DNA of 32,669 nt from assembly GCA_035650735.1 (NCBI GenBank), contig DASRGZ010000111.1, positions 1 through 32,669 of the forward strand, given 5' to 3'. This DNA is from Chthonomonadaceae bacterium (lineage in GTDB: Bacteria > Armatimonadota > Chthonomonadetes > Chthonomonadales > Chthonomonadaceae). Position numbers and translations under genes: made by a program. The number at the start of each line of letters is the position of its first letter. Within the stretch, counting starts at the first letter, position 1. Below the pieces are notes generated by a model. That model was not told where the DNA came from, made no database searches, and was given only the letters and a program-made list of their open reading frames with translations. Of this stretch, positions 1 through 32,669 are shown one piece after another.

Positions 1-176
1 CCGGTGCCGGTTTCGCCGTGAATGAGGACCGACGTGTCGGTCGGGGCGACGCGGCGGACGTTCTCCAGCACGGCCAGCAGGGCGGGGCTGCGGCCGACGA
101 TCTCCTCGAAGTTGTGCTCGGCCTTGATCTCCTCGAGCAGGTACAGGTTCTGCTGCTGCAAGCGGGCGCGCTCCCG
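1..176 (-). pseudogene. Fragment of a sigma-54-dependent enhancer-binding protein (FhlA/NifA-like AAA+), running off the window edge, with no start of its own
   Basis: The minus-strand translation [59 protein letters not shown] is the typical linker plus Walker A (GETGTG) of sigma-54 activators. It is not in the ORF track. Confidence 0.9.
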
Positions 177-1646
177 CCGGACCGGAAGCCGCCACGGGAG
201 GCGCAGAATCGCCTGTATCACAACAACGGGGATGGCACGTTTACCGATGTGACCATCGGTTCGGGACTGGAAGATACCGGCTATAGCCAGGGCGTAGCCG
301 TCGGGGACTACGATGGCGATGGCTACGACGACGTCTTTATTACGGCCTATGGCGGCAACCACCTCTTTCACAATGAGCACGGCAGCGGCAAGTTCAAGGA
401 TGTGACGGCGAGGGCCGGGCTGGCCGATACGGCCAAAGGCCCGCGCTGGTGTACGAGCGCCGCCTTCGGCGACTATAACAACGATGGCAAGCTCGATCTC
501 TACGTCTGCCGCTACGCCATCTGGTCCTTTGCGACCGACAAGCCCTGCAAGAATCCACGCGGACAGTCCTCCTACTGTTCGCCCGAACTCTATGCGCCGG
601 AGGTTCACGCCCTCTATCGCAACAACGGCGACGGCACGTTCACCGATGTCAGCAAAGAGGCCGGCATCACCAAAGTAAGGGGACACGGCCTGGGCGTGGC
701 CTGGCTCGACTACGATGGCGACGGGTGGGAGGACATCTTTGTCGCCAATGATCTCAGCCCCTACATGCTCTGGCACAACAACGGCGACGGCACCTTTACC
801 AACGTGGCTCCCAACGCCGGTGTCGCCTACAGCGAGATGGGGTCGCTGCTGTCGGGCATGGGCGTGGGCGTGCGCGATTTCAACGGCGACGGCCGAGAAG
901 ACATTTTTGTGACCAACTTCTCCGGGCAGATGAACGCGCTCTACCGCAGCGAGAAGTCCGGCCTCTTTACGAACGTGACCACGCTCTCCGGCGTGGGACC
1001 GATCAGCATGAAGCGCCTGGCCTTCGGCTGCGAGTTCATTGACTACGATAGGGACGGATGGCCCGATCTGGTGATCGGCAACGGCCATGTCAACGACGAC
1101 GTGGAAGCCTACTCGCAGGGAGATACCTACCAGCAGCCGAAATCGCTGCTACATAACAATGGCGACGGCACCTTCACCGATGTCCAGGAGAGCCTGGGCG
1201 ATCTGGCCAGGCCGCGCGTGACGCGGGGACTGGCCGTCGCCGACTATGACCTGGACGGCAATTTGGATATCCTGGCTAATAATCAGGATGGCCCGCCGGA
1301 ACTGCTCCATTATACCGGGCCGCAGCGGGGGCACTGGTTTGCGCTGGATACGCGGGGCACCAGGAGCAATCCCGACGGCTATCATGCGCGCGTCACCGTG
1401 CGCGTCGGCAAGCGCACGCTGTTCGCCGAAGTGCGTTCCGGATCCAGTTTCGGCTCCCATAGCCACTCCCGCCTCTATTTCGGGCTGGGGGGCGCGATGC
1501 GGATAGATGAAGTCAAAATCGTCTGGCACGGCAGCCACACGGTTACGGTAGCCAGAAACGTGCCCGCCGACCGCGGCTACCGTGTGGTGGAGGGGCAGGG
1601 TCTCCGGCTCGCCATTGCCGCCCGGCGTAAAGCAGGTATGCCATGA
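150..1646 (+). CDS. CRTAC1/ASPIC-UnbV family FG-GAP repeat protein, 5'-truncated at a junction near 150-176
   Basis: Repeated DYDGDG..D and LY.NNGDGTFTDV motifs plus a C-terminal UnbV-like domain (EVRSGSSFGSHS.SRLYFGLG). The first ~44 codons of ORF 18..1646 are antisense of the sigma-54 activator fragment. Confidence 0.9.
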   Translation: MLLQAGALPPDRKPPREAQNRLYHNNGDGTFTDVTIGSGLEDTGYSQGVAVGDYDGDGYDDVFITAYGGNHLFHNEHGSGKFKDVTARAGLADTAKGPRWCTSAAFGDYNNDGKLDLYVCRYAIWSFATDKPCKNPRGQSSYCSPELYAPEVHALYRNNGDGTFTDVSKEAGITKVRGHGLGVAWLDYDGDGWEDIFVANDLSPYMLWHNNGDGTFTNVAPNAGVAYSEMGSLLSGMGVGVRDFNGDGREDIFVTNFSGQMNALYRSEKSGLFTNVTTLSGVGPISMKRLAFGCEFIDYDRDGWPDLVIGNGHVNDDVEAYSQGDTYQQPKSLLHNNGDGTFTDVQESLGDLARPRVTRGLAVADYDLDGNLDILANNQDGPPELLHYTGPQRGHWFALDTRGTRSNPDGYHARVTVRVGKRTLFAEVRSGSSFGSHSHSRLYFGLGGAMRIDEVKIVWHGSHTVTVARNVPADRGYRVVEGQGLRLAIAARRKAGMP

Positions 1647-2848
1647 AGCCAGGGAAAGTTATTCTAATTCTAAAAGTTATTCTAATTCTAATAGGAATAG
1701 GCGTCGCCGTGAGCGGTTCGGCCTGGTGGTGGCGCGCTGCGCGGAAGTGGCCGGAAGTTACGCCGGCGATTGCCTATACGCAACAGGGAAAGCGGCTGGC
1801 GACGGAGGGAAATATCACCGAAGCGGTCGTCGCATTCAATCGCGGCATCGCCCTTGAGCCGACAAACCCACAGCCTTATATCGGCCTGGCCGTCCTGTAT
1901 GAGTCGGTGAATCGTCCCGACCTGGCTATCGAGACGCTGGAGCAGTTGCGGGCGGCCAACCCACAGGCGAAGGGCCTGAGCTGCCGTCTCGCAGAGGCGT
2001 ATCTTGGGGCTGAAGACCTTCCGCAGGCCAGAGATTGGGGGCAGAAGGCGGTCGCCGAGGGCGCCGACCCGGCGCGCGCGCACTCGGTCTATGGGATCAC
2101 GATGCTGCGGTTTCGCTATTGGGATACGGCGATCCAGCATCTGCAGCAGGCGTGGAAACTGGCCCCAGACGATTTGGATATCCCCCTGACGCTCATGGAG
2201 GCTTATCTACAGCAGGGCGATTATGCGCGTGTCATTCAGGTCGGAGAGCAGCTGCTTCCTAGAGTCGGCGATTCGCCGCGCCTGCACTATAAGCTGGGCT
2301 GGGCCTATTGCCGCCAGCCCCAGCGCGGCGATACGACCGAGCGTGCGATTACCCATCTCAAGAAGGCAAGCGAGCTGGCTCCGCAGTGGTTCGAGCCGTA
2401 TGCAGAGTTAGGGCGTCTCTACAGGAGTTTGGGGAATAATGCCGCGGCTCTGGATTGCTTTCAGCGCGCCTGGGAGCTCGATCCCACGGCGGCGGGCGTG
2501 GCAAGCAATCTGGCAGCGCTACTGCGCCAGCGTGGGGATAAGCGCAGCGCACAGGTGGAAGCTGCGTTTCAGCGCCTCCTGCGGGCAAGGGAACGCTTTA
2601 CAGCGCTGCGGCGAGGCTATAATAGCCCTGCTGGTCAGGAGGATAGGCGGAATGTGATTGCGCTGGCCGCTACGGAAGGGCGCTTCCGGCAGTACGGCAC
2701 GGCGCTGCACCGCCTGCAAAAATGGCTTTCTGAGGACCCTGCGGACCTGGATGCGCTTGCACTCTATGTCCGCCTGGATCAGGAAGCGCGCGCCCGGTAT
2801 CCTGACTACCTCCGTCCTGGGCCGGGCATCAGCACGCCTGGGCGGTAA
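1643..2848 (+). CDS. Tetratricopeptide-repeat protein with an N-terminal membrane anchor
   Basis: Hydrophobic N-terminus and several TPR-like helical repeats. The start overlaps the upstream stop (ATGA). TPR genes are common partners of CRTAC1 genes. Confidence 0.85.
   Translation: MKPGKVILILKVILILIGIGVAVSGSAWWWRAARKWPEVTPAIAYTQQGKRLATEGNITEAVVAFNRGIALEPTNPQPYIGLAVLYESVNRPDLAIETLEQLRAANPQAKGLSCRLAEAYLGAEDLPQARDWGQKAVAEGADPARAHSVYGITMLRFRYWDTAIQHLQQAWKLAPDDLDIPLTLMEAYLQQGDYARVIQVGEQLLPRVGDSPRLHYKLGWAYCRQPQRGDTTERAITHLKKASELAPQWFEPYAELGRLYRSLGNNAAALDCFQRAWELDPTAAGVASNLAALLRQRGDKRSAQVEAAFQRLLRARERFTALRRGYNSPAGQEDRRNVIALAATEGRFRQYGTALHRLQKWLSEDPADLDALALYVRLDQEARARYPDYLRPGPGISTPGR
1655..1690 (+). 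repeat. Perfect 18-bp tandem duplication (AAAGTTATTCTAATTCTA x2), in frame (KVILIL x2)
   Basis: Read directly: 1655-1672 equals 1673-1690. Confidence 0.95.
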
Positions 2849-2940
2849 GGAACCTTGATCCCTCCCACATTAGCCTATTTCCTGAGAGAAAAGCTAATCA
2901 TACCAGCCGATGGCTCTCGTTTCCGTGTCACGACCTCGGT

Positions 2941-2970
2941 TTGCCCAAAGGAATAAGCGTGTGTTAGAAT
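2941..2970 (+). promoter_or_regulatory. Putative sigma-70 promoter (TTGCCC-18-TAGAAT, extended -10 TG)
   Basis: Consensus-like hexamers 40 bp upstream of ATG 3011. Confidence 0.5.
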
Positions 2971-3010
2971 AAAAACAGGACGCAGTCGCGTGGGAAAGAA
3001 AGAGGAAACT

Positions 3011-3298
3011 ATGTTCTCCATCCGTGGAAGATTTCATAACGGCAGCGCGCAACCGCTTGAACCGGTTGAAGGACGGGAAGGACAGCCGGTGATTATCACC
3101 TTTCTGGAGGATAATCCATCGCAAACGGCAGTCGGTAGACACTCCCAGCCGTGTGGATCAATCTCACGCAGCCTGCTGCTGAGGAGATACGTCCACACCG
3201 TTGGGAGGGATTACCCGGCAGTCGATGAAGAAGCAGAATGGGCTTCGCTGCGGCAACTGCTTGAGGAGTGCAAGATAGATACCGAAGAGAAAAGCTAA
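3011..3298 (+). CDS. Small DUF104/AF2212-like (antitoxin-like) protein carrying an in-frame MITE
   Basis: The N-terminus MFSIRGRFHNG..QPLEPV...GQPVIITF resembles DUF104-type beta-hairpin proteins. GAGGA RBS before ATG 3011. Confidence 0.6.
   Translation: MFSIRGRFHNGSAQPLEPVEGREGQPVIITFLEDNPSQTAVGRHSQPCGSISRSLLLRRYVHTVGRDYPAVDEEAEWASLRQLLEECKIDTEEKS
3134..3215. mobile_element. 82-bp MITE with IS1-like terminal inverted repeats and an 8-bp target-site duplication CGGCAGTC
   Basis: Ends GGTA...TACC; 24 of 32 terminal bases match as inverted repeats; CGGCAGTC at 3126-3133 and 3216-3223. Confidence 0.85.
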
Positions 3299-3561
3299 TG
3301 GCAACGAGGAAAGCACCACAAAATCCTGAGGAACCGTTCCAGAAAGAGCAGGAGGCACTGCGCCGTCAGTGGGCGCGGCTGCTCAAGCAATACGAAGGAC
3401 AATACGTCGCGCTCTATCAGGGACAAGTTGTCGGGCACAGTGCCGATGATGAAGTGTTGGCGCAGGAATTGTTCGAGACCTTAGGCGACGTGCCCTTCTA
3501 TATCGCCAAAATTGAGAAGCAGCCCACCGTCTATAATCTCCCCTCCCCGTTCTCTGAGTAA
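3298..3561 (+). CDS. DUF5678-like small protein
   Basis: LLKQYEGQYVALYQGQVVGHS.D...L motif; TAATG coupling to the upstream gene. Confidence 0.75.
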   Translation: MATRKAPQNPEEPFQKEQEALRRQWARLLKQYEGQYVALYQGQVVGHSADDEVLAQELFETLGDVPFYIAKIEKQPTVYNLPSPFSE

Positions 3562-3592
3562 TCCCAATCAACTGAATGAGGATAAAGTAATT

Positions 3593-3972
3593 ATGTCGAG
3601 CAACGATACCGTTGTGCTCTATCGCCCTGTCGGGCAGAAAGAGTTGGAGCTAATCCAGGAGAGCGGTTATCGCGCCTTCCCGCCCCGGCTGTTCTGGCAG
3701 CCGTTCTTCTATCCGGTGCTCAACGAAGAGTACGCCACGCAGATCGCACGGGACTGGAACACAAAGGATAAAGCGTCCGGGTACGTTGGATATATGACCC
3801 GGTTCCGAGTAAAAACGGATTTTCTGAGCCGTTATTCGGTGCAGACGGTTGGCGGCGCGCAACATAAGGAGTACGGGATACCTGCCGCAGACCTGGAGGA
3901 GTTCAATCAGAACATTGTCGGGCGATCGAAATTATTGCCGAGTTCCGGCCAGACGAAGCAATCTCAGAATGA
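3593..3972 (+). pseudogene. Conserved small protein (family often annotated 'ADP-ribosylation/crystallin J1') with a 1-bp deletion frameshift near the 3' end
   Basis: LYRPVG.KEL...FPPRL..QP.FYPVLNEEYA.QIARDWN motif. The expected tail IEIIAEFR continues in another frame after 3922-3924 and stops at TGA 3970-3972. Confidence 0.7.
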
Positions 3973-4008
3973 AAGGCCCGCGCGTGGGCAGACATGGAGG
4001 CAAAATTC

Positions 4009-4017
4009 TGGTAAAAT
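4009..4017 (+). promoter_or_regulatory. Extended -10 element TGGTAAAAT upstream of the XPB-like helicase
   Basis: Matches TGnTAnnnT, 44 bp before ATG 4062; AAGGAGG RBS downstream. Confidence 0.5.
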
Positions 4018-4061
4018 AGAAGGATCGTTTTTCATGCCGCGTTTGTAAGGAGGCTTGACGC

Positions 4062-5843
4062 ATGGCGTATAACCCGCAGAACCCGCTCATTGTCCAGTCG
4101 GATCGCACGGTGATGTTGGAAGTGGACAATCCCCGCTACGAGGAGTGCCGCGATAAGCTGGCCGCTTTCTGCGAATTGATCAAGAGCCCAGAGCATATCC
4201 ATACCTATCGCTTGACCCCGCTCTCGCTGTGGAACGCGCGGGCGGCGGGCATGTCGGCGGAGGAGATGGTCGGCGTCCTGCATGAGTACAGCAAGTACGA
4301 CGTGCCCGGCAACATCCTGCACGACATCCGCGACTATGTGGGGCGGTACGGGCGGCTCAAGCTCTACAAGGCCGATGGACGCCTCCTGCTGCGCGCCGAC
4401 GACAACCTCCTGATGACCGAGATACGCCACACCAAATCCATCCAGAGGTTCCTCCTGGAGTCGGTGGACGCGCGCACGGTGGAGGTGCCGCTGCTGGAGC
4501 GTGGGCGAATCAAGCAGGCGCTGCTCAAGATCGGCTTTCCAGTCGAAGACCTGGCCGGCTACACCGACGGCGAATTCCTGGAGATGCGGCTGCGGGAGGT
4601 GGCTCGCAGCGGCAAGCCTTTCCTGCCCCGGCCCTACCAGGAGGAGGCCGCCTCCGCGTTCTGGGCGGGCGGCACGGCGGCGGGCGGCAGCGGCACGTTG
4701 GTGCTGCCTTGCGGCGCGGGCAAGACCATCATCGGCATGCAGGTGATGGCCAAGGCCCAGATGCAGACGCTCATCATCGTCACGGGCATCACGGCAGCGC
4801 ACCAGTGGCGCGAGGAGCTGCTGGACAAGACGACGCTGACCCCGGACATGATCGGCGAGTATAGCGGGGAGCGCAAAGAGATACGCCCGATCACGATTGC
4901 CACGTATCAAGTCCTGACGGCGCGGCGCGACTCGGCCAGGCGCGGCAAGAAGGGCCGTGCCGATCAGGCCAGCCTCGGCGTAGAGATGGACGAGTGGGCG
5001 GAAGCCGAGTTCAGCGCCGATACGCCGGAACTGGCGGAGGGCTACATCCATCTCGACCTGTTTAACCGACAGAACTGGGGCCTGATCATCTACGACGAGG
5101 TGCATCTGCTGCCCGCGCCGGTCTTCCGCATCACCGCCGAAATCCAGGCCAAGCGGCGCTTAGGGCTGACGGCGACGCTGGTGCGCGAGGATGGGCGCGA
5201 GGACGATGTGTTCTCGCTGATCGGGCCGAAGAAAGCGGATGTGCCGTGGAAGGTCCTGGAAAAGCAGGGCTGGATCGCCACCGCGCTCTGCACCGAAATC
5301 CGCATTCCCATGGAGGATAGCTGCCGCCTAGAGTATGCCATCGCCGATCCGCGCGAGAAGTTCCGGCTGGCCTCGGTCAACCCGCGTAAGGAGGAGGTCA
5401 TCGCGGCGCTGTTCGAGCGGCATTCCGAGGATAATGTGCTGGTGATCGGGCAGTACCTGGAGCAGTTGGAAAGCATTGTTCAGCGCTTTGAAGCTCCAGT
5501 CATCACCGGCAAGACGCCGCAGCGGGAGCGCGAGAAGATCTACGGGGCCTTTAAGAAGGGGGAGATCAAGCGGCTGATCGTCTCGAAGGTCGCCAACTTC
5601 TCCATTGACCTGCCGGATGCCAATGTCGCGATTCAGGTCAGCGGCACCTTTGGCTCGCGGCAGGAGGAGGCACAGCGGTTGGGGCGCATCCTGCGGCCTA
5701 AGTCGGACGGCAGCATGGCCCATTTCTATTCGCTGGTGACCCGCGAGACGCGCGATCAGGAGTTCGCCACGCACCGCCAGCTTTTCCTGACCGAGCAGGG
5801 CTACCGCTACGAGATCGTAGACGCTGAGAGCTTGTTGAGGTGA
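4062..5843 (+). CDS. XPB/Ssl2/Rad25-like superfamily 2 DNA helicase
   Basis: PLIVQSDRT.LEV and KSPEHIHTYR.TPLSLWNA N-terminal domain, Walker A VLPCGAGKT, DEVH, GLTAT, GSRQEEAQRLGRILR. Confidence 0.95.
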   Translation: MAYNPQNPLIVQSDRTVMLEVDNPRYEECRDKLAAFCELIKSPEHIHTYRLTPLSLWNARAAGMSAEEMVGVLHEYSKYDVPGNILHDIRDYVGRYGRLKLYKADGRLLLRADDNLLMTEIRHTKSIQRFLLESVDARTVEVPLLERGRIKQALLKIGFPVEDLAGYTDGEFLEMRLREVARSGKPFLPRPYQEEAASAFWAGGTAAGGSGTLVLPCGAGKTIIGMQVMAKAQMQTLIIVTGITAAHQWREELLDKTTLTPDMIGEYSGERKEIRPITIATYQVLTARRDSARRGKKGRADQASLGVEMDEWAEAEFSADTPELAEGYIHLDLFNRQNWGLIIYDEVHLLPAPVFRITAEIQAKRRLGLTATLVREDGREDDVFSLIGPKKADVPWKVLEKQGWIATALCTEIRIPMEDSCRLEYAIADPREKFRLASVNPRKEEVIAALFERHSEDNVLVIGQYLEQLESIVQRFEAPVITGKTPQREREKIYGAFKKGEIKRLIVSKVANFSIDLPDANVAIQVSGTFGSRQEEAQRLGRILRPKSDGSMAHFYSLVTRETRDQEFATHRQLFLTEQGYRYEIVDAESLLR

Positions 5844-5867
5844 AAATAGCCCTCACCCCCGCCCTAA

Positions 5868-5889
5868 AGCGGCAGGGTTTAGCCTGCCG
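5868..5889. repeat. REP-like 22-bp hairpin AGCGGCAGGGTTTAGCCTGCCG, copy 1 of 3
   Basis: Same sequence at 29931-29952 and with one change at 9341-9362; 7-bp stem CGGCAGG/CCTGCCG. Confidence 0.85.
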
Positions 5890-5910
5890 GGAGAAGGGAG
5901 CTTCTCTCTT

Positions 5911-7866
5911 TTATACCTCCTCAAAACCCGTAAATCCATCCCGTTGCAGGCGGGCCAGCATACGCGTTAGTTTGCGTTGCGTCTGCGGCAACCCGCGTTT
6001 TTCGGCCCAGCGCAAGAATTCCTGCAAGGGCGGTTCCATCTGCTCCTGTGTCCCGGTGAGACGGGGCAGTACCTTTTGCAGTAATTGCAGATCGAGCGCC
6101 GTTTGCAGGTTCGCCCGAATGTCTTCAGGCGTGCCCGGCACGAGCAGAGCTCTGCCGTCGCGATCAAAGCTGTTGGCGCAGTAGCGCAGGGCTTCATCGC
6201 GGATGCGATAGGCGAAGGGCCATCCATACGGCTGCAGAATGTCGTTGGCTTCGGCCAACGTTTCGACGACCTCCGCCGCCAGATCGCGCTTGCCGCCCGC
6301 TATTTGCTGCAATTTTGCGCGCGCCTCGGCGACCGTAGTGACCCGCGCGTACAGGAAGAGCGCCTGGCGTATCTCCGGCGGCGGGGCTTCTGTGGATGGG
6401 CGCTGCTCACGGAGCGCGGCAAAGCCTCCGCGCAGGTAAACTTCATTGAAATCGAGCATGTTCGCGCGGTCGAGCACCTTACGGGAGAGGGAGTAGGTTG
6501 CCTCGTCGGTGTTGAGCGTGCCGGTGAGGAAGAGATTAGCGGGCAGGCGCACGGCGCGTCCGTCGGGCAGCAGGAGCTCGCGGTTGGGCGTCTCCATCGC
6601 GGAGAGGACTTCGGCGAAATAGTGCTCCACGCGGGCCAGGTTCATCTCGTCCAGGCAGAGGAAATAGGCGCGGTGGGCGTTTTCCGGGCGTGCGGCGCGC
6701 TGGAGGAAGTCCAGGAACGGCGTGGAGACGAAGCGCCCGCGCCCGTCGCCGCCTTCCGCCAGCAGGTTGAGGTAGCCGAGCAACGGCGCGGAGTCGGCCC
6801 AGTCCGGGCGCACAGGCAGCAGACGGTACTGCGCCTCGGCAGCGCCGGTGAGCGCTTCGGCAAACAGCGAGCTCAGGCGCGTCTTGCCCGTTCCTGACAG
6901 GCCCGAAAGCAGCACAAACGGCTTGGTTTGCAGGCTGATATAGTAGTTGCGCACGGCTAGTTGCGGATAGGTGAAGCCCTGGGCCGCGATATAGCTCTCC
7001 AGGAAGGCCAGGACCTCCTCCTCGGAGACGCCGGCAAGGGAGGGCGGCGGTTCGGGAGCTACAAAGGGCAGGGGAGTGGGAAGCATATAGGGCGGCGTCT
7101 CTTCCCGCACGGCAGTTGCCGGGTCAAAATCGGGAGTGTGGCGCGGGTAGGCCAGCGGGATCGGGGCGCGCCGCCGCACGCGGGGAGGTTTTGCCGCCAG
7201 GCCCAACGTCAGCAACCGATGCACTTCAACGAAATCCGCCGCCTCCAGCGTCTCCCGCACGGCCTCATAGGCCACCATCTCCGCCAGCAGGCGCAGCACG
7301 GGGTCGCTATCAGGCACGCCGCCGCGCGCCTCGGCGCCGACCGGCTCTTCCGGCAAATCAAACCGCTCGCGCGCCTCTTTCAGCGCAGCGGCCTGCTGCT
7401 CCGGCGTCAGCTCCAGCGCGCGCAGCCCGGCCTGGGTGATCAGCGGCCACTCCGAGGGAAACGTCGCGCAGAGCAGCTGCATGGCGGTCTGGCCGCCCGC
7501 ATGACGTCGTTGCAGGAAGTGGCGCAGGCGCAGCGATAGCGGCCCCGCGCCAAACAGCAGATCGCGCAGGTCGCGGTTCAGCGCGCCGGGCTCGCCGGGC
7601 CGCCGTAACAGCCGCGCATCCAGGTTGGGGTTGGCAGCCAGGGCGCGCGCCAGGGCCAGCAGGCGCGCCATCTGCGCATAGGTCAGGTCGCCGCCATGCG
7701 CGAAATCGGCCTCTGCGAGCAGGCTGGCGAAAGCGCGCAGGATCTCGGCGTCCTCCTCGCGCTGGCGCAGACGCTCTAGGCGCTCTTCGTCCTCGCCCTC
7801 CTCCCAGGCGGCGCGGCAGGCCAGCAGGCGCTCTTTCTGCGCCTCCGTTAACGCAAACAGTTTCAC
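5911..7866 (-). CDS. McrB-like AAA+ NTPase with an uncharacterised N-terminal helical domain
   Basis: Walker A GLSGTGKT, VRPDW.DS..LLGY.N, Walker B LDEMNLARVEHYFA, GTLNTDEATYSLSRKVLDRAN and QKVLPRL motifs. GTG start at 7866 after a GAGGG RBS is more likely than the track start at 7959. Confidence 0.88.
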   Translation of the reverse strand: MKLFALTEAQKERLLACRAAWEEGEDEERLERLRQREEDAEILRAFASLLAEADFAHGGDLTYAQMARLLALARALAANPNLDARLLRRPGEPGALNRDLRDLLFGAGPLSLRLRHFLQRRHAGGQTAMQLLCATFPSEWPLITQAGLRALELTPEQQAAALKEARERFDLPEEPVGAEARGGVPDSDPVLRLLAEMVAYEAVRETLEAADFVEVHRLLTLGLAAKPPRVRRRAPIPLAYPRHTPDFDPATAVREETPPYMLPTPLPFVAPEPPPSLAGVSEEEVLAFLESYIAAQGFTYPQLAVRNYYISLQTKPFVLLSGLSGTGKTRLSSLFAEALTGAAEAQYRLLPVRPDWADSAPLLGYLNLLAEGGDGRGRFVSTPFLDFLQRAARPENAHRAYFLCLDEMNLARVEHYFAEVLSAMETPNRELLLPDGRAVRLPANLFLTGTLNTDEATYSLSRKVLDRANMLDFNEVYLRGGFAALREQRPSTEAPPPEIRQALFLYARVTTVAEARAKLQQIAGGKRDLAAEVVETLAEANDILQPYGWPFAYRIRDEALRYCANSFDRDGRALLVPGTPEDIRANLQTALDLQLLQKVLPRLTGTQEQMEPPLQEFLRWAEKRGLPQTQRKLTRMLARLQRDGFTGFEEV

Positions 7867-7911
7867 GGCTGGCAATCCCTCGGCTCCCAGGCCAAAAACG
7901 TAGACATTTTT

Positions 7912-7949
7912 ATGATACCACAGAAGATCTATGGATTCTATGTTATAAT
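7912..7949. promoter_or_regulatory. Back-to-back divergent extended -10 elements: TGGTATCAT (minus, 7920-7912) and TGTTATAAT (plus, 7941-7949)
   Basis: AT-rich intergenic region between the McrB-like gene and proA; the plus-strand element is a perfect TGnTATAAT. Confidence 0.65.
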
Positions 7950-7977
7950 CTACGCACAACGTGAAGTCCAGGGGAGC

Positions 7978-9237
7978 ATGGAAGAGATGAGTGAGGTCGT
8001 ATTAGGGCAGGCGCGGCGGGCCAGGCAGGCGGCCCGGAAGCTGGCGACGCTGGGAACGGAGACGAAAAACGCGGCGCTTAACGCGATGGCAGAGGCGCTG
8101 GTGGCGCAGGCGGAGGGAATCAAGGACGCTAACGCTGCCGACATCACGGCAGGACGGGAGCGCGGCCTGAGCGAGGCGTTGCTGGATCGCCTGACCCTCA
8201 ATGATAAGCGCATTCAGGCGATGGCGGAGGGGCTGCGCCAGATCGCGGCGCTGCCGGACCCGATTGGACAGGTGATAGACGGCGGCGTGCGTCCCAACGG
8301 CTTGGAGCTTCAGCGCGTGCGGGTGCCCCTGGGCGTCATCGCCGTGATCTATGAGAGCCGTCCCAACGTCACGGCGGACGCGGCGGGCCTGTGTATCAAA
8401 TCGGGCAACGCCGTCATCCTGCGCGGCGGCTCGGAGGCCATCCATTCCAACAAAGCGCTGGCGCGTCTGCTGGTGGCGGCGGGCGAACGCGCCGGGCTGC
8501 CTGCCGACAGCCTCCAGCTTATCCAGACGACGGATCGCGAGGCAGCCCGTGTCCTGATGCGCGCCGAAGGGCTGGTGGATGTGCTGATCCCGCGCGGCGG
8601 CGAGAGCCTGAAGAAGTATGTGCTGGAGAACGCGACCGTGCCGGTGCTGACCGCGCTCGGCGGCAACTGCCATACCTACGTGGACGCCGGGGCCGATCTG
8701 CCGATGGCGGCAGACATCGCCTTCAACGCCAAGGTGTCGCGTCCCTCGGTCTGCAACGCGATGGAGACGCTGCTGGTGCACAGAGAGGCGGCGGAGGCGC
8801 TGCTGCCCTCCCTCTGCGAGCGGCTGGCGGCAGCGGGCGTGGAGATACGCGGCTGCGAGCGCACGCGCGCGCTCTACCCGGCGGCGACTCCGGCCACGGA
8901 AGAGGACTGGGCGACCGAGTATCTGGCGCTCATCCTAGCGGTGCGCGTGGTGGACTCGCTGGACGAGGCGCTGGATCATATCGCCCGCTACGGCACGGGC
9001 CATTCGGAGGCAATTGTCACCCGCGACTACCGCGCCGCGCAGCGCTTCACTCGTGAGGTGGACGCCGCTTGCGTCTTCATCAACGCCTCCACCCGCTTCA
9101 ACGATGGCTTTGAGTTCGGCCTGGGCGCCGAGATCGGCATCAGCACGCAGAAGCTGCATGCGCGCGGCCCCATCGGCCTGTCTCAACTCACCACCTACAA
9201 GACCATCGTGCGCGGCGACGGCCAGGTACGCATTTAG
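7978..9237 (+). CDS. proA: Gamma-glutamyl phosphate reductase
   Basis: VPLGVIAVIYESRPNVT, SGNAVILRGGSEA, RPSVCNAMETLLVH, NASTRF.DGFEFGLGAEIGISTQKLHARGP; GGGGAG RBS before ATG 7978. Confidence 0.97.
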   Translation: MEEMSEVVLGQARRARQAARKLATLGTETKNAALNAMAEALVAQAEGIKDANAADITAGRERGLSEALLDRLTLNDKRIQAMAEGLRQIAALPDPIGQVIDGGVRPNGLELQRVRVPLGVIAVIYESRPNVTADAAGLCIKSGNAVILRGGSEAIHSNKALARLLVAAGERAGLPADSLQLIQTTDREAARVLMRAEGLVDVLIPRGGESLKKYVLENATVPVLTALGGNCHTYVDAGADLPMAADIAFNAKVSRPSVCNAMETLLVHREAAEALLPSLCERLAAAGVEIRGCERTRALYPAATPATEEDWATEYLALILAVRVVDSLDEALDHIARYGTGHSEAIVTRDYRAAQRFTREVDAACVFINASTRFNDGFEFGLGAEIGISTQKLHARGPIGLSQLTTYKTIVRGDGQVRI

Positions 9238-9340
9238 AGCCTCTCCCCTCCCGACAAAGCGACTAAGCGGCGGCTCCGGCAACTCCGGTCACGCTTTCCA
9301 CGCGCCCGCGCAGGCGGGCGACCGGCGCGAAGCGCCCCCT

Positions 9341-9362
9341 AGCGGCAGGGTTCAGCCTGCCG
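9341..9362. repeat. REP-like 22-bp hairpin, copy 2 of 3
   Basis: AGCGGCAGGGTTCAGCCTGCCG between convergent genes. Confidence 0.85.
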
Positions 9363-9422
9363 CGAACAGGAGAGCAAAGCGCCTGAGGGAAAAGGCTCTT
9401 AGCCGGGCGGTTGGCAGGCGGT

Positions 9423-10493
9423 TCAGTACACCCGCAGGGTTGCGCCGTGGAGCTTGGCCTTGTCTACGTTGTCGGCCTGCGCGCGGGGAACGGTGACGGT
9501 ATTCGGGTCGCCGTCGCTGACGTAGCGGCGCTCTGGGTGGCGCTTCAGGTCGTCCAGCCAGTAGGTGATGCCCATCGGCCCCTCGATGGCCTGGATGCGG
9601 GGCAGGCGCATGGGGTCAAACCTGGGCGAGACTGGCGAAGGCGCGGGGTTGGACCCGACCAGCAGCGCCGCCCGGTTGATATAGCGCTGGCCCTGGTAGG
9701 CTCCGGAGGCGAGCAGCGCACGGTTGCGTGGCGCAATGCCATCCGGCAGGGCCACCGACTCCACTTTCGCCTGCGGCGCCATCTTCTGCACCTTCGCCAC
9801 GCACCCCGCCAACTCCGCCTGCACCCTCTCATCCGAAAGCTGCTTGAGCGGCGTGTGCGACACCGTGTGATTGCCGATCTCAAAGCCCATCGCCAGCAGC
9901 TCCTGCATCTTCCTGGCGGCAAACTTGGGCTGCCCGAAGGCGCTGTCCGGCAGGACGTAGAAGGTGGCTCTGGCGCGGAAATCCGGATGGGCCTTCTGGA
10001 ACGCCTCCAGAATGCCAACGGCGCAATTCGGGTCCAGCCTGCCATCGGGCCGGTAGCGGAACTGGCTTTCGCGGGCGTCGTCGAAGGTCAGGATCACCGG
10101 GCTTTTGCCGGGCGGCAGGGCGATGCGGTTGGCCAGATATTCTTGCAGGGCTACCGGGCGATAGCCTTCCTTGTAGAGTCGTTCCAGGTCACGGCGGAAG
10201 CCGGCGGCGCTGCGTCCCCAGCGCGTCTCCGTCGGGCTGATGTCATGGTATTCCAGAATAGGGACGCCGCCGGCCTCATTGGGGTGAAATTGGGCCAGTT
10301 GCGCCGCCGTCCGCGCGGCAGGTTGGGACTGAGTCGGGGATACGGGCGCATCCTGTGCGGTCTGCGCGGCCTTCGGCGGGTTGGATTCCTGGGCGGCGGC
10401 GCCAGGCACGGCGGTAGGGGCCTTGCCGCATCCCACCGCGCCGAGGAGCGCGCCTAGCGCGAGAGCGGTCAGCATTCTGAGGTTCGATTTCAT
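9423..10493 (-). CDS. Polysaccharide deacetylase (CE4/NodB-like) lipoprotein
   Basis: Lipobox AVGC, PILEYH, ILTFDD, FEIGNHTVSH motifs. Confidence 0.88.
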   Translation of the reverse strand: MKSNLRMLTALALGALLGAVGCGKAPTAVPGAAAQESNPPKAAQTAQDAPVSPTQSQPAARTAAQLAQFHPNEAGGVPILEYHDISPTETRWGRSAAGFRRDLERLYKEGYRPVALQEYLANRIALPPGKSPVILTFDDARESQFRYRPDGRLDPNCAVGILEAFQKAHPDFRARATFYVLPDSAFGQPKFAARKMQELLAMGFEIGNHTVSHTPLKQLSDERVQAELAGCVAKVQKMAPQAKVESVALPDGIAPRNRALLASGAYQGQRYINRAALLVGSNPAPSPVSPRFDPMRLPRIQAIEGPMGITYWLDDLKRHPERRYVSDGDPNTVTVPRAQADNVDKAKLHGATLRVY

Positions 10494-10682
10494 TCCGATA
10501 GTTCCCTAGTCTACTGCGTTTAGAGGCGCAAATCCTTGTATGCCTCCCGCCTTGTTTCCCCAAGCGCGTCCGAATTTCCTGCGCCTGATTTTGATTGACG
10601 CTCCGGGCAAGCCGACGCAGGTATGTTCGCGTCTTATGGTGAACTGTACCGGCAAATACGCTGGCTAAGGAGGAAGCGAGGA

Positions 10683-11834
10683 ATGGCGACGGATAAGGTT
10701 CGATTTGGCGTGATCGGCACGGGCGGCATGGGATCGGCCCACTGCGGCATCCTCCCGCAGGTGCCGGAGGCGCAGCTAACGGCTATCTGCGATATTGATC
10801 CGACGACGCGCGAGACCGTCTCCGCGAAATACGGCGTTCCCGGCTTCGCCACGCATAGGGAACTGCTGGATAGCGGCCTGGTGGATGCGGTCATCATCGC
10901 GACCCCGCACTATTTCCACCCGCCGATTGCCATAGATGCCTTTGCGCGGGGCATCCATGTGCTCTCCGAAAAGCCCATCTCCGTCACGGTTTCGGCGGCG
11001 GACGCGATGATTAAGGCGGCAAAAGAGTCCGGCAAGAAGTTTGCGGTTATGTACCAGATGCGCACCGAGCCGCAGAATATCGCCGCGCGCAGGATTATCG
11101 AGTCCGGGCAATTGGGCGCGATCTATCGCACGAGCCTCGTCATGGCCTGGTATCGCAGCCAGGCCTACTACGATTCGGGCGGCTGGCGCGCGACCTGGAG
11201 CGGCGAGGGCGGCGGCGTCCTGATCAACCAGGCCCCGCATCTGCTCGACCTGTTCTCCTGGCTGGGCGGCCTGCCCAAAACCATCCATGGAACCACGCGC
11301 ACGCGCCTGCACGACATCGAGGTGGAAGATGAGGCGTTCGCCACGCTGGAGTATCCCAACGGCGCGCACGGCTACCTCTACGCCAGCACCACCGAAGTGC
11401 CTAACCACCAGATGGTCGAGATCTGCGGCGATAGGGGTAAACTGGTTATTCACGGCAGCAGCCTGAAATTTTATGAGGTGGCCACGCCCATCAGTGAATT
11501 CACCCGGACCAACACGGCCATGTGGGCTGCTCCCGAGTCGAAAGAGGTGCCGGTCGAGCTGCCGCCCCAGCCGGAGATCCAGGGGCATGGAGCCATCACC
11601 CGGAACCTGGCGCGCGCCATTCTGTATAATGAGCCGCTGATCTCGCCCGGCGAGGAGGGCCTGAACGCCGTCGAGCTTATCAACGGCATCATCCTCTCCA
11701 GCAAGACCGGCAAGCCCGTCTCCACGCCGGTCAATCGCGCCGAATACGATAAGCTGATCGAGGAGCTGAAGGCTACCTCGCGCGAGAAGACCCGCGTGAA
11801 AGAGCAGCGCGTCACCGACCCGAAATTTGCATAG
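10683..11834 (+). CDS. Gfo/Idh/MocA family oxidoreductase
   Basis: GVIGTGGMG, IATPHYFH, VLSEKP, GGGVLINQAPH motifs; AGGAGG upstream of ATG 10683. Confidence 0.93.
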   Translation: MATDKVRFGVIGTGGMGSAHCGILPQVPEAQLTAICDIDPTTRETVSAKYGVPGFATHRELLDSGLVDAVIIATPHYFHPPIAIDAFARGIHVLSEKPISVTVSAADAMIKAAKESGKKFAVMYQMRTEPQNIAARRIIESGQLGAIYRTSLVMAWYRSQAYYDSGGWRATWSGEGGGVLINQAPHLLDLFSWLGGLPKTIHGTTRTRLHDIEVEDEAFATLEYPNGAHGYLYASTTEVPNHQMVEICGDRGKLVIHGSSLKFYEVATPISEFTRTNTAMWAAPESKEVPVELPPQPEIQGHGAITRNLARAILYNEPLISPGEEGLNAVELINGIILSSKTGKPVSTPVNRAEYDKLIEELKATSREKTRVKEQRVTDPKFA

Positions 11835-11835
11835 A

Positions 11836-12142
11836 CCTGACCCCCCGGCCCCGGTGGCCCTCACCCCCTGTCCCCCTCTCCCACGCTGCGGGAGAGGGGG
11901 AACGAGAAGCCTGCGCCTTTCTCCCCTCTCCTGAAATTGGAGAAGGGACAGTAAGGAAGGAGAGAACCCGGCTTCTGCTCCCCTTCTGCCTTGCAGGGAG
12001 AAGGGACGGGGATGAGGGTAGAGAAGGGAGTACGAAAGAACCTAAGAGTGAGGACCTCTCCCCTCTCCGTAGCGCCGGGAGAGGGGAGGGGGTGCGGGCG
12101 ACCCTACTCCCTACACCCTAAACGAGGGGATGGGGTGGGGGC
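11836..12142. repeat. Cluster of CCCTCACCCC/CCCTCTCCC...GGGAGAGGG palindromic repeats
   Basis: Several hairpins (e.g. CCCCCTCTCCC...GGGAGAGGGGG). Contains an inverted copy of the AGGGGAG...AAGCCGGGT motif seen at ~13365 and ~14515. Confidence 0.75.
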
Positions 12143-12162
12143 CAAATCGAAACGCATAACGC

Positions 12163-13317
12163 ATGATGCCTAAACAACCGGTAATCCTACCTCCTGCCTG
12201 CAACTACCAGGCCCTTTCCGATAGTGCGCGGAACCTGGCGCGCACGCTGCAAGCGGCTCCAGCGCAGGAGTCGCACCGCGCCGCCGCCCTGCGCCAATAT
12301 CTCCAGACCATCGCTGCGGCCCTCGCCGAGCAATGCGACGGCATGGAGAATGGCGCTGATAGAGAACGCTACGAAACCTGCTGGTCGTTAGTCTTTCAGA
12401 TCCGCACGATAACGGCGGCACTGTCCGCAGCGCCTCCGGTCGCGCCGCATGGTATCGGCGTGGTCGTGCAGGCGTTTGCCGAAAAGCTCTTGCCGGATGC
12501 CCTGGTTACCTTGAATCCCTCCCGTATGGGGGACTATTCTGCCGCCGAATATCTCCAACGCCTGCATACGCTTCTGGAGGAGCTACAGCTAGATCGCCTG
12601 GAGAAGCCTGCCGAGACGCCCGAACGCTTCCTGGTGCTACGCTACCCCCAGGGTGAGCAGGATAATGCGCTGATGGCGTGCATGTTTATGCGCGCGTTCG
12701 GCCCGGAACGGAAAGAAGGCGATGCGTTCGCAACTTGGGCGCTCGGTCCGGCCTACTTCTTCGCGCTCGCCTCTGACATCGAGATGAGCCTTTGGCGGAA
12801 TGCCGCCTACACGCACCTGCGCCTCTGTCATGTTTCGGATCTGCTCAAGAGCGCGGGCTGGTTCGACCACCCGCAGATAGGGCCGCTGCTGGCGGCCTGC
12901 CGGGAGCGGTTCGGTTTCCACGCTAACTATGTCCGTGAGCATCTCCGCGATCCCGAAAAAGCACCTGCCGCTTCCCTGGAATCCTGGCCGGACAGGGTTC
13001 CTGGCCTGCGCGGCTACACGCCGGAGGACTTCGACCGGGACGTGCCGCGCCTCTGGGAGCGCCTGCGGCAGCTAGTGCCGCCCAACGATCTGGACATCAA
13101 CGCCGTTGAATCCGAGCAGCCTGCCGATGAGGTGAGCATTCTCAATGCGGGCTGGAGCTTCTACCTGCTCCACATGGACGACCTCTACCGGATACTCGGC
13201 TCCAAGACGGCAGAGGACCGCTATGAGGCCAAGCAGGTGCTCAATCGCCTGCTGACCAAGGGCATCGAGCTGTCGCAGATCGCGCGGCGCTGGAAAGAAG
13301 CCAGAGAGGAAGCCTAG
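12163..13317 (+). CDS. Uncharacterised helical protein upstream of a dCTP deaminase; possible degenerate HExxH-peptidase-like fold
   Basis: 384-aa ORF with genome-like codon usage; motifs E.D.FA...LGPAY, LVPPN, ILNAGW, LNRLLTKGIELS. Confidence 0.75.
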   Translation: MMPKQPVILPPACNYQALSDSARNLARTLQAAPAQESHRAAALRQYLQTIAAALAEQCDGMENGADRERYETCWSLVFQIRTITAALSAAPPVAPHGIGVVVQAFAEKLLPDALVTLNPSRMGDYSAAEYLQRLHTLLEELQLDRLEKPAETPERFLVLRYPQGEQDNALMACMFMRAFGPERKEGDAFATWALGPAYFFALASDIEMSLWRNAAYTHLRLCHVSDLLKSAGWFDHPQIGPLLAACRERFGFHANYVREHLRDPEKAPAASLESWPDRVPGLRGYTPEDFDRDVPRLWERLRQLVPPNDLDINAVESEQPADEVSILNAGWSFYLLHMDDLYRILGSKTAEDRYEAKQVLNRLLTKGIELSQIARRWKEAREEA

Positions 13318-13330
13318 CCTGTCCCCAAAC

Positions 13331-13470
13331 CGACCTCACCTCCGGCTCCACTTCTACTCCAGGAGAGGGGAGAAGAGAAGCCGGGTCCCTCCCTTCCCTT
13401 GTAGGGTCGCTAGGCGGAGGGGCGAACCATTGCAGCCCCGACCCTAGCAGTGGGGGCCGGGGGGTTAGGT
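13331..13470. repeat. Composite palindromic intergenic element, same family as 14331-14668
   Basis: Shares AGCCGGGTC...CCCTTCCCTTGTAGGGTCGCTAGG and CGAACCATTG.AG..CCGACCCT.GCAGT with the 14.5-kb element. Confidence 0.8.
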
Positions 13471-13492
13471 GACCTAGAGAGGAAGTTTCGCC

Positions 13493-14119
13493 TTGACATC
13501 CGTACTGAGCGGGACCGAGATTAAAGCACGCATGCGCGAGGAGTTCCCGGCCAAACTCGTCATTACTCCGATACTCAACGCCGCGCAGCAGATCCCCGAC
13601 CACGCCGCTGCCGTAGATTTGCGCCTGGGGCCGCAGTTCATCGTGGCGAAGCGGTCGCATTTTTCCGAGATTGATGCGCGCGACGCCGCCGCGCTCTCCA
13701 CCGTCTACCAATCGCAGGAGCATTTCGATGTCGGCATGGAGGGCGAGATCGTCATCCATCCACAGCAGTTTTTGCTCGCGGCCACGCTAGAGTACCTGCG
13801 CATTCCGATGGATCTGACCGGCTCGGTCATCGGGCGGTCGTCCTGGGGGCGCATCGGCCTCATCATCGCCACCGCCACCGCCGTCCACCCCGGCTTCACA
13901 GGCTGCCTGACCCTGGAGCTGCAAAACCTGGGCGACACGCCCATCGTACTCCACCCCGGCACCCGGATTGCTCAGATCGCCTTTTATAAAGTGGACGCCG
14001 ACCCCAACATCGTTCCCCCCAACGTCTTCCGCGCCAAATACGTCGCCGCCATCGGCCCGGAGATCAGCCGCCTCGGCAACGACGCCGATTGGAGGGTGAT
14101 CAACCGTCTGAAGCGGTGA
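13493..14119 (+). CDS. dcd: dCTP deaminase (trimeric dUTPase-like fold), divergent clade
   Basis: VDLRLG, F.LAATLEY, GRSSWGR.GL, HPGF.G.LTLEL.N, IAQ motifs; TTG start after an AGAGGA RBS. Confidence 0.85.
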   Translation: MTSVLSGTEIKARMREEFPAKLVITPILNAAQQIPDHAAAVDLRLGPQFIVAKRSHFSEIDARDAAALSTVYQSQEHFDVGMEGEIVIHPQQFLLAATLEYLRIPMDLTGSVIGRSSWGRIGLIIATATAVHPGFTGCLTLELQNLGDTPIVLHPGTRIAQIAFYKVDADPNIVPPNVFRAKYVAAIGPEISRLGNDADWRVINRLKR

Positions 14120-14254
14120 CGCTACCGCCTCTCGCCGGTATAACCAATTATAACCAAAGGGAGTGCAGCCTGCGTCGTGGGCGCGGCAAAGCGCGCCCAC
14201 CTCGCTGGCTGCGATCTTATCATCTGAGCCCCCACGCTCCTTCGGGGTGCGCGG

Positions 14255-14710
14255 TTAACCTAACCCCTCGGCCCCTCGCGCAGGGGGTAGGGGATAGGGG
14301 GTAGGGTGTAGGGGGTAGGGTGTAGAGTCGCCCTCACCCCCTATCCCCCTATTGCCAGGGTCGGGGCTCAACGGACTGCTAGGGTCGGGGCTACAATGGT
14401 TCGGGCCACTGCTAGGGTCGCCGGAGATACGGCCTCCGGCTCCGCCTCGCGACACCTGGCGACACGGCTCTGCCTTGCGAGAGCCCTCCGCCTAGCGATC
14501 CCCAACAACAGGAGAGGGGAGAGCAAAAGCCGGGTCTCCCCTTCCCTTGTAGGGTCGCTAGGTGTCGCGAGGCGGAGGGCTCTCGCAAGGCGGAGGCCCG
14601 AACCATTGTAGCGCCGACCCTTGCAGTCCATTGTAGCCCCGACCCTGGCAGTGGGATGGGGGTGAGGGCCGCTTCCCTCTCCTTCTCAAGGAGAGGGATC
14701 GGGGGTGAGG
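14255..14710. repeat. Large nested imperfect palindrome (core 14331-14668) preceded by a G-run tract
   Basis: The left arm CCCTCACCCC...TGCCAGGGTCGGGGCT...GGACTGCTAGGGTCGGGGCTACAATGGTTCGGGCC is the near reverse complement of the right arm 14595-14668. Confidence 0.85.
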
Positions 14711-14741
14711 TCTGTTTTCACTTTAATCTCAGGAGGTCTCT

Positions 14742-15566
14742 ATGTCGTTTGCTCGTTTTTTGCGGAGTGCGCTGGCCTGGGGCGCGCTGCTTGCCGCTAT
14801 CACCCTGGCCGGTATGCCTGCGCAGGCTATGCCCCAATACGCCCAGAAAGAGGGCGTGGACTGCCTGTACTGCCATGTCGAGCCGGGCAAGGACAGGAAC
14901 TTTCGCGGGCTCTACTACGCCGCGCACAACCACTCCTTCGCCGACTTCGATAACGTGTTCGAGGCGAAGATGGCCGGGGTGACTCCCAACAGCCAGGGAC
15001 CGGCGGCGCGTCCGAAGGTCGTCAGCTATCCGGACTACAAGGTGGCTCCGGCGCTCAACTTTGTCATGCGGAACATAGACGGCAAGCCAGTTCATCTGGG
15101 CCGGTATCAGGGCAATGTCATCCTGATCGTCAACGTGGCCTCGCTGTGCGGGAATACGCCTCAGTATGCCAGCCTGCAGGCGCTCTATGAAAAATACAAG
15201 GATCAGGGCTTTATCATTCTCGGCTTTCCCGCCAACGACTTCGGCAAGCAGGAGCCAGGCACCAATGCCGAGATCAAGCGCTTCTGTACCAAAAACTACA
15301 ACGTTACCTTCCCCCTGTTCTCTAAAATCGTCGTCAAGGGCGAGGGACAGGCACCCCTCTATAAATTCCTGACCGACAAGCAGACCGATCCCCAGTTTGG
15401 CGGGGACATCCGCTGGAACTTCGATAAGTTCCTCCTCAACCGCAAGGGGGAGATCGTCGCGCGCTTCGAGCCCGGCACCGATCCGCGCAAAGAGGAGGTC
15501 GTCCAGGCCATCGAAAAGGAACTAAAGGCAGGAAAGGAGGACAGTCAGAGCGCCCGCCTGCCCTGA
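14742..15566 (+). CDS. Exported Cys-type glutathione peroxidase with an N-terminal CxxCH mini-domain
   Basis: Signal peptide (..PAQA), CLYCH, then GPx motifs VNVASLCG.TPQY, LGFPANDFGKQEPG, WNFDKFL; AGGAGG RBS. Confidence 0.9.
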   Translation: MSFARFLRSALAWGALLAAITLAGMPAQAMPQYAQKEGVDCLYCHVEPGKDRNFRGLYYAAHNHSFADFDNVFEAKMAGVTPNSQGPAARPKVVSYPDYKVAPALNFVMRNIDGKPVHLGRYQGNVILIVNVASLCGNTPQYASLQALYEKYKDQGFIILGFPANDFGKQEPGTNAEIKRFCTKNYNVTFPLFSKIVVKGEGQAPLYKFLTDKQTDPQFGGDIRWNFDKFLLNRKGEIVARFEPGTDPRKEEVVQAIEKELKAGKEDSQSARLP

Positions 15567-15583
15567 CCCGGCCTTATCTCCCC

Positions 15584-15622
15584 TCCGCTCGAACCTTTGT
15601 CGTAGAGAGGCGTTCGAGCGGA
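15584..15622. terminator. Hairpin after the peroxidase gene (TCCGCTCGAAC/GTTCGAGCGGA), no U-tract
   Basis: 11-bp perfect stem 17 bp after the stop codon. Confidence 0.4.
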
Positions 15623-15841
15623 ACAGGAGGGCCTGTGTTTCGCCGGAGGGGATATTACGCGATGGTGGCAGGCTTTGTGATCTTCATGTGATGAACATTA
15701 CAGCGGCGGTGTGACCGATAGGGCTGTTCCTGCGCCGAATACCAGGTTAGAATACACGCGGAAAGCAGGGCGCGGCCGATCCTGCGGATCGGCCCGTCCC
15801 GGATGTAAGGTTCGGCGTAAGGAAAGGAGCGCAAGGAAGTT

Positions 15842-16192
15842 ATGTCGCAGCACATCCCAAGCCCGCAACCACTATTCCTCACGGAAGAGGAGACGTTGGC
15901 GTTATTGAATATGTGCCTGGTCAGTCCCGTGCAGACCACGCCGGAGGCCGAGTGCGCGATTCAGAAGCTGGCCAATCTGGCGCGTCGTCTGTCTGCCATG
16001 CCTGCCGCCGTCCAGGAGGCGCTGCCGTCCCTGGATGGGGAGGCCCTGTCAGGTATCCCGGAGACGGGTATCTCAGGCGAGGCGGCGCGCATCCAGCTCC
16101 TCATTCGCGCTGAAACGCAGACCCTGGGCGCTTACAGCTGTTATCGGGGGCGCCTGAACCGGTTTCTGAGCCGCTTCACCATGCCGCAATAA
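15842..16192 (+). CDS. Hypothetical protein
   Basis: 116-aa ORF with a purine-rich RBS region and a plausible helical N-terminus (LFLTEEETLALL). Confidence 0.6.
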   Translation: MSQHIPSPQPLFLTEEETLALLNMCLVSPVQTTPEAECAIQKLANLARRLSAMPAAVQEALPSLDGEALSGIPETGISGEAARIQLLIRAETQTLGAYSCYRGRLNRFLSRFTMPQ

Positions 16193-16390
16193 GCCGCCAG
16201 CCAAACTGGCCACGAAGCCCGATTTTCCAAATTTTCCCGACCCGTTTCCGCCGTGCAGCCAGGTTGCTTGCGCGGCCTTTTTCTGTCTCCCGCAGGGAGT
16301 GGCTAACCTCTTGCAGGTGAGTGCGGTTCTGTGCAGTCAAGGCAAGAACTTGCCTGCAACGGATTCGACACTCCCTCCCGCACCGTCCGG

Positions 16391-16419
16391 TTGACAGCCG
16401 CACCGCCAAATGCTACACT
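16391..16419 (+). promoter_or_regulatory. Sigma-70 promoter TTGACA-17-TACACT with extended TG, predicting a leaderless transcript
   Basis: Near-consensus; ATG 16425 lies 5 nt after the -10 element. Confidence 0.8.
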
Positions 16420-16424
16420 GGCCC

Positions 16425-17312
16425 ATGGAACCGCGTTACGGGGTCATCACGCATAACGTTGTGGCGATGCGCGCCCAACCAAACGGCAGCGCCGAGCAGG
16501 TCAGCCAGGCGATCCTGGGCGAGAGCGTCTTACTGCTGGAAGAGCGCGGCGGCTATGTCCACATCCAGACTCCCGACGCCTACGAGGGCTGGGCGCTGCG
16601 GCACCACCTGCGTCCCTATGCTCCCTCCGAACCCCACTGGCCTCTTGCCGAGCCGCCCGCAGCGCAGCGCATGGGCCTGGTGTCAGAGACTTTCGCCTGC
16701 CTGTTCGCCGGCCCTGGAGATCACCATCCCATCCTGACCCGGCTGGTTTTTGGCACCTGGGCGCTCGTTCTGGACAGGGTAAGGAAGGCGGATCGCAAGT
16801 ATTTGCAGGTGGCTGTACCGGGCGGCACGCGGGCCGGAGCGGAGGATAACCGGATCGCGGGCTATGTCTATGAGGAGGCACTGCTGGAACCGGACAGCTT
16901 CCGACCCTTTCGCGGCGGAACGGCCTGCGTGCTGGCCGAGTGGTTCATCGGCACGCCGTACCTGTGGGGCGGCACGACGCCGTTCGGGTTCGACTGTTCC
17001 GGCTTCGTGCAGCGCATCTATTCGGCGCTGGGCGTCACCCTCCCGCGCGACGCCTACCTCCAGGCGAAATCGCCGCTCGGCGTGCCCGTGCCGGAGGGAG
17101 AGCCGCTTCAGGCCGGCGACCTCGTCTTCTTCTGCGGCGACAGTGACCCGCGCGGGCGCGGCATCACGCACGTCGGCATGGCCCTCGATGCAAAATGCTT
17201 CATCCACGCTTCCGACGGCGACGGCGTTGCCATCACGCCGCACGACGATCCCTACTATGCGCGCATATATCGCGGCGCCTGGCGATATCGCCCCACCGAG
17301 AAATCGCCGTAA
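16425..17312 (+). CDS. NlpC/P60 (C40) peptidase with SH3b-like N-terminal domains (YkfC/dipeptidyl-peptidase VI-like)
   Basis: GTPYLWGGTTPFGFDCSGF, LPRDA, GDLVFF, ITHVGM, FIHAS; no signal peptide. Confidence 0.92.
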   Translation: MEPRYGVITHNVVAMRAQPNGSAEQVSQAILGESVLLLEERGGYVHIQTPDAYEGWALRHHLRPYAPSEPHWPLAEPPAAQRMGLVSETFACLFAGPGDHHPILTRLVFGTWALVLDRVRKADRKYLQVAVPGGTRAGAEDNRIAGYVYEEALLEPDSFRPFRGGTACVLAEWFIGTPYLWGGTTPFGFDCSGFVQRIYSALGVTLPRDAYLQAKSPLGVPVPEGEPLQAGDLVFFCGDSDPRGRGITHVGMALDAKCFIHASDGDGVAITPHDDPYYARIYRGAWRYRPTEKSP

Positions 17313-17335
17313 GCCAAAATCTCTTTCCGGAACGT

Positions 17336-17365
17336 TTGACAAATGCGGGAGCCGTTTGGTATAGT
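17336..17365 (+). promoter_or_regulatory. Sigma-70 promoter TTGACA-18-TATAGT with extended TG
   Basis: Near-consensus hexamers upstream of the small basic ORF. Confidence 0.7.
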
Positions 17366-17447
17366 AAGGGCCGGCGGCAGGTGCTTCCGTCTGCTATGTT
17401 AACTTTCACAGACCGCAACAATGTTGAGAATTATTCGGAGGGATTCC

Positions 17448-17696
17448 GTGCGTATTCGAGCTAAAGAGATTCGTCGAACCCGCAAGCGCGAAGAGGAGCG
17501 TATTCGCGCGCGTATTAAAGCGGCCAAAGCCGCCAAAGGCTCCGCGCCGCGACCTACCAGCGCCCGCCCTGCGCCCGCAGCCCGTCCTGCCGCCACGGCG
17601 GCCCCGAAGGCAGCCACGTCGCGTCCGCGCCGAGAGCGCCCGCCTAAGCCCGCCCCGGAAGCGCCCGCTCCTGAGACGCCTCCCGCCGCCGAGTAA
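17448..17696 (+). CDS. Small highly basic protein (DUF6800-like N-terminus, Ala/Pro-rich tail)
   Basis: GTG start after GGAGGG; MRIRAKEIRRTRKREEERIRAR; has its own promoter. Confidence 0.7.
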   Translation: MRIRAKEIRRTRKREEERIRARIKAAKAAKGSAPRPTSARPAPAARPAATAAPKAATSRPRRERPPKPAPEAPAPETPPAAE

Positions 17697-17789
17697 GTGA
17701 ACCATTAGACAGGCTTTCTCGGATTAAACAAAAAGAGACGACCGGATTTTACACCGGGACGATCCGAATGTATATGGTACCTTCTGGCC

Positions 17790-17980
17790 GCCCACCCCTA
17801 AAGGGATGGGCTGTGTCGCAAGGCGGAGGCCCGAACCGCTGTCGGGCCGACCCTTGCAGCGGGCAAGCCCGCTCAAGCGGGCTGCCATAGGTTGGTCAGT
17901 CCCTTTCAGGGGCTACAAGAAGGAAGGTTAGCCCCCTTCAGGGGGCTTGCCGCCCACAGCCCGGTCCTCTAGGGCCGGGT
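17790..17980. repeat. BIME-like array of about five AGCCC...GGGCT hairpins with an embedded unit of the 14.6-kb repeat family
   Basis: Hairpins at 17790-17811, 17866-17883, 17898-17914, 17930-17947, 17958-17980; TCGCAAGGCGGAGGCCCGAACC shared with ~14583-14604. Confidence 0.8.
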
Positions 17981-18328
17981 GTTTCCATGCCTGGCTCATC
18001 AACGCATCTCCTCTACACTCTGATCCCTGTTCTCCCCTCTCTTGCTGAACGTCCCCTCCCTTTCTGCCTGGAATGCCGAGCCGCCGCGTTCTTCCGCCTC
18101 CGAAGCGATGCGAGGCGAAACCATGCCGCCGCTGGCGTTCACCCTTGACAGAGCGCCTCGCAATAGTGTATTAAATAGGGTATCCTACACTGAAAATAGC
18201 GTAGAACATCTCTTCAGGATACCGGCGCGCGCCCCAGTATGGACGAGGTTTTCCGGTGGGCAGGCGATGCCCGCGTATCCTGATGTTTTTGTCGGAGAAC
18301 AACCACTCAAGAAGGAATTGATACCGCC

Positions 18329-19690
18329 ATGGAGGTTACCGCCGAGCAGACCGATCCCTGCACGATAGTGCTGGACATCTCCCTCGATGAGCAGCAGGTC
18401 GCGCGCACCTTCGATAGCGTCTATCGCGAGTTCAGCCGCTATGCCAATATTCCTGGCTTTCGCCCCGGCAAAGCCCCCCGCGCCATCGTGGAGCGCTTTG
18501 TCAACCCGGAGAAGGTGCGCGAGCGCGCCCTGGAAAAGCTGATCTCTGATAGCTACTTCAAAGCGATCCAGGAGGAGGCCATTGAGCCTTATCGCGAGCC
18601 GCGCATCGAGCCGACCGACCTGGAAGACAAAAAGCCCTACACCTACAAAGCCATTGTGCCGCTGGAGCCGCAGGTCACACTGGGCGAATACACCGGCCTG
18701 ACGGTCGAAAAACCCGTCTACACGATCACCGAGGCGGATGTAGACCGCGCCATTGAGCGCCTGCGGGAGGGCCGCGCCCGCCTGGACCGGGTCACGGATC
18801 GCGGCGTAGAGGAGGGCGACGTCCTTATCGCCGAGCTTCAGGCCGCCGTGGAGGGCGAGGAGAATCCCCAGCCGGCCCGCCGCCAACTCGTCCAGGTCGG
18901 CCAGAACTCCATCCCCGGCTTCGACCAGGCGGTCATGGGCATGATGCCGGGCGAGGAGCGCACCTTCGAGGCCGCTTATCCCGAAGATCATCCCGACGAG
19001 AACCTGCGCGGCAAGAAGGTGACCTATACCGTCCGGCTCAGCAGCATCAGCGCCAGAAAGCTGCCGGAACTCAACGATGAGTTCGCCAAGCAGGTGGCCG
19101 GCGTGGATACCGTCGAGGAGCTGCGCCAGCGCATCCGTGAGCGCGAAGAGCGCGGCGCCAGCGAGCTCTCCAACCAGATCGCCGAGGGCCGCCTGATCCA
19201 GGAGATTGTCAACCGTGCCACTATCCACTTCCCGGAGGTTCTGGTGCAGGAAGAGGTGGAGGCGCAGTTCCGTCAGTTAGCCTCTGAGCTGCGCCAGCGC
19301 GGCATGACCTTTGAGCAGTACCTGGCTCAGACCGGCCAGACAGCAGAGCAGTATCAGCAGGCGGTGCGGGAGCAGGCCGTGGAGCGGCTGCGCAGCGTCC
19401 TGGCCCTGCGGGAGATCGCCCGGCAGGAAGGGCTGGAGGTGGCCGACGAACAGATAGACGCCGAGTTCGACCGCCTGCTCAACGAGGGCAAAATCTCCGA
19501 AGAGGATTACGAGCGCTACAAAGACAATCGAGGCAGCCGCCTGCGCATCGCTAACGAGCTGGTGCGCGAGCGCCTGCACGATTTTCTGTTTGCCAACAAC
19601 AACATCCAGGAGGTCGCTGCGCCTACCGCGCCCGACCCAGCAGAGCTAGAAGCTGCCAGCGCCGAAGCGGAAGCCGAAAGCCAGGAATAG
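18329..19690 (+). CDS. tig: Trigger factor
   Basis: IPGFRPGKAP ribosome-binding signature, FKBP-like domain (IPGFDQ...GM), tig-clpP-clpX synteny. Confidence 0.96.
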   Translation: MEVTAEQTDPCTIVLDISLDEQQVARTFDSVYREFSRYANIPGFRPGKAPRAIVERFVNPEKVRERALEKLISDSYFKAIQEEAIEPYREPRIEPTDLEDKKPYTYKAIVPLEPQVTLGEYTGLTVEKPVYTITEADVDRAIERLREGRARLDRVTDRGVEEGDVLIAELQAAVEGEENPQPARRQLVQVGQNSIPGFDQAVMGMMPGEERTFEAAYPEDHPDENLRGKKVTYTVRLSSISARKLPELNDEFAKQVAGVDTVEELRQRIREREERGASELSNQIAEGRLIQEIVNRATIHFPEVLVQEEVEAQFRQLASELRQRGMTFEQYLAQTGQTAEQYQQAVREQAVERLRSVLALREIARQEGLEVADEQIDAEFDRLLNEGKISEEDYERYKDNRGSRLRIANELVRERLHDFLFANNNIQEVAAPTAPDPAELEAASAEAEAESQE

Positions 19691-19720
19691 AGCGGCCAGA
19701 CTTCGGCAGGAGATATACCG

Positions 19721-20332
19721 ATGGATCGTATCATTCGTCCGCCTCAGAACGTTATTCCGATGGTCGTCGAGCAGAGCGCGCGCGGCGAGCGCGCCTACGA
19801 TATCTACTCGCGCCTGCTCAAGGATCGGATCATTTTCATCGGCGATGTCGTCACCGACCACCTTGCTAACCTGGTGATCGCGGAGATGCTCTTCCTGGAG
19901 AAGGAAGACCCCGACGCCGATATTGATGTCTACCTCAACAGCCCCGGCGGCAGCGTCTCGGCGGGCCTGGCGATGTACGATGTGATGCAGATGGTCAAGT
20001 GCGACGTGGCGACCATCTGCGTGGGCATGGCCGCTTCGATGGGAGCGGTCTTGCTGGCGGGGGGCACCGCCGGAAAGCGCTATGCCCTGCCCAACTCGCG
20101 CATCATGATCCATGCCGTCGCGGGCGGCTTCGAGGGGCCGGTGCAGGACGCCGAAATCCGCCTCAAAGAGATGGTGCGCGCGCACGACACCCTGAACGAA
20201 ATCCTGGCCCGGCATACCGGCCAGCCCTACGATAAGGTGCGCCGCGATATGGATCGCGACTACTTTATGTCCGCGCAAGAAGCCCTGGAATATGGAATAA
20301 TTGACAAAATAGCGGAGAAAGGCGAGCGCTAG
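19721..20332 (+). CDS. clpP: ATP-dependent Clp protease proteolytic subunit
   Basis: [33 protein letters not shown] (Ser), RIMIH (His), DRDYFMSA (Asp). Confidence 0.97.
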
Positions 20333-20453
20333 ACCGATAATCCAGTGACGAACCGAGGGAGTGGAAAATCTGCTCCCTCGTTTTCACGGAGAAGCAGGAA
20401 AATCGCGTCCTGGCAGCGAACGCTTGGGACGATACTGTTCAGGGGGTACTACC

Positions 20454-21737
<1,284 letters not shown>

Positions 21738-21758
21738 TCCCAAACAGCAAAGCAAAAC

Positions 21759-22018
21759 AAACCACCCGCTAACGCTAGAGGCACAGAGGCACAGAGGAAA
21801 AGCCATACGGAGAAAAGCAAAGAGAAAGAGAATAAAGATCAGAGTTTTAGGCAGGATAAACGGGATGAACCGGATTTCAAAAACCCATACAAGCCTTGCC
21901 TCTCTCCTTGTGTAATCCCGTAAATCCTGTTCATCCTGTCCAAAGGCTTTTGTCTTTGTCTCTTTTGTTTTTCTCCGTGTGGCTTTTCCTCTGTGCCTCT
22001 AGCGTTAGCGGGTGGTTT
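21759..22018. repeat. Nested long inverted-repeat (MITE-like) element between convergent clpX and tkt
   Basis: AAACCACCCGCTAACGCTAGAGGCACAGAGG on the left is the exact reverse complement of the right end. A second inner pair GGCAGGATAAACGGGAT / ATCCTGTTCATCCTGTC lies inside. Confidence 0.88.
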
Positions 22019-23870
22019 ATTTTCTCTTGACGGCTTTGACGGCGGCAACGATATGGGGCGCGCTGATGCCGACGTCATCCATCAACTCCTCCGGTTTGCC
22101 CGAACCGGGCATTTTGCTGACCCCCAGCCGCGTCACGTTCGGGGGCGGGCCGCCCGGCCCGCTGAAGACCTCCTGCACGGCGTCGCCCATGCCACCCTGC
22201 GGCCAGTGATCCTCGACCACGATCAGGTTGCCCCCGCACTCCTGCGCCGCCTTCTTGAGCGTGTCCGCGTCAATCGGCTTGACGGAGTAGAGATCGATCA
22301 CACGGATGTTGATTCCCTCCGACTGAAGCGTAGCATGGGCTTTCAGGGCCTCATGGAGCGTGATGCCCGCCGCAATGACCGCCGCCGCGTCGTTATCCGA
22401 TTGCCGCAGGGTCTTGCTGCCGCCAATGGGGAAGCTCTCGCCCGGGCCGTAGAGCACCGGCGTCTTCTCGCGGGTGGTGCGCATGTAGCAGATGCCGGGG
22501 CGGGTGGCCATCTGCGCCGTCAGGTGTACGGTGGTGGTGGCGTCGGAGGGATACAGGACGGTGCTGCCATAGACGGCGCGCATCATCGCCAGGTCTTCCA
22601 GGGCCATCTGGGACGGCCCGTCCTCGCCGATGGAGACGCCCGCGTGCGAGCCGGTCAGGCGGAGGTTGGCCTGGGAGATGGCGGCCATGCGGATCTGGTC
22701 GTAGGCGCGGGTGAAGAAGGCGGCGAAGGTGGAGGCGAACGGATTTTTGTGCATCACTTGCAGGCCCACCGACGCGCTGACCATCTGCTGTTCGGCGATA
22801 AAGATCTCAAAGAACCGCTCCGGGTACGCCTTCTTAAACTTGTCGGAGAAGGTGGAATTGCTGACCTCCCCATCCAGGGCAACCACGTTGGGCTTGGCCG
22901 CGCCCAGGGCTTTGAGCGCATCGCCGTAGGCTTCGCGCGTGGCGATCTTTGCGCCGACCTCATACTGTGGGGGCTGGTAGGTGCCGGGCGCTCCCAGGTC
23001 TGCGGGCGTTCCCTCGCGCGGCGGCTTGGGCTTTACGACGATGTTGCCGGACGGGTTGCCCAACTCCGCCAGCGCCTTCTCCGCATCGGCGGGAGGCAGC
23101 GCCTTGCCGTGCCAGTTTTCCTGGTTTGCTATCAGCGAGACGCCCGCGCCTTTGATGGTCTTGGCGATGATACAGACGGGCCTTTCGGCGGAGTTCTCGG
23201 CCTCGGTATAGGCTGCGTTGATCTGGCCGAAGTCGTGGCCGTCAATCTGAATGGCGTGCCAGCCGAAGGCGCGAGCGCGCTCGGCATAGACCTCGCCATG
23301 CCACTCCAGCATGGTCGGCCCACGCTGGCCCAGACGGTTCATATCAAGAATGGCGATGAGGTTGTTGAGTTGATAGTAGCCGCCTAGCTCGAAGGCTTCC
23401 CAAATGCTTCCCTCGGCCATCTCGCTATCGCCCAGCAGCACCCAGACCTTCAAGGGCAGCTTATCCAGCCGTTTGGCGCTCAAGGCCATGCCCACGCCCG
23501 TCGGAAGGCCCTGGCCCAGCGACCCGGTGGCGACATCCACCCAGGGCAGCGCCGGAGTGGGGTGGCCCTCCAGTCGGCTGCCGAACTTGCGCAGGGTCAT
23601 CAGCTCCTCATCGGAGATCGCTCCGGCGGCCTTGAAGAGCGCGTAGAGCAGGGGAGAGGCGTGGCCCTTAGAGAAGATCAGGCGGTCGTTGCGGAGGTTG
23701 TCGGGATCGTTGAAATCGTAATGCAGGTGATCTGCCAGCAGTACGGCCATCAGGTCCGCCGCCGACAGGCTGGAGCTTGGGTGTCCGGAACCAGCGGCGG
23801 TGGTGCAGCGGATGCTATCGGCGCGCAGCTGCGTGGCCAGGTCTTTCCATTCTTGCGGCGTGTGTCCCAT
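22017..23870 (-). CDS. tkt: Transketolase (617-aa type)
   Basis: AGSGHP, FSKGHA, LEGHP, ATGSLGQG, ThDP motif GDSEMAEG...N, IAEQ, GEDGPSQ. Confidence 0.95.
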   Translation of the reverse strand: MGHTPQEWKDLATQLRADSIRCTTAAGSGHPSSSLSAADLMAVLLADHLHYDFNDPDNLRNDRLIFSKGHASPLLYALFKAAGAISDEELMTLRKFGSRLEGHPTPALPWVDVATGSLGQGLPTGVGMALSAKRLDKLPLKVWVLLGDSEMAEGSIWEAFELGGYYQLNNLIAILDMNRLGQRGPTMLEWHGEVYAERARAFGWHAIQIDGHDFGQINAAYTEAENSAERPVCIIAKTIKGAGVSLIANQENWHGKALPPADAEKALAELGNPSGNIVVKPKPPREGTPADLGAPGTYQPPQYEVGAKIATREAYGDALKALGAAKPNVVALDGEVSNSTFSDKFKKAYPERFFEIFIAEQQMVSASVGLQVMHKNPFASTFAAFFTRAYDQIRMAAISQANLRLTGSHAGVSIGEDGPSQMALEDLAMMRAVYGSTVLYPSDATTTVHLTAQMATRPGICYMRTTREKTPVLYGPGESFPIGGSKTLRQSDNDAAAVIAAGITLHEALKAHATLQSEGINIRVIDLYSVKPIDADTLKKAAQECGGNLIVVEDHWPQGGMGDAVQEVFSGPGGPPPNVTRLGVSKMPGSGKPEELMDDVGISAPHIVAAVKAVKRK

Positions 23871-23907
23871 AAAGATATCTCCTCTCGTCCCGAAGGGATA
23901 AGTAAGT

Positions 23908-23998
23908 CTGGATTGGAGCTTACCTTAAATACGCTGGGGATACCCCTGCTGCTCCAGGGAGTCTATCAAGCCTGGATCAGAGCTTACCTTAAATACGC
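23908..23998. repeat. Two 27-bp direct repeats (19-bp identical core GAGCTTACCTTAAATACGC), 64-bp period, upstream of tkt
   Basis: Copies at 23908-23934 and 23972-23998. Confidence 0.9.
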
Positions 23999-24124
23999 CG
24001 GTTTTTGTGGCGAGTTGCCCGCAAATGCACAGGGAAGAACGCAGACAGAGTGCGGCAGCGGCGGGGGACGCCACAGAGAGCGGCGTCGGCAGGGCGTGTG
24101 GTGAGGGGGTGACGGCGCCGGGGG

Positions 24125-24589
24125 CTAGCGCCGATGGAAAGCCTCAAAAGCCTGCTGAAGCTCAGGAAGCAGCGTCGTGCTATCTACGGGCTTGAGGATA
24201 TAGCCGCTGGTGCCGATCTGCTGCGCTTCCGCCTGGTAATCCGAATAGGCGCTGAGGATGATAACGCAGGTTCGGAATGCGGACAGGATACGCCGGGCCG
24301 CTTCGAGGCCGTTGAAGGCGCCGGGCATCTGAATATCCATCAGCACGATATCCGGACGCTCCTGCAGGGCCAGCGCGACCCCTTTTTCCCCGTTGACGGC
24401 GGAGCCTACGACATGCAGGCCGGCGCGCGTCAGCATCCGGCGCAGGTGCATCTGCGTGATGCCCTCATCTTCGACGATGATCACGCGCTTGCCAACCAGG
24501 GACACGGAGGGGCTGGAATGGGCCGGTTCGGCCTGAGGCGGCGATCCAGGGGATTGCGTATCGAAGACAAAGAGATGCGATATTGTCAT
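24125..24589 (-). CDS. Stand-alone response regulator receiver domain (CheY-like)
   Basis: IVEDE, LMDIQMPG (phospho-Asp), LSAY, ILKP; no output domain. Confidence 0.9.
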   Translation of the reverse strand: MTISHLFVFDTQSPGSPPQAEPAHSSPSVSLVGKRVIIVEDEGITQMHLRRMLTRAGLHVVGSAVNGEKGVALALQERPDIVLMDIQMPGAFNGLEAARRILSAFRTCVIILSAYSDYQAEAQQIGTSGYILKPVDSTTLLPELQQAFEAFHRR

Positions 24590-24804
24590 AGCGTATCTTT
24601 CTGAAATGGGGTGTAGGCCAGCCTGCGCTGGGTTGGCCGGGAGCCTGACGGTCCTGGGAAGGATGGGGGCAAGAGACGTCTCGCGTCAAGTTCACCAGGA
24701 ATATTATCGGCATTCCCACCGGGTTTCTATAGGGCAAGAAGGCAGGCACACGCCCGCAAGGCGGGAGAAGGAAGGCTGAAAGGAGTCAGGACTTTTCTTC
24801 CTCC

Positions 24805-25752
24805 TTATCTCCAGTCGGGCCGCATGGCATGGCCCCAGCCCAGCGTATGGGCGTCCGGCAGGCTGGAGGCCGCGTCGGGCATACGCCCGGCCTGGAAGAG
24901 CGCGCCGCATTGAAAGTATACCGCATCCATGTCGGAATGCCAGCCAGGATAGTGGCCGAAGCCGCCATCGTCGTTGCGGCAGCGCAGGGCCCAATCGGCG
25001 GCGCGCTCGATAGCGGCGCGGCAGCGCTCCGAGCCGCCGCCCAACTGCCGCAGAATGAACAGGGCGTCGAAGCAGGCGTGGACGTCCCAATCCGGCGCTT
25101 TGATGTGCCATCCACCGTCGGGCGCCTGGTCGCGCAGCGTCCGCTCCACCATCTCCGCCGCACGCGGCGTCGGCTCTCCGACGAGTCGGAAGAAATGGGC
25201 CATGTGAAAGGTCGCCGCCACGTGGTCGCCTAGGTAGCCGTCCGCCGTCTGATGCGCCTGCATATGCGCGCTGAGAGCCTGCCGGTATGCCTCCGGAAAG
25301 GGCGCATCCGACGCGGCGTAAAATAGCGGGAAAAAGCTGGTGGTGTACCAGGGCAGGCGCTGGAAGGCGTTCCCCTCAAAGAAGCGATCCATCACACCCA
25401 CCGGAGAGATAGGGGGCCGTTCGCCGAGCGCGCGCAGCCCGACGACGCCCTGCGTCGTGTTATAGAGCACAGCCAGGTCGCTCTGGGGGGCGAAGCTGCC
25501 CTCCAGATTGCGGAAGGAGCCGTCCGGCTGCTGGTGGCGCCGGAAAAAGTCGGCGGTGGCCGCTTTGTCGGGCAGTTCCCGCCCCAGAGAGTGGGCGAGA
25601 ACGGCGGCATAGGTCGCTGCTGCCAGATCGCTGGCGCGGGTGTCGGAGTTGCCGGGATAGGCTGGGTCAGGCGAGGGCGCGTAGCCGCCATCCTCTCGAC
25701 GGCAGCGCAGAATAAAATCGTAGGTCGTCTCAAGAAGTGGGGTATCCTGCAT
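24805..25752 (-). CDS. Prenyltransferase/squalene-oxidase repeat (alpha/alpha-barrel) protein
   Basis: Repeated Q..DG(G)W/F motifs (CRREDGGY, HQQPDGSF, DQAPDGGW, CRNDDGGF); ATG 25752 after GGGGAGG. Confidence 0.82.
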   Translation of the reverse strand: MQDTPLLETTYDFILRCRREDGGYAPSPDPAYPGNSDTRASDLAAATYAAVLAHSLGRELPDKAATADFFRRHQQPDGSFRNLEGSFAPQSDLAVLYNTTQGVVGLRALGERPPISPVGVMDRFFEGNAFQRLPWYTTSFFPLFYAASDAPFPEAYRQALSAHMQAHQTADGYLGDHVAATFHMAHFFRLVGEPTPRAAEMVERTLRDQAPDGGWHIKAPDWDVHACFDALFILRQLGGGSERCRAAIERAADWALRCRNDDGGFGHYPGWHSDMDAVYFQCGALFQAGRMPDAASSLPDAHTLGWGHAMRPDWR

Positions 25753-25939
25753 CCTAATCCTCCCCTTGCTTCCCTCTATCGCGGAATTTGCCGATAGGCG
25801 CCCGCACAACGATCCCTTTAGAGTGGCCGCGCGCCTCGATAATCGCGCTGATAGTGACGATTCTTGTGAGCCAGTTTGTTCTATTACGAAGATCGGGCCG
25901 CCCATGCAGGCGGCATGAGCGGCCCAACTTCGCGCGCCC

Positions 25940-26083
25940 TCAGGCCGCTTTGCCGATCTTGACCATCTTGGTTCCGCAGGTAGGGCAGGTGCCAGTCGTG
26001 GCGGGCTTGCCGTTCTTGAGAGTAGTGGCCGTCGGGTTCTGCATCTCTTTCTTAGACCTGCACTTCATGCAATAGCCTTCCAT
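25940..26083 (-). CDS. DUF5679-like 47-aa zinc-ribbon protein (absent from the ORF track)
   Basis: MEGYCMKCRSKKEMQNPTATTLKNGKPATTGTCPTCGTKMVKIGKAA; two CxxC motifs; AAGGAGG RBS. Confidence 0.9.
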   Translation of the reverse strand: MEGYCMKCRSKKEMQNPTATTLKNGKPATTGTCPTCGTKMVKIGKAA

Positions 26084-26333
26084 CGCTTGCTTCCCTCCTT
26101 TCCAAACACGTTATCAATCTATATTTAGCGATGATTTCCTCCAATTCCTCCTAGATATGGGCTTTTTCCGAAAATTTAGGAAAAAAAGTCCTGTCCATCC
26201 CTCTCCGGCACGGCAGAAAAGCGGGGAAGGGTGGAGTTCACCGGGTAGAGTAGCCCGAATTTTGCGGGGTCGCTTCAGGAATAGCCGTTCCTATTGACGA
26301 ATAGAACGCAAAATTCGCAGGAGAGTTCCCGTT

Positions 26334-27524
26334 ATGAAGATTACGGAGATCCGCCCGATTGTGACCTGCCCGGGGCGCAACTACGTTTTCGTCAAGATCT
26401 TCACCGATGAGCCCGGTCTGTACGGCGTCGGAGAGGGCACCTTGAACGGCAGCGAGACGATTGTCGCCGAGGCGATCCGCCATATTTCACATCTGCTCCT
26501 CGGGCGCGACCCCCAGCGCATCGAGGACCTCTGGCACCTGGTTTACCGGCAGGGCTACTGGCGCGGCGGCCCCATCTTCATGGCGGCGCTGGCCGCCATT
26601 GACATCGCCCTGTGGGACATCAAGGGCAAGCAGGCCAATCTGCCGGTCTATCAACTGCTGGGCGGCAAGGCGCGCGACGGCGTGATGTGCTACAGTCACG
26701 CGCATGGGCGCGACGCCATCGAGTGTGAAGACCACGCGCGGCGGCTCATGGGGCAGGGCTTCAAGGTCGTGCGCTGCCAGGTCGGGCCGTATGGGGGCGC
26801 GGGCGTCCTGGGCCACAAAGACCCGATCACCCCCGGCACGCCGGCGGAACAGATCTACGAGCCGACGCCCTATCTGCTGAGCGTGCCCAAGCTGTTTGCG
26901 CATCTGCGGGAAAAGCTCGGACCGGATATCGAGTTGTTCCATGACGCCCACGAGCAGTTGGCTCCTATCGAGGCGGCGCGGCTGGCAAAGGAACTCGAAC
27001 CCTTCCGGCTGTTCTTCCTGGAAGATCCGCTGATGCCGGAGCATCGGGAGTCCTGGCCCCTGTTGCGTGCGGCCTCCACGACCCCGCTCGCCATCGGCGA
27101 GATCTTCACCTCCCGCTGGGACTGCCTGCCGCTGTTTATGAATAGATGGATTGACTTCATTCGCATCAAGCCGCTGCACGTCGGCGGCCTAACCGAAGCC
27201 CGCAAGATCATGACGCTTGCCGAGCCTTTCAACGTGCGCAGCGCCTTTCATGGGGCCGCCGACATCGGCCCGGTGGCGCAGGCGGCCTCGATCACCCTGC
27301 AATCGGTCATCCCTAACTTCGGCGTGCAGGAGTGGACGCGCTTCCCGGAGCCTGCCTATGAGGTCGTCTCCGGCATCTGTAAGATGGAGAACGGGTTCGC
27401 CCACCCGAACGAGACGCCCGGCCTCGGCGTAGATGTAGATGAGGAGAAGGCGGTGCAGCATCCGTATCAGCGCGCCTTCATGCCGCTCGTCCGCCGCGCC
27501 GACGGCTCCATGCACGTCTACTGA
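26334..27524 (+). CDS. Enolase-superfamily acid-sugar dehydratase (mannonate dehydratase/RspA-like subgroup)
   Basis: PGRNYV.VKI.TD..G.GEGTLNG, YWRGGP, ALWDIKGK...LPVYQLLGG, metal ligands HD.HE / LEDP / GE, FHG..D, QE. Confidence 0.9.
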   Translation: MKITEIRPIVTCPGRNYVFVKIFTDEPGLYGVGEGTLNGSETIVAEAIRHISHLLLGRDPQRIEDLWHLVYRQGYWRGGPIFMAALAAIDIALWDIKGKQANLPVYQLLGGKARDGVMCYSHAHGRDAIECEDHARRLMGQGFKVVRCQVGPYGGAGVLGHKDPITPGTPAEQIYEPTPYLLSVPKLFAHLREKLGPDIELFHDAHEQLAPIEAARLAKELEPFRLFFLEDPLMPEHRESWPLLRAASTTPLAIGEIFTSRWDCLPLFMNRWIDFIRIKPLHVGGLTEARKIMTLAEPFNVRSAFHGAADIGPVAQAASITLQSVIPNFGVQEWTRFPEPAYEVVSGICKMENGFAHPNETPGLGVDVDEEKAVQHPYQRAFMPLVRRADGSMHVY

Positions 27525-27551
27525 AATACGAACGGAAAGGACTTTGCTTGT

Positions 27552-27761
27552 ATGGCTGCGACGTTACAGGCGCATTGCCCGGCGATCCATTGCGAAGGCT
27601 GCGCCAATGCGATAAAACGCTCCCTCGGCAAGTTGGCCGGGGTTCATAGCGTGGAGGTAGACATCCCGGGCAAGAATGTGACCGTGCAATACGATGAGGC
27701 GCAGGTCGGTCCTGGCGCCATTCGCGAACGGCTGCTTCAAGCCGGTTTTGCGCCGGAGTAG
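27552..27761 (+). CDS. Heavy-metal-associated (CopZ-like) chaperone
   Basis: IHCEGC metal-binding motif in a 69-aa HMA-like sequence. Confidence 0.88.
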   Translation: MAATLQAHCPAIHCEGCANAIKRSLGKLAGVHSVEVDIPGKNVTVQYDEAQVGPGAIRERLLQAGFAPE

Positions 27762-27775
27762 AGGAGGACAGGGCG

Positions 27776-28318
27776 TTGCTGAAGGGCGAGAAGGTTATTC
27801 TGCGCGCCATTGAGCGGGAAGACTTGCCGCGCCTGTGTCAGTTCAATAACGACGTAGAGGTCGAGCTGGCGGGCATCGGCGATCCTCCCTTGCCGCAGGC
27901 GCTTGCCCGCTTGCAGGCAGAATTCGATCAGCAGGTCAGCAAGGGTGGGCGTGACGCTCCCTGGTTTGCCATTGAAGCCGACGGCAAGCTGATCGGCCCA
28001 TGCGCGCTGCATCGGTTCGATGAGATCGCCAGGACATGCGAACTGGGCATCGGCATCGGCGACAAGGTGTACTGGGGGCGCGGCTACGGGCGGGACGCCA
28101 TCCGCCTGCTGCTCCACTGGGCGTTCCGTTACCGCAACGTGCTCAAGGTCTGGCTGACAACGATGGCGACCAACGAGCGCGCTCTGCGTGCCTATCGCGC
28201 CTGCGGATTCGTGGAGGAGGGCCGCCTGCGCGAACATGCCTGGAGCGATGGCAAGTATGTAGATCTGGTCTATATGGGCATACTGCGCGATGAGTGGGAG
28301 CGCCAGGGGAGCGGATAG
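27776..28318 (+). CDS. GNAT acetyltransferase, RimJ/RimL-like
   Basis: LRAIEREDL, ELGIGIGDK.YWGRGYG, NERALRAY..CGFVEEG.LR. Confidence 0.92.
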   Translation: MLKGEKVILRAIEREDLPRLCQFNNDVEVELAGIGDPPLPQALARLQAEFDQQVSKGGRDAPWFAIEADGKLIGPCALHRFDEIARTCELGIGIGDKVYWGRGYGRDAIRLLLHWAFRYRNVLKVWLTTMATNERALRAYRACGFVEEGRLREHAWSDGKYVDLVYMGILRDEWERQGSG

Positions 28319-28329
28319 GAGGAGAGGCA

Positions 28330-29250
28330 ATGGCAAGCGCTTCTGGACGGATAGAGGGCCGCTGCGTACTCTGCGGCAAAACGCGCGAACAGGTCAAGAA
28401 ACTGATCCTGGGCGTGCATGGGGGCGTGTGCCTGGATTGCGTCGAGCTCTGCAACGACATCCTGCGCAGTGAGGGGCAGAGCACGCAGCCGAAGACGGCA
28501 GAGCCTACCCATCCGCCAACCGGCAAAGTGGCGATTGTGACCGGGGCCTCGCGCGGCATCGGCGCGGCGATTGCCAGGCGGCTGGCAAGGGATGGCGTGG
28601 CGGTCGTCGTCAACTACAACCGCAACGCGGAGGCTGCCGGGAAGCTCGTCGCCGAGATTGAGGCGAGGGGCGGGGCGGCGGTGGCTATCCAGGCGGATGT
28701 CGGCGTGCAGGAGCAGATTACGCAGATGTTCGCGCAGACGATGGAACGCTACGGACGGCTGGATATTCTGGTCAATAATGCGGGCGTAGCGGAGTTCCGT
28801 CCCCTGGAAGCGATAGATGAGGCCGATTTCCATCGCCAGTTCATTGTGAACGTGGGCGGCGTGCTCTTTGCCACGCAGGAGGCGGCGCGCTGCATAGGGA
28901 AGGAGGGCGGACGCATCATCAACATCACTTCGGGCGCGGCGCAGGCGGCCCCGCCCAGAACCTCGGTCTACAGCGCGACCAAAGCGGCGGTCCAGGCCAT
29001 GACCCGCAGCCACGCCGCCGAACTCGGCCCGCGCAACATCACCGTCAACGCCGTCGCGCCCGGCCCGACGGAAACCGATATGCTCCGGGAGGTCATTCCG
29101 CCGGAGCAGCAGCGCGTTATGATCGAGATGACGGCCCTGCGCCGCCTGGGTACGCCGGAAGACATCGCCGACGTGGTCGCATTCCTCGCCTCCGAGGAGG
29201 CCCGATGGGTGACCGGGCAGGTGATTGGCGTTAGTGGCGGACTGATCTGA
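28330..29250 (+). CDS. Short-chain dehydrogenase/reductase with an N-terminal ClpX C4 zinc-binding domain
   Basis: Residues 7-50 are identical to the local ClpX; then TGASRGIG, NNAG, YSATK, VAPG motifs; AGGAGG RBS before ATG 28330. Confidence 0.92.
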   Translation: MASASGRIEGRCVLCGKTREQVKKLILGVHGGVCLDCVELCNDILRSEGQSTQPKTAEPTHPPTGKVAIVTGASRGIGAAIARRLARDGVAVVVNYNRNAEAAGKLVAEIEARGGAAVAIQADVGVQEQITQMFAQTMERYGRLDILVNNAGVAEFRPLEAIDEADFHRQFIVNVGGVLFATQEAARCIGKEGGRIINITSGAAQAAPPRTSVYSATKAAVQAMTRSHAAELGPRNITVNAVAPGPTETDMLREVIPPEQQRVMIEMTALRRLGTPEDIADVVAFLASEEARWVTGQVIGVSGGLI

Positions 29251-29497
29251 TACCGCGTGATCGGCGCGTTCGGGAACCTCGCGTCTCTGCTGCCCGTCCC
29301 ATGATCGATTCGGGATACTTCATCGTACCCTGTCCCTCGCCTGGTGGCATGGCATGAAAGCGTGGTTGCCTCTCTCGCCAATTCCCTCGTAAACCACGGT
29401 GGCGCGAGGCGCTGCTTCTCGCATTGCCGGGAGGAGGGAACGGTTCCTCTCCGCCAGGTAAGGAACGGCCAGGGAGGGTTCCTATAGGAGCAGCAGA

Positions 29498-29908
29498 ATG
29501 CAAAAGACGGATCAGCGGGAAGGCGCGCAGGCCAATGCGGATACATGGGTGTCCGGCGGGCCAGGTCCTACCGAGGGGAAGGGCGTTATCGGTACCGGGG
29601 GCGTGGCTGAGAGAACCAGCATTACCGGCGAGGTAATGGAGGGATTGCGGGAGGAGGCTGGCCGCCACCCCGGCTTTGATGATGATATACGCGGCGTGGG
29701 AGCGACGGGCGGGGTTATCTCCGGCGAAATGTCAGGCCCGACGGGCGGTATGGGCTATACGGGCGGCGTTGGAATGCCGAACAAGGCGCTGGAAGGCCCC
29801 TTCCACGGCGTAGAGGACACCGCCGATGGCGAGCTAACCGGCGCTCCGCCAAACCAACCCAAGACAGGCGAACAGCCGCCTGAAAATGCGAATCCTGCCG
29901 AGCAGTGA
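29498..29908 (+). CDS. Gly-rich acidic hypothetical protein
   Basis: 136-aa ORF with AGGAG RBS; low-complexity and hydrophilic. Confidence 0.65.
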   Translation: MQKTDQREGAQANADTWVSGGPGPTEGKGVIGTGGVAERTSITGEVMEGLREEAGRHPGFDDDIRGVGATGGVISGEMSGPTGGMGYTGGVGMPNKALEGPFHGVEDTADGELTGAPPNQPKTGEQPPENANPAEQ

Positions 29909-29930
29909 TTGACTTCACCTCCGGCCCCAC

Positions 29931-29952
29931 AGCGGCAGGGTTTAGCCTGCCG
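29931..29952. repeat. REP-like 22-bp hairpin, copy 3 of 3
   Basis: Identical to 5868-5889; between convergent genes. Confidence 0.85.
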
Positions 29953-29968
29953 GGTAAGGTGTGAGGCG

Positions 29969-30943
29969 CTACCCGTTCACCGGGCCGTAGTAGAGGCCGC
30001 GCGCCTGCGCCAATCGCCGGCCAATGGCAAGCAGATCGCTCCGCTCGGCGGCGGAGAGCGGTGTGTAATGGCGCGCGGCCTCGGCAGCCTGCTTGACTTC
30101 CTCCGCATTGCTCAGGCCGATGACCGCGCAGGCCACGCCCGGTAGGCCGAGCGAGTAGCGAATGGCGCGGGAGTGATATTCGGCTAGCGTGCCGGGCGTC
30201 TTCCCATCGTACTGCCAGTTCTTCGCGCCGCCCAGCACTTTCATGGCAACAACGGCGGTGCCATGCTGCTGTGCGACGGGCAGCACCAGCCCCTCAAAAT
30301 CGTAGTTGTGGCGGTCGGCGAAGTTGAGCGCGTTCATCGTCAGGTCAATATCGCCGGTGGCAATGGCCGTGGCGAAGCGCTGCGGGCGCATGTGGCCGCT
30401 CGTGCCGATAAAGCGCAACAGACCCCGCTCCCGCGCCTCCTTCAGGCCGGCGATGGCCCCATCGGGCGTGAACAGCCGATCCATATCGAAGTCGCCCAGG
30501 TTATGGATATGCACGGCATCCACCTGAGCCACGCCCATGCGCTTCAGGCTCTCCTCCACCTGCCGCTGCACGCCCTGGCGATCCTGGCGGTCCGGGTTGA
30601 CCTTAGTCACGAGGAACAGGCCCTCGCGCCGAGTCTTGAGCACGCCTTTGAGCTTGTCCTCCGCGTTGCCGTAGTCGGGCGACACATCAATGTAGGTGAT
30701 CCCCTGATCCAGGGCGGCATGGACGACGGCCTCAGCCTGGGCGGTGGTCGTGTTGTTGCTGCCGAGGGGAGCCATGCCGATCCCGAGGATCGAAACCTTC
30801 TCTTTTGTGCGCCCCAGAACGCGCCGGGGCAGCGTGCCCTCCTGGTCGGCAGCGGAGCTCGCCGTTTCGGCCAGGCTGAGCGTAGTAAGGCTGCCTGCCG
30901 CGACGGCAGTGCCTTTCAGGAAATTACGTCGGCTGATTTGCAT
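29969..30943 (-). CDS. Aldo/keto reductase with a Tat signal peptide
   Basis: SRRNFLK Tat motif; LGRT...VS.LG.G, YID.SPDYG, LVTK, SLKRM...D..HIH, AMK.LGG. Confidence 0.9.
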   Translation of the reverse strand: MQISRRNFLKGTAVAAGSLTTLSLAETASSAADQEGTLPRRVLGRTKEKVSILGIGMAPLGSNNTTTAQAEAVVHAALDQGITYIDVSPDYGNAEDKLKGVLKTRREGLFLVTKVNPDRQDRQGVQRQVEESLKRMGVAQVDAVHIHNLGDFDMDRLFTPDGAIAGLKEARERGLLRFIGTSGHMRPQRFATAIATGDIDLTMNALNFADRHNYDFEGLVLPVAQQHGTAVVAMKVLGGAKNWQYDGKTPGTLAEYHSRAIRYSLGLPGVACAVIGLSNAEEVKQAAEAARHYTPLSAAERSDLLAIGRRLAQARGLYYGPVNG

Positions 30944-30971
30944 GGGAGGTCGCTCCTTCTCGATGGAAATG

Positions 30972-31805
30972 TCAAGGGCGCGGCTTGTGCGGCTGGGCGC
31001 GATGCGATCCCTTGTGTCTGCTTGCCGGGCGCCGACCCTCCGGCGCCTCGGCGGCTTGCGTAGCCAGCTCTATCGAGTCGGCGCTGCGCAGGATAGTATC
31101 TCCGTTGCGCAGCTCGACGTAGACGGTGCGCGGGCCGTTGCCCAGTTCCAATGTCCAATCCCGCTGTGACCGATAGGGCTCCCAGGGCGTCCAGTGCGTG
31201 CCGTCGTTGCTCAGGCGCATCTGCTCCGCCCAGCCGGAGCCGTAGATATAGAGCCGGACGTTTGGGCTGTGGGACTCTGCCGCCTCCCCGTTGATCACCA
31301 CCGGGTAGACGCCGAAGCGCGCGCCAAAGTCCTGAACCCAATAGGACTTGTATGTAGTGGCGCGGTTTACGGCATGCCCAACGCCTATTTCGCGGAAATG
31401 CGGGCTGAGAATATTAGCGCGGTGGCCGGGACTTTGCATCCAGCCCGCCACAACGCCGGCAGGGGTGTTCTGCCCAGCGGCGATGTTCTCCCCGATATAG
31501 TGATAGTGGCGATAGCCAAAGTCCGGCAGGCGCGGGTCAATGCTGCGCCCCTTGCTATCGGTATGATCGAACGTGTTGTGAGCCGCCATATCCCGGGCCA
31601 GCCAGGAGGCGGCCTGCTGCAAATGCTCCTCCAACTTCAGCGGCGGCAAACCGTGCGCGGCCCGCTCCGCGTTCGTCCGCTCCACCACCTGCCGCACGAG
31701 GCGATCTGTCGAACTGCCAGAATCGCCCTCCTGAGCCTGTATGCTATGGCTCGAAAGCGCCAATAGCAGAGCGCACACAGGCCAGAGTTGCAACCTGATA
31801 AGCAT
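30972..31805 (-). CDS. Secreted CAP (SCP-like) domain protein with a C-terminal beta domain
   Basis: Signal peptide, N.ER...GL.PL, GENIAAGQ, WMQSPGHRANIL, YWVQDFG. Confidence 0.9.
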   Translation of the reverse strand: MLIRLQLWPVCALLLALSSHSIQAQEGDSGSSTDRLVRQVVERTNAERAAHGLPPLKLEEHLQQAASWLARDMAAHNTFDHTDSKGRSIDPRLPDFGYRHYHYIGENIAAGQNTPAGVVAGWMQSPGHRANILSPHFREIGVGHAVNRATTYKSYWVQDFGARFGVYPVVINGEAAESHSPNVRLYIYGSGWAEQMRLSNDGTHWTPWEPYRSQRDWTLELGNGPRTVYVELRNGDTILRSADSIELATQAAEAPEGRRPASRHKGSHRAQPHKPRP

Positions 31806-32013
31806 AACTTCTTCTTTCTAAGTCCCCATGCGCATCCAGTCGCCGCTCTTCTTTGTACACTATCAGACGCGCCTGGCAAGCGTAAGTTCCACCGGCCCGG
31901 AGCGCGCCCCATCGCAGGAGGCCATCGGAGATTTCCTCTCCAGAATACCAGAAGCCGCAGGCCGGGTCAATACCGCCAAGGAGGACAATCACGCGGGAAA
32001 TCGCAGGAGCACC

Positions 32014-32042
32014 TTGACTTTCGGCGCAATTTGTGCTATACT
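32014..32042 (+). promoter_or_regulatory. Sigma-70 promoter TTGACT-17-TATACT with extended TG for the tRNA-tuf operon
   Basis: Near-consensus hexamers and spacing. Confidence 0.8.
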
Positions 32043-32123
32043 TGCACAGCTTACTCGGTGGACGCGCGATTTTCCACCGAGTAATACTTTGTCTGGCTCA
32101 GGAAGAGCCGGGCAAAGGCGCGC

Positions 32124-32205
32124 GGGGAGATTCCCGAGTGGCCAAAGGGAACTGACTGTAAATCAGTCGCGGAACGCTTCGGAGGTTCGAATCCTCCTCT
32201 CCCCA
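32124..32205 (+). tRNA. tRNA-Tyr (GTA)
   Basis: Acceptor stem GGGGAGA/TCTCCCC, anticodon arm ACTGA-CTGTAAA-TCAGT, long variable arm, GGTTCGAATCC; CCA not fully encoded. Confidence 0.97.
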
Positions 32206-32324
32206 CCGAACCGGGCCGTAACCTGAGGCAAGGAAATGGGAAACGGGGAAATGAGGAAATGAGTTTCATTTCCCCAGGGCTCCCTTTCTTCCATTTCCTT
32301 CTTTTGCATGTTGCGGCCCTCCCT

Positions 32325-32396
32325 GCCCACATAGCTCAGAGGTAGAGCACTTCTTTGGTAAAGAAGAGGTCCTGGGTCCGATTCCCAGTGTGGGCT
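32325..32396 (+). tRNA. tRNA-Thr (GGT)
   Basis: Acceptor stem GCCCACA/TGTGGGC, D-arm TAGCTCAGAGGTAGAGC, anticodon arm CTTCT-TTGGTAA-AGAAG; T-loop TCCGATT. Confidence 0.95.
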
Positions 32397-32528
32397 GGTT
32401 CTTTTTTATCCCCTCCGTCCCGCCGCGTTTGCCAACCCGCCCGGCGGCGGCCACGGATGGCTGCCTGAGCGGCGGCGCGCTCGCCCTCAGGCTTCTACTG
32501 GCTTAGGATTTCTGGAGGAAGAATACCC

Positions 32529-32669
32529 ATGGGAAAGCAGCGTTTTGAGCGGACCAAGCCCCATGTCAACATCGGCACCATCGGCCATGTCGACCACGGC
32601 AAGACCAGCCTCACCTCCGCCATCACTCGCGTCCTGGCCGACGCCGGCAAGGCCAAGGCCCTCAAGTAC
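32529..32669 (+). CDS. tuf: Elongation factor Tu (5' part, runs off the window)
   Basis: [37 protein letters not shown]; follows the tRNA genes. Confidence 0.98.

Follow-up and report, generated by a model that had tools for sequence, protein, structure and literature searches.

Probable gene conversion between clpX and a ClpX-type zinc-binding domain fused to an SDR enzyme in a Chthonomonadaceae bacterium

We analyzed a 32,669-nt stretch of DNA from a soil bacterium of the Chthonomonadaceae (assembly GCA_035650735.1, contig DASRGZ010000111.1, positions 1 to 32,669; hereafter the window). Judged by its open frame and domain profiles, one gene in the window is a real gene of two domains, a ClpX-type C4 zinc-binding domain (ZBD) and an intact SDR of the glucose-1-dehydrogenase subfamily, with a flexible linker of 15 residues between them. 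Both parts of the encoded protein, P0002, are known; their combination is new. The ZBD tract is nearly identical to the corresponding part of the resident clpX, and this near-identity is probably kept up by DNA copying between the two genes. The account that explains most combines two readings, and we hold the pair to be somewhat better than an even bet. The evolutionary reading, which we consider likely from sequence comparison, is that an older fusion recently underwent gene conversion of its ZBD with clpX. The functional reading, that the ZBD would serve as a ClpX-like docking head on the dehydrogenase, is tentative.

The gene (306 aa) was delimited by open frame, Pfam and NCBIfam and occupies 28330..29250 of the plus strand, stop codon included. 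A Shine–Dalgarno sequence, GGAGGAG (28318..28324, plus strand), read directly from the DNA, ends 5 nt short of the ATG and shares a base with the TAG stop codon (28316-28318) of the GNAT gene upstream. Four segments follow on the same strand: a diverged leader, MASASG (28330..28347), which corresponds to (M)SRAFD in clpX; a presumably homogenised tract of ZBD codons 7-50 (28348..28479), recognized by its near-identity to clpX 20472-20603; a Pro/Thr-rich linker of residues 51-65 (28480..28524); and a classical SDR domain (28525..29247), placed by its motifs and its best solved relative. Pfam reports zf-C4_ClpX (PF06689) at residues 11-46 with 43.1 bits against a cut-off of 27 (46.4 bits in the whole-genome scan). 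In the translation, the Cys ligands are C12, C15, C34 and C37, a CxxC...CxxC arrangement that aligns with the Cys pairs of 1OVX. That structure, a solved ZBD dimer of E. coli, was matched by phmmer with E = 1.6e-9. Two E. coli residues reported to be essential for trigger-factor action, Phe16 and Ile46, align with hydrophobic Leu and Ile/Leu in P0002. Pfam found no AAA match in P0002, the SDR taking the place of the AAA+ module after the ZBD; by this domain content, P0002 is not a ClpX paralogue. A profile scan of the whole genome found exactly two ZBDs.

The SDR contains TGASRGIG (residues 71-78), NNAG (149-152), S201 and YSATK (214-218), as aligned to PDB 4mow. The cofactor motif TGxxxGxG and the catalytic set N-S-Y-K are complete, and the former makes a preference for NADP(H) likely. 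Pfam adh_short_C2 covers residues 72-305 (224.8 bits), and the protein exceeds the cut-off of NCBIfam NF005559, a glucose 1-dehydrogenase subfamily (246.4 versus 215 bits). The best solved relative, 4mow (E = 1.2e-61), is annotated as glucose 1-dehydrogenase. No NCBIfam equivalog model was passed, so the profiles do not fix the substrate. Taken with Pfam, the 306-aa frame and GGAGGAG, these data bear out the domain call, the in-frame fusion, the separate ribosome-binding site and the intact SDR of a first-pass annotation of this DNA.

The resident clpX (20454..21737, plus strand; 427 aa, P0001) starts with TTG and follows tig (18329-19690) and clpP (19721-20332), the latter lying between the other two. 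A gene caller placed the start of clpX inside the zinc finger. The partner tract in clpX (20472..20603, plus strand) is in direct orientation, 7876 bp upstream of the copy. Directly upstream of the P0002 gene is the GNAT acetyltransferase gene (27776..28318, plus strand; Pfam Acetyltransf_3, E = 2.7e-23), and the two genes probably form one operon; in another genome, G023, the GNAT orthologue shares a contig with an unfused SDR. A ManD/galactonate-dehydratase-family enolase gene (26334..27524, plus strand; NCBIfam NF011654, cut-off 430, scored 457.6 bits) gives the locus, by its family assignment, a sugar-acid context. A promoter and terminator scan of 26000-30000 returned no promoter-like site and a single terminator-like one, located within the SDR gene on the minus strand; shuffled sequences gave more.

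The tract at 28348-28479 aligns without gaps to clpX 20472-20603, with 128 of 132 bases identical. The four differences, 28368 G/A, 28422 A/G, 28428 C/G and 28470 C/T, fall in codons 13, 31, 33 and 47 (GTG/GTA, GGA/GGG, GTC/GTG and AGC/AGT) and are all synonymous, so that all 44 residues are shared. The first-pass annotation had described just this match, and the alignment confirms it. The flanks fall to chance-level identity (14/40 bases upstream, 18/60 downstream), which puts the match itself far beyond chance; the linker downstream is without clpX homology, differing at 42 of 60 bases. Both tracts begin at codon 7, behind leaders (LSRAFD from the TTG at 20454, MASASG from the ATG at 28330) that are identical at 11 of 18 bases. 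Related but altered leaders, with each block starting six codons in, had also been noted before, correctly. The leader differs at 7/18 bases versus 4/132 in the core (Fisher p = 2.7e-5), and its identity is above the chance rate of 0.32 (p = 0.010; p = 0.024 without the start codon), though with a flank of only 18 bases this is modest evidence of an older flank.

Between the two copies dS is 0.137. For the resident clpX against that of a same-genus genome, G001, it is 0.63 in the core and 0.80 over the whole gene. Synonymous sites are therefore free to change. The copies are 4/132 bases apart, whereas clpX of this genome and clpX of G001 differ at 19/132; other family members differ at 18-43 of 132. 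Thus, ZBD tracts within the genome are more alike than orthologous clpX tracts between close genomes, the pattern by which gene conversion is recognized.

Could the junction itself be an artifact? The genome is a metagenome-assembled one in 224 contigs with 3.36% contamination, and mis-assembly at the repeat might have joined a ZBD to an SDR. We regard such a chimera as extremely improbable. The copy has its own four differences, its own leader and its own ribosome-binding site. The first-pass annotation had proposed a check across 28300-28550; there, a 226-nt contig from another study (X7) covers 28311-28536 with 0 differences. Positions 27546-29300 are covered without a break in X1, possibly the source sample itself. 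In two further studies (X5 and X6), Logan contigs run into the tract from either side; their only breaks lie in its identical core, at 28398/28440, mirrored at clpX 20522/20564. Contigs that end within the repeat are compatible with a chimera. From the GNAT side, however, they reach 28398, beyond the copy-specific base 28368, and from the SDR side the X5 contig starts at 28440, before the copy-specific base 28470, and the X6 contig at 28540. Word depth is similar over the clpX and SDR pieces (10.7-14.9 in X5), and fused proteins are present in other data sets. X5 and X6 are DNA data sets, and no RNA data set is listed as containing the sequence. The ZBD–SDR junction is independently assembled. 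As a practical warning, 130-bp twins of this kind break short-read contigs.

Among the 120 best homologues listed for P0002, PF06689 is carried by three: P0002 itself, P0003 (318 aa) and P0004 (334 aa). The last two are metagenomic proteins of the same build, so the zf-C4_ClpX plus SDR architecture, for which the first-pass annotation had suggested a search, does occur elsewhere. The three SDR domains are pairwise identical at 74.0%, 73.6% and 77.7%, and fall in a 10-row cluster of a 131-row SDR tree, with P0003 and P0004 as sisters (support 98/86). P0002 is weakly placed in this tree. On the best free tree the fused label needs two changes, and the three proteins group together in only 1% of 200 bootstrap trees; yet an AU test does not reject a single clade of fused SDRs (p = 0.748), and a search constrained to that clade scores 8.96 lnL better than the free one. 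Linkers measure 15 residues in P0002 and about 27 and about 43 in the others, with no significant similarity among the three (of 2000 shuffles, 966, 1410 and 457 scored at least as high in local alignment). Both P0003 and P0004 open with a ClpX-like MSRAFD. These comparisons support a fusion that predates this species and is also present, at roughly genus-level distance, in two or more further lineages.

Searches beyond these homologues returned no further fusion of this kind. None was found in G001 (89% complete), whose best SDR belongs to a different family branch. Contig scans of metagenomes and genomes for the DNA of P0003 and P0004 gave distant SDRs and ClpX genes only (80 loci each), none fused. 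A 334-aa frame with a ZBD, on contig C267 of genome G059, resembled P0004 but proved to be clpX truncated where the contig stops. In a 50% identity library, not one of the 150 best cluster representatives matched query residues 1-42, the part with the zinc ribbon, and among 40 relatives no SDR match started before query residue 41. Across 67 further genomes of the order, none of the frames opened joined a second ZBD to an SDR-like length (a 383-aa frame of G033 was left out).

P0004 offers a parallel to P0002. Its ZBD core differs from that of one ClpX, P0129, at 1 of 39 residues, with the next-nearest ClpX 4 away, compared to 10/39 from its SDR sister P0003 and 6/39 from P0002. P0004 and P0129 share lineage-specific substitutions (E23, E36 and a C-terminal ..IIRSNA), and from their shared source pattern we infer that they come from one genome. 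P0129 is 87.4% identical to the resident ClpX (89.2% for ClpX of the same-genus G001). This second candidate case of concerted evolution concerns protein sequence only. The ZBD of P0003 is 7/39 from the nearest ClpX among the hits compared, suggesting either that homogenisation is not universal or that P0003's own ClpX is unsampled.

ClpX-type ZBDs also occur on other enzymes. In this phylum the partners include, from a census of 401 genomes (150 of 398 ZBD matches listed, hence a lower bound) and from homologue searches, a class II aldolase, an aldo-keto reductase with two ZBDs, an amidohydrolase_2, a PqqC/TenA-like protein, a DegT aminotransferase and a second SDR type. They share with P0002 the N-terminal position of the ZBD and the flexible linker. 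Eight fused proteins of the family all have the ClpX-like hydrophobic core (8/8) and the ClpX-like leader (8/8). Near-identity to the resident clpX is seen in P0002 and probably in P0004, and in no other of these fusions. The aldolase fusions, from four further genomes, stand 15-37 of about 114 bases and 5-9 of 39 residues away from the clpX that accompanies them, and on this comparison are ordinary diverged paralogues. A match to ClpX is therefore no general requirement, which weakens the argument for selected identity. Full-text literature searches found no paper on ZBD–enzyme fusions. A passage of PMC11119718 lists zf-C4_ClpX as an accessory domain of cyanobacterial sigma-70 factors, which in this respect resemble the fused enzymes.

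How, then, did the two tracts come to be so alike? Fused orthologues elsewhere, the match of P0004 to a different ClpX, and a leader more diverged than the core lead us to favor gene conversion of an older fusion. Conversion between directly oriented copies 7.9 kb apart would leave the 132-bp near-identity. The 3' edge of the converted tract would coincide with the end of homology at the domain boundary, and its 5' edge with codon 7, leaving the older, diverged leader outside. The first-pass annotation had called the domain recently copied. That fits the exchange of sequence with clpX, given the low dS relative to orthologues, but the fusion itself appears older, as judged from P0003, P0004 and the leader. 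A distinctly unlikely alternative is that clpX codons 7-50 were copied lately in front of this SDR, with P0003 and P0004 as separate captures. The dS of only 0.137 would suit such an event, as would the unequal, dissimilar linkers, the 1% of bootstrap trees uniting the fused SDRs, and the lack of a detected fusion in G001. Moreover, the clpX 5' end has been captured repeatedly in the family, by two SDR types, a PqqC/TenA-like protein and a DegT aminotransferase, and these four kinds of partner enzyme make independent fusions less far-fetched. Yet recent capture predicts a leader as similar as the core, contrary to what is seen, even though some similarity above chance persists in the leader. 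That one narrow SDR branch (10 of 131 tree rows) made three captures would be unlikely, while a single fused clade is not rejected and scores better. And recapture through homologous replacement would be gene conversion itself.

The first-pass annotation also read the four differences as suggesting purifying selection. The count stands: if all sites were free, the probability of 0/4 nonsynonymous changes would be ∼0.003. Assignment of these differences to one copy by means of 13 outgroup clpX genes was ruled out, the sites being saturated. Because the changes are unassignable and clpX is constrained anyway, they are a weak sign of selection on the ZBD copy. Better evidence of constraint, at the level of protein comparison, is that the independently diverged P0003 keeps the four Cys ligands and the Pfam match.

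What might the ZBD do on a dehydrogenase? In E. coli, the hydrophobic region of this known dimerisation domain binds SspB, RssB, trigger factor and lambda O, according to PMC7804408. The fused ZBD would equip the dehydrogenase with docking heads like those of ClpX. Because such SDRs mostly form dimers or tetramers, several heads per oligomer are likely. Heads identical to the ClpX N-domain would bind that domain's ligands, namely adaptor tails, trigger factor and lambda-O-type degrons; alternatively, they could form pairs with the ZBD of ClpX. In both cases the stability of the enzyme, or the client choice of ClpX, would come to depend on the other partner. Docking to ClpX or its adaptors, heterodimerisation included, is a plausible hypothesis. 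A predicted heterodimer of the P0002 and ClpX ZBDs scored 0.34, versus 0.00 for the best control, which lends weak support; a like complex (1OVX) is solved, and the pass may reflect the predictor's memory of it. The runs had 94% or more of their contacts in common, with a partner pLDDT of 63 or more. The mark used is reached by 51/78 solved complexes and 2/108 mismatched pairs; at scores of 0.60 or below it is reached by only 5/78 solved complexes, and all four passing mismatches (of 180) lie there.

A different reading, possible although we find it doubtful, is that the ZBD, unconnected with ClpXP, acts as a generic N-terminal module for dimerisation or for sensing zinc or redox state. Its identity to the ClpX domain would then have arisen neutrally, as nearby stretches of homologous DNA underwent gene conversion. 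An extra clamp could serve SDRs, aldolases and aldo-keto reductases, all of them oligomeric. The aldolase fusions, drifting from their own ClpX, speak for this reading, and so do the dimerising nature of the domain (PMC7804408) and its listing as an accessory domain on cyanobacterial sigma-70 factors (PMC11119718). However, the ClpX-like hydrophobic core and leader kept in 8/8 fused proteins would argue against it, and a domain identical to the ClpX head presumably could not avoid ClpX ligands in a shared cytoplasm. The docking-head reading can be taken further: ZBDs on metabolic enzymes would be a cis-encoded ClpX-docking tag, acting through mixed ZBD dimers or ligand competition, that ties turnover or ClpXP client choice to metabolism, with identity in the SDR lineage functionally required and kept by gene conversion. 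We think this extended version unlikely; if true, regulated proteolysis would gain a mode not described before, recurring in Armatimonadota.

The ClpX N-domain, a docking hub for adaptors and many substrates, has been studied almost only within ClpX. P0002 shows it as a portable module, which has been joined to ordinary enzymes repeatedly, in one phylum if not in more. If the fused heads meet ClpX or its adaptors, they would be natural decoys or self-tethering tags. In that case they would allow a direct test of the control that tethering alone exerts over ClpXP, and would offer a ready handle for targeted degradation.

Compared with the E. coli ClpX ZBD (1OVX), P0002 is alike in its C4 zinc ribbon, CxxC...CxxC, and in the hydrophobic positions of Phe16 and Ile46. 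It is unlike ClpX in that the ZBD precedes a dehydrogenase rather than the AAA+ module; zinc binding, ligand binding and dimerisation of P0002 are putative. The tethering adaptors of ClpXP (SspB, RssB, CpdR and trigger factor) dock on the ZBD dimer, as PMC7804408 describes. A ZBD-bearing enzyme could by analogy tether itself or compete for the adaptor site. The likeness would be functional: these adaptors bind a ZBD but contain none, and have no sequence relation to P0002. With the glucose 1-dehydrogenase/FabG SDRs (PDB 4mow and 3u5t) P0002 shares intact cofactor and catalytic motifs, but it differs from them by an extra N-terminal ZBD and linker of 65 residues. The tufA/tufB pair is a case of concerted evolution by gene conversion. 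In bacterial paralogues such as rRNA operons, as in our case, copies within a genome are closer than orthologues between genomes, and the tract is sharply bounded (see also PMC8022953 and PMC6002687). Unlike rRNA operons or tufA/tufB, the tract here is one 44-codon domain, held in common by the gene of an essential unfoldase and an otherwise unrelated enzyme gene, which makes it a clean, small example of probable concerted evolution between an essential and an accessory gene over a single domain.

The open frame at 28330-29250 (+) encodes a protein of 306 residues (P0002). A GGAGGAG element overlaps the stop codon of the upstream GNAT gene, and the ATG lies 5 nt downstream of it. Pfam places a ClpX-type C4 zinc-binding domain (ZBD; zf-C4_ClpX) at residues 11-46 (43.1 bits versus a cut-off of 27) and a full-length SDR at residues 66-305. 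NCBIfam assigns the SDR to the glucose 1-dehydrogenase subfamily (246.4 bits versus 215), with no equivalog; the cofactor motif and the catalytic Ser/Tyr/Lys are all kept, and the closest solved structure is 4mow. These features bear out the first-pass annotation, which had described an intact SDR fused in frame to a ZBD and preceded by its own RBS. The genome, a 6.5-Mb assembly of 224 contigs that finds its nearest named matches in the Chthonomonadaceae (Armatimonadota), has exactly two ZBDs.

The other ZBD belongs to the resident ClpX (P0001; 20454-21737, +). Positions 28348-28479 align without gaps to clpX positions 20472-20603, with 4 differing bases (28368, 28422, 28428 and 28470). Every difference is synonymous and falls at a third codon position, as had been noted for this 132-bp match, and all 44 encoded residues are identical. 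The pair is the longest direct repeat that a repeat search returned for the window (149 nt at 93%, including the six-codon leaders 5′ of each tract). Beyond it the two loci are unrelated, with 26/40 bases differing 5′ of the start codons and 42/60 differing 3′ of the tract. The database protein of this clpX (P0161, 415 aa) starts at an internal GTG, codon 13 (window 20454-20492), and thereby loses the first zinc ligand. TTG at 20454 gives instead an (M)SRAFD start, common to related ClpX proteins and to two metagenomic ZBD-SDR fusion proteins, P0003 and P0004.

To evaluate mis-assembly as the source of the ZBD-SDR junction, Logan contigs from four sequencing runs (X1, X5, X6 and X7) were mapped onto 20300-29300; the runs listed for this region included no RNA run. 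In X1, which may be the source sample, one contig runs across 27546-29300 with 0 differences. The first-pass annotation had called for reads that span the junction. In X7, from a separate study, a single contig of 226 nt (28311-28536) joins the RBS, ZBD and linker to the SDR, again with 0 differences. Contigs of X5 and X6 (two more studies) match the window identically over many kilobases and do break in the repeat, but only in its identical core (28398/28440 and the corresponding 20522/20564), as expected from a k-mer assembler. Word depth is alike over clpX pieces and SDR pieces (10.7–14.9 in X5). Given the spanning contigs, the expected position of the breaks and the similar depths, mis-assembly is very unlikely. 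Because X5 and X6 are soil metagenomes of two other studies, with 100% identical contigs of several kilobases each in the mapped region, the same strain appears to be widespread.

The window holds other repeats. Directly 3′ of clpX, at 21754-22023, are nested inverted repeats with arms of 41 and 37 nt that are 93–95% complementary, and contigs of X1, X5 and X6 have ‘opposite strands’ joints at 21803/21961 and 21845/21965. Such joints could mark a segment able to invert, or could simply be what an assembler makes of a long hairpin. Intergenic repeats of 38-44 nt form three families (D4-D6; 13360-14633, 17816-17859, 5860-5897, 9333-9370, 29923-29960 and 11889-11926), partly in inverted pairs (I1, I2 and I5), and look like REP-type elements. 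In the first ORF (213-1183), repeated coding units of 38 and 53 nt (D2 and D3) encode ..NNNGDGTF..-type repeats, which we take to resemble FG-GAP/VCBS-type repeats.

A search for P0002 homologues (8000 candidates scored) recovered the ZBD-SDR architecture that the first-pass annotation had proposed looking for: among the best 120 homologues listed, three carry a ZBD, namely P0002, P0003 (318 aa) and P0004 (334 aa). The N-termini of the latter two, MSRAFDRIDGRC, consist of the leader and a ZBD of the local ClpX type. Their linkers are longer than that of P0002, and the native N-terminal motif of the SDR (..LAGKVA) is still recognisable beyond; an alignment of the three linkers was sought, and they proved not alignable. 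Pairwise, the SDR domains of these proteins share 74.0%, 73.6% and 77.7% identity and are no nearer to each other than to their best unfused relatives. A 131-row tree placed all three within one 10-row cluster that includes seven unfused proteins (SH-aLRT 80). A 46-row tree pairs P0003 with P0004 (98/86) and does not resolve P0002; on it the fused label must change twice, and just 1% of bootstrap trees group all three. Yet a search constrained to keep them together beat the free search by 8.96 log-likelihood units and was not rejected (AU p = 0.748). A single origin is thus compatible with the SDR data, short of proof. No fused SDR was found in the 40 nearest genomes, where no SDR match begins before query residue 41, or in 67 other genomes of the order (leaving out a 383-aa frame in G033). 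A 334-aa ZBD frame in G059, considered as a fusion, was rejected as a truncated clpX. The upstream GNAT gene has an orthologue in G023, on one contig with an unfused SDR that bears a short Pro/Thr tail; the pairing of GNAT and SDR in one neighbourhood therefore predates the ZBD.

Several comparisons argue for recent sequence exchange between the fused ZBD and clpX. The two copies differ at 4/132 bases, versus 19/132 between this clpX and that of the same-genus genome G001, and 18–43/132 between it and other family members. By the Nei-Gojobori method, dS is 0.137 between the copies and 0.63 (core) or 0.80 (whole gene) between the two clpX orthologues. The orthologue values indicate that synonymous sites here are free to change, and the far lower value for the copies means that they last exchanged sequence far more recently than the genus arose. 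Where the tract ends also fits gene conversion. Its 3′ end is the end of homology, and the leader differs at 7/18 bases (Fisher p = 2.7e-5 versus the core), yet its 11/18 identity exceeds the flank expectation of 0.32 (p = 0.010; 0.024 without the start codon). The leader looks like an older homologous flank lying outside the last conversion.

The ZBD of P0004 differs from that of another ClpX, P0129, at 1/39 core residues, the last position. E23, E36 and ..IIRSNA are common to both and occur in no other ClpX among the matches listed, of which the second closest has 4 mismatches. By contrast, 10/39 residues separate the P0004 ZBD from the ZBD of P0003, the sister of P0004 in the SDR tree, and 6/39 separate it from that of P0002. 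We infer, from the source pattern alone, that P0004 and P0129 come from one genome. At the level of protein sequence, then, the P0004 ZBD seems to track its resident ClpX and not the SDR tree, a signature of gene conversion. Since P0129 and the G001 ClpX are 87.4% and 89.2% identical to this ClpX, the fused build would be common to lineages about as distant as the window genome and G001. The first-pass description of the ZBD as recently copied therefore holds for the last exchange with clpX; the fusion itself, its build shared with the P0003 and P0004 lineages, is probably old.

Were every one of the 132 sites free to change (S = 32, N = 100), the probability that none of four changes is nonsynonymous would be ∼0.003. 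Use of outgroups to assign the changes to one copy gave no assignment because the outgroups are saturated, and clpX itself is certainly constrained, so earlier caution about reading selection from four changes was right. The P0003 ZBD offers better evidence for constraint. Despite independent divergence at seven positions (at least 7/39 residues from any ClpX among the matches listed), it retains the four Cys ligands and its Pfam match.

ZBDs occur on other proteins as well. A search with P0002 residues 1-52 gave 169 matches, and eight non-ClpX proteins are among the 120 listed: the three fusions already described, a second SDR type (P0134, P0177), PqqC/TenA-like proteins (P0139, P0174) and a DegT-type aminotransferase (P0175). 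All eight have a ClpX-like leader, indicating capture of whole clpX 5′ ends. In a scan of the phylum, ZBDs were found in 351/401 genomes, with two in many; of 398 matches, 150 were listed and 20 loci opened. These include class II aldolase fusions in four genomes of one family (G292, G227, G328, G388; L209, L211, L212, L213), an aldo-keto reductase with two tandem ZBDs (G119; L215:644-1990) and an amidohydrolase_2 with a ZBD (G107; L210:770-1900). Four small membrane-anchored proteins of 108-127 aa, from four genomes, have a hydrophobic N-terminal segment followed directly by the ZBD (L207:1157-1540, L208:495-821, L217:1105-1431, L218:1052-1435). The remaining loci are one truncated and four ordinary ClpX, L214 (not parsed), and four mixed cases (two small proteins with a zinc ribbon, a clpX that runs off its contig and another that is probably frameshifted). 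A 95-aa frame in G056 (L222:457-744), with a clpX-type ZBD and then unrelated Arg-rich sequence, probably reflects a frameshift in clpX or faulty assembly. In two genera of the phylum, many genomes have open frames of ∼290-310 aa with a second ZBD. Two genomes of a single genus in the family of the window genome have small stand-alone ZBD ORFs ∼1 kb 5′ of clpX, one of ∼100 aa (G060; L045:2240-2542; zf-C4_ClpX, E = 2.6e-10) and one an open frame of 74 aa (G012:C1:4786348-4786440). The four aldolase-fusion ZBDs differ from their own genome's clpX at 15-37 of ∼114 bases, so homogenisation is special to the SDR case and no rule. Overall, a fusion that is probably old, its recent conversion and the repeated appearance of ZBDs on enzymes tell more than one recent copying event would.

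As described in PMC7804408, the ClpX ZBD forms dimers (1OVX), one hydrophobic region of it binds SspB, RssB, trigger factor and lambda O, and Phe16 and Ile46 are needed for the trigger-factor effect. On alignment to 1OVX, these positions are Leu and Ile/Leu in the fused ZBD. Being residue-for-residue identical to the resident ClpX head, the fused ZBD should bind whatever that head binds, and could pair with it. Prediction of the heterodimer gave weak support (0.34 versus 0.00 for the best control), which may reflect memorised structure because 1OVX is already solved; at least 94% of contacts agree between runs, with a partner pLDDT of at least 63. Of solved complexes 51/78 attained the mark, as did 2/108 mismatched pairs; passes with a score of 0.60 or below include only 5 of those 78 complexes and every one of the 4 passing mismatches (of 180).

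The mechanism we tentatively prefer is that a ClpX-like docking head may tie the SDR into the network around ClpXP, which would make it a self-tethered client, a decoy or an adaptor platform. Its main rival, which we rate slightly less likely, takes the ZBD for a generic module that dimerises or senses zinc and is unconnected with ClpX; sequence identity with ClpX would then be a neutral outcome of conversion. Searchable papers yielded no description of a ZBD-enzyme combination. The sole non-ClpX mention found comes from a catalogue in PMC11119718, which lists cyanobacterial sigma factors with a ZBD. The parts themselves are already known: the ClpX ZBD, the classical SDR and gene conversion.
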